Counted from the stretch's first letter, positions 1 to 64,000 are shown. The stretch: 64,000 bases of DNA from an uncultured Sulfolobales archaeon (GCA_938017505.1 CALIKV010000002.1:12742-76741), one strand, 5' to 3'. Notes: generated from the letters alone by a model not told the origin. A program made the numbers and translations.

Positions 1-224
1 CAGCACGACACGCAGATAGACTAAGATATCTGGTGAAGGGTGTCGTCGACGTAGTCCTGGCGGAGAAGGCCGATATCGAGTTGATAGGGGGTGGCGGTGT
101 GATAGCCTCAAGCGATTATGTGGTAGTGAGTAGGGTGTCTAAGGTGTTTGATCTGGCCGGGTACATCGTGAAGACCTCCTACAAAGACAGGTTAGTGGAT
201 TTAGCCTCGCTCATCGAGACCTAA
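1..224 (+). CDS. 3' end of a hypothetical protein running in from outside the window
   Basis: The frame of ORF 33..224 is open back to position 3 (ARHADRLRYL...); no motif recognised. Confidence 0.55.
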   Translation, partial: ARHADRLRYLVKGVVDVVLAEKADIELIGGGGVIASSDYVVVSRVSKVFDLAGYIVKTSYKDRLVDLASLIET

Positions 225-320
225 ACACGTGCGTGTAAGTCTAAGGCTTAGAGGCTGACTATTCCCAGGACTAAGAGCTTAAGTGTTTTACCCTGAAGGC
301 GAGACTCCGGATCTAGTTCA

Positions 321-580
321 TTAAACCGGCGCTATTTCGTCCTCGTCTATAAAACGCTCGTACCATTTTCAAACTCGTTTCTAGGTCACTACATCGTACC
401 TTTCCTCAAGGTTATCTACAGCTACTAGTATGTCTATGTCGCCGGCTCCGGTGAATCTGTCCTCCATCACCGAGCCGAAGACGTATACGTCGGCTGTGGG
501 CTTGAGTCTCAGAACAACCTCCTTAACCCTCCTCGCGACGTCTATCCAGTCCTCTAACTCCTGAGTATCAACCTTAACGT
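321..580 (-). pseudogene. Minimal nucleotidyltransferase (MNT) pseudogene
   Basis: VYVFGSV...GAGDIDILV MNT motif, then two in-frame stops before the typical KWYERFIDEDEIAPV tail; 5' boundary approximate. Confidence 0.7.
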
Positions 581-926
581 CAACCCCTCGAGGACGCTGC
601 AGAAGCCGACTACAGTGTTTGTGCCTAGTGTCTCGTGTTTCCCTCGTTTTATTACGTTTTTCGTCATACAACCACCGTAAACAATACACAACCCAGGGAA
701 TACGGACGTCTACCACCCTAAAGCATCTGTCGAGAACAAAAACGTTAACGTCGTGTCCACCGCTCTATCCGTAAATACAAGCTTACGACCCAACATGATC
801 ATGATGATATAAAGAAAGCGTTCAAATATTTTGCTAAGCATTCACGTCGCGATTCTATGATTAGTGAGCTGTTAAACGTTAAAGCCCAGAAACAACATTT
901 ATAGGTGTAGAGCGTGTCATATATGG

Positions 927-1004
927 GGGCCCGTAGCTCAGCTAGGATAGAGCGCCGGCCTTCTAAGCCGGAGGTCCCGGGTTCAAATCCCGGCGGGCCC
1001 GCCA
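927..1004 (+). tRNA. tRNA-Arg(TCT), CCA encoded
   Basis: Cloverleaf GGGCCCG...CGGGCCC-G-CCA; anticodon arm CCGGC-CT-TCT-AA-GCCGG; GTTCAAATC T-loop. Confidence 0.97.
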
Positions 1005-1720
1005 ATTTTTAAGCGAATCCTCGTCTTTAATTGACGGGGTACGAAGGCTGGGTGTGCTCATCTGCTTGTTGGTGCGGACGTCAAGCGCCGGTTTGGTAAT
1101 CCAGTGGCTAGATCTGTTGTGACCACTACCTTTATCCCAGGACTTTGGGTCTTTACTGCGATCTCAACGGGACAGCTCTTACGAAGAGCTTCGCAGATGG
1201 TTCGTGGAAGAGTATTAAAGGAATACCTGGTCAACTTGCTCGGCCACGATAGGGGAGGATGTAGAACATCTTCACAACGAGCTGACGACATTAGTCAACT
1301 CATGTACTGAAAGGACTGGGACTGAAAGAGCCACCAACTTAAAAGTTGCAGGAGCCTTTAATTTTTCCATTAACAGCACACGCTCCAGATCTTCACCTAC
1401 CGAAATCTTAGCAAATTGCATCTTCTGAGTTATCAACAAGGCCTCTCGTCTCACATCTTGGGATAAAGATCGCAGAGCTAAGAAACGTATGGGTTCTGGG
1501 CCTCGTAGTCTTCGAGGTCCTCATCAATCCCCGTCAGGTCGACCCCTCCCCACCCCTTCACTAGCTGGAGTAAGTCCATCCACCTGAAGGGTGGGCTCGT
1601 GGAGGCTCTTTCGAGGCGTTAACCATCCCGCATTCGGGCACTAAGCCTTCCCACCGTGGGACCACTGACAACGGCACTTATGTAACTAGAAGATTAATTC
1701 ACAGTAGATTGGAACCAATC

Positions 1721-2469
1721 ATGAAGGGCAACGAAATGAAGAAACGTCTAGATTTAAAAAGCAGGAAGGAAAAAAGATAAAGAAGGGTTAACATGGGAAA
1801 TGAGAGGGGGGTTGGGAAAGGCCCTCAATTCTTACGAACGCCTTCTGAGAGAATTGGACGCTCTCTCCAGCCGACCAACATGAGGACTACGAAAAGAACG
1901 CGATTATTGCTTATTTGCTTATGAGGAAAGCAGGGATCTTGCTACAAACTGGGAAAATAGAGTTAGGTGAGACGCTGATGAATCAGGCTTTAGAGCACGC
2001 TGAACAATCAAGGGATCCTTTGATTATTGCCCGCGCTAAACTTGGACTCGGCGTTTTCCATGGCTCCACGGGCAGGTTTAAAGAGGGAGAGAAACCACTG
2101 AAAGAAGCCCTATCATCCTTCAACCAGAGTACAGATTATGATTACAGACAAGGAGCAGGCTGGGCGCTTCTTAATCTCGGCGCATTATACGGAAAGCAAG
2201 AAAAACGGGCTTTGGCTAACGAAAAACTCGACGAAGCTATTGAATTGTTGAAGACCATCCAGAACTGGATAGGAGTTGCGACAGCTTTTGAATTGAAAGC
2301 CAGGTTTAATACTGTTAAAGGCGACCTTGCCTTAGCGAAAGGGAATATGTTGAACGCGGTTTTATTTTTCGAGGAGCAAGGAATGAAAGAAAAGGCCGAT
2401 TCCTTGAGGAACCGCATTAAGCACTTAGTTAAATATGGACACCCCGAAATAAAAATTCCAGGGATTTAA
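1721..2469 (+). pseudogene. TPR-repeat protein, apparently frameshifted at the 5' end (intact part 1915..2469)
   Basis: TPR-like helical repeats (ARAKLGLGVFH, WALLNLGALY); coding-like upstream segments in other frames (KALNSYERLLRELDAL; LSPADQHEDYEKNAIIAY); A-rich composition. Confidence 0.6.
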
Positions 2470-2508
2470 GCTTTTCCCGCTGTACTGTTGTGTTCGTGAT
2501 TAGTAACA

Positions 2509-2532
2509 AACCGCCGTACAGTATAGGCGGTT
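2509..2532. terminator. Hairpin AACCGCC-N10-GGCGGTT downstream of the TPR gene
   Basis: Perfect 7-bp inverted repeat between convergent genes; terminator role inferred. Confidence 0.3.
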
Positions 2533-2630
2533 GGCAGGTCTGCAATCATCATTCCGAATGCTTACTTATACCTTAAACCCTGAAGTGCGTAATGCGGATT
2601 CTCGACGTCAGACACGATAACTATAATGAA

Positions 2631-3434
2631 TCAGGTCTCTAGATCATCTAATTCACCGATCACGTACTTAAGCACTATGTGGGGAGGTGGCGTTTCAATG
2701 CCAGCCTCTTCTCTGAAGTACCTTATTATGTTGCTTATATCTCTTTCAAGGAATTCCATCGCGTTAGGGTGTGTGGCGTGGACTGCTTGACTAACGTCTA
2801 TCAAGTAGTGCTTTTTATACCAAATCATCACGTTATACTCGCTCAGATCGGCGTGGACGAGTCTTGCCTTAACGTACGCTTTGCGTAGGTCCTCTACGAT
2901 CATGTGAAACACGCTTACGTACTCGCTATGAGTCAACGTTGCCTCCTTCAAGAGCGGTGCCCTGACTCCATCACTGCCGATGAACTCCATGACGAGCACG
3001 TTCTCGAACTGAGTTATCGGTTTAGGGACCGAGACGCCAGCCTTACGTAGCTCCGCGTAATTGCTGAACTCCTTCCTAGCCCAAAGAACGACTAACTTCC
3101 TCGTTGACTTGGGAATGCTTCTGTCGAACCTGTGATCCCCGGCGATGTATTTAACCATGCCCTTCCTGAACTCGGTTGATGAAGTGAGGTATATCTTAAC
3201 GGCTAGATCACAGTTCCCCTTACCCCTACCCCAGTACACTCTAGACTCCTTTCCAGCGCTAACTACGCCCATGAGCCTAGATATAACCCCTCTCCTCATT
3301 AGTTTGAGTATCGCCTGGACAGTCGCCCTGTCGAAGACCTCCTCAACGGTCTCGAAGAGGTCCTCATCCTTTACCCTGCGTTCTCTGTCCTTAGCTCTGT
3401 AAATAGCGTCTATCGCTGAGTCCTCCGACTTCAT
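2631..3434 (-). CDS. rio1: RIO1 family serine/threonine kinase
   Basis: SAGKESRVY, AVKIY, HADLSEYN and IDVSQA motifs; next to aIF-1A. Confidence 0.93.
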   Translation of the reverse strand: MKSEDSAIDAIYRAKDRERRVKDEDLFETVEEVFDRATVQAILKLMRRGVISRLMGVVSAGKESRVYWGRGKGNCDLAVKIYLTSSTEFRKGMVKYIAGDHRFDRSIPKSTRKLVVLWARKEFSNYAELRKAGVSVPKPITQFENVLVMEFIGSDGVRAPLLKEATLTHSEYVSVFHMIVEDLRKAYVKARLVHADLSEYNVMIWYKKHYLIDVSQAVHATHPNAMEFLERDISNIIRYFREEAGIETPPPHIVLKYVIGELDDLET

Positions 3435-3440
3435 CGGGGA

Positions 3441-3770
3441 TCACAATTCACCCGCGCTCTCGACGAGTGATGGATCTAGGAACCCGCCCTCAACCAGTTT
3501 CTTCCTATCATCTCTGCTGTACTTGTAAAGAACGTCACCCCTGCTCTCGTCGAACTCCCACTTACCCACTAAAACAACGTCTTTAACATTTATCCACACC
3601 TTATGCCTGAGCTTACCAGGTATCCTCAGCTTACGTTCCTTCCCATCCATGCACATGGCCTTCACGTAATTCCCTCCCATAGGTTCAGTGACCACGCATA
3701 CAACAGTCCCCTCGTCGGGGCTGGGATATGGGGTCTCGGATATCTCTTCGGCTTTCTTCCTCCCCAACAC
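3441..3770 (-). CDS. eif1a: Translation initiation factor aIF-1A
   Basis: CMDGKERKLRIPGKLRHKVWI...GDVLYKY. Confidence 0.93.
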   Translation of the reverse strand: MLGRKKAEEISETPYPSPDEGTVVCVVTEPMGGNYVKAMCMDGKERKLRIPGKLRHKVWINVKDVVLVGKWEFDESRGDVLYKYSRDDRKKLVEGGFLDPSLVESAGEL

Positions 3771-3771
3771 A

Positions 3772-4806
3772 TCACCTAATTTTGATGTACCTCACGTCCT
3801 TATAAGTTAGCGCTGAAACCCTATCCCCGGCTTTGAGAGGTCTCGCGGTCTCCCATTTAGCTGTGGTGCCGTCCTCACAAACCATCACAGCCTCCCTACC
3901 GAGCGCCTCAGTAACTAAGCACTCAGTGGTTACGTAGTCATCCCTGCTGAGCTGTCTGAATCCATCCTTAACTAGGGACTTAATGCTTAGGTTCAGGAGC
4001 TTGCCGTCGCTTAACCGTCTCACGGTAACCCTCTCCTCCTTCACGTTGAGGACCTCGAGGAGCACGCCTCTCGAGTCTATTAAGTCACCGGACGTGAAGA
4101 CGGGGATTCTCAGGACTACGAAGAGCTTGCTGTGCCTCTTGCCCTTAACTAGCCCGTGTAGCTTCCACGACTCAGTTAGGTAACCGCCGAGCGAGTTCCG
4201 TAAATGCATAGCTGCCTGCCTAGCGACGGAAGCAATGCTGAACTTCACGTCAATCCCTTCTTGAAGTTCCTCGTAATCCGTTATGCTCCCGCTTATCTCC
4301 CTGTCGCTCGTCAGCGTCCGGACTACTTCATTAGTTAGTTCTCGTGAAGGACTTCCTGCAAAGCGTACTTGAAGCACTGCGTTGTAGTCCTTGACCTTGA
4401 CGCCTAAGCATTTAGGACATAGCCTGTTAATGACCTCATACCGGATAACGACCCGTTGCTCCGCTGAACGCCCTTTAAAGCAGGACTTAACGAGCAGCTC
4501 AGCCTCGCCCTTATGAATACCTAGAACCTCTACGTCAATCTCCGTCAGGTTAGGGCTTACGACGGGTTTCTTAAGAGCTCTTAAGTAGTGTTGTAACGCG
4601 TCTCTCACACCACCTGAGAAATGGAGCCAAGTCCCTTTCAAATAGATCGACCCACAGGCGGGACACCTAGTTAAGGCGACTCTATCAGGTAGCCTTACTA
4701 AAGACCTCTCCTTAAGGAAGCACTCCAGGCATAGACCCTCAATCAGCGGGTTCTCAAGAGTCTCCGGCTTCCCGCATCTCAGACAGAATCTCCCTGAGAG
4801 ACTCAT
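3772..4806 (-). CDS. nmd3: NMD3 family ribosome biogenesis protein
   Basis: Four CxxC pairs (CLRC, CLEC, CPAC, CPKC), YNAVLQVR; conserved gene context. Confidence 0.85.
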   Translation of the reverse strand: MSLSGRFCLRCGKPETLENPLIEGLCLECFLKERSLVRLPDRVALTRCPACGSIYLKGTWLHFSGGVRDALQHYLRALKKPVVSPNLTEIDVEVLGIHKGEAELLVKSCFKGRSAEQRVVIRYEVINRLCPKCLGVKVKDYNAVLQVRFAGSPSRELTNEVVRTLTSDREISGSITDYEELQEGIDVKFSIASVARQAAMHLRNSLGGYLTESWKLHGLVKGKRHSKLFVVLRIPVFTSGDLIDSRGVLLEVLNVKEERVTVRRLSDGKLLNLSIKSLVKDGFRQLSRDDYVTTECLVTEALGREAVMVCEDGTTAKWETARPLKAGDRVSALTYKDVRYIKIR

Positions 4807-5108
4807 AGCCTCACTACCTGCGCGTATGGAACCCCGCTAACCTTGAGAACCGCCTCAGGATGGATTAAGCCCTCGCCAATAGCTCTCTCGACGGACGCGG
4901 TACCGACGAAAACAACTACTGACGCGTTTCTAGCGTAGTGCATGGCTTCCTCCAGGGTCGCTGGGAAACCACCGAAGAACTCCTCGTTCACCACTAACGT
5001 TACATCCCCTTCCCGTAGGGTCTTACCAAGCAACTCCCTGTCACATACGACCACGACCTCCCTGAACTCCAGGGAGATCTCATCAGCCTTGTGCACCCTC
5101 ACATACAC
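4803..5108 (-). CDS. DUF424 family protein
   Basis: VVVCDRELLGK, VNEEFFGG, GVPYAQ; GTG start at 5108 preferred over the track start 5165. Confidence 0.8.
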   Translation of the reverse strand: MYVRVHKADEISLEFREVVVVCDRELLGKTLREGDVTLVVNEEFFGGFPATLEEAMHYARNASVVVFVGTASVERAIGEGLIHPEAVLKVSGVPYAQVVRL

Positions 5109-5133
5109 AGGAGTCTCAGCCAGTAAACCCACC

Positions 5134-5562
5134 TCAGACGGGTTTGACAGGGGCCTCGGCACCACAAGCTAGGCACCTGATAACCCATAAATGCCCCTGC
5201 TTCCTGAGCTCCGTCTGGTAAGACCCGCAAGTCTTACATATCACGTAATTGTCAAGGAACCTCTTGAAGAGAGTGTTTATGGTCTGTGAAGAGACCTTTG
5301 AGTATATGGTGAAGACCCCTGAGTCATCTATCGTGCCCCTAGCCGCTAACTCCTTTAGGAGATACCTAGCGCAGACCCTAGGCTCCCTCATTATAACTTC
5401 ACAGACTGTCTTGAAGTTCTTGATCTGCGTCTGAAGCCCCACGTGAGCGATCTCGAGCGGGGGTATGTCCAGGCTCACGACCTGACCTCTCCTCTCGGGC
5501 AACTTCTCATAGAGCTCCCTCAACAACTGCTCGTACGGCGGTAACCAGCCCACTCGCAACAC
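5134..5562 (-). CDS. eif2b: Translation initiation factor aIF-2 beta subunit
   Basis: YEQLL N-terminus, YLLKELA, C-terminal CKTC...CLACGA zinc ribbon. Confidence 0.92.
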   Translation of the reverse strand: MLRVGWLPPYEQLLRELYEKLPERRGQVVSLDIPPLEIAHVGLQTQIKNFKTVCEVIMREPRVCARYLLKELAARGTIDDSGVFTIYSKVSSQTINTLFKRFLDNYVICKTCGSYQTELRKQGHLWVIRCLACGAEAPVKPV

Positions 5563-5634
5563 CCTTTAATAGAGGGCATCAAGACTTTTAAGTTGAGCAG
5601 TTAATTCGTGTTGATGAGGGGTTAAGTTCCTAGG

Positions 5635-6921
5635 ATGAAGGTCTACATAGAGACGTACGGGTGTGCGTTAAACAACGCCGACACTGCCTTGATGAAGCGA
5701 GTCTTAGTGAGTAGAGGGCATGAGATATCAAGTCACGTCAACGACGCGGACGCTATAGTCATCAACACGTGTACCGTGAGGCTAGATACGGAGCAGAGAA
5801 TCGTTAAGAGGCTTAATCAACTCAAGACTCTGGTGGGTAGGAAGGTTAAATTGATTGTAGCTGGGTGTATGGCTGCTGCCCAACCCTACACGATATCAAA
5901 GGTAGTCCCGGAGGCTTCATTGATCTCGCCCCAGAACGTCATGAAGATCCACGAGGCAGTTGAGGCCCCTGGAAGGGTGATTCTATTGAGGGGGGAGAGA
6001 GATGTTACCCAACTGAGTCCCCTGATCGAGGGGCTTGCGGCTACAGTTCCTATAGCCGAGGGTTGCTTAGGTGACTGCGCGTTCTGCATAACTAAAATAG
6101 CTAGGCGGAGGCTGAAGTCGTACAGTCCCGACCTCATAGTGAGGGTGGTCGAGGAAGCGGTGAGCAACGGGGTTCTCGAGCTGGATCTCACAGCGCAGGA
6201 CACCGCCTCGTACGGGGTTGATTTAAGTAACGTCAGGCTACATAACCTACTAGAAATGATCACCGAGAGAGTGAAGGGCGACTACATGATTAGGGTTGGT
6301 ATGGCGAACCCGGACAGCTTAATGCCCATACTTGACGAGTTCATTGAAGTCGTGAAGCACCCCAACACCTTTAAGTACGTCCACATCCCCTTACAGTCCG
6401 GGAGTGACAAGGTCTTAAGGCTGATGAGGAGGAGATACACCTACGACCAATATAGGTCCATGGTCCTTGAGATCAGGAGGAAAATACCAGAGGTACAGGT
6501 AGCCACAGATATAATAGTAGGGCACCCGGGCGAAGACCAGGAGGACTTCGAACTAACCCTGAAGGCGCTAGAGGATCTAATGCCTGATAAAGTTCACGTA
6601 GCGCAGTACACGATAAGGCCCCGCACGGAGGCCGCCTCCATGGATCAGATTTCAGACTCTGTTAAGAAGTGCAGGAGCTTAGAGATAAACAAGCTTGTCG
6701 ATAAGATAGGTACAGCTATAAACTCGACGTATGAAGGCTCGAAGGCCTGGGTCCTCGTCACAGGCAGGTCGTTCAGAGGCTCGCCAATAGGCAGGACTAT
6801 CAACTACAAGCCAGTAGTGATTAGGGGTCTCGACGCTGTAGGGGTGAAGGGTTACGTTAGGATCAAAGAATACACGTTCTACGATCTCAGGGGCGATTGG
6901 TTAGGGGTTCGGACTTCGTAG
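5635..6921 (+). CDS. tRNA methylthiotransferase (MtaB/MiaB-like radical SAM enzyme)
   Basis: ETYGC, NTC and AGC of the UPF0004 domain; CLGDCAFC radical SAM motif; C-terminal TRAM-like region. Confidence 0.92.
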   Translation: MKVYIETYGCALNNADTALMKRVLVSRGHEISSHVNDADAIVINTCTVRLDTEQRIVKRLNQLKTLVGRKVKLIVAGCMAAAQPYTISKVVPEASLISPQNVMKIHEAVEAPGRVILLRGERDVTQLSPLIEGLAATVPIAEGCLGDCAFCITKIARRRLKSYSPDLIVRVVEEAVSNGVLELDLTAQDTASYGVDLSNVRLHNLLEMITERVKGDYMIRVGMANPDSLMPILDEFIEVVKHPNTFKYVHIPLQSGSDKVLRLMRRRYTYDQYRSMVLEIRRKIPEVQVATDIIVGHPGEDQEDFELTLKALEDLMPDKVHVAQYTIRPRTEAASMDQISDSVKKCRSLEINKLVDKIGTAINSTYEGSKAWVLVTGRSFRGSPIGRTINYKPVVIRGLDAVGVKGYVRIKEYTFYDLRGDWLGVRTS

Positions 6922-7071
6922 GTCTTGGTGTCAGGTCGTCGTCTTCACCCTCAACACGCCCTTCGGAGTGCTGGCCTCCTCAAGCAAGTGGGGGTCTTAT
7001 CAAGCCTCTAAGATCGGTGTTTCAGTAGGGTCGGGCAAGCCGTTAAACGCGTGCTGAAGTAGGATGTAGGG

Positions 7072-7428
7072 CTACCTGGGCTTACCTTCCCGCTCCTCCC
7101 TAATCCTCCGCTCGTAGTAGTTCTTCAATTCCTCGTCACTCACCCTATACTCGTCAGCGAGAACCCTTCTTGCCCCTCTGTTCTTCAGGAAGTAGTGGAT
7201 TGAGTAACTACATATAGGGACTATCTTGAGGTTTCTTTCCTCGGCGTCCATGATCGCCGCCTCAACTAACTTAGCCCCGTACCCTTTTCCTCTGTGCTGT
7301 TCCGGCGTGAAAGTCTCCAGCAGGTAGAGTCTTCCCCCCTCCTCCTTGAACGAGAGCCATGCCTTAGACCCGTCGTTAAACTCAATCAGATAAACACGGC
7401 CCCTCCTCACTACCTGAACGTCAACCAC
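7072..7428 (-). CDS. GNAT family acetyltransferase (YjdJ-like)
   Basis: TFTPEQHRGKGYGAKLV, IVPICSY. Confidence 0.85.
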   Translation of the reverse strand: MVDVQVVRRGRVYLIEFNDGSKAWLSFKEEGGRLYLLETFTPEQHRGKGYGAKLVEAAIMDAEERNLKIVPICSYSIHYFLKNRGARRVLADEYRVSDEELKNYYERRIREEREGKPR

Positions 7429-7758
7429 GATGCAATCCCCTCAAGTATCTACGTTTTACGCCTTAATAATCACAGTGAAGAGAAGTTCTAGTCACTCCCT
7501 CGTCTTAGGGTTAAGTCCCATCGATACAGGCTCGTGTCTGACGTCATTACCTCACTTTATCCCCATGCATCTGGCTTGAGGGCTTCCAGAATGACTTTAG
7601 GCATCCCACATCTTGAGTCGCCTCGGGAATGGTTAGGGGCCCTCCATCATCATCGGGCAGCTTCTTCAAGCACGTATACCGAGAGAACGTATGAATCCGA
7701 CGACATATGAGGTGAATCACAGTGGTCCTATATTGATTGAATTCATGCCGCCGCGCTT

Positions 7759-8361
7759 TCAGTATTTGAGGTCTTTCCTCCAGTACTCGGTTATCCTCTT
7801 GCGTTTCAACTCGCGAGCCTTCCTGGTGAGGAACCTGTAGACCGTTGAGTGCTCCCTCCCCTGGACGAGCATTTCAATAGCCTCCCTGGCCAGGTAGGCT
7901 CCCTCGTAATCCCCTATAATGCCAACTATATCGTCATACACGCTTACGTACGTCCCTGTCAACTGTTCTATGTTGGTTCGAACCTTGCCGTCCTCGCCTA
8001 TTATCCTGGATTTAACCCTGTGAAGGCGGTTAAGCGTATCTCCCACGGAGCTCTTCAGGTCAATCAAGATTAGGATGCTGTCGCCTTCGAGCAGCCTTCC
8101 AGCCCTCTCCGGGCTGAACCCCGCGTTAACGGCCTTAATGAAGTCTGAGGCCCTCAGTAACATGTCGACCGGGGTTCCCGGCGTTGCAGCCTCTATAACC
8201 ACATTACCATTCACACTGTCAATCGCAATTAGGGTTTGAGTTCTGTTCTCCAGCTCCCTTAAACACCTCCCCCCCTCACCTATAAGAACCCCGAGTCTCT
8301 CAGGCCTAACGCTTAAGTAGATTCTAGTCAGTCCTTGCGACGCCTTCACCAATTCGCCCAT
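7759..8361 (-). CDS. KH-domain rRNA processing protein (Dim2/Krr1 family)
   Basis: Two KH GxxG loops (LIGEGG, IIGEDG), GFSPERA, GREHSTVY. Confidence 0.9.
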   Translation of the reverse strand: MGELVKASQGLTRIYLSVRPERLGVLIGEGGRCLRELENRTQTLIAIDSVNGNVVIEAATPGTPVDMLLRASDFIKAVNAGFSPERAGRLLEGDSILILIDLKSSVGDTLNRLHRVKSRIIGEDGKVRTNIEQLTGTYVSVYDDIVGIIGDYEGAYLAREAIEMLVQGREHSTVYRFLTRKARELKRKRITEYWRKDLKY

Positions 8362-8753
8362 GTCAAACCCCCCACGTTAGGAATGAGCGATCCGACGTGC
8401 TCGATCATTCATCACCTGAATCTATAGATGTGAGGGGACTTAAAACCTCAGTCAACGTAAGTGGCTTAAGAGCGTCTCTTCAACCTTCCCGCCACATACA
8501 CCCTGCCACGCCCCAGATAATGTAAGCTCCGCTCCGTTGGACTTGAGGGGTCTTCACGAAGCCGACGTGGAGTATTTCGCAACTGTAGTGAAGCTCCGGA
8601 AACGGCTAATGAATTTCATTTCGATGAACTTAAATTTAACTTTAAAATATTCTGTTAAACACCTCTGTGATTGACTCTGCTTACGATCCTCACGTGACGT
8701 GGGCTTTAAAGTTTATAAGCTGGGTAGCGGTTTCTCACATGCGGCGATAACTT

Positions 8754-9770
8754 ATGAAGGCCGCTTTGCTTCGTAAGATCGGCGAGCCGTTAAGCATTAA
8801 GGAGGTTCCAGACCCTAAACCTGGTTACGGCGAGGTTCTCATAAGAGTTAAGGCTGTCGGGGTGTGTCACTCAGACCTGGAGATAATAGATGGCAAGATC
8901 CCGTTGCCTAAGCCGTTGCCGCACATCCTGGGTCACGAGATCGCCGGCGTTGTAGAGGGGGTTGGTGAGGGCGTCGGTAAGGACGTTAATGTGGGGGATA
9001 GGGTTGCCCTCTCCTGGCTCTGGTGGACCTGCGGTAAGTGCAGGTTCTGCCTGAGCGGTCGCGAGAACATATGTCCCAACCAGAAGAACACTGGTTACAG
9101 CGTCGACGGCGGCTATGCTGAGTTAGTTAAGGCTCCGGCAACCCACGTCCTAAGGATACCTGATAACGTCCCTTACCCTGAGGCGACGTCGGCCACGGAC
9201 GCCGTGGCAACTCCCTTCAGGGCCCTGACGTTCGCCGCTAGAGTGTTGCCTGGGGATCTTGTGGCGGTCTTCGGCATAGGAGGCTTAGGGTTGAACGCTG
9301 TCCAGATAGCTAAGGTGCTAGGCGCTAAGGTCGCTGCGGTAGATATACTTGACGAGAAACTCGCGCTTGCGAGGGAGTTCGGCGCGGACTACTTAATAAA
9401 CTCAACAAAGGAGGATCCGGTTAAGTACCTCAGGGAGCTCGGTGGGGTTGATGTCGCGTTAACAACCGTGGAATCGCTTAAAGCGATGAGACAGGCGTAC
9501 GACTCATTGGCCTCAGGCGCCACACTGGTCTTGATAGGGCTACCAACAGGCGAGTTATCGCTTCCCGTGATTGAATGGATCCTTAAGGACGTAAAGGTGG
9601 TTGGTAATATAGGGTTCACCAGACAGGACATAAACCAGAGCTTCAAATTAGTATCTGACGGTAAGGTGAAGCCTAGAGCGCAGACGTATAAATTTGAGGA
9701 CGTTAACAAGGCTATCAAGGACCTCAGAGAGGGCAGGGTGCCTGGAAGGGCTGTGCTGGTGTTCCCGTAA
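8754..9770 (+). CDS. Zn-dependent medium-chain alcohol dehydrogenase (possibly butanediol/acetoin-related)
   Basis: GVCHSD, GHE, CGKCRFC..C structural Zn site, GIGGLG. Confidence 0.92.
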   Translation: MKAALLRKIGEPLSIKEVPDPKPGYGEVLIRVKAVGVCHSDLEIIDGKIPLPKPLPHILGHEIAGVVEGVGEGVGKDVNVGDRVALSWLWWTCGKCRFCLSGRENICPNQKNTGYSVDGGYAELVKAPATHVLRIPDNVPYPEATSATDAVATPFRALTFAARVLPGDLVAVFGIGGLGLNAVQIAKVLGAKVAAVDILDEKLALAREFGADYLINSTKEDPVKYLRELGGVDVALTTVESLKAMRQAYDSLASGATLVLIGLPTGELSLPVIEWILKDVKVVGNIGFTRQDINQSFKLVSDGKVKPRAQTYKFEDVNKAIKDLREGRVPGRAVLVFP

Positions 9771-9925
9771 CTTGAATGCGTTTTTAAAGTAAAATCGTCT
9801 AACATTCCCCTTCGCTAATTACATTAAGTGGGGACTGAACTGCGTTGACCGCATAAATAATTTCGTGGCTCCATGAACGCTTAAAAATTTATATAGCTTT
9901 AAACCCCCTATCTCTCGGGGGTAAC

Positions 9926-10924
9926 ATGTCAATCCTAGTGCCCCGTGACAAACTAATTGAGATGTACTCCATAATGGTTCTTATAAGGGCTTTCGAGGAC
10001 AGAGCCCACGAGTTATTCGCTGCCGGTAAGCTGCCTGGCTTCGTGCACCTCTACGCGGGTGAGGAAGCCGTCGCTGTCGGGGTTATCTCTAATCTCGTGA
10101 AGGGTGACTACATAACAAGCACTCATAGAGGGCATGGCCACTGCATAGCGATGGGATGCGATATCAAGGGGATGATGGCCGAGCTCTACGGCAAGAGGAC
10201 GGGCATATGTAAAGGTAAGGGCGGATCCATGCACATAGCGGACTTCGAGATAGGCATGCTAGGCGCTAACGGCATCGTGGGTGCAGGGGTCCCTCTGGCC
10301 GTCGGGGCTGCCCTAGCGCTGAAGTACAGGAGCCCTGGGAACGTGGCTGTGGCGTTTTTCGGCGACGGCGCAATGAACCAGGGTTGCGTTATGGAGGCTC
10401 TAAACGTCGCCACCATATGGAAGTTACCTATAGTGTTCACGGTGGAGGACAACCAGTATGCCATATCCATGAGGAGCATGGCGCCCACGAAGTTGCAACC
10501 GCGGGTTGCCACCGCCAGGTCCTTCGCAGAGAGGGCTGTGGGATTCGGCATAACCGCTGTGACTGTGGACGGGATGGACGTACTGGCGGTTTACGAGGCC
10601 GCTAAAGCAGCTATTGAGAGGGCTAGGAGGGGTGAAGGTCCATCCCTCCTAGACTGCAAGACGTACAGGTATTACGGCCACTTCGAGGGAGACCCTATGG
10701 TGTATAGGAGTAGGGAGGAGATAGAGGAGTGGAGGAAGAGAGACCCGATACGGCTGTTTAAGGAGAGGTTAATCAGGATGGGCGTAGCCACGGAGCACGA
10801 GCTCGAGGCATTGCGTGAGAAGGCCCTGAAGGAGGTTGAGGAGGCTGTGAGTCGGGCTGAGGAGGATCCATACCCAGAGCCCTCCGAGGCCTACACAGAT
10901 GTATTTACGGATCCGTATTACTAG
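9926..10924 (+). CDS. acoA: Acetoin/2-oxoacid dehydrogenase E1 alpha subunit
   Basis: STHRGHGH, GGSMH, GDGA..N TPP motif, YRYYGHFEGD. Confidence 0.9.
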   Translation: MSILVPRDKLIEMYSIMVLIRAFEDRAHELFAAGKLPGFVHLYAGEEAVAVGVISNLVKGDYITSTHRGHGHCIAMGCDIKGMMAELYGKRTGICKGKGGSMHIADFEIGMLGANGIVGAGVPLAVGAALALKYRSPGNVAVAFFGDGAMNQGCVMEALNVATIWKLPIVFTVEDNQYAISMRSMAPTKLQPRVATARSFAERAVGFGITAVTVDGMDVLAVYEAAKAAIERARRGEGPSLLDCKTYRYYGHFEGDPMVYRSREEIEEWRKRDPIRLFKERLIRMGVATEHELEALREKALKEVEEAVSRAEEDPYPEPSEAYTDVFTDPYY

Positions 10925-10927
10925 GAG

Positions 10928-11923
10928 GTGATGTTCTTGAGTGAGAGAGTAATCACGTTTGTCGAGGCGTTGAATGAGGCGTTGTCTCTGGAGATGGAGA
11001 GGGATCCCAACGTAATAGTTATGGGCGAAGACGTTGGCGTGTACGGAGGGATCTTCGGAGTTTCCAAGGGGTTGTTAGAGCGGTTCGGTAGTGATAGAGT
11101 CATTGACACACCCATATCTGAGGGAGGGTTTATAGGTGCGGCGATCGGCGCGTCAGCAGTCGGTCTGAGACCTGTGGTTGAGCTGATGTTCGTGGACTTC
11201 TTCGGCGTTACTATGGACCAGATCTACAACCAAGCGGCTAAGATGCGCTACATGTTCGGCGGCAAGATTAAAGTGTGTGTGACAATACGGACGACTATAG
11301 GCGGTGGTCTCTCAGCAGCCGCTCAGCACTCGCAGGTCCTCTACTCGATATTCGCTCACGTCCCTGGTTTAAAGGCGATAATCCCCTCAACACCCTACGA
11401 CGCTAAAGGACTTCTAATCAGCGCTATAAGGGATGACAATCCCAAGGTGTTCTTCGAACACAAACTGCTGTACGGCGTTAAAGGACCTGTCCCGAAGGAG
11501 TCTTACACGATACCTTTCGGGGTTGCCGATGTCAAGAGGGAGGGTTCCGATGTCACTGTGATAGCGCTGGCTTACATGGTTCACGAGGCCCTTAAAGCCG
11601 CTGAGGAGCTAGCTAAGGAAGGCGTGAGCGTGGAGGTGATTGATCCGAGGACTATAGTTCCATTTGATAAAGAGACCGTGTTAAAGTCTGTTAAGAAGAC
11701 GGGGAGGGTTGTCATAGTTGATGAGGACTACGATAGATGTGGGTTCGCGTCATGGGTGGCGGCCATAATAGCTGACGAGGCTTTCGAGTACCTCGACGCA
11801 CCGGTTAAGAGGATCACTACCCCGAACGTCCCGATACCGTTCAGCCCGACGCTGGAGCGTGAGATATTACCTAACGCCCAGAAGATAGTTAAGGCTGTTA
11901 GGCAGGTCGTCAGGAAGATCTAG
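10928..11923 (+). CDS. acoB: Acetoin/2-oxoacid dehydrogenase E1 beta subunit
   Basis: GEDV, DTPISE, AAAQHSQ, FEHKLLY. Confidence 0.9.
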   Translation: MMFLSERVITFVEALNEALSLEMERDPNVIVMGEDVGVYGGIFGVSKGLLERFGSDRVIDTPISEGGFIGAAIGASAVGLRPVVELMFVDFFGVTMDQIYNQAAKMRYMFGGKIKVCVTIRTTIGGGLSAAAQHSQVLYSIFAHVPGLKAIIPSTPYDAKGLLISAIRDDNPKVFFEHKLLYGVKGPVPKESYTIPFGVADVKREGSDVTVIALAYMVHEALKAAEELAKEGVSVEVIDPRTIVPFDKETVLKSVKKTGRVVIVDEDYDRCGFASWVAAIIADEAFEYLDAPVKRITTPNVPIPFSPTLEREILPNAQKIVKAVRQVVRKI

Positions 11924-11980
11924 ACCTAACGAGAAAATTAATTTAATTTTTCTAGCCAAACGTTAGTGGGGAGATAAGGT

Positions 11981-12961
11981 CTGTTTAGGTCTGGCTTGAT
12001 AATAAACCCAGATGCTGGGAAGGATATCAGGAGACTCCTCTCCTCAGCTAGTTACTCAGGTAATTTCACTAAGATAGAGTTAGGCAGGAGAGTTACTCTA
12101 GGTTTAGATAGCGCGGGCGTTGACGAAGTCCTTGTGATGCATGATAACGGTGGGCTAGGGGAGGACGTTGTTGCTTCCTTGGAGGGTAAAATATCGTCAA
12201 GACTGACTTTAATACCCACTAGGGGTACTGGAACGGTTCTAGATACTATAGAGGGTGCTTCAAGAATGAAGGACCTAGGTGTTAAGTCTCTAGTGGTTGT
12301 CGGTGGTGACGGTACTTTAAGGGCGGCTTTTAAGGGAGCTTCTGAGGTGCCTCTAGCCACAGTGAGTGCGGGGACTAATAACGTCACCGGCGCTTTTTAC
12401 GACGCATCACTAGTCGGTTACGCCGCTGGGTTAGTGACGGTCGGAGGGGTTGAGTTAGGGGACGCCGTCAGGAGGGTTAAGCTGCTGGAGGTCTTCGTTG
12501 ATGGGGAACCGCGAGACGTGGCCGTGATAGACGTTGCAGGGATTAGGATCCCCTACGTAGGGGCTAGGGCCGTGTTTGAGGTTGAAAGCATCGCATTCGC
12601 TGTGTTCAGCAAGGGGGAGCCGACAGACGTGGGGCTTGCCTCCATCCTAGGTTTCCTCAGACCGACGGGCTTCGACGAGGATGTCGGCTTCTTAGTGGAG
12701 TTCGGCAACGGTTTCAGCGAGGTCAACGCCTTGATAATGCCTGGGGTCTTCAAGAGGGTGGGCGTTAGGAGGGTGGAGCGGTTGGACGTTGGGAGTCTTG
12801 TGAGCATCCCTCCAGGGACGTACACTCTAGCGCTGGATGGGGAGAGGGAGTTAGAGGTTTGTAGCAGTGACGAGGTTAAAGTGATGCTATCTCGTAAGGG
12901 TCCTCTACTGATAAATGTCCCTAAGGTACTGAGGATCTGTGCAATGAATAAAAACTACTAA
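11981..12961 (+). CDS. acoX: AcoX-like ATP-NAD kinase family protein
   Basis: NPDAGKDIRR, GGDGTLR, SAGTNN, ALDGERE; probable CTG start at 11981. Confidence 0.82.
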   Translation: MFRSGLIINPDAGKDIRRLLSSASYSGNFTKIELGRRVTLGLDSAGVDEVLVMHDNGGLGEDVVASLEGKISSRLTLIPTRGTGTVLDTIEGASRMKDLGVKSLVVVGGDGTLRAAFKGASEVPLATVSAGTNNVTGAFYDASLVGYAAGLVTVGGVELGDAVRRVKLLEVFVDGEPRDVAVIDVAGIRIPYVGARAVFEVESIAFAVFSKGEPTDVGLASILGFLRPTGFDEDVGFLVEFGNGFSEVNALIMPGVFKRVGVRRVERLDVGSLVSIPPGTYTLALDGERELEVCSSDEVKVMLSRKGPLLINVPKVLRICAMNKNY

Positions 12962-12986
12962 ACACATATTGCAGTGGTGTGATCTA

Positions 12987-14147
12987 ATGGTTATTGAGAT
13001 CAAGATCCCTAAACTCGGCTTGACCATGACTAAAGGCTTCATTAAGAAATGGCTGAAAAACGAGGGTGAGAGAGTAGAGAAGGACGAGGCTCTCTTCATA
13101 ATAGAGACTGAGAAAATAACCTCGACAGTGACCTCCCCTGTTTCAGGCTACCTGCTGAAGATACTTGCTGGGGTCGGGAGCGAGGTTCCTGTGGGGCAGG
13201 TAGTGGCTTATGTGGGCGAACCCGGAGAGAGCGTACCTGGCATCACCCCATCCCCCGTTGCTCCAGCACCACTAGCCCCTAAAGTCAAGGCAACACCGAG
13301 GGCCAAGGCTCTGGCCCAGAAGGAGGGGATAGACTTGAGCCTAGTTAAAGGAACAGGTCCTGAAGGTCTAATTACGGAGAGTGATGTGCTGAAATACGTG
13401 CATGAGGCGAGGGCTAAGACCAAGCTCGGACTCAGAGTTAAGGAAGTCATACCCCTAACCCCCTTAAGGAGGACCATAGCGGAGAGGATGACCGCCAGTT
13501 TAAGGGATATGGCTCAGGTAACCCTCTTTAGGGAGGAGAGCGTTGAAACGCTAGTTAAGCTGAAGAACGAGTTAGATCCCATAATACATAGGGAGACAGG
13601 CTTCAGACTGACGTACACGCCGATCTTTATAAAGATAGTCGCTGAGGGCCTCAGGAAGTTCCCATTGATTAACTCAACGCTCGAGGAGGACGCGATTAAA
13701 GTCGTTGATGAGGTAAACGTGGGTTTTGCTGTGGCAGTGGATCACGGCCTCGTGGTTCCGGTTGTCAAAGACGCGGACGTGAAGGACTTAAAGACCGTGG
13801 TCGCTGAGGTTAACGAGCTGGCTCGCAAGGCTAGGGAGGGGGGATTAACGTTGGACGAGGTTCAATGCGGAACCTTCACAATAACTAACCTAGGTATGTA
13901 CGGTGTCGAGGGATTCACCCCAGTGATAAACACGCCTCAGGTAGCTATCTTAGGTATAGGCAGGATAGTCGACAAACCAGTCCTTGTAGGCGATAAGTTA
14001 GTGAGCAAGCCTATGGTAGTGTTTAGCTTGACCTTCGACCACAGAGTCGTTGATGGTCATACCGCCGCGCAATTCTTGGACGCCGTAATAAGGATCATGC
14101 AATCGGAGGAGGAGCTACGTAGGGTGTTAGCAATCCCCTCCCATTGA
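12987..14147 (+). CDS. acoC: Dihydrolipoamide acyltransferase E2
   Basis: Lipoyl domain ETEKIT, peripheral subunit-binding GTGPEGLIT, catalytic DHRVVDG. Confidence 0.92.
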   Translation: MVIEIKIPKLGLTMTKGFIKKWLKNEGERVEKDEALFIIETEKITSTVTSPVSGYLLKILAGVGSEVPVGQVVAYVGEPGESVPGITPSPVAPAPLAPKVKATPRAKALAQKEGIDLSLVKGTGPEGLITESDVLKYVHEARAKTKLGLRVKEVIPLTPLRRTIAERMTASLRDMAQVTLFREESVETLVKLKNELDPIIHRETGFRLTYTPIFIKIVAEGLRKFPLINSTLEEDAIKVVDEVNVGFAVAVDHGLVVPVVKDADVKDLKTVVAEVNELARKAREGGLTLDEVQCGTFTITNLGMYGVEGFTPVINTPQVAILGIGRIVDKPVLVGDKLVSKPMVVFSLTFDHRVVDGHTAAQFLDAVIRIMQSEEELRRVLAIPSH

Positions 14148-14191
14148 TAGATCTGCATTGCCGTGGTCTGATTAGGGATTGAAGATGAGTC

Positions 14192-14252
14192 TTGATGACG
14201 CCCACCGTAGAGCTCCGGAGGTCGTGATGCAACAGTCAGGTTTGAACTCTGA
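14192..14252 (+). ncRNA. Candidate box C/D sRNA
   Basis: TTGATGA ... CGGA ... GTGATGC ... CTGA arrangement in a ~60-nt intergenic stretch; guides longer than usual. Confidence 0.25.
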
Positions 14253-14308
14253 GCAGTTAACCAGCTATCATAAGAAAATTTAAATTAGGAGGAAAAGTAT
14301 ATTTTTGT

Positions 14309-15073
14309 GTGAAACAATTGATAGATTACGAGGCTCTTCATAACGACCTCGTCGGCCTCGTGAAGCTTAAGGGGGAGCCGGTAGGGTTTAAACTCTTCGA
14401 GGATGTCGTTAAGGACATCCCCTACCTTGATAAAAACCTAGCTCTGTGTCAAATAATTAAGCTGGCAGCCGTATACGGCAAGGTCGTAGGCGTTAATGAG
14501 AGCAACGTCGACGCTTGCGTCGTCGGCACATACATCTTGGGCTTCAGAACGCCGCCAGAAGACCTTATGAGGAGGTGGGTGGAGGGTTTCGCATACACGG
14601 AGGAGCTCTTCAAGAAGCTTGTGGAAGGCGTTCACGCAGTGGAGATGGGCAAGTATAAGTCGGGAATCTTCGCGCCTCTAAAATACTTTAAGGAGCTGAG
14701 ATTAGATCCTGACGGAGTGATACTTATAGCTAACTCTGCCCAAGCGTATTTACTGCTGGTAGGGTATTTCGATAGCGTTGGGGTTAAGCCAGCGTCCGAT
14801 TTCAACGGTCATGCGGCGTGCGAGTTAGTCGCTACCTTGATGAAGGGTAAGAGCCCGTGGTTAACGATACCGTGCGGTGGGGCTAGGGCTATAGCTGAAG
14901 CGCAGGACGATGAGCTCTGGCTCAGCATGAAGGCCACCGACTTGCAGAAAGCTGTTGAAAGGCTGAAATCCGTTGGCCTCAAATATCCGCCGCCAGTCTA
15001 CCAAATATTAACTATACCACCCGTTCCAGAACATCCGTTGACGTACTTAATAACGAGGGAGACGTCTAAGTAG
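14309..15073 (+). CDS. DUF169 family protein
   Basis: EPVGFK, LCQ, ACVVG..LG, PDGVI, AAC, PCGGAR pattern. Confidence 0.75.
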
Positions 15074-15117
15074 AGCTCATTTTTAAGCCTAATCCTCGCT
15101 ATCGACTCAGAAACTCT

Positions 15118-15654
15118 CTATTCATTCCGATTCCTCAGTGATAGAGTGACTAACGTTGATGGGTTGGAGAGAGTTAGTGTGGCCGTTAGGACTTCCTTGC
15201 TCCCGTTTGTTGAGATGTTTATGATTATCAAGGTCGTGTGTCCTGGACTCAACGCTATAGGCAGTTTCAGCGGGCTTTTCATCGCTTCTCCCCCGGGCTT
15301 CTTAAGGACCACATAGGCGTCTCTCAACGTCTCGTTGTATTGTGATACGACGATCTTGCTCGCGTCGTTAAAGAGCACGGTTATTGTAGTTACGAGTAGC
15401 GCTTGAGAGTACCTGCTCGTAGTGTTTATTATTAAGTTCGAGTTATTCACTGCCCACCACCCACTAACTGACTTAAGTATTGCCTCGCCCTCAGCCCTAC
15501 TCCGGATTACAGCGCTTGCGTGTTGAGCGAACTCTGTAAGCCTGTAGAACAACGCGATCAGGAATGAAACTATAACTATGAACACCAGTATCAAGGCAGC
15601 TACGCCGATCACGGAGCTGATGCCGTCCCTAGATCTTCGACGCGATGCCTTCAA
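15118..15654 (-). CDS. Type IV pilin-like protein (class III signal peptide)
   Basis: Basic leader RRRSRDG followed by hydrophobic ISSVIGVAALILVFIVIV. Confidence 0.7.
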   Translation of the reverse strand: MKASRRRSRDGISSVIGVAALILVFIVIVSFLIALFYRLTEFAQHASAVIRSRAEGEAILKSVSGWWAVNNSNLIINTTSRYSQALLVTTITVLFNDASKIVVSQYNETLRDAYVVLKKPGGEAMKSPLKLPIALSPGHTTLIIINISTNGSKEVLTATLTLSNPSTLVTLSLRNRNE

Positions 15655-16069
15655 TCAAACCACCACTGTGCGAGACCTTAACGTTAACTACGGTGAGGTT
15701 TTCAGGCAATCGGCACACGATCTCGACTATGTCGTAAGGCCTCAGCACAAGGTCTTGGGAGCAGTTCTCGACTAGTGTTTCGTCGACGTAGACGCCGTAG
15801 AGCCTGACCGGGTAAGCTCCTGAAGAGACTATTACGTGTAGGCGGTAGCTTCCATCTATGTACGTGAGGGTAATCACTAAATCCGAGTTCATGCTAACCA
15901 TAAGTCCTGTGAACTCCCTGGACAACGCGGACTCGCTTAAGCTCATCACGGCGTTAAAATGTGCATATATAAGAGCAAGAGCGCCCAGAACCACGATGAG
16001 TAAGATGATATTAGAGACATACGTGCTAACGCCTGAACAAAGCCTAGAGCAAGGCATAACCACCCTCAA
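15629..16069 (-). CDS. Type IV pilin-like protein
   Basis: SG/VSTYVSNIILLIVVLG class III-like signal; beta-rich C-domain. Confidence 0.7.
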   Translation of the reverse strand: MRVVMPCSRLCSGVSTYVSNIILLIVVLGALALIYAHFNAVMSLSESALSREFTGLMVSMNSDLVITLTYIDGSYRLHVIVSSGAYPVRLYGVYVDETLVENCSQDLVLRPYDIVEIVCRLPENLTVVNVKVSHSGGLIEGIASKI

Positions 16070-16397
16070 CCCACTTCAATATTAACATGAGCGATTATAT
16101 TATTAAAAACATAAAAAAAATAGTGATGTGTATGGGTTCGTTGCTTAGTCATTGAGCTTAATAGCTCTTAGCCCCTCCGGGTTCATCGTTATCTATTCTG
16201 AAACCGCTGAGAACGACTCTTTCATAGGGACGTAGGATTTCAATAGCAACTAATATCCCGGTCCCCTCTCAACCCTCGTCATTCCGCAGGAATTTGTCTC
16301 TCGTCCCAGCCCGTTAGCCGATCTACTTAGGTGAGTCTTTATTGACTAGAATTTCTTTAAAGGTTTTTATTCACTCAGAAGAATATATTATTACGGT

Positions 16398-16829
16398 GTG
16401 TTGATAGTGCTTCGATCAGGCGTCTCCCCAATTATAGCTACCATGATACTAATATTGATCGCTATGGCTGCAGGCGTCTTGCTGTGGGTATGGGTTAGCG
16501 GTTACTTGTCAGGAGGTCCGGGGCCACGCCCAGCTCTAGGGGAGAGGATAAAGATAGAGGCGGTTTCGTCTAAAGCGGGTTCTATCAGGGTCTACGTGAG
16601 GAACGTGGGCGATGTGCCGGTTAACGTGAGTTCTGGGTATATCCTAGACATTAACGGAAACTACGTCCTGGGAGGACCTATAGACGGGGTTCAGATCCGC
16701 CCGGGCGAGGTTAAGGACGTGGCGATCCCTTGTGACGGGTCCTTAATGCCGAGCAACATCTACGTGGCTAAGATAGTAACCCAGAGAGGTACGGAGGCTC
16801 TGTACTCGTTCGTATACGTTCATTCCTGA
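16398..16829 (+). CDS. Archaeal type IV pilin (archaellin/pilin N-terminal domain)
   Basis: RSG/VSPIIATMILILIA, VYVRNVG, KIVTQRG. Confidence 0.88.
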   Translation: MLIVLRSGVSPIIATMILILIAMAAGVLLWVWVSGYLSGGPGPRPALGERIKIEAVSSKAGSIRVYVRNVGDVPVNVSSGYILDINGNYVLGGPIDGVQIRPGEVKDVAIPCDGSLMPSNIYVAKIVTQRGTEALYSFVYVHS

Positions 16830-16890
16830 CGAGGCCCAGAAAAATATAAGTCTCCGGATGTTAGAAGTAATAATGGTAATGGGGATTTAG

Positions 16891-18474
16891 GTGAGCTCAC
16901 TCAGTAAGGAGACCGTCAGAGCTAGTTACACTATACCTTCCTTGATTGAAGTAGAAGTTGAGATCAGGGAGGGAGTTGATGGTAAGCTCAAATACTTCGT
17001 GCACGAGCCCGTCTTAAGTGAGTCTGGGAGGGCTCTTCTCAGGAGTTTTATTGATAGAGTCTATCGCGATGCGTCCCTCATGAAGACCCTCTCAACTTAC
17101 GACTTCTCCGACAGGTCTTACAGCGAGGTCTCCAAACTAGTTAAGGATCACCGCAAGAGGGTCTCGTCCACGTTATTCAAGTCTTTTGGCAAGTCCCACG
17201 TTCATCAGCCCGTAGACGAGTCGGAGGTCGCCACTGTAGCTTACTACGTGATGCGCGATCTAATAGGGTACGGTCCTATAGACCCGTTAATTAGGGATCG
17301 GGAGATAGAGGACGTGACGTGCAACGGGGTTGGAATGCCTGTCTACGTATTCCACAGGGAGTTTGAGTGGCTCGAGACTAACGTGGTCTTTTCGGACGCA
17401 GAAGGCCTTGAGAAGGTACTCAGGGTCTTAGCGATTAAGTCCGGTCAGGAACCGTCGATAGCCAATCCCATAGTTGAGGGGGTTCTGAAGCCGGAGGGTT
17501 TTAGGATACATATGGTGTTAGATACCGTCTCGAGGAGAGGTCACTCCTTCTCTATAAGGAGATTTAGAGAAGCACCCTTCACCGTGGTTGAGTTGTTGGG
17601 GAGGGGTACGCTTGACGCAGGTCTTGCGGCGCTCTTCTGGATAGCTGTCGAGAACAAGCAGGGTTTAGTCATCTACGGACCCACGGGCTCTGGCAAGACG
17701 ACGTTGCTTAATGCGCTGGCCATGCTCCTGCCGTCCGAGATGAAGATAGTCAGCGCTGAAGACACCCCTGAGATACACATACCCTTCCACGAGAACTGGG
17801 TTTCAATGGTTACTAGACTCAGTACGGATCCGAGGATCCTGAACGTCACTCTACAGGCTCAGATGGAGTCCGCTATGAGGCAGCGACCAGACGTGTTAAT
17901 ACTGGGTGAGATTAGATCCAGGGAGGCGTACGCGTTCTTTCAAGGGGTCTCGACAGGTCACGGGGGGCTGACAACAGTACATGCAGAGAGCCTCGAGGCT
18001 TTAATGAGAAGGCTGACGTCGCCGCCGATGAACGTGCCTAAGTCAAACCTTGCAGCAACTAAGCTGTACGTCAATGTTTTGAGGATATCCCTGCCTAGCG
18101 GTGTTGTTAGGAAGGTTGTCTACGTCTATGAGGTCGCCGATTATGACCCGTTAAGGGACTTGATAGAATTAAAACTCATCTCAAAGTGGGACTCAGAGAG
18201 TGACTCATGGGTTCTTGACCTAAGGGAAAGCTCAGTCCTCAAGGCCGCGGCTCAGTTAAGCCTGAGTAATTACGAGGATGTCCTCGCTGATTTAATTAGG
18301 AGGGCAACCATCCTTCACTACGCCGCAACGAGGAGGGTCGACATATTTGAGTTTCACTCACTCATTAGGCGCTATAAGAGAGAACCTGACAGGACCTACG
18401 AAGAGCTCAGAGCTTTATTAGGAGACCCCTATAGGTTGATGCTACATGAGTTGGGGGAGAGAAAAAGTCTTTAG
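16891..18474 (+). CDS. Type II/IV secretion-pilus assembly ATPase
   Basis: GYGPIDPL, Walker A GPTGSGKT, EDTPE, RQRPD..LGEIR, TGHGGLTTVHA. Confidence 0.93.
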   Translation: MSSLSKETVRASYTIPSLIEVEVEIREGVDGKLKYFVHEPVLSESGRALLRSFIDRVYRDASLMKTLSTYDFSDRSYSEVSKLVKDHRKRVSSTLFKSFGKSHVHQPVDESEVATVAYYVMRDLIGYGPIDPLIRDREIEDVTCNGVGMPVYVFHREFEWLETNVVFSDAEGLEKVLRVLAIKSGQEPSIANPIVEGVLKPEGFRIHMVLDTVSRRGHSFSIRRFREAPFTVVELLGRGTLDAGLAALFWIAVENKQGLVIYGPTGSGKTTLLNALAMLLPSEMKIVSAEDTPEIHIPFHENWVSMVTRLSTDPRILNVTLQAQMESAMRQRPDVLILGEIRSREAYAFFQGVSTGHGGLTTVHAESLEALMRRLTSPPMNVPKSNLAATKLYVNVLRISLPSGVVRKVVYVYEVADYDPLRDLIELKLISKWDSESDSWVLDLRESSVLKAAAQLSLSNYEDVLADLIRRATILHYAATRRVDIFEFHSLIRRYKREPDRTYEELRALLGDPYRLMLHELGERKSL

Positions 18475-19345
18475 CGCTTTTCTGTCGATCGGCGACGCCG
18501 TAACGCGCTTCATGAGTAAACAGTACCTAAGGCAGCCTGGCTTCGAGGACATCATTGTAGGGTCTGGGATTAGCGCAAGCCCTGAGGAGTATGTGGCTAA
18601 AGCCTCTAAGCTGTCGGCTCTAGCTGTAGTCCTTTCAGCCTTGGTATCTGGCACTTACATGTACACGCTGAGTGGGAGTCCTATCCTATCCTTGGCCGGG
18701 TGTCTAATCATCGCCTTGGCTGCAGTGCTTCCGCTAACCTACGGAGTCTCGTTAGCCGTGCCAGTCCTTGCGTATAAGAGTAGGGGTGAAGTTATTGAGG
18801 CGAGGTTCATCTTATTCGCTTCCCTGGCGTCGTTAACAGCTGCCTCGGAGAAGGACGTGCTCAAGGTTCTCGAGGTTCTTCACCGCAACTATCAGGACGT
18901 GCTCAAGGATTTCGTGGTTGAGCTAAGAATGGTAATATCTCTAGCTAGATTAGGATTACCCCTGCATGAGGCCTTAACTAGGACTGCACGCGTCACCCCC
19001 TCACCCACGTTGAAGGAGGTGTTGCTCGGCCTTTCAGAGTCTGTGAGGATAGGTAGCGGGCCTTTAGGGTTAATGAGCTCGATGACGGAGCGGTACTTAG
19101 ATAGGTATCCTCTGAAGGTTGAAAGAGTTGTTAATGAGCTGGGCGTGATGCTCGAGATCTACCTGACTGTAGCGCTCTTAGTCCCTGTCCTGGTAGGTTC
19201 TCTAGGGGCCCTACTCGTGTTTAGCCCGATGGGGGGTCTTACTTTCGAGTTAGCGGTGTTCATGCTGTCCTACGTGCTAGTTCCGGTCTCGTCCTTAGCG
19301 TCGCTAGTGACTGTGGATGCCATAGTCTCTAAGGCGGTGATCTGA
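18446..19345 (+). CDS. TadC/T2SS-F-like pilus membrane platform protein
   Basis: Multiple TM helices, TPSPTLKEVL motif, overlaps the ATPase gene. Confidence 0.8.
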   Translation: MSWGREKVFSAFLSIGDAVTRFMSKQYLRQPGFEDIIVGSGISASPEEYVAKASKLSALAVVLSALVSGTYMYTLSGSPILSLAGCLIIALAAVLPLTYGVSLAVPVLAYKSRGEVIEARFILFASLASLTAASEKDVLKVLEVLHRNYQDVLKDFVVELRMVISLARLGLPLHEALTRTARVTPSPTLKEVLLGLSESVRIGSGPLGLMSSMTERYLDRYPLKVERVVNELGVMLEIYLTVALLVPVLVGSLGALLVFSPMGGLTFELAVFMLSYVLVPVSSLASLVTVDAIVSKAVI

Positions 19346-19346
19346 A

Positions 19347-20240
19347 GTGAAGGGCCTTCGCAGGACGGTGTGTGTGGTTTCAACGTTCCTGCTCCTGACT
19401 ATCGTAGGGCCGTTGATCATCCCAACCCTCTTAAGCTACGCGGGGCTCCCTATCCCTCAGCAGGGTGCTGGATTCACGTTCTCGACGAAACCCGTTCCGC
19501 TAGTAGTTCTAGTAAACGACGTTACCTACTTGACCGTAGGGTTGGTGGTAAGCGGTATCGCTCTTTCAACCTACATAGGGCTTAGCCCAAAGGTCTCTAA
19601 GGCCGAGAAGATTAGGACGCAGTTGAGTGATGTACTAGGGGTTTTCTTAACTCACGTTGAGGCAGGAGTCCCCGTGATTGAGGCTCTGAGGAGGACTGCT
19701 GAGTTCACTGGAGCCCCGATGTCCGAGTACCTAGAGGCTTATGCGTACTTGATCACAGTTGGCGAGGATCCGTTGAGGGCTGAAGCAGTAGTTACTCAAG
19801 GCTTACCCAGAGAGGCAAGGCTGGTTTTCACCTCGATATCGCAGGCCATTAAGTCTGGCGGCAGGTATGTTGAGGTACTGTCACATGGTGAGAAATACTT
19901 AAGACAGTTGATGAAGCTCAGTGAGATGAGGAGGAGCAGGCTGGCTGAGTACAAACTGATACTCCTACTCTCCGTCTTAGCTTACACTTTCTCAGCTATA
20001 ATCACGTTTAAATTAGTGGGCTCATTAAGCAGTAGCGTAACTAAGCCACCTCTCGTATTCAGCCTGATCGACCTCGAGTTACTGAGGTCTACCTACTACA
20101 TATCTGCACTCATACTAACCTCAATAACTTCAGTGATAGTAAGTAAGGCCGTAGAAGGGAACGTCGTGAAGTCGCTGAAGTACATCTCCTTACTCACGCT
20201 CATGGTAACGGCGATGTTCATAGGATCCCAGGCAATATAG
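19347..20240 (+). CDS. Second TadB/TadC-like pilus membrane protein
   Basis: AGVPVIEAL, AIKSGG, multiple TM helices. Confidence 0.8.
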   Translation: MKGLRRTVCVVSTFLLLTIVGPLIIPTLLSYAGLPIPQQGAGFTFSTKPVPLVVLVNDVTYLTVGLVVSGIALSTYIGLSPKVSKAEKIRTQLSDVLGVFLTHVEAGVPVIEALRRTAEFTGAPMSEYLEAYAYLITVGEDPLRAEAVVTQGLPREARLVFTSISQAIKSGGRYVEVLSHGEKYLRQLMKLSEMRRSRLAEYKLILLLSVLAYTFSAIITFKLVGSLSSSVTKPPLVFSLIDLELLRSTYYISALILTSITSVIVSKAVEGNVVKSLKYISLLTLMVTAMFIGSQAI

Positions 20241-20306
20241 GCACGTGAAGCGTTAATCAAGACCTCGTTACACGCGTTCGTTATTATGTATATAGTCGCT
20301 TTTAAG

Positions 20307-20331
20307 TTATAATATATATTATATATTATAA
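20307..20331. promoter_or_regulatory. AT-rich palindrome TTATAATATATA-T-TATATATTATAA
   Basis: Perfect 12-bp arms with a 1-nt centre, ~50 bp upstream of ORF 20380. Confidence 0.4.
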
Positions 20332-20379
20332 GGAATTTAATGGGAGATCAAGCAATACATTAGGATGTGATGACGCGTT

Positions 20380-20730
20380 ATGCCAGTCACGCCTTCGCGA
20401 ATAAGCAGAGATGAGTTGATATCCTACTTAACATCCTACTCCTCCAGGGTCATGCCAGGGTTCCTCAACATACTTAACAAGCTTTTCACTAAGCAGTTCG
20501 GCACTGACATGATCGATCTTTTCTTGAACGACCCCCCCAAAGTCTACAACACGTTGCTGAACATGTACGGGAATGAGGATACCGCGACCTTAATCATAGC
20601 TTACCTTTTGGTTAAACCCATACTCATCAGGCTTGAGAGGCTTGACCTCATGGATAAGGCGATAGCGCTCGCTACCAAGGACCCAGACGGCTTCAAGAAA
20701 CTACTTAGATCACTGGATGTGGATCTATGA
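20380..20730 (+). CDS. Small helical protein (DUF3227/NitrOD5-like)
   Basis: PGFLNIL...DLFLNDPPKVYNTLLNMYGNEDTA pattern; family assignment from recollection. Confidence 0.65.
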   Translation: MPVTPSRISRDELISYLTSYSSRVMPGFLNILNKLFTKQFGTDMIDLFLNDPPKVYNTLLNMYGNEDTATLIIAYLLVKPILIRLERLDLMDKAIALATKDPDGFKKLLRSLDVDL

Positions 20731-20759
20731 CGGGACGGATTGTTGAACGCGATGCCGTT

Positions 20760-21176
20760 TTAACACTCAACAGTCGCCTTATTACCCACCCCCTCCTCCA
20801 CGGTCACGATTACTCGTTGGCTTATGTACGATTTCTTCAATTCACTACATATGTGAGTAGCCACGCATTCAGCCGTAACTAGAGTGCAGTCAAGGTCCTT
20901 CAGCTTAAGCGTGAAGGGCGCGTTGAACGTTATCTTCGTTAAGTCCTGTCTGGGAACTAGGAATGAGTAGTTGAAGCTCTTTATTAACTCCTCTGTAAAC
21001 TTCCTCAGCTCAATGAAATCAACGACCCAGAGAGGACCTGAAGGACCTTCTACGCAGACACTGACGCCGAATGTATGACCGTGAAGAAGCAGCTCCCCGT
21101 TCACTGGCGTGTAGTGAGCGGCGTTAAAATTCAAACCAGTGACGCAGTCCTTAATTAACCTCCCCTTTAAATTCAC
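20760..21176 (-). CDS. 6-pyruvoyl-tetrahydropterin synthase/QueD-like T-fold protein
   Basis: FNAAH, LHGHTF, VVDF, TAE; lacks the Cys normally upstream of HGH. Confidence 0.8.
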   Translation of the reverse strand: MNLKGRLIKDCVTGLNFNAAHYTPVNGELLLHGHTFGVSVCVEGPSGPLWVVDFIELRKFTEELIKSFNYSFLVPRQDLTKITFNAPFTLKLKDLDCTLVTAECVATHICSELKKSYISQRVIVTVEEGVGNKATVEC

Positions 21177-22254
21177 CGAAGATCCTCCTCAACTCATCGA
21201 CGTTCCACGACATTTTAGGCACGTACTCCACCCACCGCTTGTAGGGTAGGGTGAATTTCTTACCGAACTCCACGTTCAGAAGCCACATCTTATCCTTAAG
21301 AACCTCAAATCCGTATTCCCTCCCAGCACCCTCCAGAAACTCGACGAGGTATTTAACCATGGAGAATGGAATGACGAACTGGACTAAGCCTAGTCCCTGA
21401 TCCCTCCTGTAGCCGCAGGAAGCAACTGTTGGGTGTGTGGTCAGCGCCTCACATAAGCCCTTAATGACGGCAACGTCCCTAGATTTAACGCTGATGAGGA
21501 GGGACGTTCCCAGGGCCGCAGTGTAGATAGGGAGGGACATAAGTCTAATCCCCCTAATCAAGTAAGGCACGTGGTTCCTGGCATGCCTCCGTAGTTTCCC
21601 TACGGAGATGCCTAAAGCCTTAGCTACATCAACCTGCTTGACGAACGCGTCCTTCTCCAGCTCTTTAATAATACCAAGGTCTAAGGAGTCGAAAAACGTT
21701 TTCCCTATTTCCCTCCCCGACTCAGCCTCTTTACCCCGTGACTCAGTTATTACGTCCCCCACGAACTTCTTCAGCTTCCGGAAGGACTCCGTGCTGAATC
21801 CGCTCTCCGGCGAGAACGCCGACTCAATGCCGTATGTAGTGAAGGAGGTCTTATTCCTTAGCCTCTCATGGAACTCCATGACGACGGAGTTCTCAAGAGA
21901 CTTCAACGAGGCCGATAGATCTTCCATGTCCGTCGGTATGTAGAGAGAGTAGAAGCGCTTGTCAGGGAAAGCATACACCATCGCTCTAACGAACTTCATG
22001 AATTTGACTGAGGGTTCGGCGAGAAGGTCTTTATCCGTTATGATCACCACTAACTTAAGTCCCAGATTGCTCAGGGAGTAATCGACGGTGAAGTAGAAAT
22101 AGCTAGCTTTCAGCAGAGTGTTTATCCTAACTAGGGTGGATCTTAGATCCTCCCCCAGCAACTCAGCTAGCTCCTTAGCTATCTGGAACTTCCCAACAGT
22201 CCTTATCCCGTAGAGAGCCTCCAGGAATTCAGGCGTAATTAATTTCATGCCCAA
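21151..22254 (-). CDS. Double-HTH Lrp/AsnC-like transcriptional regulator
   Basis: N-terminal HTH plus VDYSLSNLGL linker; second HTH DSLDLGIIKELEKDAFVKQVDVAKALGIS. Confidence 0.72.
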   Translation of the reverse strand: MGMKLITPEFLEALYGIRTVGKFQIAKELAELLGEDLRSTLVRINTLLKASYFYFTVDYSLSNLGLKLVVIITDKDLLAEPSVKFMKFVRAMVYAFPDKRFYSLYIPTDMEDLSASLKSLENSVVMEFHERLRNKTSFTTYGIESAFSPESGFSTESFRKLKKFVGDVITESRGKEAESGREIGKTFFDSLDLGIIKELEKDAFVKQVDVAKALGISVGKLRRHARNHVPYLIRGIRLMSLPIYTAALGTSLLISVKSRDVAVIKGLCEALTTHPTVASCGYRRDQGLGLVQFVIPFSMVKYLVEFLEGAGREYGFEVLKDKMWLLNVEFGKKFTLPYKRWVEYVPKMSWNVDELRRIFGEFKGEVN

Positions 22255-22405
22255 CGACCGTGAGTTGGTTGATTTACCTCACTACAATAACTACAGCCTT
22301 AATTCTTATAAGGAGTTATGTGCATCAGCTACCATAACATGTTTTGTATATTATGAGAGTAAAGTTGAAGTTCTCTATTGCCGTTTATTTATCGGTGAAT
22401 ACATA

Positions 22406-22570
22406 GTGAAACCTGAAACAACCGTTAGGTTAGTTGAAATACTTGAGACCCTTAACAAGAATAGAAAGCTACTGTACGTAGCCGCGATCCTAGCTATAGC
22501 TCTAGCTAAGACCAAATTTGACGTGGGCATCCTCGGCGACGAGAACCCGCGTGATTGGGCCGTTCTCTAA
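22406..22570 (+). CDS. 54-aa peptide with a basic-hydrophobic leader and a GDENPRDWAVL tail
   Basis: GGTGA SD at 22394-22398, GTG start; sequence MKPETTVRLVEILETLNKNRKLLYVAAILAIALAKTKFDVGILGDENPRDWAVL. Confidence 0.7.
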   Translation: MKPETTVRLVEILETLNKNRKLLYVAAILAIALAKTKFDVGILGDENPRDWAVL

Positions 22571-22578
22571 GCTTAATC

Positions 22579-22803
22579 TCAGTTTTTAACCCTACTTAAT
22601 AGTAGTCTCGGTATTTCTTCGTTCTGATATATCTTCAGTAAAAGAGTCTTTAACGCTTCCTCCGCCGAACCGTTGTTTGACTCCAGCACTATTGTATCAA
22701 GGTCCTTCCCGTACGTCATCCTTGACATCGCGTTTAACATTGGAAGGAGACCTGGCACCACATTCTTCAACTCATTAAGGTTTATCCTACGACCCACTAC
22801 CAC
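22579..22803 (-). CDS. Small helical protein paralogous to 20380..20730
   Basis: VVPGLLPMLN..TYGKDL and LLKIYQNEE align with VMPGFLNILN..QFGTDM and LLNMYGNED. Confidence 0.65.
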   Translation of the reverse strand: MVVGRRINLNELKNVVPGLLPMLNAMSRMTYGKDLDTIVLESNNGSAEEALKTLLLKIYQNEEIPRLLLSRVKN

Positions 22804-22918
22804 ACCCCCAATAAGCTATACAGTAGTTAACGGCTTGTACGTTAGTGCGGGCTAGTAGGTAGTTTCATTGACAGTAAAGTTTATAATCCTTTTTAACATT
22901 AATTTTTTGTATAATTGA

Positions 22919-23419
22919 TTATGACCTACTGCTTTCCACGACCTTCCGCAGGACCATGAAGGTCTCAGTTGACTGTATCTCCTCTATTGAGGGTAGGTAC
23001 TTGAGTAGGTATCTTGAGAGTTCCTCCCAGTTCCTCACCCAGACCCTGAGGATTATGTCATACGCGCCAGTCACTATCACAGCTTCCTCCACGTAGGGTA
23101 GCTCCTCATTGTTCCTGGACTCACTAACCAGTTTGTTCGCTAGCTCAAGCTGGTCTAGCTTACCGATCAATCCCTTCCTGACTTTAACTGCTATGTACGC
23201 GTAGTAGTTATACCCTAGCGTCTCAGGCCTCACGCTAACTGTATACGCCTGTATAACACCGACGTCCTCGAGCTTCTTTATCCTCTGCACGACAGTGGTC
23301 CTAGGTCTCCCTAGCTTCCTAGCTATCTCGCTTGACTTCAGTCTCGAGTTCTTCTTCAGCAGCTCTATTATGCTTAGGTCTAGCTGGTCGATATCCGGTT
23401 TACTCCTTCTCACGTTCAT
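22919..23419 (-). CDS. Lrp/AsnC family transcriptional regulator
   Basis: DQLDLSIIELLKKNSR HTH, VTGAYDIIL, STETFMVL; ATGA overlap with the upstream gene. Confidence 0.92.
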   Translation of the reverse strand: MNVRRSKPDIDQLDLSIIELLKKNSRLKSSEIARKLGRPRTTVVQRIKKLEDVGVIQAYTVSVRPETLGYNYYAYIAVKVRKGLIGKLDQLELANKLVSESRNNEELPYVEEAVIVTGAYDIILRVWVRNWEELSRYLLKYLPSIEEIQSTETFMVLRKVVESSRS

Positions 23420-24672
23420 GGAGCCTCCACTACTCCGGGGGGCTTCGGGAACGGTGACGCTTCCCATATATACTTCAGCCTGAGTAAATATCTCGTGTAC
23501 CTCTCAACCCCAAGCCCGAAGCCTGCTGACGGGGCTATACCCGCCCTCACAGCGTCAAGGAACCAGGAATACTTGCTTATATCCTCCTTCAGCTCCTTCA
23601 ACCTCTTCACAATGAACTCATACCTATACTCCCTCTCACCGCCGTCTACGAGCTCCCCGAACCCATCAGGTAATATTAAGTTGAAGTCCCTGTTCTTACC
23701 TGCCTCCACTTCATCCAGCATGTAGTAGAAACCCCTACTCGCTGAAGGGAACTTAACCAGCCAGAAAGGCCTTCCAATCTCCACGCTTAAACGCTCCTCA
23801 GCTTCCTGAGGCAGTTCCTCCCTCTCACCGAAGTTGAAGCCGTGTTTCCTGACCCTCTCTACGGCCTCGCTGAACGTCATTCTCTCGTACGGTGGTTTAG
23901 GGCACTTCAGACCCGGGTTGAACTCGCCAACCACGTCCCCGGCCTCGCTGATCACGTCCTCGCAAGACTCGTAGACAAGCTTCTCGCCAAGCCTCATCAC
24001 ATCGTACATCGAAGCCCCCGCCCACTCTAAGTCCAGTTGAGTGAACTCTATTAAATGTCTTCCGGTCCTGAGGTTGTCAGGAGGCTCCTCCCTCACGTTC
24101 CTTGCGACGAAGTACATCTTCCCCAAGACCGACGCGATAACCTGCTTATACATTATAGTGCTTGAGGATAGTTCATAGGGCTTGTCATAAACAAGCGCCG
24201 TGACCTTCCTAGCCCCTCTTAAACCCGGATCACTAGCCACGCTTAAGACAGGCGGCAGTAGCTCGGTGAAGCCCTCAGAATCCAGGATATCCCTTAAACT
24301 CCTCAACAGTAGATGTTGAAACTTAATGACCTTTAAGTACCTCGGCGCCCTCACCCATACGTAGAAGTGCCTGGCAAACGAATCAGGCCTCGACGGGTCC
24401 AGGGCGGTGCAGCTTAAGGGTCTCTCACCAACGTTAAGAACCTCCACCACCCGGCCTTCAACCCCGTCAGAGAGCCTGACCTTAAGAAACACATCCCTGC
24501 CTGACCTAACCGCCTCTGAGACATAGCTACTCTGAAGCGAGTTGTCCAGCCTAACATCGATCAACTCGCCGCCAACACTAACCCGGATTAAGTGCTCGTC
24601 AACTACGTCAAGAACCCTCCCGACAACGAACCTGTCCGAACCCCCCGTCATCACCACCTGCAATGCCTCCAA
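23416..24672 (-). CDS. Archaeal asparagine synthetase A (AsnRS/AspRS-like catalytic domain)
   Basis: Class IIb motifs RNVREE, HLIEFTQLDLE, GGEREY, SAGFGLGVER; SDPGLRGA. Confidence 0.8.
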   Translation of the reverse strand: MEALQVVMTGGSDRFVVGRVLDVVDEHLIRVSVGGELIDVRLDNSLQSSYVSEAVRSGRDVFLKVRLSDGVEGRVVEVLNVGERPLSCTALDPSRPDSFARHFYVWVRAPRYLKVIKFQHLLLRSLRDILDSEGFTELLPPVLSVASDPGLRGARKVTALVYDKPYELSSSTIMYKQVIASVLGKMYFVARNVREEPPDNLRTGRHLIEFTQLDLEWAGASMYDVMRLGEKLVYESCEDVISEAGDVVGEFNPGLKCPKPPYERMTFSEAVERVRKHGFNFGEREELPQEAEERLSVEIGRPFWLVKFPSASRGFYYMLDEVEAGKNRDFNLILPDGFGELVDGGEREYRYEFIVKRLKELKEDISKYSWFLDAVRAGIAPSAGFGLGVERYTRYLLRLKYIWEASPFPKPPGVVEAP

Positions 24673-24877
24673 GGCTGAAGCAATTTAAGCACTCGAGTTA
24701 TAACGACCATTTAATCGAAAACCAAACATACTTAACATCGAACCAATAGTATGTAAATACCAAAATGACTTTCAATTCCACTACTAAAAAGACGCTCCGT
24801 CATATGAAGTCTAGTTTTGTATAATAATGATTAGACGCGTAAGACCTCTGTTAATTGAGGTGGTGAGGGATAAGCTG

Positions 24878-24954
24878 TGGAGCCGCCGCCGGGAATTGAA
24901 CCCGGGACCTCTGCCTTACCAGGGCAGCGCTCCACCAGGCTGAGCTACGGCGGC
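24878..24954 (-). tRNA. tRNA-Thr(GGT), CCA encoded
   Basis: Reverse complement GCCGCCG...CTGCC-CT-GGT-AA-GGCAG...CGGCGGC-T-CCA. Confidence 0.97.
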
Positions 24955-25208
24955 GCTTAAATCCATTTGTTTATAACTCTGAGGTATTTAAATCTCAGGC
25001 CCTGAGGGGTTCAGCCCTTGCGTTGTTTAGGGTTGCTTGATGAGGGCTCCCACGAGAGTGGCCACGGCCTCAAGGAGTGGGTTTTGAGGCGTAGGCAAGT
25101 CGTGATGACCGCTCAAGCCTTGTCCTTCAGCGCGGGAAGCGTGGTCTCAGGCTGTAGAGTTAGTTACGTAGGTTTGCGTTAAGGTTTAGGAGCCTGGTTA
25201 CCTCCATG

Positions 25209-25336
25209 TGGTGGGCCCGGGGGGACTTGAACCCCCGACCTACGGGTCTCGCCAAGACTTTTCCTATCATCCCTTTCGGTCCTTAGACCCGTAGAGGACT
25301 GGAGCCCGCCGCTCTGCCTAGCTGAGCTACGGGCCC
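25209..25336 (-). tRNA. tRNA-Trp(CCA) with a 51-nt intron at 37/38 (25248..25298)
   Basis: GCGGG-CT-CCA-G[intron]A-CCCGT anticodon arm; acceptor GGGCCCG/CGGGCCC-ACCA. Confidence 0.93.
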
Positions 25337-25404
25337 ACCTCCGCCAATTATTATGGAGTACTGGAGTTTTTAAATATCTGCTGCGATTTCCTCTAGGGAT
25401 TGTC

Positions 25405-25557
25405 TTGAGTCCTTGGAGGTTGAGGTGTAGGGGGTGCAATACGGAATGGATCCTTAACGTCAGCTACGACCTCAGTGATTTCACTCAATTGTACCACTAT
25501 TGCAGGGTATGCGGTAAGAACACTTACCACGACGTCTTAGGCCCTTCGAGGAGTTAA
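25405..25557 (+). CDS. 50-aa zinc-ribbon protein absent from the ORF track
   Basis: MSPWRLRCRGCNTEWILNVSYDLSDFTQLYHYCRVCGKNTYHDVLGPSRS; two CxxC; upstream TTTTTAAATA box. Confidence 0.75.
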   Translation: MSPWRLRCRGCNTEWILNVSYDLSDFTQLYHYCRVCGKNTYHDVLGPSRS

Positions 25558-25646
25558 GATAACGCCTGCGGCCCGCTGAGTCTCCCGTTCAACTGTGTAG
25601 GGCTCACACCTCCTCATAATCCGTAGTGCTTTCAGTTGATTCGAAT

Positions 25647-27431
25647 TTACATGCCCTGAGGGCTTGTGAGAGGCTGATTCACTAGTTGTTTAAGCTGATA
25701 CTCCAGGAAATCCGCGAACTCCTCTACGGTCATTGACCTCTGGATGCCTGTGCGACGCTCCCTCACGTTGACGGTGTTCGTTTCCCTCTCCCTCTCACCA
25801 ACCACCACTATGTAGGGTATCCACTCCACACCAGCGTCACGGATCCTCCTCCCAAGACTGACCTCCCTGCAGTCAACGTTCACGCGGACGCCTATCCGCG
25901 TTAGTCTCTCAGCTACTTGGTTGGCATATGTGATTAGCTCACGGTTAAGCGGGATGATCCTGACTTGAGTGGGCATCGTAAATACTGGTAGGTAGGGAGT
26001 CTTGCCGGAAGTCTCCAGCCTCAGCGCTCTGTCGATAAGAGCGTACATCAACACCTCAGACGGGCCTGCTAACTCTGATGAGAGCACCGCGGCATACCTA
26101 GACCTAACAACCGAGTCCTCGATATCCATACTCATAGAGGTTCTTGTGACTAGAGTCGCTGTGTTTCTCGAGTCGATGTAATAGAGCTCCACCGACAGTT
26201 CCCACGGGCCCTCCCCTCCAACAACTATCACGACCTCGTTGAACGCCTTGCCGAGGGCCCTGCCCACGGGCTCCCATAAACCCTCATTGTACCTCCTTAG
26301 AGAGACTCTGATGACCGGTATTAGATGTTCTCTTAGCTCAAGGGCATCAAGCACGTTAAGTATGTGTTCAGTTAACTCTAACATTAATGGGATGGACTCC
26401 TCGGCCTTCTTAAGGAAGGCCGTCAGCTGAGGCTTCCTCACGCTGCTTAAGGAGCTTCTAAAGTCGCTTGCCCTAGCTGCTTTAACCACGGCAGCCACCT
26501 CATACAAGTAGTAGGACCGGTTCTCACCAGCTATACTCAACTCGCCGGCCATCTCAACGTGGTTGAGGGCCACGTCACTACTTACGCAGTACTTGAGACC
26601 CTTCCCATCAATGAAACAGATAGAATCGCCCTCACTACTTGCTTCGGCAGCGTAACCACACGTTACGGCCTTTAAGCCGTGTAAATTAGAGACACCCCCA
26701 GCCCTCCTCAGGATCAACTCACTTAGGTTCACTAGTGCTTCGTCAATGCAGACGCCCTGCCCTAACCTGTAAAGCCTTATCCCCGACCCGTCCTTAACGA
26801 GTCTGAAAGAGAACTTCTTGAAGAGATCATTAACACCTTCGTCAGGTCTCCACTCATCGAGCACCCCCTCGCTTAAACACATACAACTGCGGAGCACGCT
26901 CTCAAGTCCCCTAGGGTATTCCCTACTAGGACTCACCGCGGTTAAGTCACCCTCCTTGCTCATGACGTAACATTCGCTGGTCCCTCCTCTCACAGCAGGC
27001 AGTACCTCAGGCCTGTATTCTCTCGAGAGCTCTGAGAGGGGGTGTCCGTAACAGTTGATGGTGAATTGCTTGTACCAGCCGAAAGGAAGTCTGAGGATCG
27101 ACGCTTCTTTAATGGCCTCACGCGTTCTGGTCTCCAGCACGCCTAACACTCCCAAGGCCTCCTCAGGCCTTGCGAGGTTTCTAGATAGGTGGGCGTACGG
27201 ATAAAGAACAACGGATGAAGGTCTCAACCTCCCTACTAGGGCTTTAACATCGTCGACGAACTTAACGCTTATCTGGTCAACTCCTGATAGATCACCTTCC
27301 TCGACGCTGATGAACACGACTAACGCGTTCTTAACACTGACCTGCTGCTCAACAGCTTCCTCAGCCTCCTTAACGGCCTTCTCAGTCACCCTCGAGGAGA
27401 ACTCCTCAGCGTGTATAACCAATACTTTCAC
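25647..27431 (-). CDS. Threonyl-tRNA synthetase editing protein (ThrRS-ed) with a degenerate catalytic domain
   Basis: Archaeal editing domain (YPYAHLS, PFGWYK, GHPLSELSR) and anticodon domain (PTQVRIIP, WIPYIVVVGERE); class II catalytic motifs degenerate. Confidence 0.85.
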   Translation of the reverse strand: MKVLVIHAEEFSSRVTEKAVKEAEEAVEQQVSVKNALVVFISVEEGDLSGVDQISVKFVDDVKALVGRLRPSSVVLYPYAHLSRNLARPEEALGVLGVLETRTREAIKEASILRLPFGWYKQFTINCYGHPLSELSREYRPEVLPAVRGGTSECYVMSKEGDLTAVSPSREYPRGLESVLRSCMCLSEGVLDEWRPDEGVNDLFKKFSFRLVKDGSGIRLYRLGQGVCIDEALVNLSELILRRAGGVSNLHGLKAVTCGYAAEASSEGDSICFIDGKGLKYCVSSDVALNHVEMAGELSIAGENRSYYLYEVAAVVKAARASDFRSSLSSVRKPQLTAFLKKAEESIPLMLELTEHILNVLDALELREHLIPVIRVSLRRYNEGLWEPVGRALGKAFNEVVIVVGGEGPWELSVELYYIDSRNTATLVTRTSMSMDIEDSVVRSRYAAVLSSELAGPSEVLMYALIDRALRLETSGKTPYLPVFTMPTQVRIIPLNRELITYANQVAERLTRIGVRVNVDCREVSLGRRIRDAGVEWIPYIVVVGERERETNTVNVRERRTGIQRSMTVEEFADFLEYQLKQLVNQPLTSPQGM

Positions 27432-27555
27432 TCATCTCCCCATGAAATATGAGTACCTCGAAATAAATTATGTATGAAACGCATTGAAACTGGGTGGTGT
27501 TCTGGCTTGAGGTTATTTATAGCGTTGATAACGCATTAGAATTGGGTGTGTAGTA

Positions 27556-28524
27556 ATGGGCGAGTCCAAGCCTTCCAAGAAGATAGCGTCGCTGGAGGAT
27601 CTGGAACTCACGCCGACAGTCCTCTCTAAACTTATTGAGGCTGGCTATAAGACTCTTGAGGCTGTGGCAGCTGCGAACCCTGCTGAGCTGGCCAGCATAG
27701 CCGGGATACCGTTACCCACTGCGCAGAGGATAGTTCTTAAGGCCAGGGAGCTACTTGGTCTTAAGTTCAAGACCGCTCTGGAGCTGAGGGTTGAGCGGGC
27801 TAAGATAGGTAGGATAACCACGGGCTCCAGGAGTTTAGACGCCCTACTCGGCGGCGGCGTCGAGACTAAATCCATCACAGAGCTCTTCGGCGAGTACGGG
27901 ACCGGGAAGACTAACATATGTCATCAGCTCAGCGTCAACGTTCAGCTACCTGAGGATAATGGTGGTTTAGGGGGGAAGGCTCTCTACATAGATACTGAAG
28001 GTACCTTCAGGTGGGAGAGGATTGAGTCGATGGCGAAGAGCGTTGGCCTAGATCCGGAGATAGCCATGAGGAATATAATATGGGCTAGAGCCATAAATAG
28101 CGATCATCAAATATCGCTCGTTGACGAGGCCACTAATGAATTACTGCCCAACGAGAGCATTAGGTTACTCGTAATCGACTCCGTGATCAGCCACTTCAGG
28201 GCAGAGTATACCGGTAGGGAGTCTCTCGCCGTAAGACAGCAGAAGCTTAATAAACACCTCCATGACCTGGCAAGAATAGCCGAGGCTTTCGACATAGCGG
28301 TAGTGGTTACCAACCAGGTCATGGCGAGGCCTGACCTCTACTACGGGGACCCTACTCAGGCTGTGGGAGGGCATGTGTTAGCTCACGCACCCGGTGTTAG
28401 GATTCAATTGAGGAAAGGCAGAGGTAATAAGAGGATTGCAAGGGTTGTTGACGCACCACACCTCCCTGAAGGGGAGGCGGTCTTCGTTATTACTGAGGAG
28501 GGTATTAGGGACGCAGAGGAGTAG
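27556..28524 (+). CDS. radA: DNA repair and recombination protein RadA
   Basis: N-terminal HhH domain, [28 protein letters not shown]. Confidence 0.97.
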
Positions 28525-28529
28525 GTAAG

Positions 28530-29258
28530 TTGGATTTCAGTGAGTCAGTGATCGTCGCGACAACGCTAGCAACGCTTTCATACGCCTCCCTAACCGACCT
28601 GAAGCACAGGGAGGTCAAGGAGTACGTTTGGGTGCCTGCGACTGTCGTAGCAGTGATACTCAACACGCTGCTTGGGAGGTACGACCTCCTTGAGTTGTTT
28701 CTCGCCTCGCTTCCAGCGGTTTTAGTCCTGGTCCTGGCCTTGCTTGATATGATGGGTGGGGCGGACTTCCTGGCGTTGCTGGTCGTGACGCTGGCCCACC
28801 CGAGGATATACCCTAAACCAGTGACTTACCTTACGTTGACCTACTCCCTAGTAATCCCAGCGGCCTTAATCCTGCTGAATCTCGTTCAGGGATTGAGGAA
28901 CTTCAATCGCTTTAAGAGGGTGAAATGCTCCAGGGGCAGCAAGCTCATGCTGCTGTTTCTAGGGAGGCCTGCAAGGGTTGGTGACTTCCTTAGATCTAAG
29001 TTCACCTACCTGCTTACAATACCTTCAAGGCCTGGGGAAGACCTCTTCGAGTGCCGTATGTCTTTCTCGATGGACGATGCTCGTGAGGAAGGTCTTAAAG
29101 ACCGTGTTAACGAGTTAGTTAAGAGTGGCCAGCTCAGCTTTGATGACTTAATATGGGTAACTCCCGGAATGCCTCAGATAGCGTTCTACTTACTCGGCTA
29201 TATAGCGGCTTTAGTAACGCCCGAGGCTTTACTTCGCTTTATAATTCCTTCAACCTAG
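28530..29258 (+). CDS. A24 family prepilin peptidase (PibD/FlaK-like)
   Basis: SLTDLKHREV and MGGADF (GxGD-type aspartates), IWVTPGMP C-terminus. Confidence 0.85.
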   Translation: MDFSESVIVATTLATLSYASLTDLKHREVKEYVWVPATVVAVILNTLLGRYDLLELFLASLPAVLVLVLALLDMMGGADFLALLVVTLAHPRIYPKPVTYLTLTYSLVIPAALILLNLVQGLRNFNRFKRVKCSRGSKLMLLFLGRPARVGDFLRSKFTYLLTIPSRPGEDLFECRMSFSMDDAREEGLKDRVNELVKSGQLSFDDLIWVTPGMPQIAFYLLGYIAALVTPEALLRFIIPST

Positions 29259-29276
29259 TTTAAGGTAGGTGATGCG

Positions 29277-29774
29277 GTGAGTTCACACGGCACGAAGGTG
29301 CTCTGGGCTCCATGGAGGATGAGCTACATCACTAAAGGCTCTGTTGAGGGCTGTATATTCTGTAAGGCCGCAGTCGGGATTGACGAGGACAACTACGTTA
29401 TCCTAAGGTCTGGACGCGCCTTAGCAATGCTTAACGTGTTTCCCTACAACACAGCTCACGTGATGATAGCGCCCGTGAGGCATGTAGCCAGACCCGAGTT
29501 CCTGGATGCCGAGGAAGCGCTGGAGATATTCAGCGCGCTCTCCAGAGTTATCAGGGCAATCGACGAGGAGTACGGCCCTCAAGGCTATAACATAGGGGTT
29601 AACGTTGGTAGAGTCGCCGGCGCCGGCGTGGAGTCTCACATCCATGTCCACGTAGTCCCTAGATGGTTAGGTGACACCAACTTCATGACGGCGATTTCAG
29701 GCGCTAAAGTAATGCCTGAGGACTTACGTGTAACGTACTCGAGGCTTAAGAAGAGGCTCGGTCTTCAACCCTAA
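29277..29774 (+). CDS. HIT family hydrolase (FHIT/Ap4A-like)
   Basis: LWAPWRM, CIFC, HIHVHVVPRW. Confidence 0.92.
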   Translation: MSSHGTKVLWAPWRMSYITKGSVEGCIFCKAAVGIDEDNYVILRSGRALAMLNVFPYNTAHVMIAPVRHVARPEFLDAEEALEIFSALSRVIRAIDEEYGPQGYNIGVNVGRVAGAGVESHIHVHVVPRWLGDTNFMTAISGAKVMPEDLRVTYSRLKKRLGLQP

Positions 29775-30078
29775 AGCGATTCAAGACGTCTAACCAGCCT
29801 GCTTCGAAGCAAGGCATTCGGTTGAAGGGGTTCCGCGCTTCCCGCGTAAGTTGCAACGGAACTCAGAACCCAATAGCCCCAGGTCGATATATAAGGGCGG
29901 GTCAAGAACGGCTTGCGGTCTAAGAGGTCCGTTCCAACGCTCACGATGACAGGACTTAATAAAGTATTAACAAGAGCCCGAATAAAGCACGCTTACCTAC
30001 GTAGCATTTCTATAATATTAATGTTTAATTGGAACTAGTGTAGTGAGATTTAAAAAGACTAAGCAAGTTAAGTGATTT

Positions 30079-31161
30079 GTGGTGAGGTATTTGGGTAAGC
30101 CTTGGTATGTTGGTATTTGGGAGGGGCAGGATTACCTGTCTAATCTTGAGAGGACTCAGGAGGACGTGAAGCTCATTATCAACGCCGCGAGAGATCTGGA
30201 GAGGAAGTTTAAAGCCAAGGTCCCCACCCCATACCTTCAAGGTCAAACGCTCTTCATGTTCTTCTACAACAGATCATTGAGGACGAGGAATAGCTTCGAA
30301 GCCGGTATGTCTCAGTTAGGGGGGCACGCGCACTTCCTGAGCCCGCAGGACGTCTACACACCAACACTGCCTGAGGATATGGAGGCTTATAAGACTGAGG
30401 CTATAGGTGACGTAGCCAGGGTTTTAAGCAGGTACGGCAACGCAATAGCAATAAGGATCTACGCCGACGCCGCTAAGTGGCACATAGGGAGGGGTCACAG
30501 AGTCATCGAGGAGTTTGCTAAGTGGGCGTCAATACCTGTTCTGAATATGGAGGACGACGTATTCCATCCGTTCCAGTCATTAGCGGACGTCAAAGCCGCG
30601 CTAGATGTAGTGCCTAACCTGAGAGGTAAGAAGTTCGTTGTCTCCTACGCTTACTCAGGAGGTCTTAAACCGTTAGCGGTGCCTCAGGACGTAGCTATAA
30701 TGGCGGCAATGATGGGGGCTGAGGTCTGGATAGCGCACCCGCCGGGATTCGAGTTGATGGAGAACGTCATGGAGGCTGTGAGAGGGCTGGCTGATCGCTA
30801 CGGCGGTTCTGTCAGAGTGACCAGTGATATGAAGGAGGCGTTTGAGGGAGCTACCTTCGTGTATCCGAAGGCGTGGAGCCCTAAGGCGTTCTTCCCACCC
30901 TTCAGCGCTGACGGTAAAGTGCATAAGGAGGAGGCCGTGGAATATCAGAGTAGGTTTAGGAATTGGATAGTCACCAGAGAGCTTCTTGAGGAGGCTGGAC
31001 GTCCGTACTACATGCACTGCGGCCCTGCTGATAGAGGGCAGGAGGTAACGGATGAAGTGCTTGACACCTACGAGAAGTCCCTCTACTTCGAGGAAGCTGA
31101 GAATAGGTTACACGTGCAGAAGGCAGTGATGAGCATGGTGATGGGCAGCAGGTACGAGTAG
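30079..31161 (+). CDS. Knotted-type carbamoyltransferase (AOTCase/YgeW-like), substrate uncertain
   Basis: SLRT carbamoyl-phosphate motif, HPFQ, YAYSGGLKPLAVPQ, HCGPADRG, EAENRLH. Confidence 0.82.
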   Translation: MVRYLGKPWYVGIWEGQDYLSNLERTQEDVKLIINAARDLERKFKAKVPTPYLQGQTLFMFFYNRSLRTRNSFEAGMSQLGGHAHFLSPQDVYTPTLPEDMEAYKTEAIGDVARVLSRYGNAIAIRIYADAAKWHIGRGHRVIEEFAKWASIPVLNMEDDVFHPFQSLADVKAALDVVPNLRGKKFVVSYAYSGGLKPLAVPQDVAIMAAMMGAEVWIAHPPGFELMENVMEAVRGLADRYGGSVRVTSDMKEAFEGATFVYPKAWSPKAFFPPFSADGKVHKEEAVEYQSRFRNWIVTRELLEEAGRPYYMHCGPADRGQEVTDEVLDTYEKSLYFEEAENRLHVQKAVMSMVMGSRYE

Positions 31162-31172
31162 GTGATGCGTTC

Positions 31173-32135
31173 ATGACCAGGGATGAGAAATACGTACTAG
31201 TGGCGTTAGGGGGAAACGCCTTCCAAACTAAGGGCGATAAAGGAACCCCCGAGGATTACTGGAGGAACGCCTACAAGGCGGCCGAGACTATAGTTAGGAT
31301 AGTTAAAGAGGGGCACAAAGTCGTCGTCACTCACGGTAACGGGCCTCAAGTAGGGATTATAATGGAGTGGATGGAAAGGTCGAAGGATAAGATACCTCCT
31401 CTCACTATGGATATAGCTGGTGCCATGACTCAAGGCTGGTTAGGCTATCTCTTAACGCAAGCCATAAATAACCTCCTTGTCAAGGAGGGGCTCAGGACGT
31501 TGGTCAAGGGAGCTGTCTCAGTGGTTAACCAGGTAGAGGTTAGGAAGGATGACCCGGCCTGGAGCAACCCCACTAAATACGTCGGTAGTTGGTACACTGA
31601 GGAAGAGGCTAGGAAGCTGGCTGTGGAGAAGAACTGGGCTTTAAAGCCCGACCCTAGAGGCGGTTACAGGAGGGTAGTGCCGTCCCCTAACCCATTCAAC
31701 AACGTTGAGGTTGAGGCAATTAAAAGATTGGTTGATGATGGTTGGATAGTGGTGGCTTCCGGTGGTGGCGGGATACCGGTAGTCAGGAACTCTGATGAAA
31801 CCCTGCAGGGGGTCGAGGCAGTTATTGATAAGGATCTAGCCGGCGAGGTCCTAGCAACAGCACTGAGAGTGGGGACCTTCGCAATCCTAACAGACGTGAA
31901 CGGCATTTACCTGAATTTCAATAAGCCGGACCAAAGAAAGCTTGATGTGATCATGGTTTCCGAGCTAGAGAAGTACTATAGGGAAGGACACTTCGCGCCA
32001 GGGTCGATGGGACCTAAAGTGTTGGCTGCAATCAGGTTCATAAAGAACGGTGGTAAGAGAGCAACCATAGGACACCTATACGAAGGTTACGAGGTGGTTA
32101 AGGGCAAGTCAGGCACGACCGTCCTCTCTATCTAA
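31173..32135 (+). CDS. arcC: Carbamate kinase
   Basis: ALGGNA, THGNGPQVG, RRVVPSP, VIDKD, GSMGPK. Confidence 0.95.
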   Translation: MTRDEKYVLVALGGNAFQTKGDKGTPEDYWRNAYKAAETIVRIVKEGHKVVVTHGNGPQVGIIMEWMERSKDKIPPLTMDIAGAMTQGWLGYLLTQAINNLLVKEGLRTLVKGAVSVVNQVEVRKDDPAWSNPTKYVGSWYTEEEARKLAVEKNWALKPDPRGGYRRVVPSPNPFNNVEVEAIKRLVDDGWIVVASGGGGIPVVRNSDETLQGVEAVIDKDLAGEVLATALRVGTFAILTDVNGIYLNFNKPDQRKLDVIMVSELEKYYREGHFAPGSMGPKVLAAIRFIKNGGKRATIGHLYEGYEVVKGKSGTTVLSI

Positions 32136-32381
32136 ACGTTCTGAAGCTATTCCAGTTAAGAACATAGAGCAATAAAGCCTGAACACCTCATCATGCACGC
32201 ACGACACAGTGCACGCAGATAATTGCTATAGTGATATACTTCCCGCAGGGATGCCGGGAACGCTGAATGAGGCCTTCAGAGTCCCTAATCAGTTTCGACG
32301 TTAGATCACCCTTACCGCACTTAATATGTCTAAGGAGATAGAAATAACGATCCTTAATTAGTTAAGTAGGGAGGTGTTCAG

Positions 32382-33656
32382 ATGACGAAATATATAAGAA
32401 ACCTCAGGTGCTCTCGTTGCGGGAGTGAGTATGACTATAGAAGCAAACCATCGTTATGCCTCAAGAACGACTTGGGGAGGCTAGATATTAACTACGACTA
32501 CGAGTCGTTGAAGGAGTTCTACACGAGGGAGTACGTTAATGGGAAATCACTTATGAGTCAGTGGAAGTACTTCGACCTACTACCGCCGGAGAGCAGCGAG
32601 AACGTAGTTACCCTTAATGAAGGTGCTACACCGTTGATTAAAGCGCAGAGGCTAGCTGAGAGGCTCGGTCTGAGGAGGTTATGGATAAAGGACGAGACAA
32701 GGAATCCAACCGCCTCATACAAAGACCGCGGTATGTCCGTGGCGGTTAGCGTTGCTAAGGAGTTCGGTTACAGGAAACTCGCCACAGCCTCCTCAGGTAA
32801 TGCCGCAGTTGCGCTATCAGCGTACGCGGCTAGAGCTGGGATGGAGATCTACGCGTTCGTTATAGAGCAAGCCAGCTACAGCAAGGTAGCCCAGCTGCTC
32901 TTCTACGGCGCTAAAGTGGTTAGGGTGAGGGGGTTAGGCAGGGAGGATCCCACAGTTAAGATGATGAGGCTGGCCTGCGAGAAGTTCGGCTTCTTCCCCT
33001 CACCAAGCTTCGGCCCGTTCAACCCATACCAGATAGAAGGCTCGAAAACGATCTCGTACGAGATTGTCGAGCAGTTGCAGTGGAGGGTGGCTGACTGGGT
33101 CTTCGTTCCGGTCGGGGCCGCCTCCCTGCTGACAGGAGTCTGGAAGGGCTTCAGAGATTACTTTGAGTTAGGGTTGATTGACGGGTACCCTAGGCTTTTC
33201 GCCGTTCAGTCAACAGGCAATCCGCCTTTTGTTAGGGCGTTTAAAGAGGGTCAAGACCCCTTAAACATAAGGCCCTGGGACTACCCACACACCATAGCTT
33301 GGGGACTCGAGGACCCTTATCCATGGGACGGTGACGCAGGGCTTACCGCGCTCCGCGTGACAAAGGGCAATGCCGATGAGGTTGAGGACGCGCTCATAGT
33401 CGAGGCCATGAAGCTACTTGCCAGCAGCGAAGGCATATTCGCCGAGCCTTCAGGCGTAGCCTCCTTAGCAGGTTTAATGAAAGCTCTTCAGACAGGCCTC
33501 ATAGATAAAGATGAAGAGGTCGTCGTCCTAGTAACTGGTCACGGGCTTAAGGATCCGGACGTTGTTAAGGAGGTTGTAGGAGATGCCCCAACTATAAACC
33601 CGGATCTCGAAGAGCTAAGGGTAGCACTTCTTAAGAAGTACGGAGCAGCTCTTTAA
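32382..33656 (+). CDS. thrC: Threonine synthase-like PLP enzyme (fold type II)
   Basis: NPTASYKDRG (PLP lysine), ASSGNA, EGSKTISYE, TGHGLKD. Confidence 0.82.
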   Translation: MTKYIRNLRCSRCGSEYDYRSKPSLCLKNDLGRLDINYDYESLKEFYTREYVNGKSLMSQWKYFDLLPPESSENVVTLNEGATPLIKAQRLAERLGLRRLWIKDETRNPTASYKDRGMSVAVSVAKEFGYRKLATASSGNAAVALSAYAARAGMEIYAFVIEQASYSKVAQLLFYGAKVVRVRGLGREDPTVKMMRLACEKFGFFPSPSFGPFNPYQIEGSKTISYEIVEQLQWRVADWVFVPVGAASLLTGVWKGFRDYFELGLIDGYPRLFAVQSTGNPPFVRAFKEGQDPLNIRPWDYPHTIAWGLEDPYPWDGDAGLTALRVTKGNADEVEDALIVEAMKLLASSEGIFAEPSGVASLAGLMKALQTGLIDKDEEVVVLVTGHGLKDPDVVKEVVGDAPTINPDLEELRVALLKKYGAAL

Positions 33657-33947
33657 CGCTTTCCTCTTACGCCGTTTTTGATTATTGAGGCCCCTATCCC
33701 AAGTCCTAGGAGCGGAGGCTTTTTGGAACCGTTTCTATCTAGCGTTGGTTGGGCCGGTGCTCGATACGCGGCGATAAACCAGCGTCGAATGAGTGCAGGC
33801 TATTGAGGCGCAGGACATGCGAGTGTGAGAACCAACGGCAAAGCCCCTCTAGGGGTGAAGAGAGGGTTTGACTTAAGGGATCCCCTGCGTGGGGATCGTT
33901 TTTAAATCTTTACGCTGGTAATATTAATTTAGACGAGGTTTCAGTGT

Positions 33948-34958
33948 TTGAGCGATGACATAGCGGTTCCAGAATTGCTGAGAATAAACGATCACGGAGG
34001 TATAGTGTTAGGGGGTTCCCTAGTTATCGACGGTCATGATGACACCCAAGCAAGGGTGGTTACCCACATTCACAGCGATCATACTGTTGGGCTGATGAAC
34101 TCGTTGCGATGTAGACGAAGAATCATAGGCACCCCGCTCACCCTTGAGTGGCTTTCCCTCATAAACGGGTTCACAGCCCCCTCATTGCTTAACCCACTAG
34201 AGTACGGTCAGAGGTTTAGGTTAGGGGAGCTTAACGTAGTTCTCGAGAAGGCGATTCATATACCTGGGACGGCTCAGGTGTTAGTCGAACATGATGACGG
34301 AACCACTATAGGATACACCAGCGACTTCAAGAAGGTTGGCAGAGGAACGGAGATTCTCCAACCTGAGATGCTGATCATCGACGCGGTCTACGGTCATCCA
34401 TCATACGTGAGGGAGTTTGACGAATTCATCGAGACCATTCTCGCGGACTTAGTTAGCGAGTTACTTAGCAGGGGGCCTGTACACATATACGCTTACTACG
34501 GCAAGGTTCAGGAGGTAATGCATGTGTTGCGTGAGCGTGGTGTTATAGCCCCTTTCCTCCTTAACCACAAGCAATATGCCATGTCTAAGGTGGCTGAGAG
34601 GCACGGGATGAGGCTCGGCGAGTACTTCCACTCGAGTTCTCAGGAAGGTGTCGAAATAATGAGGGACGGCTGGTACGTGTATCTCACTCACTCAACTAGC
34701 TACGCTAAACTGCAACGCAATACTAAGGTAAGTCACGTTACGCTTAGTGGTTGGGAGTTCTCACATCCGTATAGAAGAATCAACGATAACAGCTACTTAG
34801 TAGCCTTCAGCGATCACTCAGACTTCAAGGAGTTAGTCGAGTACGTTGAACGCTCGAGGCCTAAGGTGTTGGTAGTTAACAACGCCAGGAGTTCTCAGGG
34901 CAGGGTTTTCGCCAGCTACGTGGCCTCAAGGCTGAATATAAGGACGTTACTGCTTTAG
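33948..34958 (+). CDS. Metallo-beta-lactamase (beta-CASP-like) nuclease
   Basis: THIHSDH, HIPG, YTSDFK, FSDHSDF. Confidence 0.85.
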   Translation: MSDDIAVPELLRINDHGGIVLGGSLVIDGHDDTQARVVTHIHSDHTVGLMNSLRCRRRIIGTPLTLEWLSLINGFTAPSLLNPLEYGQRFRLGELNVVLEKAIHIPGTAQVLVEHDDGTTIGYTSDFKKVGRGTEILQPEMLIIDAVYGHPSYVREFDEFIETILADLVSELLSRGPVHIYAYYGKVQEVMHVLRERGVIAPFLLNHKQYAMSKVAERHGMRLGEYFHSSSQEGVEIMRDGWYVYLTHSTSYAKLQRNTKVSHVTLSGWEFSHPYRRINDNSYLVAFSDHSDFKELVEYVERSRPKVLVVNNARSSQGRVFASYVASRLNIRTLLL

Positions 34959-34962
34959 GTCG

Positions 34963-35961
34963 TTAATCCCTGAGCTCCTCCTCCTTTATGGGAGGAAGCT
35001 GATCGACGAACTCCCTCAGCTCAACACCGTACTCCTTAATCAGTATTAGCAGTGAAGCCTGAGGAGGTATCACGCCTTTCTCAGTTATTATGGCGTCTAT
35101 GTATTCGGGCGGGGTCACGTCGAAGACCGGGTTAAATACCTTCACACCATGATTCTCCTTCAACCAAGCCTCATCAACTATCTCTCTAGGATCTCTCACC
35201 TCTATAGGGACTAACTCACCCAGCAACGTATAGGGACTGAACTTAAAGGTCTCTGTAGCGACGTACACACGAACCCTCGCCTCCCTCGCAATTAAAGCAA
35301 GCAACGATGTCCCTATCTTGTTAACCACCGCCCCATTCGCGACGACCGTATCCGCCCCAACCACTACTTTATCCACTTTCTTCATGTAATACCTTGCGGC
35401 GGTGTCTGGGATCAAGGTTACATCGAGACCTTCATCAGCTAACGCCTTGGCCGTTATGAGTCCCTGAAGAGCCGGACGCGTCTCCTTAACGTATACTTTG
35501 CTCACCTTCCCCATCCTATGGGCATTGGTTATCACCGAAACCGCTGCAGTGCTGTGGCAGTGGGTCATGACAACGTCGCCGTTCTCTAAGCGCTTAGCTC
35601 CTAACTCACCTATTACCTTAACGGCGTTATTTGCGTAGTTAATGAACTCATCCGCGGCACTCACAGCTATTCTCTTCCCCTCATCGACTGAGGCGAGATG
35701 ACCCCTTCTAAGCCTACTTAAGACGTACGAGACAGCGTTAGGCAATGAGACGGCTGTTGGCCTAGCGCCCCTCAAATACGCGCCTACGTAATCCATGTAG
35801 CGAAGAAACTCACTGACATCCTGCCCTCCAAATCCCTCCGCAGCCTTCCTTAAGGCAATTGCAACGTACCTGGCTATCCTACCGGCACCCCTTATACTCA
35901 TGTCCTTAATGCCGTTGTGAATCGCCACCACGTCTTCAGGTAGTCTGTATTCCTTAGTCAT
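34963..35961 (-). CDS. Ribose-1,5-bisphosphate isomerase (eIF2B-like family)
   Basis: IRGAGRIA, RPTAVSL, THCHS (catalytic Cys), GADTV, NKIGT. Confidence 0.88.
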   Translation of the reverse strand: MTKEYRLPEDVVAIHNGIKDMSIRGAGRIARYVAIALRKAAEGFGGQDVSEFLRYMDYVGAYLRGARPTAVSLPNAVSYVLSRLRRGHLASVDEGKRIAVSAADEFINYANNAVKVIGELGAKRLENGDVVMTHCHSTAAVSVITNAHRMGKVSKVYVKETRPALQGLITAKALADEGLDVTLIPDTAARYYMKKVDKVVVGADTVVANGAVVNKIGTSLLALIAREARVRVYVATETFKFSPYTLLGELVPIEVRDPREIVDEAWLKENHGVKVFNPVFDVTPPEYIDAIITEKGVIPPQASLLILIKEYGVELREFVDQLPPIKEEELRD

Positions 35962-36962
35962 AATCTCTTCACCCCCTCTAGTAAACTCTCTAACGACTTA
36001 ATCCTCGGGGGCCAGCCGTACAACTCCATAACCAGTATCGGTATGGCTTGAGGGGCTAGGACTCCTTTCTCAGTTATTATGGCGTCTATGTATTCGGGCG
36101 GGGTCACGTCGAAAACCGGGGCCCTCACTAAAACCTTGCCCGCCAGCTCCGAGAACCTCTCTTTAGGAACCACGGACTCCAGGTTTTTGAGGAAGACTTG
36201 CTCGACCAGTTCACCAAACACAGTTTCGAAGGAGAACTTATAAAGTCCTGCCAGGACGAAGAGGCGGGCTCTCGCCTCCTTCGCGGCGAGGGCTACTACT
36301 GAGGTGCCGATTTTATTGACTACAGCACCGTTGATAGCTATCGCGTCCGCACCTACGAAGACCTTGCGTACGTGCTTCATCACATACCTGACAGCGGAGT
36401 CAACTATCAACGTCGTCTCAACGCCTAAGCTGCTTACTTTGTTAGCCATCACCTTGCCCTCCCCAGTAGGCCTCGACTCAGTGGTGTAGACCCTGAACCT
36501 CACCCCCCTTGCGAGGGCCTTCTCGAACGTCTTTATCACTGTTGAGCTGTAGGAATGCGTCAATATGATGTCCTCATCCTCAATCCTCCTAGAACCTATC
36601 TCGGCAACCGCTTCCCTCACGCCTTCTAAATCCCTGATCAGCGAGTCTATCATCACAGGCGTTTCCTCTACAGCGCTTCTTAACCCGCCCTCACTAGCCG
36701 TCGCGAGGAATCTCTCAACGTACATGCGGAGGACGTTCCCGAGAACCTGTGAGGAGGGTCTAGAGGCGACTATTGAGGGGATGCCCCTTAAGAGGAAGTC
36801 CTTGAACTCAGAGCCGCATTCATACGAAGCAGCCTTTATGATCTCTAACGCGCTCACCGCAGCCTCGGTAGAGCCTAAGATCACACCACCTCCTAAGTCG
36901 CTTAGGAACTCGCTAAACTTATGACTAACCCTACCGCAGATAGCGTCCCCCACAGTAATCAC
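35958..36962 (-). CDS. eIF2B alpha/beta/delta-like paralogue lacking the catalytic Cys
   Basis: THSYS, ESRP, GADAI, NKIGT, FDVTPPEYID. Confidence 0.82.
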   Translation of the reverse strand: MITVGDAICGRVSHKFSEFLSDLGGGVILGSTEAAVSALEIIKAASYECGSEFKDFLLRGIPSIVASRPSSQVLGNVLRMYVERFLATASEGGLRSAVEETPVMIDSLIRDLEGVREAVAEIGSRRIEDEDIILTHSYSSTVIKTFEKALARGVRFRVYTTESRPTGEGKVMANKVSSLGVETTLIVDSAVRYVMKHVRKVFVGADAIAINGAVVNKIGTSVVALAAKEARARLFVLAGLYKFSFETVFGELVEQVFLKNLESVVPKERFSELAGKVLVRAPVFDVTPPEYIDAIITEKGVLAPQAIPILVMELYGWPPRIKSLESLLEGVKRL

Positions 36963-36985
36963 CTCAACTCTTCTGTATGTGTGTC

Positions 36986-37957
36986 TTAAGAGCTAATATG
37001 TCTTTCCTCAATACAGGTTTCCTTAACACAGTCCCTATACAGACCCTCTAACTCCTTCTTCGACGGTGATCCACGTGGGTCCTCCCTAGAGGCCTTTATA
37101 CCGGAAGCGCATGAAGCGTGGATCATGGACGTGATATCGTCGAAACCGCTCAGCTTATAGGCCGTGAAGACCCCTGTATACGTATCCCCGCAACCGGAGG
37201 TCGACACTAAGTTAAGTCCGAGAACCTGCGGGTCCACTGAACTCACATGAGTTAGCACGCCAAGGCCTAAGTCTATTAAGTAGGATCCCTTGTCCCCGGA
37301 TTTCACAACAAGCTTAGACCTATACCCAGCCTCCCTAAGCTTATTTAACGCCTTCAGAAGGTCATCAGTCCCAGTCATCATCAGGAGCTCTGACTCATTA
37401 GGCATGAAGTAGTCGACCCCCGCCAGCACAGGGCTTAACTTACGTAACCCCTTAGTAGCCAATATGCCGGGGTCCCAGAAGATCCTTTTCAGTAGTTGCG
37501 AGGCCTTCCTAACCAGGAACTCGGCAACGTCAAGCGGCGGGTTCATGATCAACAAACCATCAAACCTATCACCAACCCTAACTAACGCGTCGCTCACGTG
37601 CTCAACACGCAGTAACTCATTGGCACCGTAGTAGCTGTAGACGGCCGTACTGCCATCCGGCTTAACCGCTATGAATGATTGACCTGATGGAGTGCTTGAG
37701 ATCTTAACTACATGGTCAACTATAATCCCGTGGCTCCTTAGTCCCTCTACCTGCAGGCGGCCTATCTGGTCGTCGCCGACAGCCCCTAAAAACCCGACCT
37801 CCCCGAAACCCAATATCTTAGCAGCACTGACGGCAGCGTTACCTCCAGACCCGCCCAAGAACGTCTTCAGATCCCTGACGTAGGTCTTAGGAGGCGCGAA
37901 TCTCTCTACGAAGAACATCACGTCGTAGTTCAGCGAACCTGATACGAGGAGCTTCAT
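36986..37957 (-). CDS. PfkB family carbohydrate/nucleoside kinase
   Basis: GGSGGNAA, PNESE, STSGCGD (anion hole). Confidence 0.88.
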   Translation of the reverse strand: MKLLVSGSLNYDVMFFVERFAPPKTYVRDLKTFLGGSGGNAAVSAAKILGFGEVGFLGAVGDDQIGRLQVEGLRSHGIIVDHVVKISSTPSGQSFIAVKPDGSTAVYSYYGANELLRVEHVSDALVRVGDRFDGLLIMNPPLDVAEFLVRKASQLLKRIFWDPGILATKGLRKLSPVLAGVDYFMPNESELLMMTGTDDLLKALNKLREAGYRSKLVVKSGDKGSYLIDLGLGVLTHVSSVDPQVLGLNLVSTSGCGDTYTGVFTAYKLSGFDDITSMIHASCASGIKASREDPRGSPSKKELEGLYRDCVKETCIEERHISS

Positions 37958-40947
37958 GACTCACATCTTCTTAACCCGATCCTTATTTTCATCCCCTCGA
38001 TATCCCATTCAGTGATCATCATACCCTCACTCACCCTCTCGGAGACTTTTCTAGCCCTCACCTCCCTCGCTATGTAATCCCTCAACGAGTCTACGGCTTC
38101 CTTAAGCTCTGGCTCCCCGGTCTCGATACCTACGTCGATGAACTCGTCCACAACTAAGTTCGCCCTGTTACGCATTACTTGAATCCTCCTGATAACCTCC
38201 CTGGCAAGGGCTTCATTAAGTAACTCTTTATCGAGACTCCTAGGCATACATACCTGAAGGGAATCGGACGATAACGTGGCATACCCCCCTTCAACCTCAC
38301 TGCATTCCGACGGCAGTCTGTCGACGAGAACTACCTCCTTAGCGTTGCTGAGGAACCTTATAACGCCCTCTAGCTTAGCTAGCCTCTCAAGCGTTGAAGG
38401 ATCTGCGGAAACGTAGACTCTCCTCACGGGCCACCTTAACTTAAGCCCTAGGCTATTCCTCAGCGCGGCGATGACTCTGGACGCCGTGAAAGCCTCGTCA
38501 AAAACCCTCTCGAGATCCGGCCTCACGTACTTCTCCTCCACGTCCTCGAGAGTGCTCAAGTGTATGCTCTCCTCGAGGGAGCCGTCGTATTGCCTGAAGA
38601 ACCTCTGCCAAAGCGCCTCCGACAAACAGGGCATTATAGGGGCCAACATCTTCAGCGCTCTCCTAAGCACGTAGTAGAGGACGGCGTAAACCAGGAACCT
38701 GTCGTTGCCCTCCTCCTCCCACACCCTCCTCCTTATGAGCCTTAGATACCTGTGACTTAGGTCCTCGACGAAGAAGGAGATGATCTCCCTTACGGCCAAG
38801 TGTACGTTGTAATCATCTAACTCGCTTAAGTATCGTTTAGCCACGGTATTAACCCTGGAGAGAATCCATAGATCCTCAGCCCTAGCGCTCGGCAGCAACC
38901 CCTCTAGCTCATGAGTCCTTGGATCGAACTTGTCTAACACCATATACGTGTGGGCGAACCTGAACACGTTCCACACGATGTTTATGGACGTGAGCACGTT
39001 ACTTATCTCATCCTCGTTATATATGAAGGGGTCGCCGGGAGGGTACGTGCTCAGGATGTACAGCCTCAGGACATCCATGCCATGCCTCTTAAGCGCCTCC
39101 TCGGCGTAGACTACGTTGCCTAGATGTTTAGACATCTTACGCCCGTACTTGTCGAGTATTAGACCTTGGATCAATATGTTCTTATAGGGGGCTCTGCCAG
39201 TGAGTATCACTGAGGTGGCGAGTAACGAGTAGAACCAGCCTCTCGTCTGGTCAACGCCTTCTGTCACGAAGTCGTACGGGAATAACTTGCCCAAGAACTC
39301 AGCGTTCCTAAGCCCGTCAACGCCGGCGAGCCATGCGATACCGCTGTCGATCCACACGTCTACGACGAACGGCTCCCTGACCCACTCGCTACAGTCGTCA
39401 GTTCTTACGTGAACCCTATCTATCCAGGGCCTGTGCGTTAGCTCGAAGTCACTGAACCCCCCCGCGTCGACGGCTAGGTTCCTCAACTCCGTCAAACCAC
39501 TTACGATGAGCAGTTTATTCTGGTCATCCCTACACCTCCATATAGGGAGTGGGGTTCCCCAGATACGCGATCTTGACAGCGTCCAGTCTCTAGCGTTAGC
39601 AACCCAGTTGGTGAAGCGATCTTTCAACTTAGGCGGGTATATGCTTACTTTATTCAGTTCTTCAATTAGCTTGTCTTTCATGTCGGTTATCTTAATGAAC
39701 CATTGTCTGTCGGCCCTATAGATTAAGGGGGTGTGGCATCTCCAGCAATGAGGATATGTGTGTGTTATGGACCCTGAGTAGAGCAATAACCCCCTAGACT
39801 TCAGCAGGTCAATGACGTTCCTCGAGGCCTCATCCACGTTGAGTCCGTTGAAGACCCCTCCATCGGCGTTGAAGACTCCGTTGATCTCCACGTTACTCGT
39901 TATCGGGAGCCCGTTTCTTAAGCCTAACTCAAAGTCCTCGGGTCCATGCCCTGGTGCTATGTGGACAAGCCCCGTACCCTCGTTAAGTGAGACAAACTCC
40001 CCTGTGAACACCTTATGAGCGTTGATGTGCGCCTTGTGTGTAGGCACTTCATTAATTAAGGGGTGCTCGTACTCCAGCCCCGCAAGTTCGTAGCCCCTGA
40101 CCCTCTCGACACACTCGGTCTTCACCCCGATCAACGTAGAGATCTCCTCAACCCTGGACTCCGCCACCCACCAGAACTCACCACCTACCCCTAGCTTACA
40201 GTAGACTCCCTCGGGATTTACTGCGACAGCCTCGTTATCTATCAACGTCCACGGCGTGGTGGTCCATATGAGTAGATACGTTTCACTAGCGTCCTTAACC
40301 CTGAACTTAACTATTATTGAGGGGGATTCCTTTTCACCATAACCTAGATCAACCTCAGCGTCGCTGAGCACGGTCTCGCATCTGGGGCAGAAGGGCAACA
40401 CCCTGAATCCTTCATAAAGCAACCCCTTATCGTAGGCTTTCTTGACTAAGTGCCACACGTGCTCTATATAGTTGGGTTCCCTAGTCTCGTACGCATTCTC
40501 GAGGTCAAGCCATAATGCTATGTCTTGTGTGGCATGTGTCTCCCAGAATTTAAGGTAGTGGTTGACTAACTCATTACACTTCCTTATGAAGTCCTCAGCG
40601 GAGATCCTCTCGCCTATCTCTTTCTTATGTTTTATGCCGAGCTTCTTCTCCGTCTCGACTTCCACGGGCAGTCCCTGCTCATCCCAACCTCCCTGAGCCC
40701 AAACGTCATATCCCTTAAGCCTCATGAACTTGAGGACGAAGTCCTTGTAGATCCTGCCTCTGAGATGCCCTATATGCGGTACGCCGTTTGCTGTAGGGGG
40801 TCCCTCCAGAAACGAGAAGACAGGTCTCCCACCCCTCCAGGCCCTCCACTTCCTAGGCACGTTGTTGACTTCCCAGAACTTCTTAACCTCCTTCTCAATC
40901 TCGTTTAACTTCAGGCGTCCCAAATCAATACTAGACACCAGCATCAC
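37954..40947 (-). CDS. ileS: Isoleucine-tRNA ligase
   Basis: EGPPTANG, HIGH, GWDEQGLPVE, WTTTPWT, DQTRGWF, KMSKH. Confidence 0.96.
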   Translation of the reverse strand: MMLVSSIDLGRLKLNEIEKEVKKFWEVNNVPRKWRAWRGGRPVFSFLEGPPTANGVPHIGHLRGRIYKDFVLKFMRLKGYDVWAQGGWDEQGLPVEVETEKKLGIKHKKEIGERISAEDFIRKCNELVNHYLKFWETHATQDIALWLDLENAYETREPNYIEHVWHLVKKAYDKGLLYEGFRVLPFCPRCETVLSDAEVDLGYGEKESPSIIVKFRVKDASETYLLIWTTTPWTLIDNEAVAVNPEGVYCKLGVGGEFWWVAESRVEEISTLIGVKTECVERVRGYELAGLEYEHPLINEVPTHKAHINAHKVFTGEFVSLNEGTGLVHIAPGHGPEDFELGLRNGLPITSNVEINGVFNADGGVFNGLNVDEASRNVIDLLKSRGLLLYSGSITHTYPHCWRCHTPLIYRADRQWFIKITDMKDKLIEELNKVSIYPPKLKDRFTNWVANARDWTLSRSRIWGTPLPIWRCRDDQNKLLIVSGLTELRNLAVDAGGFSDFELTHRPWIDRVHVRTDDCSEWVREPFVVDVWIDSGIAWLAGVDGLRNAEFLGKLFPYDFVTEGVDQTRGWFYSLLATSVILTGRAPYKNILIQGLILDKYGRKMSKHLGNVVYAEEALKRHGMDVLRLYILSTYPPGDPFIYNEDEISNVLTSINIVWNVFRFAHTYMVLDKFDPRTHELEGLLPSARAEDLWILSRVNTVAKRYLSELDDYNVHLAVREIISFFVEDLSHRYLRLIRRRVWEEEGNDRFLVYAVLYYVLRRALKMLAPIMPCLSEALWQRFFRQYDGSLEESIHLSTLEDVEEKYVRPDLERVFDEAFTASRVIAALRNSLGLKLRWPVRRVYVSADPSTLERLAKLEGVIRFLSNAKEVVLVDRLPSECSEVEGGYATLSSDSLQVCMPRSLDKELLNEALAREVIRRIQVMRNRANLVVDEFIDVGIETGEPELKEAVDSLRDYIAREVRARKVSERVSEGMMITEWDIEGMKIRIGLRRCES

Positions 40948-41140
40948 CTACACTCATAAATTTATAAGCTTTACTGTTTTAAGCGCTTGCTTGATGTAGC
41001 ATCAACTGTGGATGAAGCGATCTAGAGGCTATCTCCGAATTGTTTAGCTCAGTTATGTTGACTTATGCTTAACGCGTGTTGTGCTGAGGTATAGGTTTTT
41101 ATTCTCGCTCACTATAAAATATAGTTTCGGGGTCACACTA

Positions 41141-41815
41141 ATGCCTAAAGTCATGACTAAGTTGGTTTCATGGAATGAGATAGTTCACTGGGCTAGAGAC
41201 CTCTCCAGGAAAGTTGAGGAGTCGGGCTATAGACCTGACGTAGTTGTCGCGATCGCTAGGGGAGGGTTCGTGCCCGCGAGGCTCGTGTGCGACTTCATGA
41301 TGATAGAGAACTTGATATCCCTTCAATCACAGCACTGGACTGAAGCGGCTAAGGCGGAGGAGAGGGCCGTGATTAAGTATCCGTACGAGCTGGATTTAGA
41401 CGGCAGCAAGGTGCTTATAGTCGACGATATAGTGGATACTGGGGACTCCGTCCTCCTTGCCAGGGATTATATACGTAAGAACTGGAACGCCGGCGACGTT
41501 AGGGTGGCGGTGCTTCAATGGATATCGCCTGTAGCTAAGTTTAAACCGGACTACTACAGTGTTGAGGTTCGCGAGTGGATCTGGTTCCAATACCCATGGA
41601 CCAGGCTGGAGGACACGTTCCAGTTCATCAAGAGGTTGCTTAGTGAGGAAGGTAAGTACAAGAGATCCTGGACCCTTCAAGAGTTAATAGGGAAGTTCAG
41701 GGAGTGGTATGAGATAGACGTCGGCGAGGATTATTACAGAGACGCTGTTGAGTGGCTCGTTAGGAGAGGGGTGCTTAAAGTCGAGGGGGACTCTTACGTG
41801 CTTCAAGGTTTTTAA
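41141..41815 (+). CDS. Purine phosphoribosyltransferase-like protein
   Basis: AIARGG, LIVDDIVDTGDS, WFQYPW. Confidence 0.9.
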   Translation: MPKVMTKLVSWNEIVHWARDLSRKVEESGYRPDVVVAIARGGFVPARLVCDFMMIENLISLQSQHWTEAAKAEERAVIKYPYELDLDGSKVLIVDDIVDTGDSVLLARDYIRKNWNAGDVRVAVLQWISPVAKFKPDYYSVEVREWIWFQYPWTRLEDTFQFIKRLLSEEGKYKRSWTLQELIGKFREWYEIDVGEDYYRDAVEWLVRRGVLKVEGDSYVLQGF

Positions 41816-42339
41816 GGGGTTAACTCCTTCAGGCGTTCCTTAGCTATGATCTCCGCCTCCGAGAGGACCTTGCCAGCCTCACCAACCTCAGTCACTCCTG
41901 GAGCGCCCTCCCTTATGCCGGCCTCAAATTCAAGGAGGTCGTTGGCCCTGTCTATGAGGTCATCGATTACCATGGACACGTCGGGGATGCCGCTTACCTC
42001 ACCCCTCAACTTACTAAGCACCTCCTTAACAACGGATAGATCCTTAGTTGAGACGTTGAGCAATCCCAACGTCTCAAGTTTAATGATGAGGACCTCTAGA
42101 GCCGCCTCCATGCGGGTGAGGGATCTATAAAGACCTTCGTAGACCCTGAGGTTGTTGACTATCTCGCTTCTGAGGAACGGCTCATCCACCTGACTAAGCC
42201 TACCCTGTAATCTGCTGATACTTTCCTGTACCTTAGACCTGTAGTAGAAAACCCTCTTATGCAACTGTTTTAAATCTATTATAAACCTCCCTACACTACG
42301 TACGTTGAACCTAGCCTCCCTACGCCTATCCCAAAATAT
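41812..42339 (-). CDS. CdvB/ESCRT-III (Snf7-like) paralogue
   Basis: Coiled coil, LEVLIIKLETL, C-terminal EAGKVLSEAEIIAKERL; frame open upstream to ATA/ATT. Confidence 0.68.
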   Translation of the reverse strand: MFWDRRREARFNVRSVGRFIIDLKQLHKRVFYYRSKVQESISRLQGRLSQVDEPFLRSEIVNNLRVYEGLYRSLTRMEAALEVLIIKLETLGLLNVSTKDLSVVKEVLSKLRGEVSGIPDVSMVIDDLIDRANDLLEFEAGIREGAPGVTEVGEAGKVLSEAEIIAKERLKELTP

Positions 42340-42576
42340 AATAGCCCCTCAAGAAAACTAACAACCCCTCAAGTATTTAAAGCTATACCCAAATTACAAC
42401 GCGGGATACGGAGCCGGAGAAATCGCGAGCCAACCGTGGTGTAGGGGTTTAAACATACTATAGCCCTCACAACTTACGAACCTCGTTGAATGAGGTGAGG
42501 AACCTGGAACAGCCGGGCTAGGGCACGTCTAGGCTGTGAAACGTTTTTAACCTCTTTTAACTTGTTTAAATTGGGT

Positions 42577-42694
42577 CCCCCGGTAGCTCAGCGGTTAGAG
42601 CACCCGGCTGTAGTCAGCCCCGAAGGGCACATCACCTTTAAGCCCTTCGGCAGGAACCGGGGGGTCGGGGGTTCGAATCCCTCCCGGGGGACCA
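42577..42694 (+). tRNA. tRNA-Tyr(GTA) with a 42-nt intron at 37/38 (42614..42655)
   Basis: C1-G72 acceptor, CCCGG-CT-GTA-G[intron]A-CCGGG, BHB central helix CTGT/GCAG. Confidence 0.95.
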
Positions 42695-42716
42695 CGTAAC
42701 GAGGCTCAGCTGTTAG

Positions 42717-43364
42717 TTAGTCTTGGGAGGCGGAGCCTTCCTTACGTGACCTGCTTCTCAGCCTCACGTCCACTATGAACGACCTTAGGGATTCGATCAC
42801 CCCCCTCGCCACGTCGATTCTCCTTCTCACGTTGGGTAGGATAGCGTCTGGATAGTCCAGGTGATGAAGGTGCTCGTATATCACTTCCATCACGCTGAAG
42901 TATTCCTGGGCTTCCCTAATCAGGTTCTCAGACAGTAGGTTAAGGACGTATCTCTTCAGCTCGCCTATGAGGTCCAGTAACCCCACTATGTACGGGACGT
43001 GGTCCACGCCTAGCTCCTCAGGGGTTACTAGTTTTTTGTTCTTAGTTAAATTGTAGAACGCCACGGCCTCGACGTACTCGCTCAGGTAATCAATAACGAG
43101 GTTGGAGTACTCGAAACACGGTTGATTCCTCAACGCCTCACGCAGCCTATTGAAGTTCTCAGCTAACTTACCCAGATTAGCGTCTACCTCGCTTAACCTG
43201 CCGGCGTGTATGCTTGTTATAACATATCCCGAAGCCCTCACCACCTCACGCCCGGTCTTAATCAACTCCTCACGGACTGAGTCCCGCCTATTTAAGGCTT
43301 CATCAGCCCTCGATACACACTCCCTCAAACTATACTCAACCTTAGATATCCACGACGCGTTCAT
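42717..43364 (-). CDS. Translin/Trax family protein
   Basis: REELIK..R, SEYVEA, YIVGLLDLIGELKR, RRRIDVAR. Confidence 0.88.
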   Translation of the reverse strand: MNASWISKVEYSLRECVSRADEALNRRDSVREELIKTGREVVRASGYVITSIHAGRLSEVDANLGKLAENFNRLREALRNQPCFEYSNLVIDYLSEYVEAVAFYNLTKNKKLVTPEELGVDHVPYIVGLLDLIGELKRYVLNLLSENLIREAQEYFSVMEVIYEHLHHLDYPDAILPNVRRRIDVARGVIESLRSFIVDVRLRSRSRKEGSASQD

Positions 43365-43396
43365 CTAGGTTCACATCACTATTAATTACGACGTAG

Positions 43397-43469
43397 CGCC
43401 GGGGGGAGGATTCGAACCCCCGACCACCGGGTTAACAGCCCGGCGCTCTAACCGCTGAGCTACCCCGGC
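43397..43469 (-). tRNA. tRNA-Asn(GTT), CCA not encoded
   Basis: Reverse complement GCCGGGG...CCGGG-CT-GTT-AA-CCCGG...; 3' flank reads CTA. Confidence 0.96.
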
Positions 43470-43526
43470 ACCAATATAAATATCTTAATGAGGATTTTTA
43501 AATTGTCGTTTCCAATCGCTTGCGAC

Positions 43527-44675
43527 TTAGAAGTTATGCCTAGCTAGGACTTCCTGGGCAGCGCTCACTCCAGCACCTAACTTCACTGGATATCCCACCT
43601 TAACTAAGCTTCTCTCCAGTGCTGCCAGCGTTGAGGCGACATCGTTGGCATTAACTACGCCCATGTGACCTATCCTGAATATCTTACCGGCTAGCTCCCC
43701 TAGACCACCGGCAATCACTATGTTCCGGTTCAGCATCTCCCTGCTTAGGTCTTGGAAGTTGACGTTGCTAGGTAACCAGACCGCCGTCACCGTATCGGAT
43801 CTGAAGTCTTTATCGGCAACGATACTCAGACCCAGAGCTTCTATACCCTGCCTCACCGCCTCCGCCATCACCTTGTGCCTCAGATATCTTTTCTCAAAAC
43901 CCTCAGTACTTATCTTCCTCAGGGACTCGCTTAAGGCGTATATCATGTTTACAGGCAGCGTGGAGAAGTAGTTCTTCACATTCCTCATCATCGACAACCA
44001 CTTACGCCCGTTGAAGAAGAATAACTCGCTCTCACCGCTTTCAAGCATCTCGACGGCCCTCTTACTCAGCCCTACGATACCTAGTCCCGGTGGGATGGCA
44101 AGGGCTTTCTGAGAACCGGCGAAACACACGTCGATACCCCAATCCCTCATGTTGACCTCCATACCTCCCAGCGAAGCGACGGCGTCAACTATCAGCACCT
44201 CTCCACTGCTCCTCAGCGCCCCACCTATCTGACTCACGTGATTGACAACGCCGTTTGATGTCTCCACATGCTGGACCGTCACGACGCTGACGTTCTCCCT
44301 CTCAACAAGCTCCCTAACCTCATCACCCCTGAACCCCAGACCTACCTTGGTTCTAGCCTGTATCGAGTAGCCACCCCTAGCTCTCGTCGCTTGAACGAAG
44401 TACTCACCGAAGTACCCACTCACTAGATTGAGGACCCTATACCCGGGTCTAACGAAGTTAGCGACTGAGAACTCCATGGCAGACGTGCCGCTCCCGGGCA
44501 TCACTATCACCTCGCCGTCAGTGTTCAGCAACTTCTTCAGGACCTCAAGCGCGTTCCTCAGGACATCCTCGAACTCTCCCGAGATGTGCGACCTTGTAAC
44601 CCTAGCTAAGCTCAAGAGAGTGCTCTGCTCCGAGAACGTGGGCCCCGGTATCATGAGGAGGAATCTCTCATCCAA
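43527..44675 (-). CDS. Class V aminotransferase (alanine/serine-glyoxylate type)
   Basis: LMIPGPT, HVETSNG, VDAVAS, GSQKALAIPPG, RIGHMG. Confidence 0.92.
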   Translation of the reverse strand: MDERFLLMIPGPTFSEQSTLLSLARVTRSHISGEFEDVLRNALEVLKKLLNTDGEVIVMPGSGTSAMEFSVANFVRPGYRVLNLVSGYFGEYFVQATRARGGYSIQARTKVGLGFRGDEVRELVERENVSVVTVQHVETSNGVVNHVSQIGGALRSSGEVLIVDAVASLGGMEVNMRDWGIDVCFAGSQKALAIPPGLGIVGLSKRAVEMLESGESELFFFNGRKWLSMMRNVKNYFSTLPVNMIYALSESLRKISTEGFEKRYLRHKVMAEAVRQGIEALGLSIVADKDFRSDTVTAVWLPSNVNFQDLSREMLNRNIVIAGGLGELAGKIFRIGHMGVVNANDVASTLAALERSLVKVGYPVKLGAGVSAAQEVLARHNF

Positions 44676-44950
44676 AACGCGTCACCGACAATCATAAAAA
44701 CCGGAGATTAAAAAGCGTTGACGTAGGGACTATTACCGTTGAAGCTTGACAAGAATCTAGATCCCCTTTCTTTAATTACTCATGTAAAATAACATTGATG
44801 GTATTAGGATATTAGATACATTATATAATGCTCCTGAAGCAATTCTTCAAAATAAATAAAGTATTGCTTTAAATATCCGGCAGGAATTAAGTGAAGATTT
44901 GAAGTTAAGTTTAAGTAGTGGGAAACTCATTATCTTATGATGTGATATCC

Positions 44951-45124
44951 GTGAGCAAGAAGACCGTGAAGGTTAAGGACTCGACAACAGGGAAGGAGGT
45001 AGAGCTAGTTCCTGAGAAGGTCTGGACACTGGCACCGAAGGGCAGGAAGGGAGTTAAGATAGGACTCTTCAAGAGCCCTGAGACAGGCAAGTACTTCAGA
45101 GCCAAGGTCCCTGAGGGGTATTAA
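44951..45124 (+). CDS. creN7: Chromatin protein Cren7
   Basis: [35 protein letters not shown] start at 44951. Confidence 0.95.
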
Positions 45125-45213
45125 GTCTAGTCTCACGAGGACCTGAGTGTGTAAGAGCAATCGCTTTTTATTCTTTAATCCCCCTATACTATAATGCTCG
45201 AGGGGTTAAACAA

Positions 45214-45756
45214 GTGAACGTTTTAGTTGTGTCAGATTTACATGACAGCTTAGGAGCGCTCTCAAAACTTAAGGAAGCGGTGGTTGGGGATAACTATGAC
45301 GTGGTGATCTCCTTAGGCGATTTCACCTCCCCGTTCACTTTAATAGAGCTTCTAAAAATAGTGCCAAGGGTAGTTGGGGTCTTCGGCAATAACGACGGTG
45401 ATGTCGACCTCCTGAAGTCCGTAGTCCCGCGCCTCACGGAGCAACCATTGGAGGAGTCATTGGAGGGTTGGAGTAGTTTGTTGCTTCACGGCTTCAAGAG
45501 TCCTCAGCTAACTGAGAAGATCGTACGCTCCCTCTGCGCCTCCGGCTACTACGACCTGATACTCTACGGCCATACCCACAAATTCAAGGTCGACTCCTTC
45601 GAATCGTGTCTGGCTCTCAATCCGGGAACTCTTTCAGGGTACTTAGCTTCAGTGAGGAGTTACGGGGCTTTAACATTGACAGGTAGCGAGGCCGTTGCAA
45701 GGGTAATTGACTTAGATACGGGCTTAGAGCTAGTGCGGGCTAGCCTTCGTAAGTGA
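45214..45756 (+). CDS. YfcE/MJ0936 family metallophosphoesterase
   Basis: SDLHD, LGD, GNND, YGHTH, NPG. Confidence 0.9.
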   Translation: MNVLVVSDLHDSLGALSKLKEAVVGDNYDVVISLGDFTSPFTLIELLKIVPRVVGVFGNNDGDVDLLKSVVPRLTEQPLEESLEGWSSLLLHGFKSPQLTEKIVRSLCASGYYDLILYGHTHKFKVDSFESCLALNPGTLSGYLASVRSYGALTLTGSEAVARVIDLDTGLELVRASLRK

Positions 45757-45876
45757 GCAACCCGCGTCCCGGGGGCTGGAACAGAGTAACCAAATACAGC
45801 CCTAAAGAGAGGAACCATGGAAAAACCCTAAAGCTTTTAAACTAAGCGTTCCCTAAGAACTTATCCGGTGTTCAGG

Positions 45877-46173
45877 ATGAACGAGTTCAAAGAAAGGCTT
45901 AGGAAGATGCTGGAGGTGATGGTCGGTAAGGTAGTTACACCGGGGGACGTTGTCGCTTTGTCCGGGCTACCTAGGTATGAGGTGCTGGCCACCTTTCACG
46001 TTCTTGAGGTGTTAAGCATCGTTGAGGTCATTAATGAGAAGGGCAACTATAAAGTCTATAGGTTGACGGATTTGGGTCTTAAGCTACTTAAAGCATTAGA
46101 CGAGGTGAGCAGGATCACTATAGAGATCGCCGCGCCTCCTTCCCAGGAGATAACCGCTGAGATCACGACTTAA
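45877..46173 (+). CDS. Winged-helix protein
   Basis: HTH plus KVYRLTDLG wing. Confidence 0.7.
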   Translation: MNEFKERLRKMLEVMVGKVVTPGDVVALSGLPRYEVLATFHVLEVLSIVEVINEKGNYKVYRLTDLGLKLLKALDEVSRITIEIAAPPSQEITAEITT

Positions 46174-46199
46174 CAGCCCCCACACCGGTGTTTATCTGA

Positions 46200-46643
46200 T
46201 TGACGCCTACGTCCTACATACTAGTTGTTAGATGCGGGGATGTGAGGATCAGGCTTAAGTCCCTGGGCGAGGTCCTCCTTAACGAGGGCTACTACGTCTA
46301 CTTAGGCTCCGCGGGTATCCGTAGACCCTACTTGAGGGTGCTGAGGCACCTGGCTAAAGTCAGGAAGAAAGTCAGGTGGCACGTGGATCACCTAACTACC
46401 GCCTGCACAGCCTTAGCAGGTGTAATATGCAGGGGACTGGATGAAAACACCCTATATGGGATCGTCAGCGAGCAGAGGGAGATCACCCCGTTAGCGAGGG
46501 GGTTTGGTAGCAGCGATTACAGAGGGCATTATAGCCACCTCTTTAAAGTTGAGACCCCGTCAGGAGGGGGTCATGAAATCCTCGAGTTCCTCAGAGCAAG
46601 TACGCTCAGCAGTTGCGAGGACGTTGAACTGGTCTTTAAATGA
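46200..46643 (+). CDS. DUF123 GIY-YIG nuclease-like protein
   Basis: GYYVYLGSA, RWHVDHL, GFGSSD, SHLF. Confidence 0.85.
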   Translation: MTPTSYILVVRCGDVRIRLKSLGEVLLNEGYYVYLGSAGIRRPYLRVLRHLAKVRKKVRWHVDHLTTACTALAGVICRGLDENTLYGIVSEQREITPLARGFGSSDYRGHYSHLFKVETPSGGGHEILEFLRASTLSSCEDVELVFK

Positions 46644-46693
46644 GGGATTTATTGATTCAAAAACTACGTGAATTACGGTTTACGTTGATTTAC

Positions 46694-46996
46694 TTACTCC
46701 TCACGAAACTTGATCAGCTCGGCTTCCTGTAACTGGCCCAGGATTAACGTGAGAATGTCCTTCAGCTCGCTTTCCTTTAGTTCCTGAGGGGACGTCTTTA
46801 AATCTTCGATAACCCGACCTATGAGGTCCTCAACGCTCTTACTCCCGTCGCATAGTTGCCACACGTAGAACGCGCTTAGCGACAGTGAGTAGATCCTATC
46901 CTCGCTGATGCCCACCAAGTAATTGTCGTTCTCCACGCCTAACTCCATGCCCTGCTTCAAGGGCTTCTTGTTCTTAATCTCCTCGTAAGTGAGCAT
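46694..46996 (-). CDS. PqqD family (RRE-like) protein
   Basis: IYSLSLSAFYVWQLCDGSKSVEDL...LQEAELI. Confidence 0.8.
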   Translation of the reverse strand: MLTYEEIKNKKPLKQGMELGVENDNYLVGISEDRIYSLSLSAFYVWQLCDGSKSVEDLIGRVIEDLKTSPQELKESELKDILTLILGQLQEAELIKFREE

Positions 46997-47006
46997 TAAA
47001 TTCGCC

Positions 47007-47468
47007 TCACTCCTCACCGCCGAAGCCCGACGATCTCTCTCTCCTGAAGGGCCTCCTTGGCCTCTGGAACCTCCTTTCCTGCATCCTCCTCTGTTCAGGT
47101 CTGTAGCCTTCAGGGGCTTGCGGGTAGTTCTCAGGCACCTCCTCGGGACTAGGTAGCTCCTTCACAGAACTTACAGATATGTTCTCCTCACCACCGGCGT
47201 TAAGCTGAACAACGCCCTTAAACACGGTCGTCCATGCGTTCTTAACTTCGATGGAGTCCCCTTGCTTCAGCTTGTCTGCTAACGCCCTACCCCATAACGT
47301 TAACTTAACTCTCCCGGTTTCATCCCCTATAGTCACTTCAGTGATTGTTCTGAGGCCTGCCCTAGTGTTTATGGTTCTCGAGGGCTCCACGCTGACTACG
47401 CGTGCCACGAGGTTAACTCCGTTCATATCCGGTTTTAGATCCGCCACCTTTACTCTGGTTTCTCCCAT
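47007..47468 (-). CDS. ssb: Crenarchaeal single-stranded DNA-binding protein
   Basis: Single OB fold (GDETGRVKLTLWG, NAWTTVFKG) with Arg-rich/acidic tail. Confidence 0.93.
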   Translation of the reverse strand: MGETRVKVADLKPDMNGVNLVARVVSVEPSRTINTRAGLRTITEVTIGDETGRVKLTLWGRALADKLKQGDSIEVKNAWTTVFKGVVQLNAGGEENISVSSVKELPSPEEVPENYPQAPEGYRPEQRRMQERRFQRPRRPFRRERSSGFGGEE

Positions 47469-47639
47469 CTTATTCCTCTCCGCTGTTTACGGTACGTTTA
47501 ACGTTAGGCTTCAGCCCTTATAAACTAACGGTTCTTATTTCACGCAATGAAAGCCCCACTCTTTAGGGCGTATAAAAAAGGTTTGTAAATTCATGCAGTG
47601 AAAAAGGGTCTCATCCCGAAAAACGGGTTAACGTGCTTC

Positions 47640-47867
47640 TTAGGCTTTCTCTACCAGTATAGCGCCTACGGGGCAAGCCGTTCTCGACTGCTCAACACAG
47701 TCCGCGAGGTCGTCCGGGACAACCCCCTCATTCACTTCACCGCCCCTATACTCCTTGACTATCTGGCTCTTCCCGTCAGGACCCGCTTCGAACACTTGAG
47801 GACAGAGTGCGTAACACACGCCGTCAGCTATGCATAGGCCCAGGTCAACCTTCACCTTTAGAGGCAT
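47640..47867 (-). CDS. Ferredoxin (single cluster)
   Basis: CIADGVCYALCP ... ACPVGAI. Confidence 0.9.
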   Translation of the reverse strand: MPLKVKVDLGLCIADGVCYALCPQVFEAGPDGKSQIVKEYRGGEVNEGVVPDDLADCVEQSRTACPVGAILVEKA

Positions 47868-47970
47868 TTAGTTCACCACAAGAAATAATGTCGCTGCACG
47901 AAAATAAATGTTACTGCTTCAAGGCCGTGAGACTGAAAGTTTAAAAAGCGCTGAAGTAATTTAACGTATG

Positions 47971-48071
47971 GGGCCCGTAGCTCAGCCAGGCAGAGCGCCC
48001 GGCATAGGCTGTTAAAGCCTACGGGATTCATAACCGGGCGGTCCGGGGTTCGAATCCCCGCGGGCCCACCA
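47971..48071 (+). tRNA. tRNA with CAT anticodon, most likely tRNA-Ile2, with a 24-nt intron at 32/33 (48004..48027)
   Basis: GGGCCCG acceptor as in archaeal tRNA-Ile; CCCGG-C[ATAGGCTGTTAAAGCCTACGGGAT]T-CAT-AA-CCGGG. Confidence 0.9.
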
Positions 48072-48130
48072 ATCCTCAGCACTTAAACGTTAATAACGGC
48101 TAGTTCCTGGTTATAGGTAGGAGGGCAAGC

Positions 48131-49060
48131 ATGTCTAGTGTTTGGGATTTCGCTGATAACGTGGTTGGTGATCTGCTGAGTGATTACACTAAGGTCCGGG
48201 GATTCGCTGAGAGCTTCTTAACGAACGTGGCTCAGAGAGAGCTGAGCAAATACAGGGGGGCCCTCGTAACTAAGGAGGGTGGTAAGACCTTCTTCATAGT
48301 GGGCGATGTACACGGCGATTTAGAGACCCTTAAGAGGATCCTCCAGAAGCTAAATATGAATTTAGTGAGGGAGGGCTCGGTCGAGCTGGTCTTCTTAGGG
48401 GATTACGTGGACAGAGGGCCGAACCAGCTTGAGGCGTTGCTAACGGCGTTGACGCTTAAGAGCGAGTTCCCCGATAACGTGACCCTCCTAAGAGGTAATC
48501 ACGAACCACCGCCTCACTTGATACCCTCGCCTCACGACTTCCCTCAGGTCCTCAAGAAGCTTTACGGCTATGTAAGGGGTTCTGAAATCTACCAGGCGTT
48601 CTCAGAGCTATTTAACAGCCTGCCCTTAGTGCTGTACGTCAGAGACGCCTTCGTAGGGCTTCACGGCGGCCTGCCCACACACAAATACAACTCTGAGGTC
48701 TCACTTACCGAGTACTTCCTTGGTTCAAGCGAGCGCGAGGCTGAGAAGCTCGTGGAAGAGGTGCTGTGGAACGACCCCGTGGACCTGAACATCGAGAGGA
48801 GCCCCTCCCCGAGGGGCGCGGGTTACTTATTCGGCATACCCGTCACACAGTGGTTCATGAAGAGGTTCAGAGTCAGACTAGTTGTGAGAGGTCATGAGCC
48901 CTCCTACGAGGGCTTCAAGCTGAATCACAGGGGCAGGGTAGTAACTCTGTTCAGTCGGGTGGGCATGCCGTACTACAACAAACACGCCTCGTTCATGACT
49001 CTAGACACGTCCACCGCTATGTGCGTGGAGAACCCCGTGTCGTGTATCCACAGGGTTTAA
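48131..49060 (+). CDS. PPP family serine/threonine protein phosphatase
   Basis: GDVHG, GDYVDRG, RGNHE, HGG, LWNDP, RGHE. Confidence 0.93.
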   Translation: MSSVWDFADNVVGDLLSDYTKVRGFAESFLTNVAQRELSKYRGALVTKEGGKTFFIVGDVHGDLETLKRILQKLNMNLVREGSVELVFLGDYVDRGPNQLEALLTALTLKSEFPDNVTLLRGNHEPPPHLIPSPHDFPQVLKKLYGYVRGSEIYQAFSELFNSLPLVLYVRDAFVGLHGGLPTHKYNSEVSLTEYFLGSSEREAEKLVEEVLWNDPVDLNIERSPSPRGAGYLFGIPVTQWFMKRFRVRLVVRGHEPSYEGFKLNHRGRVVTLFSRVGMPYYNKHASFMTLDTSTAMCVENPVSCIHRV

Positions 49061-49081
49061 CGGGGTTGGAGACGGGTGGGA

Positions 49082-51904
49082 TCACCCCTTAACGACCCCA
49101 AGCGGGCGCATTCTAGCCACTAGAACCGCGATGCCTACTTTGTGTGAGACCAGAGCGACCTTGTCGACGTCCTTATACGCTTCAGGCATCTCCTCGACCA
49201 CAGTGTCTTTGGTCATGGCCTTAACGTAGATACCTGCGTTGAGTAGCTTGGTAATAACGGCATCAGCCCGGCTCCTCCTCATGGCCTCGTTCCTGGAGAG
49301 CCACCTGCCGGCTCCGTGCGCTGCTGAGTAGAAAGTCCTCTTGCCCTCGTGTATCCCCGCCATTAAGTAGCTGGCCGTCCCCATAGATCCTGGGATGAGC
49401 ACTGGTTGACCGATGCTCCTGTAGACCTTAGGTATTTCAGGATGTCCTGGCGGGAAGGCCCTCGTAGCGCCCTTCCTGTGGACAACTAACTTAACGTTCT
49501 TGCCGTTCACCTCATGCTCCTCAAGCTTAGCTATGTTGTGGGCTACGTCGTAGATAGCCCTCAGACCTAGCTTGTCGGGGTCCTCCCTGAACACCGAGGC
49601 TATGGACTCCCTAACCCAGTGGGTTATTATTTGCCTGTTGGTGAAAGCGTAATTCGCGGCGGCTGCCATAGCCTTGAAGTAGTCTTCCCCCTCCTTCGAG
49701 TTGAAGGGCACGGAAGCCAACTCCCTGTCAGGGGGGTTGAAGCCGTACCTACGCATGGCCCGTTCCATAACACCTAAGTAGTCGCTCGCCACCTGATGAC
49801 CTAACCCCCTTGAACCTGTGTGGACCATCACGGTTATCTGGCCCTCGTGATCTATGCCCATAGACTTAGCCAGCCTCTCATCGTATATCTTATCAACAAC
49901 CTGTATCTCGAGGAAGTGATTGCCAGCCCCTAGAGTACCCAACTGGTCAGCACCCCTGGACTTAGCCGTGTTGCTCACCTTGCCGGCGTCAGCGTACTCT
50001 ATCCTGCCGTAGCTCTCTATGAACTCCTCATCGTCCCTCCATCCGAACCCCTTCTCAATAGCCCAATCAACGCCTTCGTTGAGGACCTTATCCAGCTCTG
50101 TGAAGCTGAGTTTCAACTTACCCGTACTGCCGACACCTGAAGGCACGTTCTTGAACATCGCGTTAATGAGCTCCTTGACCCTATCCTTCACATCACCTAA
50201 ACTCAGGTCAGTCCTCAGCAACCTGACACCGCAGTTCGAAACTATCACTCCATTAGCTATGAAGTTATGTGCTTGGTCATCCACAGTTATATCGTATACG
50301 TACCCGTTGTATTCCTCGACCCTAACGTCATCTACAACATCCCATACGATGTCCCCCTCCACGTTTTCCTCCACCCATCCTTCGAATGCGGGGAAGGCCC
50401 TTGGCGCTCGCGACTCGGGAACACCGCCATGCGCTGCCCCCTCAACAAACCCGCCATCCCGTTCAGCCCCCTCGGGGAGCAAGATCAGTGCCGTACCAGG
50501 TGAGACCGCCGTATGACTTAACGCAACCGCCTCCCCCACCACCCTGACCTTCAATTTAAGCCAAGCTACAGCAGCCAATCCTAGTCTCTGCCTCAGCGGG
50601 TTGTAAATGTAGCCCACACGCGTCCATAAGTTTATCAAGGACCGTGGCTTATTTGATACCCTTAACCTCAATCTAACCACACTGCCAACGTCCTCCTTGG
50701 AGATGCCGAGGACCTCCACGCCGAAATCCTCCAGTAACCCAGCTATGTCCTCGAGAAAAGCCTCCACGTCATCCTCCAATCCCTTAATTTTGGTGATGGA
50801 CACGTGCGGTTGCTCGAAGTTATATCCGTTGATCGTCCGCGGTTCACTCATTTCAGCCCCGAAATATGCGGCTAAGTATAGCCTCTTCATCCAGAGCGGT
50901 GATCGTCTTATCCAGGCTGGTACTCTGAACGACGTACGTGTCTTGTCGCCGGCCGGTGCTCCAAGCCTCCTCAGCAACTCTCTAAGACTACGGGCCGGTA
51001 CGTAGACGGAGTCTTCCATCCCTTCAGTCCTCTCGTCATCGTGCTCCGCGATCCCCCTTCGTTCCACTACGCCGGAGCTCTCATACCCAAGCAACCCTAA
51101 GTCTTTCCTCAGCTCCTCTAAACCCTCCCCATCGCCGTAGAACCGCGTTTTCTCTCCATCAAATACTCCATTCCCCATGAAATACCCGAGCAGCTTTATT
51201 ATCACTGGCAGTTTGGGGTTATCCGTGTAGAGGGGTAGCAGACCACGTCTCTCCAACTCCTCCGCAACATCCCCCTCAAAGTCGTTTCTACCCAGCAATA
51301 ACGTCCTTGGAGGGCTCTCGTATTCAACCCCTTCAAACGGGTAAGTGGCCAGCTTCATCCCCCTTCGAACATCCTTGGCAGGAACCATGCCTTCATCCGT
51401 CAACACAGGGTGATCGTGGCTAGCCTTAATGACGTGCCCAGACCTCGTCTTTATTACGTAGATCCTACCCTCACGTCTGTAGAACCGGAAAACCACTTCA
51501 GCGATCCGCGTCCTGCCGTCATTGACCAACACCCTCTCGCCGACCTTCAGATCCTTGATGCGTCTCCAGGCCCCGTGTTCGTCGAGAACCTTAGTATCTG
51601 GGGTTAGGCAGTTAATATCGTACCCGACTCCCCCGGGCGATATGTACCCGTCCTCAACCCTTACCCCCGCAACACCCCCTATCGGGAACCCGTAACCCTG
51701 GTGTCCGTCAGGCATCACGTACGAGGCCCTCTCGATCCCAGGCAGGCAGCTCACGTTCGCCGCCTGCTCCAGGGTTAGGTCCTCGCCCATTTTGGTTATG
51801 AGGTAATCGTCAGCGAACACCACGGCCGGCACCCTCATACAGCCTTTATAGCTGGGCGGTATCTCCCACTCGAACTCGCCCACTTTCCTGATGGGTATTT
51901 TCAT
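49082..51904 (-). CDS. rtcB: RtcB tRNA-splicing ligase containing an intein
   Basis: MPDGHQGYGFPIGG, GYDIN/CGVR, GAGNHFLE, HTGSRG, HRKGAT, HGAGR, RPLGVVKG. Confidence 0.96.
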   Translation of the reverse strand: MKIPIRKVGEFEWEIPPSYKGCMRVPAVVFADDYLITKMGEDLTLEQAANVSCLPGIERASYVMPDGHQGYGFPIGGVAGVRVEDGYISPGGVGYDINCLTPDTKVLDEHGAWRRIKDLKVGERVLVNDGRTRIAEVVFRFYRREGRIYVIKTRSGHVIKASHDHPVLTDEGMVPAKDVRRGMKLATYPFEGVEYESPPRTLLLGRNDFEGDVAEELERRGLLPLYTDNPKLPVIIKLLGYFMGNGVFDGEKTRFYGDGEGLEELRKDLGLLGYESSGVVERRGIAEHDDERTEGMEDSVYVPARSLRELLRRLGAPAGDKTRTSFRVPAWIRRSPLWMKRLYLAAYFGAEMSEPRTINGYNFEQPHVSITKIKGLEDDVEAFLEDIAGLLEDFGVEVLGISKEDVGSVVRLRLRVSNKPRSLINLWTRVGYIYNPLRQRLGLAAVAWLKLKVRVVGEAVALSHTAVSPGTALILLPEGAERDGGFVEGAAHGGVPESRAPRAFPAFEGWVEENVEGDIVWDVVDDVRVEEYNGYVYDITVDDQAHNFIANGVIVSNCGVRLLRTDLSLGDVKDRVKELINAMFKNVPSGVGSTGKLKLSFTELDKVLNEGVDWAIEKGFGWRDDEEFIESYGRIEYADAGKVSNTAKSRGADQLGTLGAGNHFLEIQVVDKIYDERLAKSMGIDHEGQITVMVHTGSRGLGHQVASDYLGVMERAMRRYGFNPPDRELASVPFNSKEGEDYFKAMAAAANYAFTNRQIITHWVRESIASVFREDPDKLGLRAIYDVAHNIAKLEEHEVNGKNVKLVVHRKGATRAFPPGHPEIPKVYRSIGQPVLIPGSMGTASYLMAGIHEGKRTFYSAAHGAGRWLSRNEAMRRSRADAVITKLLNAGIYVKAMTKDTVVEEMPEAYKDVDKVALVSHKVGIAVLVARMRPLGVVKG
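50234..51610 (-). mobile_element. 459-aa intein with a LAGLIDADG homing endonuclease domain
   Basis: Starts CLTPDT after DIN and ends VYDITV..HNFIANGVIVSN before Cys; LLGYFMGNG and YLAAYFGAE helices. Confidence 0.93.
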
Positions 51905-52063
51905 CGTTTCATCCCAAACCTAGTAAGGCTTAACGGAAATTTAAGTGAATCACTATGGGCACGTCCTGTAAGGCCGTGTTCAAGCATGTTCTTCGGTGAA
52001 ACTAGCTTTTTAAGGTTCTTGAAGTTTAAAAGGTGGTCGTTGAGGATTTAGGGGGAGTGGGTA

Positions 52064-52546
52064 GTGCCGGTATGGAGGTACTCCGTTGAGGTGGAGGACG
52101 AGAGCAAGGTGGCTAGGGCCGTGGTTAGAGACGTCCCTATTTCTTTGAAGGAGAGCTACGAGATCCTCAAGGTCGTGAAGGGCATGAAGTTGAAGGACGC
52201 TGAGGCCCTTCTAGAGAGGGTGGTTAAGGAGGAGGCGCCGTTGCCTTACGTCAGGTATAAATTAGGTGTCGCCCATAAGAAGGGGCTCCCCTCCGCGTTC
52301 CCTAAGTGGAGATCGCCCGTCGGCAGATACCCTGTTAAGGCTGCTGGGGAGATCCTCAAGCTACTTAAGAACGTTAAGAACAACGCCGAGGTTAAGAACC
52401 TGGACAGCGAGCGTCTCTACATACGTCACATAGCGGTTCATAAGGGGCGCTACATGAAGAGGTGGATGCCCAGGGCGTTCGCTAGAGCAACCCCTAAAGT
52501 AAGAACCACGGCCTGTATCGAGGTGGTGGTGGCGGAGGGCGAGTAG
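52064..52546 (+). CDS. rpl22: 50S ribosomal protein L22
   Basis: GRYPVKAA, PRAFARA. Confidence 0.95.
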   Translation: MPVWRYSVEVEDESKVARAVVRDVPISLKESYEILKVVKGMKLKDAEALLERVVKEEAPLPYVRYKLGVAHKKGLPSAFPKWRSPVGRYPVKAAGEILKLLKNVKNNAEVKNLDSERLYIRHIAVHKGRYMKRWMPRAFARATPKVRTTACIEVVVAEGE

Positions 52547-52547
52547 C

Positions 52548-53213
52548 TTGGTTGACATCAAGACACACTTCTTAGGCATGAATCTAGTCAGGCTCAAGAT
52601 AGATGAGTTCCTGGCCAAGAACTTCGTTAGGGCAGGGTACTCAAGGGTTGAGATGATTAAGACCCCGCTAGGTACTAGAGTTGTTTTATACGCTGACAGA
52701 CCGTCAATGATAATCGGTAGGAAGGGCCAGACCATAAAACAGTTGACAGAGGTCTTCGAGAAGTACTTCAAGGTTGAGAACCCTCAGATAGTGGTTACCC
52801 AGGTCGAGAACCCGGACCTGGACGCGAGGATAGTCGCAAGTAGGGTGGCGCTCGCCATCGAGAAAGGCTATCACTTCCGCAGGGCAGCCTTCGTGGCTCT
52901 GCGGAGGGTTCTAGCAGCCGGCGCTCAGGGAGTCGAGATAGTGATCAGCGGCAAGGTAGTTAGCGAGAGAGCTCGATACGAGAAGTTGAGGGCTGGGAGG
53001 GTCTACAAGACAGGGCAGCATCTGGACAGGCTCTTAGACAGGGCTGTCGTGCACTTACTCCTCAAGCCCGGTATATACGGGATTGAGGTGCTTATAGTGA
53101 GGCCTAGCGAGCCCGACGACGTCGTTAGGGTGACTACCGAGGCCTTTGTGGCCGGGCACGAGACCCAGCAGGCCGAAGAAGCTAGCCGCAAGGGCGACGC
53201 CGTCGTGAGGTGA
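52548..53213 (+). CDS. rps3: 30S ribosomal protein S3
   Basis: KH IIGRKG, HFRRAA, GVEIVISGK. Confidence 0.95.
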   Translation: MVDIKTHFLGMNLVRLKIDEFLAKNFVRAGYSRVEMIKTPLGTRVVLYADRPSMIIGRKGQTIKQLTEVFEKYFKVENPQIVVTQVENPDLDARIVASRVALAIEKGYHFRRAAFVALRRVLAAGAQGVEIVISGKVVSERARYEKLRAGRVYKTGQHLDRLLDRAVVHLLLKPGIYGIEVLIVRPSEPDDVVRVTTEAFVAGHETQQAEEASRKGDAVVR

Positions 53214-53219
53214 TACTAC

Positions 53220-53444
53220 GTGAGCATGTCCCTCGACGAGCTGAGGAGTAAGAGCATGGAGGAGCGTGTTAAGGTCCTCAACGAGTTGAGGACGGAGTTA
53301 ATTAGGTTGAGGACTCAAGCGCAGCTGGGAACCCTTAAAGACACCGCAAGAGTGAGGATTGTTAGGAAGAACATAGCCAGGATACTCACAATAAATCGGG
53401 AGGAGGAACTCAGGAGGTCCAGTGCTGGGGGAGCGACGGGATGA
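53220..53444 (+). CDS. rpl29: 50S ribosomal protein L29
   Basis: RKNIARILT; operon position. Confidence 0.93.
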   Translation: MSMSLDELRSKSMEERVKVLNELRTELIRLRTQAQLGTLKDTARVRIVRKNIARILTINREEELRRSSAGGATG

Positions 53445-53719
53445 AGAGGAGCGCTAGGAACCTTAAGTACCATGAGTTAGCAGGCCTCGAGGTCAGGGTG
53501 GTCAGCCACACCGACAGCTCGTTGGCTAACGTCTTGGGGCGTGTGGTGGGGGAGACCAGGAATGTCTTGGAGGTGCTGAAGGACGGGAGGCTCATACGCG
53601 TGCCTAAGGCCGGCGGCGTTTTCGCTTTTAAGCTAGAGAGCGGAACTAATGTCTTAGTGGACGGTGATGCTTTGGTAGGGAGGCCTGAGGACCGGATGAA
53701 GAGGTTGGTCGGTGGTTAG
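53441..53719 (+). CDS. rnp1: RNase P protein subunit Rpp29
   Basis: HELAGL, GRVVGETRN, GRPEDR. Confidence 0.92.
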   Translation: MKRSARNLKYHELAGLEVRVVSHTDSSLANVLGRVVGETRNVLEVLKDGRLIRVPKAGGVFAFKLESGTNVLVDGDALVGRPEDRMKRLVGG

Positions 53720-54074
53720 GATGAGTGGGCTGCAGGCACGTGACATAGGGATCACGTTCGAGGGGCTCCAACCGCCTGCCGAGGTGTGTGAGGACCCTGA
53801 ATGCCCGTGGCACGGTAACCTTAAGATCAGGGGGGCGTTGCTTGTGGGCAACGTAGTCAAGTTGAGGGCTAGGAAGATGGCGGTTGTTGAGAGGGAGCAC
53901 TTGGTTTACGTCAGCAAGTACAAGAGGTACGAGAGGCGTAGGTCGAGGATCCATGCCAGGGTACCTGCCTGCATTCCCCTGGCCCTAGGGGATCAGGTAT
54001 TAATAGGGGAGACAAGGCCTCTGGCTAAGTCCGTGGCCTGGGTGGTTTTAGGGCGTATTAAGAAGGGTGGTTAG
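53712..54074 (+). CDS. rps17: 30S ribosomal protein S17
   Basis: [25 protein letters not shown]. Confidence 0.95.
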
Positions 54075-54076
54075 CG

Positions 54077-54496
54077 ATGTCAGAGAAGAAGGGCGGCGCG
54101 GCTTTCGGACGCCTTGGGAGGGCTACAGGCATCACTTTAGGAACTAACCTGAAGGTCGCTGATAACAGCGGGGCTAAGGTAGCCATGGTCATAGGCATCC
54201 CAGGGATGAAAGCCAGGCTCCGGAGACGTCCCTCAGCCACTGTGGGAGATTTAGTCATGGTTACCGTGAAGAAGGGCAACATCGAGTTGGTGGGGCAGGT
54301 CCTGCAGGCCGTCGTGATTAGGCAGAGGAGGCCCTTCATGAGACATGACGGCAGATGGCTTAGTTTCGAGGATAACGCTTGCGTCATAATAGCGCCTGAC
54401 GGAACCCCTAAAGGCACTGAGGTCAGAGGCCCTATGGCTAGGGAGGCGGCTGAGAGGTGGCCTAAGATGGCTACGCTTGCATCAATAATCGTGTGA
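54077..54496 (+). CDS. rpl14: 50S ribosomal protein L14
   Basis: ADNSGAK, FEDNA, GPMARE. Confidence 0.96.
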
Positions 54497-54960
54497 GGCC
54501 GATGACCGTGAGTCCCTCGATTAAACCCAGTAAGCAGAGGTCACGCGTCTATAACGCGCCGATGCACCTAAGACATAGGTACGTAACGGCCATGCTCTCC
54601 AACGAGTTGATAGGCAAGCTAGGCGTCAAGAGGGTCTACGTGAGAACAGGCGACGTCGTCAGGATCCTGAGAGGTGACTGGAGAGGTCATGAGGGGAAGG
54701 TCGTTAAAGTGGATTACGAGGGTGTCGCGCTGCATGTCGAGGGCGTGACGATAAAGAAGGCTGACGGCACACCCGTTTATTACCCTATACATCCCTCTAA
54801 GGTCATGATAATAAAGCTGGACCTCAGCGATAAGAGGCGCTCGAAGATCATCGAGAGGAGGGGAGGGGGACTCAAGGAGGTTGAGAAGGCGGAGACGCCT
54901 GCCAGCGACGAAGCTAATAAGCCGCTTACCCAATCAGAAGGGGGAGAGAGAAGTGGGTAG
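54493..54960 (+). CDS. rpl24: 50S ribosomal protein L24
   Basis: [18 protein letters not shown] motif, IHPSKV. Confidence 0.95.
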
Positions 54961-55711
54961 GAAGGGAGGCAGTAGACACATCAAGAGTTTAGAGGCGCCT
55001 GCTTTCTGGCCCGTCCTTAGGAAGGAGTATAAGTGGTCTGTGAGGGCCGCGCCGGGGCCTCACCCGATTCACAGGTCATTGCCTTTACTCATAGTCGTGA
55101 GGGACCTCATGTCCCTTGCGAGGACGAGCAGGGAGGCCAGGAAGGTAATAGCTGAGGGGGTTATTAAGGTGGACGGCAGGGTCCGTAAGGACTACAAGTT
55201 CCCGGTAGGCATTATGGACGTGATCGAGGTCGTGAGGTCCAGGGAGTTCTTCAGGGTTCTCCCGGTACCTACCAAGTTTTTAGGGCTGGAACCCATCACC
55301 GAGGACGAGGCTTCATTCAAGCTGTGCAGGATCGAGAACAAATCAACTGTTAAGGGGGGTCACATACAGCTTCACCTTCATGACGGGAGGAATGTCCTGA
55401 TTAAGGTCTCTGACCCTAGGAACCCTGGCGAGGACATCTACGATACCCTCGGCACTGTTAAGTTCTCGCTGGTGGAGGGCGGGATAGAGGACTATTACCC
55501 CGTGAAGAGCGATGCGCCGGCGATAGTCACGGGGGGTAGGAACGTGGGTAGGGTTGCAAGGCTGCTTAAGGTCTACGAGGGTGTCAGGCACTATCGCAAG
55601 CAGGTCCAGTTACGTGATTCCAGAGGTCTTGAGTTCTTCACCACGATGGATAAGGTGTTCATCATAGGACATAAGGAGCCAGTTATTAAGGTGCCTGAGG
55701 GAGCTGTATGA
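54953..55711 (+). CDS. rps4e: 30S ribosomal protein S4e
   Basis: PGPH, VDGRVRKDYKFPVGIMD, LHDGRN; GTG start at 54953. Confidence 0.95.
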   Translation: MGRKGGSRHIKSLEAPAFWPVLRKEYKWSVRAAPGPHPIHRSLPLLIVVRDLMSLARTSREARKVIAEGVIKVDGRVRKDYKFPVGIMDVIEVVRSREFFRVLPVPTKFLGLEPITEDEASFKLCRIENKSTVKGGHIQLHLHDGRNVLIKVSDPRNPGEDIYDTLGTVKFSLVEGGIEDYYPVKSDAPAIVTGGRNVGRVARLLKVYEGVRHYRKQVQLRDSRGLEFFTTMDKVFIIGHKEPVIKVPEGAV

Positions 55712-56286
55712 GTTCAACACGTGGGATCGCGTTAGGGGTTAGTGAAGAGCTGGTTGATAGGGTTCTGAAGAGTTGGGAGTCCAACCCGATGATCAAGCCG
55801 AGACTAGCTAAGGTCGTGGTTAACGTGGGCGTGGGTGAGTCGGGGGAGGTCCTCAGAAAGGCTGCGAGGATCCTCGAGATGCTGACGGGTCAAAAACCCT
55901 CTGAGAGGAGAGCTAGGAAGACTGTCAAGGAGTTTGGTGTTAGGAAGGGCGAGCCTATAGCTGTTGCAGTCACTCTAAGGGGTAGGAGGGCTTCAGAATT
56001 CCTGAACAGGGTTCTAGACGCTATGGGGAGGCGCGTTAAATCCTCCAGCTTCGACGACTTCGGCAACGTGTCCATAGGGGTTAAAGAGCACATCATGCTT
56101 CCAGGGGTTAAGTACGACCCTGAATTGGGGATATTCGGGATGGACGTGTGCGTCACTCTCGAGAGACCTGGGTTGAGGGTTGTCAGGAGGAGGGTCAAGA
56201 GATCGCGGGTCCCCTACAGGCAGAGGGTCTCCAGGGAGGAGGCCGTTGTTTTCTTCGTCAAGGAGTTGAACGCTAGGGTGGTTTGA
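55708..56286 (+). CDS. rpl5: 50S ribosomal protein L5
   Basis: KVVVNVGVG, VTLRG, YDPELGIFGMD. Confidence 0.96.
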   Translation: MSSTRGIALGVSEELVDRVLKSWESNPMIKPRLAKVVVNVGVGESGEVLRKAARILEMLTGQKPSERRARKTVKEFGVRKGEPIAVAVTLRGRRASEFLNRVLDAMGRRVKSSSFDDFGNVSIGVKEHIMLPGVKYDPELGIFGMDVCVTLERPGLRVVRRRVKRSRVPYRQRVSREEAVVFFVKELNARVV

Positions 56287-56287
56287 T

Positions 56288-56452
56288 ATGGGCAAGTTCA
56301 AGCCTCCTAAGGTCAGGAGATACGGCAGTGGTGTGCGGGTCTGCCAGCGTTGCGGGTCTCGAGACGCCGTGATACAGAAGTACGGGATATACCTGTGTAG
56401 GCAGTGCTTCAGGGAGGTGGCTCAGGAGCTTGGCTTCAGGAAGTACATGTAG
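56288..56452 (+). CDS. rps14: 30S ribosomal protein S14 (Zn-binding), absent from the ORF track
   Basis: MGKFKPPKVRRYGSGVRVCQRCGSRDAVIQKYGIYLCRQCFREVAQELGFRKYM. Confidence 0.96.
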   Translation: MGKFKPPKVRRYGSGVRVCQRCGSRDAVIQKYGIYLCRQCFREVAQELGFRKYM

Positions 56453-56863
56453 GTGGTTGGCATGGTGATGATGGATACGTTGTCAAACGCCTTAACAACT
56501 TTGAAGAACAGTGAGGTGAGGGGGAAGGGGGAGGCTGTTATAGCGCCGGCGTCCAAGCTGGTCGCCATGGTCTTGAGGGTTATGCAGAGGTACGGCTACG
56601 TTGGTGAGTTCGAGTACATAGATGACGGTAGATCCGGGAAGATTAAAGTACAGCTCCTCGGTAGGATAAATGACGCAGGGGTCGTGAAGCCCAGGACCTC
56701 TGTTAAGTACGCTGAGCTACGTAGCCTGCCCGTCTGGCTGATGAAGCTGCTGCCTTCAAGGGATATAGGCTTACTCATACTCTCGACGCCTCAGGGGGTT
56801 ATATCGCATAAGGACGCTCTTGAGAGGAAGGTGGGAGGCGTTATACTGGCGTACGTCTACTAG
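56453..56863 (+). CDS. rps8: 30S ribosomal protein S8
   Basis: [21 protein letters not shown]. Confidence 0.96.
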
Positions 56864-56874
56864 GGGGTTTAGCG

Positions 56875-57435
56875 ATGGTTAGGGCTACTTTAGTTAGGGA
56901 TTACGTCAAGATACCTGAGGGGGTCTCGGTGAGCGTGGAGGGGGGTAGAGTGAGCGTCAGAGGCCCGAAGGGCGAGGTCAGCAGGGATTTCAGCCACGCT
57001 GTTGGGGTTACGATAAGCGTTGAGGAGGGTAAGGTCGTGGTCATGGCCACCTTCGCTAGGAGGAGGGACGTGGCTCGAGTTTATTCGGTCTCCGCGCATA
57101 TAAGGAACATGGTACTTGGCGTCACTAGGGGATACAGGTATTGGCTGAGGATTATTTACTCGCACTTCCCCATAAGCGTTAGGGTTGAGGGTCGTAGGGT
57201 GCTTATAGAGAACTTCATAGGGGAGAGGAGTCCTAGGGTCGCTGAGATCGTGGGCAAGGCGTGTGTGAGGGTTCAAAAGAACGACATAATCGTCGAGGGC
57301 ATTGACGTAGAGGAGGTTGGTCAGACCGCCGCCAATATAGAGCAGGCCACGAGGATAAGGGGTCTTGACAGGCGCGTGTTCGCTGACGGCATATACATAT
57401 ACAAGAGAGAGTTCATGGATGGTGGTGAGGTTTGA
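56875..57435 (+). CDS. rpl6: 50S ribosomal protein L6
   Basis: YSHFP, NFIGE, DRRVFADGIY. Confidence 0.96.
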   Translation: MVRATLVRDYVKIPEGVSVSVEGGRVSVRGPKGEVSRDFSHAVGVTISVEEGKVVVMATFARRRDVARVYSVSAHIRNMVLGVTRGYRYWLRIIYSHFPISVRVEGRRVLIENFIGERSPRVAEIVGKACVRVQKNDIIVEGIDVEEVGQTAANIEQATRIRGLDRRVFADGIYIYKREFMDGGEV

Positions 57436-57809
57436 GTAGCAGGGATAGGAAGTTAAGGCTCATCAGGAGCAAGAGGAGGGTTAGGTTCCTGAGGCATCAG
57501 TGGTGGAAGTTCCGGAAGTTCTTGAACGATCTGAAATGGAGGAGGCCTAAGGGCATAGACAACCCCATGCGTCTAAGGTGTAAGGGACTGCCTCAAAGAC
57601 CGTCGCCCGGTTTCGGAGCGCCTAAGGAAATAAGAGGTCTCCACCCATCAGGCCTCAAGCCCGTCGTGATTCACAACGTTAAGGAGCTTGAGAAGCTCAA
57701 CCCAACTGAGGCGATAGTTTACGTGGGCAGGACCGTGGGGAGACGTAAGAAAGCTGAAATAGTTAGCAAGGCTAGGGAGTTAGGGGTGGTGGTGGCTAAC
57801 GAGAGGTGA
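57432..57809 (+). CDS. rpl32e: 50S ribosomal protein L32e
   Basis: WRRPKGIDN, RGLHPSG. Confidence 0.95.
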   Translation: MSSRDRKLRLIRSKRRVRFLRHQWWKFRKFLNDLKWRRPKGIDNPMRLRCKGLPQRPSPGFGAPKEIRGLHPSGLKPVVIHNVKELEKLNPTEAIVYVGRTVGRRKKAEIVSKARELGVVVANER

Positions 57810-58270
57810 TGCACGGCGTGAGTGATCTGACTCCTCAGAAAAGGCTGGCGGCCGAGATCTTGAAGGTAGGGGTCTCGAGAGTGAGGATCGACCCCTCTAA
57901 GGCGGGGGACGTTGAAACCGCTTTAACTAAGGAGGACGTGAGGAAGTTGATTGAGGCCGGAGTTATTTGGGCTGAGCAGGCCAAGAGCAACTCTAGAGGG
58001 AGATGGAGGGAGCTACACGAGAAGAGGAGGAGAGGGCATAGGAGGGGTTACGGGAGGAGGAAAGGAAGCGTGGACGCCAGGAGCGACGCTGACGAGATGT
58101 ACGTTAACACCTCAAGGAAGTTAAGGAGGTACTTGAGATGGTTGAGGGATCGAGGGGTCATAGACAGGAAGACCTACAGGTCATTGTACCTCCGTGTTAA
58201 GGGGGGTATGTTTAGGAGCCTGTCAGATCTCAAGAGACATCTCACCGACTTAGGCATAAAGGTGAGGTAA
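57806..58270 (+). CDS. rpl19e: 50S ribosomal protein L19e
   Basis: QKRLAAEIL, SRGR, GRRKG, LYLRVKGG. Confidence 0.95.
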   Translation: MMHGVSDLTPQKRLAAEILKVGVSRVRIDPSKAGDVETALTKEDVRKLIEAGVIWAEQAKSNSRGRWRELHEKRRRGHRRGYGRRKGSVDARSDADEMYVNTSRKLRRYLRWLRDRGVIDRKTYRSLYLRVKGGMFRSLSDLKRHLTDLGIKVR

Positions 58271-58271
58271 G

Positions 58272-58880
58272 GTGGCGCGTGGACCTACCTATAAAGTCCC
58301 CAGGAGGAGAAGGAGGGAGGGCAGGACGGACTATTACAGGCGTTACAGGATGGTGAAGTCAGGACAGCGTGTGAGGGTCGTGGTTAGGAAGACAAACGCT
58401 CGGGTCATAGTGCAGTTAATTAGATTCTCTCCCAGCGGTGATGAGACCCTAGTAGGCGTTAACAGTAAGGCCTTACGTAGGTACGGTTGGCTGGGAGACC
58501 TGAACAACATCCCAGCGTCGTACTTAACAGGCTTGCTTGCCGGGATGCTCGCCGTTAGGATGGGGATTAAGTATGCGATACCTGACGTAGGTCTGCATAA
58601 ACCTACTAAGGAGGCTCGGGTTTTCGCGGCGATTAAGGGGCTGCTTGACGCCGGTGTTGAGGTCCCTGTAGCGAAGGAGGTACTGCCTTCGAACGAGAGG
58701 ATGGAAGGCGTCCACATAGCTGAGTACGCGAAGCAGCTCCTCAGTCGGGGTGAGGAGTTGTTCAGAGCCAGGTTCCGTGAGTACCTCAGCAGGGGGCTGG
58801 ATCCACGTGACCTACCTCAACACTTTAAGGAGGTAAGTGTGAACATGAGGGAGGCGCTTGCTTCGGGTGGGTCTTCATGA
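58272..58880 (+). CDS. rpl18: 50S ribosomal protein L18
   Basis: [19 protein letters not shown]. Confidence 0.95.
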
Positions 58881-59509
58881 GTGAATCGTTGAGTGAGTGG
58901 GTCCCTAAGACAAAGCTTGGGAGAATGGTTAAGGAGGGCAGAATAACGAGCATTAAGGAGGTTTTCGACCAGAACATCACGGTTAGGGAGCCCGAGATAG
59001 TTGATTACCTGATCCCTAACCTCAAGCACGAAGTGCTGGACGTCAACATCGTTCAGAAGCAGACTGACGCCGGCGAGGTTACTAGGTTCAGGGTAGTTGT
59101 TGTGCTCGGCAATTTTGACGGATATGTTGGTCTAGGCGTGGGTAAAGCCAAGCAGATAAGGCAGGCCATAGAGAAGGCCTTGAGGAACGCGAAGCTCAGC
59201 ATAACTCCTGTGAGGAGGGGCTGTGGTAGTTGGGCGTGTTCGTGTTCGGAGCCGCACAGCGTGCCGTTCAGGGTAGACGGCAAGAGCGGGTCTGTGAGGA
59301 TATCCCTGGCCCCAGCTCCGAAGGGGACTGGTCTGGTAGTCGGTGATGCGGCGAAGTTGATCCTGAGGTACGCGGGGATTCGCGACGTGTGGACGTGGTC
59401 GAAGGGTGAGACCAGGACTACTATAAACTTCGCCTACGCGACCTTTGACGCTTTAAGGAAAACGTATAGCTTCGTAACCCCGTATGACTGGGTTAGGGGT
59501 GGTTCGTAA
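58877..59509 (+). CDS. rps5: 30S ribosomal protein S5
   Basis: [22 protein letters not shown]. Confidence 0.96.
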
Positions 59510-59982
59510 TGAGCTCGCTTTACGCTATAGTGAGGATCAAAGGTCTTGCCGAGGCCCCTCCGGAGGTTGAAGATACTTTAAGGAAGCTGAGACTGACTAG
59601 GAAGCACGCGGCCGTGATCTACCCTAAGAACCCGTCGATCGACGGCATGCTTGAGGTAGTTAAGGAGTGGGTTACCTGGGGTGAGGTGGACGAGGCCACG
59701 CTCAGGGAGTTGCTGCTGAGGCGTGGTAGGTTGGCGGGGAACAGGCCACTTACCGAGGAGTTCGTCAAGGAGAGACTAGGCATGAACATCGACGAATTCG
59801 TTAAAGCGCTGATGGACGGCAGGTTGCAGCTACACAAGCTTGAGTCGTTGATGAAGCCCGTCTTCAGACTCCACCCGCCTAAAGGAGGCTTTAAGAGAAG
59901 CATTAAAAAACCTCTAGGGGGCGACGGCGAGTTAGGGTACAGAGGAAGTGATATAAACGGGCTCTTGCTGAAAATGATTTAG
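59509..59982 (+). CDS. rpl30: 50S ribosomal protein L30
   Basis: VTWGE, FRLHPPKGG, LGYRG. Confidence 0.95.
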   Translation: MSSLYAIVRIKGLAEAPPEVEDTLRKLRLTRKHAAVIYPKNPSIDGMLEVVKEWVTWGEVDEATLRELLLRRGRLAGNRPLTEEFVKERLGMNIDEFVKALMDGRLQLHKLESLMKPVFRLHPPKGGFKRSIKKPLGGDGELGYRGSDINGLLLKMI

Positions 59983-60450
59983 GTGATCGACATGGTGGTT
60001 AGAAGGGAGAGGAAGAGTAGGAAGATGAGAGGGAGCAGAACCCACGGTTACGGTAGTGTGGGGCAGCATAGGAAGGCTGGCAGCAGAGGCGGCAGGGGCG
60101 CTGCTGGGATGCATAAACATAAGTGGACTTGGGTTGTTAAGTACCATCCGGATTGGTTCGGTAAGCGCGGCTTCAAGAACCCTAACCCAAGCACTACGAA
60201 GGGCGGGCTCAGGACGGTCAATATAAGGGAGCTCTGCGAGGTGGTGGGAGAGCTGTTAAGTAAGGGGGTGCTTAGGAGTGAGGGGGGCTTCATAAAGGTC
60301 GATCTTCTGGAGCTAGGCTACAACAGACTGCTCGGTGAGGGAGAGCTCACAATGCCGCTGAAGATAGTAGCACCCAGCGCGACGAAAACGGCCCTTGAGA
60401 AGGTGAAGAGGGCTGGTGGGGAGGTCATCCCTCCAACTAAGGAGGCGTGA
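59983..60450 (+). CDS. rpl15: 50S ribosomal protein L15
   Basis: RGSRTHGYG, GGRGAAG, FGKRGF. Confidence 0.95.
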   Translation: MIDMVVRRERKSRKMRGSRTHGYGSVGQHRKAGSRGGRGAAGMHKHKWTWVVKYHPDWFGKRGFKNPNPSTTKGGLRTVNIRELCEVVGELLSKGVLRSEGGFIKVDLLELGYNRLLGEGELTMPLKIVAPSATKTALEKVKRAGGEVIPPTKEA

Positions 60451-60564
60451 GGGGTGCCTCTGCTTATCTCGGAGTTGGGTGAGCAGTGTTAAGGGCTTTT
60501 GGCTGAGGGATCGAGTTCCTCAAGCTTTTATAACAACTTGTGATTAACTCAGTAGGGATGGATA

Positions 60565-61959
60565 GTGGGCGCACTCTCTTGGTTGGCTAAGATAGGCGAA
60601 TACGTGCCTTCAACGCCGAAGCCCTCCAGGAAACCGGACTTAAGCAAGAGACTTCTCTACACCTTCTTAGCGGTTGTCGCTTTCTACGTCATGTCATCCA
60701 CCTACGCGTTTCCGTTGTCGGCTTATCCTCATATCCAGGGCGTCCAGTTACCCACGCTTATCAACGTCATCTTCGCCTCACAGAGCGGTTCCCTGACTCA
60801 ACTGGGTATAGGGCCTCTCGTGACCGCTGGGTTGATAATTCAAATACTGGTTGGGGCTAAGCTCATAGACCTGGATTTAACGGATCCAGGTGATAGGAGG
60901 CTATTCACTCAAAGCCAGAAGGGCCTGGCGTTGCTCATAGCGGTTGTTGAGGGACTTGGCTTCGCGCTTTACTACAGGTTAAACGCTTTCATAACCGCGG
61001 CGTTGTTCCTCCAATTCCTGGCGGGCGCTCTAATCCTCGTAGTCCTTGACGAGGCCATGCAGAAGGGATACGGTATAGGTTCCGGCGTGAGTCTCTTCAT
61101 CCTTGCCGGCATTGCTAGGACTATATTGTGGTCTATCTTCGCGCCGGTAGACATCTCTGAAGTGAAACAGTACTACGGCATAATCCCTTACATCGCGAGC
61201 CTTTTCCAAGGGCATGCCCTCGACCTCGATAGGCTGTTGTTCGGCCTCGTGAGCACGTCGTCCGGAACCATAACAGTGCCCTCGTTAGTAGGGCTCATAT
61301 CCTTCTTTGTACTTGTGATCGTCATAGTGTACTTGCAGGCCATGAAGGTCAACATACCTATAACTTCCCACAGGATGCCAGGCGTTAAGTCCGGAATGCC
61401 CTTACAGTTCCTCTACGTCAGCAACATACCTATACTGCTCGTCGGGATACTCTTCTCCGACCTAATACTCTTCTACAGATTAACGTCAACGTACCTGGCC
61501 GATATCCCCTGGCTGGTTAACGCCTTCAGCGTCGCTATCCACTACCTAAACCCGCCCTCCTCAGTGCTTGAGGTGATTGTGGATCCGATTAGGGTGGGGG
61601 TCTACGCAGCTACGCTCATCGCCCTAGCTGTTTTGTTCGGCCTTATGTGGGTTGAGGTGGCAGGGCTCAACCCATCAGCCCAGGCCGAGAACTTAGTTAA
61701 GTCAGGACTCCTGATACCCGGGCATAGGAGCAACCCTAAAGCGTTCGAGACCGTCCTCTCTAAGTACATATATCCTCTGGCCGTGCTCAGCTCGATAATA
61801 GTTGCCTCGATAACCTTGGTCGCCGACGTCTTCGGCGTTTACAGCTCCGGCATGGGAATCCTGCTCGCCGTAGGCATACTCCAGCAGTTCTACGCTCAGA
61901 TAACTTACGAGAGAGCTCTTGAGGCATACCCGCTCCTCAAGAGGATATTAGGTGAGTGA
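60565..61959 (+). CDS. secY: Preprotein translocase SecY
   Basis: LGIGPLVTAG, GIGSGVSLFI, YVSNIP, GMGILL. Confidence 0.96.
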   Translation: MGALSWLAKIGEYVPSTPKPSRKPDLSKRLLYTFLAVVAFYVMSSTYAFPLSAYPHIQGVQLPTLINVIFASQSGSLTQLGIGPLVTAGLIIQILVGAKLIDLDLTDPGDRRLFTQSQKGLALLIAVVEGLGFALYYRLNAFITAALFLQFLAGALILVVLDEAMQKGYGIGSGVSLFILAGIARTILWSIFAPVDISEVKQYYGIIPYIASLFQGHALDLDRLLFGLVSTSSGTITVPSLVGLISFFVLVIVIVYLQAMKVNIPITSHRMPGVKSGMPLQFLYVSNIPILLVGILFSDLILFYRLTSTYLADIPWLVNAFSVAIHYLNPPSSVLEVIVDPIRVGVYAATLIALAVLFGLMWVEVAGLNPSAQAENLVKSGLLIPGHRSNPKAFETVLSKYIYPLAVLSSIIVASITLVADVFGVYSSGMGILLAVGILQQFYAQITYERALEAYPLLKRILGE

Positions 61960-62581
61960 CATGGTTCAGGGGTTGAAGGTCGTTGTAGTGGTCGGGGTGG
62001 CCGGCGTTGGCAAGTCGACTGTTCTCTCGCACGCGAGGAGTGCTCTGGAGAGTGAGGGCTACGCTGTCGAGACGCTGAACTACGGGGACTTCATGCTTAG
62101 GTACGTCATCGACAGAGGCATCGCGGCAAGCAGAGACGAGATACGGAGGCTTCCTTTAAGCGAGCAGAGAGGTATTCAGGCCGCGGTGGCTAGGGAGTTA
62201 AGGGACTATATAGAGGGACTTCCGGCTAAGCACCCCGGTAAGGACGTGGTCGTTTTCGTGGACACACACGCCACTATAAAGACCGCTACAGGCTTCTGGC
62301 CAGGTCTACCGGAGCACGTCGTTAAGGAGTTAAGGCCTGACACCATAGTGGTGGTTGAGGCGGACCCGACATCCGTGGTGGGGAGGCAGAGCAGGGATCA
62401 GTCTAGGTACAGGAGGGATTACGCGGACGTTGAGGTGGTTAAGGAGACCATGAGTTTAGTGAGGATGTTCTCCGTAGCTAGCGCGACGCTGGTCGGCGCT
62501 TCCGTTAACATAGTTAAGAACGAGGAGGGCGAGGCGGAGAACGCCGGCAGGGCTGTGGCTGAGATAGTTAAGGGGATTTAG
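61952..62581 (+). CDS. adkA: Archaeal adenylate kinase
   Basis: GVAGVGKST, NYGDFM, RDEIR, DTHA, PGLP. Confidence 0.93.
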   Translation: MSDMVQGLKVVVVVGVAGVGKSTVLSHARSALESEGYAVETLNYGDFMLRYVIDRGIAASRDEIRRLPLSEQRGIQAAVARELRDYIEGLPAKHPGKDVVVFVDTHATIKTATGFWPGLPEHVVKELRPDTIVVVEADPTSVVGRQSRDQSRYRRDYADVEVVKETMSLVRMFSVASATLVGASVNIVKNEEGEAENAGRAVAEIVKGI

Positions 62582-62583
62582 CG

Positions 62584-63042
62584 ATGCTCACGTTACTCTA
62601 TGTCATGACGGTCTTGGTCGTGATACTTCCCTGGTCGTACCTAGTCAGGTGGATAGGGATCAATAAGCTGAAGGTGTTAGAGGTTGTCAGGGAGATGAGA
62701 GTGATTGAGAAGGAGTACGCGGGTCTGAAACCGCAGGAGAAGAAGGCGAAGATCCTTGAGGAGAGGTCCTCCAAGCTGAAGAGGAAGCTCAGCAGCTTCT
62801 TCATCGTGAATCTGCTGGCGTTGTGGGGCGGTGTTTTCATGGCTATGGTGATCTCAGAGTACATGTACTTGCTCTTCATACTGACGTACGGCGGGGGTAG
62901 AGCCATACCATCCCCGCTGAGCCTGCCCGTGGTCTCAAGTTCTGGAGGGAGCTTGAACGAGCTTCTCATATTCCTCGCGACGATCATCGGCTACCAGTCA
63001 ATACACAACAAAATAACTGGTGTGGACGCGCTTAGAGGTTAG
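62584..63042 (+). CDS. Membrane protein, probably a divergent DUF106 (EMC3/TMCO1) family member
   Basis: TM-coiled coil-TM-TM layout at the conserved adk-L34e position. Confidence 0.6.
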   Translation: MLTLLYVMTVLVVILPWSYLVRWIGINKLKVLEVVREMRVIEKEYAGLKPQEKKAKILEERSSKLKRKLSSFFIVNLLALWGGVFMAMVISEYMYLLFILTYGGGRAIPSPLSLPVVSSSGGSLNELLIFLATIIGYQSIHNKITGVDALRG

Positions 63043-63082
63043 TATTGAAAATTTTAAATATGGTTGCCGATAACCTACAGGG

Positions 63083-63358
63083 TTGATAGCGATGATGGGG
63101 GCCTCTGTTAGGTCTAGGTCCTTGAGGAGGGTCTGGAGACGCGTGCCCGGCGGTAACGCTAAAACGTATTACGGGAGGGGTAAGTCGTACGTAGTGAGGT
63201 GTGGCGTGTGTGGACGTGGGTTGGGAGGAGTTCCCAGGTCCAGCGACGTGCTGAGGAAGGGGGTTAGAACCTCTAAGAGGCCTGAGAGGCCTTTCGGAGG
63301 GGTTCTCTGCCCGTCTTGCTTATCACTGGCGTTAAAGCTTGTGATAAGGGGTTCGTAG
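63083..63358 (+). CDS. rpl34e: 50S ribosomal protein L34e
   Basis: RSRS, PGG, CGVC, RPERPFGGVLCPSC. Confidence 0.94.
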   Translation: MIAMMGASVRSRSLRRVWRRVPGGNAKTYYGRGKSYVVRCGVCGRGLGGVPRSSDVLRKGVRTSKRPERPFGGVLCPSCLSLALKLVIRGS

Positions 63359-63367
63359 GGGAGATTT

Positions 63368-63934
63368 TTGTTGGTAAGCGGGAATCCCTGTAGCGTGGTC
63401 ATCGCCGTTAGCGGGATGCCTGGAAGCGGGAAATCAACGCTGGCTAGGAGGCTCTCCGAGTATTTCGGTTTAAGACTCGTCTCGGCCGGGAGGATGTTCA
63501 GAAGCCTCGCTGATCAGAAGGGGTTGACGTTAAGCGAGTTGACGAGGGTTGCTGAGGCCGATCCATCGATAGATAGGATGGTTGACGGGATGACCGTGGA
63601 GGAGGCTAGTAAGGGGTGCGTAGTTGTAGATGCGCACATAGCTGGGTGGATTCTCAAGGACTTAGCACTGCTTAAAATATACCTGGCAGCCCCTGCAGAC
63701 GTGCGGGTTAGGAGGATCGCTGAGAGAGACGGTAAAAGCTACGAGGAGGCGTTTCAAGAGGTTAAAACGCGTGAGGAGTCCGAGTGCCGGAGGTTCAAGC
63801 GCTACTACGGCATAGACATCAACGATTTAAGCGTGTTCGACCTAGTCATAAACACCGCTAAGTTCAACGCTGATGAGGCCTTCGAGATCTCGAAAGAGGC
63901 GGTCAACATAGCGATTAAAGCCCGGGCTCTCTGA
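63368..63934 (+). CDS. cmk: Cytidylate kinase
   Basis: SGMPGSGKST, SAGRMFR, RIAERDG, YYGID. Confidence 0.93.
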   Translation: MLVSGNPCSVVIAVSGMPGSGKSTLARRLSEYFGLRLVSAGRMFRSLADQKGLTLSELTRVAEADPSIDRMVDGMTVEEASKGCVVVDAHIAGWILKDLALLKIYLAAPADVRVRRIAERDGKSYEEAFQEVKTREESECRRFKRYYGIDINDLSVFDLVINTAKFNADEAFEISKEAVNIAIKARAL

Positions 63935-64000
63935 AGTTCCTTAAACTTATAAGAGGACTTGCAATTCTACTATGAGATTCGCAGGTGATCGGGGTGGCGG

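Follow-up and report, generated by a model that had tools for sequence, protein, structure and literature searches.

A 54-codon gene for a small peptide with a basic-hydrophobic leader and an acidic tail lies beside a tandem Lrp/AsnC-like regulator in the window (the whole 64,000-nucleotide stretch of DNA from an uncultured Sulfolobales archaeon analysed here), a pairing that is kept in different families and in four gene layouts. The tail of the peptide is quite probably the regulator's ligand, and we lean slightly towards reading the two genes together as an exported, trimmed and re-imported signal that is sensed by the double-Lrp regulator. A first-pass annotation of this DNA had proposed such a peptide-regulator pair. 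Adjacency, tails that track regulator clades and a complex model speak for that core idea, while its two additions, a cut after Gly and control of the adjacent pilus genes, found no support.

A small peptide gene divergent from a tandem-Lrp regulator

The features of the pair are as follows.

22394..22398 (+): Shine-Dalgarno GGTGA of the peptide gene, kept in the alignment
22406..22570 (+): 54-aa propeptide gene, with an amphipathic/basic n-region (residues 1-21), a 13-aa hydrophobic core (22-34), a short spacer and a C-terminal 11-mer
22535..22567 (+): codons of G44-L54, an 11-mer conserved at the C-terminus and the predicted ligand, from the tail census and the complex-model contacts
21151..22254 (-): tandem Lrp/AsnC-like protein (HTH-RAM-HTH-RAM), predicted peptide receptor and transcription factor

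Read from the sequence, a GTG start at 22406 opens a 54-aa ORF that runs through 22570 on the plus strand. The ORF is kept beside the regulator in 7 of the 9 other genomes of the genus, at 63-94% identity. In one of the two exceptions (G009) the regulator lies only 52 nt from the contig end; in the other (G007) the regulator was not found either, nor were the QueD gene and the orthologue of the neighbouring Lrp gene, so that this genome was uninformative as a test of co-loss. Across the 8 genus copies, pN/pS (Nei-Gojobori) is 0.27 for codons 2-33 and 0.125 for the last 14 codons. The 54-codon ORF is a real gene under purifying selection. The first-pass annotation had preferred this reading, with its Shine-Dalgarno sequence, to the 107-aa ORF of the annotation track (22247..22570), and conservation, pN/pS and the stops in relatives bear it out; the longer ORF was rejected, its 53 extra codons holding stops in 7 of 7 relatives. 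A Shine-Dalgarno-like word was observed ahead of 60 of 77 peptides, compared with 201 of 979 other short ORFs at the same loci.

The anatomy described earlier is also seen in the sequence: an amphipathic N-part, a basic patch (K18-K21), a hydrophobic core at residues 22-34 that ends in A-L-A (32-34), and an acidic tail, with the amphipathicity being moderate (maximum hydrophobic moment 0.54). In a single-sequence model the N-part is a helix, almost unbroken to residue 41. All named homologues of the peptide are annotated as hypothetical or uncharacterized, and close homologues of the regulator and the peptide are labelled Zestosphaera sp. and Desulfurococcaceae/Desulfurococcales. Phage records and viral contigs returned no match, and an atlas look-up with the peptide gave an uninformative 0.75.

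The regulator gene is divergent from the peptide gene, with 151 nt between them. We consider a start at ATG 22248 (365 aa, the length of P0001) likelier than the 367-aa reading. Pfam detects the second HTH only; the structure model (pLDDT 84.5) has the order HTH-RAM-linker-HTH-RAM, which identifies the "large non-HTH domains" of the first reading as RAM domains, the ligand-binding part of Lrp/AsnC proteins. Both HTH modules and the gap of about 150 bp reported at first pass are confirmed. The Lrp/AsnC arrangement of an N-terminal winged HTH and a C-terminal RAM domain thus occurs twice in the chain. Profile matches of the second half to Lrp/AsnC reach E 6e-10, and comparison with Lrp/AsnC structures gives Z 6-7. 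The best whole-length fold match is the siroheme decarboxylase NirDL (Foldseek E 8.9e-9; Z 13.2, rmsd 5.0, 279 aligned), and by fold comparison the regulator shares the tandem or heterodimeric HTH-RAM fold of NirDL/AhbAB. The AhbB family model gave no match to the regulator gene, and neither AhbA nor AhbB appeared in the family scan. H-x-Y-x-R, the catalytic motif of siroheme decarboxylases, was found in only 2 of 103 regulator homologues. The best-conserved regulator columns are mostly in the second HTH, outside the pocket. In the atlas look-up, the regulator had look-alikes at 0.90-0.94 in archaeal clusters, every one of them named either "hypothetical" or Lrp/AsnC; recognition was below the tool's mark.

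A second tandem-Lrp paralogue (G000 C6:116520-117533) has no adjacent peptide and belongs to a peptide-less clade. Judged by their N-termini, the genes that follow it resemble those for phosphoglycerate kinase and GAPDH.

Conservation of the pairing in Thermoproteota

We inspected 142 full-length regulator homologues in Thermoproteota and found an adjacent peptide gene at 78, its product combining a hydrophobic core with a tail rich in Gly, Pro and Asp. The other 64 have none, 7 of them with less than 300 nt of upstream sequence. In the tree, whole regulator clades are without peptides, including that of the genome's second paralogue. A regulator profile built from 24 sequences matched 100 of 251 genomes of the order (E<=1e-12) and 133 of 401 genomes of the phylum (E<=1e-8), some of these matches being single-domain Lrp proteins. 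It matched none in four families (0/29, 0/14, 0/6 and 0/38 genomes), and a contig scan with one distant regulator as query returned none.

The first 77 pairs comprise 49 divergent, 15 tandem peptide-first, 9 convergent and 4 tandem regulator-first layouts, and the distance between the two genes is at most 400 nt in 69 of them. Other neighbours of the pair change freely between loci. Given the four layouts and the changing neighbours, the linkage of peptide and regulator outlasts rearrangement.

A strict rule-based filter placed a peptide within 450 nt of just 8 of 58 non-training regulators. Because many distant tails had first been chosen by eye, before profiles were available, two less circular tests were run. 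Starting from the peptide, a 23-peptide profile searched against 251 genomes gave 68 matches: 20 training copies, 20 in long ORFs, 1 duplicate fragment and 27 new short ORFs. A tandem-Lrp gene was found within ~1.3 kb of 23 of the 27 new ORFs, one of these genes being matched only weakly and in part, at the end of its contig; the other four ORFs, where none was found, are L122 (on a 1.8-kb contig), L141, L143 and L149. Starting from the regulator, a peptide scored above 10 bits at 16 of 40 newly fetched loci, a test that is partly dependent, as the broader profile held close relatives of some loci. The same score was reached by 0 and 1 of 10,403 short ORFs of the window's own genome with the two profiles. 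The 24 misses include members of a peptide-less clade and loci cut by contig ends. By inspection and in both tests, then, regulator homologues were found with adjacent peptide ORFs, as the first-pass annotation had expected.

Several loci depart from the common arrangement. Two peptide-like ORFs (L141:3007-3150 and L149:2897-3175) have no tandem-Lrp gene within 3 kb; they come from the family in which the regulator profile matched 0 of 29 genomes, the L141 ORF adjoins a NitrOD5-like gene, and it is possible that both are orphans or partners of a divergent receptor. In one clade (L051, L028, L053, L136, L152, L240, L243, L244) the peptide lies ~1.0-1.2 kb from the regulator, and at the loci scanned a NUDIX gene and a small unknown ORF sit between the two. 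Convergent with the peptide gene in two genera (L019:652-1095, L024:642-1064) is an ORF with a class III (pilin-type) signal-like N-terminus and no Pfam match. Upstream of three peptide-less regulators (L020-L022) a putative divergent ORF of 31-34 codons is kept in three genomes; it lies in a stretch where DNA identity is 79%, and it lacks a hydrophobic core.

Tail motif and cognate pairing

Anchored at the C-terminus, the tails share an 11-mer of the form G-D-x-x-P-x-D-x-x-x-hydrophobic, which G44-L54 of the window fits. Counted from the C-terminus of 77 peptides, Gly stands at -11 in 40, Asp at -10 in 28, Pro at -7 in 33, Asp at -5 in 46, and Phe, Leu, Ile or Val at -1 in 52. The Gly is invariant in 23 of 23 aligned peptides and is the most conserved tail residue. 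The spacer between the hydrophobic core and the motif ranges from 0 to dozens of residues. Since the motif is end-anchored while spacer length varies, the constrained unit is the C-terminal segment and not the leader. These observations lend no support to the earlier proposal that the tail is released after Gly: this residue belongs to the motif, and in the complex model it touches the regulator.

Within each of four genomes (G480, G463, G474 and G577), paralogous regulators are 27-34% identical and each has its own tail; across the same genomes, orthologous regulators are 70-86% identical and share tails. In the tree, tails follow regulator clades. The co-variation of tail and regulator that had been suggested as a check was therefore seen in part: tails track clades, but the correlation (Spearman 0.24 over 2,926 non-independent pairs) is confounded by kinship, and kinship alone accounts for part of the agreement between tails and clades.

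At two loci, larger secreted-looking proteins with a Pro/Gly tail occupy the peptide's position (L091:3590-4012, 140 aa; L099:3675-3920, 81 aa), which suggests that the tail can ride on a folded domain.

Predicted binding of the tail between the RAM domains

The regulator was modelled with peptide residues 25-54, using custom alignments and three runs. The complex scored 0.89, compared with 0.03 for the best of 3 controls, which include no non-cognate tail. The score mark is reached by 116 of 157 solved pairs and 2 of 215 mismatched pairs, counts that apply only roughly to custom alignments. At least 77% of contacts are common to the runs, with a partner pLDDT of only 58-67. In the model only peptide residues 40-54 touch the regulator, and the pocket that holds them lies between its two RAM domains. 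A52-L54 lie between the two RAM sheets (regulator residues 68, 91, 101, 103, 278, 279 and 292) with the C-terminal hydrophobic residue deepest, G44/D45 rest on residues 334-335 of a conserved F-T-L-P-Y strand (334-338), and N47 contacts K201 of the second HTH. T335 and P337 are present in 48 and 51 of 62 peptide-linked regulators, yet also in 16 and 37 of 41 others, and most other pocket positions are poorly conserved among regulators. No solved Lrp-peptide complex is among the fold matches; NirDL shows a large ligand pocket in the same fold. Modelling of regulator and tail, another check proposed at first pass, thus gave a score far above its controls; the model supports the predicted binding of the tail and is no proof of it.

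Proposed mechanism and rival explanations

In the reading that we favour, the peptide would be exported by Sec and cut for the first time after A34 by signal peptidase I, a housekeeping protease would trim it to the tail, and an oligopeptide ABC transporter would bring the tail back into the cell. There its last ~11 residues would settle between the two RAM domains of the regulator, their predicted binding site, with allosteric coupling possibly passing through helix 197-201 of the second HTH, and the peptide-bound regulator may then switch transcription of nearby genes, namely from the peptide's own promoter and of the NitrOD5-like gene described below. By established rules, an ending of the A-L-A type is a signal peptidase I site; the A-L-A at 32-34 fits such a site and is kept by some homologues, not all. 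The genome has 3 signal peptidase I matches, at least 3 M50 protease matches and 6 SBP_bac_5 (oligopeptide-type binding protein) matches, so that housekeeping machinery is present, although presence alone shows no use by the peptide. CPBP had no match in the window's 82%-complete genome. No dedicated protease or transporter recurs beside the pair among the 123 of 162 listed neighbours that were scanned.

It is also conceivable, though unlikely, that the peptide is the regulator's ligand and never passes between cells, being tethered to the membrane or released intracellularly, where it would report the status of secretion or of a membrane protease, or sequester the regulator. The complex model fits this equally well, the long amphipathic n-region and the core form the nearly continuous modelled helix described above, and neither a dedicated importer nor a dedicated protease lies near the pair. 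By the positive-inside rule, however, basic residues ahead of a hydrophobic core place the tail outside the cell, and 52 of 62 peptides have such residues. The core is also short for an anchor (13 residues here, median 15), and in several distant members a classical short signal peptide is combined with a long pro-region. We regard as improbable the reading in which the peptide is a mere regulated target, a small secreted or surface product, with the regulator sensing a small molecule and the complex model being a false pass. Regulators often adjoin their own targets, 64 of the 142 homologues are without a peptide, and amino-acid-sensing Lrp/AsnC proteins are among the close matches in sequence and fold; yet the pair is kept without a shared promoter in convergent and tandem layouts, tails differ by paralogue, and the complex score is far above controls.

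Two further explanations seem very improbable. In one, the tandem-Lrp protein would be no receptor and instead a NirDL/AhbAB-like enzyme that modifies the acidic tail of a RiPP-type precursor. That the best whole-length fold match is an enzyme, and that the tail enters the inter-RAM pocket in the model, would suit it; the missing AhbA/AhbB match, the near absence of the catalytic motif, conservation that peaks mostly in the second HTH rather than in the pocket, and the lack of tailoring genes among the neighbours scanned argue against it. In the other, the module would control the adjacent type IV pilus operon, as the first-pass annotation had suggested. A TadC-like pilus gene does follow the module in the window's genome and in 7 other members of the genus, in a cluster with UpsA/UpsB-like pilins (under the cut-off), and a pilin-like gene and a pilus ATPase match lie near one distant locus (L099). 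However, adjacency holds in most of the genus only: the 18-20 kb taken on the two sides of the pair hold no pilus genes in G004, of the same genus, or in G010. A pilus ATPase match was found near just 1 of 69 pairs outside the genus, and neither conserved box was found ahead of the pilus genes.

Neighbouring genes and candidate targets

The features that surround the pair are listed below.

20380..20730 (+): second NitrOD5-like small protein (Pfam NitrOD5 E 5.7e-4, 20.4 bits, cut-off 27)
20760..21176 (-): QueD/PTPS-family gene (PTPS E 8e-12), overlapping the 3' end of the regulator gene
22343..22368 (+): TTTGTATAWT and AGTAAAGTT, two conserved blocks of the intergenic region, putatively promoter elements, an operator or both
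22579..22803 (-): gene for a small NitrOD5-like protein, with conserved boxes ahead of it; a candidate target or output gene
22873..22915 (-): promoter region of the NitrOD5-like gene, with a conserved TATA-AACTTTACT block and an inverted TTTGTATAAT block

The small ORFs on either side belong to one homology cluster, and the pair is thus bracketed by two paralogous small proteins and a QueD-like gene, as had been noted. Pfam PF11537 did not match 22579-22803. The QueD-like gene was found near just 2 of 69 pairs outside the genus; it is a local neighbour, not one that the module generally includes. Of 77 pairs, 19 from several families have a NitrOD5-like gene nearby. Ten of these 19 do not belong to the nine closest loci, and five of the ten had served as seeds for the profile used. 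The peptide gene and the NitrOD5-like gene at 22579-22803 are both preceded by two conserved DNA blocks. Because the blocks precede both genes and NitrOD5-like genes recur near pairs, this gene is the best target candidate, and NitrOD5-like genes are better candidates than the pilus genes.

The two-block motif occurs once in the window, and genome-wide only the peptide promoter scores high. For TWTAAWCYTTACT, 32 sites were listed in 10 genomes, and the NitrOD5-like gene alone recurs downstream of them; the reversed control, a word without a TATA box, gave 3. TTTGTATAWT showed no genome-wide enrichment over controls. The shorter TTGTATAWT has 12 matches in the genome, three of them within 2.5 kb here (22343, 22906 and 24816, +), and in G000, G004 and G010 it also stands ahead of a nicotinamidase-like gene. 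AGTAAAG is more simply read as a BRE, and the conserved blocks may be plain BRE/TATA elements. With the boxes not enriched genome-wide and one of them also standing before the nicotinamidase-like gene, we claim no operator or regulon.

In G000 and G006 the NitrOD5-like gene at 20380-20730 has the opposite orientation to that in most of the other genus members. Beyond the module, an Asparagine synthetase A-like gene (23416-24672, -; a score of 320 bits, which is under the cut-off, and ~97 extra N-terminal residues) overlaps a single-domain Lrp/AsnC gene (22919-23467, -), and in three genera the two accompany the module.

Relation to known systems

The RRNPP(A) peptide-receptor systems of Bacillota and their phages include Rgg/SHP, ComR/ComS, PlcR/PapR, NprR/NprX, Rap/Phr and AimR/AimP. 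The pair described here is predicted to resemble them in having a tiny gene, with a basic-hydrophobic leader and a C-terminal active peptide, that adjoins its cognate cytoplasmic regulator, and in having paralogue-specific peptides that would rely on housekeeping export, proteases and import. A gene for a putatively exported propeptide, judged by its leader anatomy, adjoins the regulator at the 78 of 142 loci counted above. Unlike RRNPP(A) receptors, the regulator has two RAM and two HTH domains in an alpha/beta fold, and the TPR domain is absent. The pair is moreover archaeal, has an acidic Gly/Pro/Asp tail of ~11 residues, shows no sequence match to those systems, and is known from sequence and models. 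With RRNPP-like logic and unrelated parts, it would be new at the molecular level.

Each half of the regulator is an HTH-RAM unit like those of Lrp/AsnC proteins such as P. furiosus LrpA (1i1g), PH0140 (9w4v), PH1519 and the S. tokodaii protein 2e7w. Here, in contrast, two units are fused in a chain of 330-430 aa, and the predicted ligand is a gene-encoded peptide and not an amino acid. With NirDL/AhbAB (4ch7, 4czc) the regulator shares the tandem HTH-RAM architecture and the large pocket between RAM domains, but identity is 14-15%, the AhbB match and the catalytic motif are missing, and no haem-pathway genes are among the neighbours scanned. AhbA/B are themselves annotated as Lrp/AsnC-family regulators (PMC3942049). 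The flanking small proteins weakly match NitrOD5 (PF11537), an archaeal response-regulator output domain, although they fall below the Pfam cut-off and are stand-alone. According to PMC5847659, NitrOD5 is an output domain that is stand-alone or REC-fused; the same paper reports that no two-component systems were found in finished genomes of this lineage.

We found no description of this peptide/double-Lrp pair in a literature search run without supplements or subscription journals. A 2019 mBio survey, which reportedly covers archaeal antimicrobial peptides and conflict systems, could mention the family. We give even chances to the broadest reading, that of a phylum-wide, independently evolved form of archaeal peptide communication with fused double-Lrp intracellular receptors, secreted 11-residue acidic peptides and paralogue-specific "dialects". 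If true, Thermoproteota without two-component systems could sense kin density in this way, and the pair would represent an undescribed archaeal peptide-signalling system as well as a new ligand class for the Lrp fold. Cultured carriers include Staphylothermus marinus (WP_169696943.1), S. hellenicus (ADI32384.1) and Ignisphaera aggregans (Igag_1119), all annotated as "hypothetical protein"; given a named receptor, an 11-residue candidate ligand and these carriers, one recombinant protein and a synthetic peptide are enough to put archaeal peptide signalling to the test.
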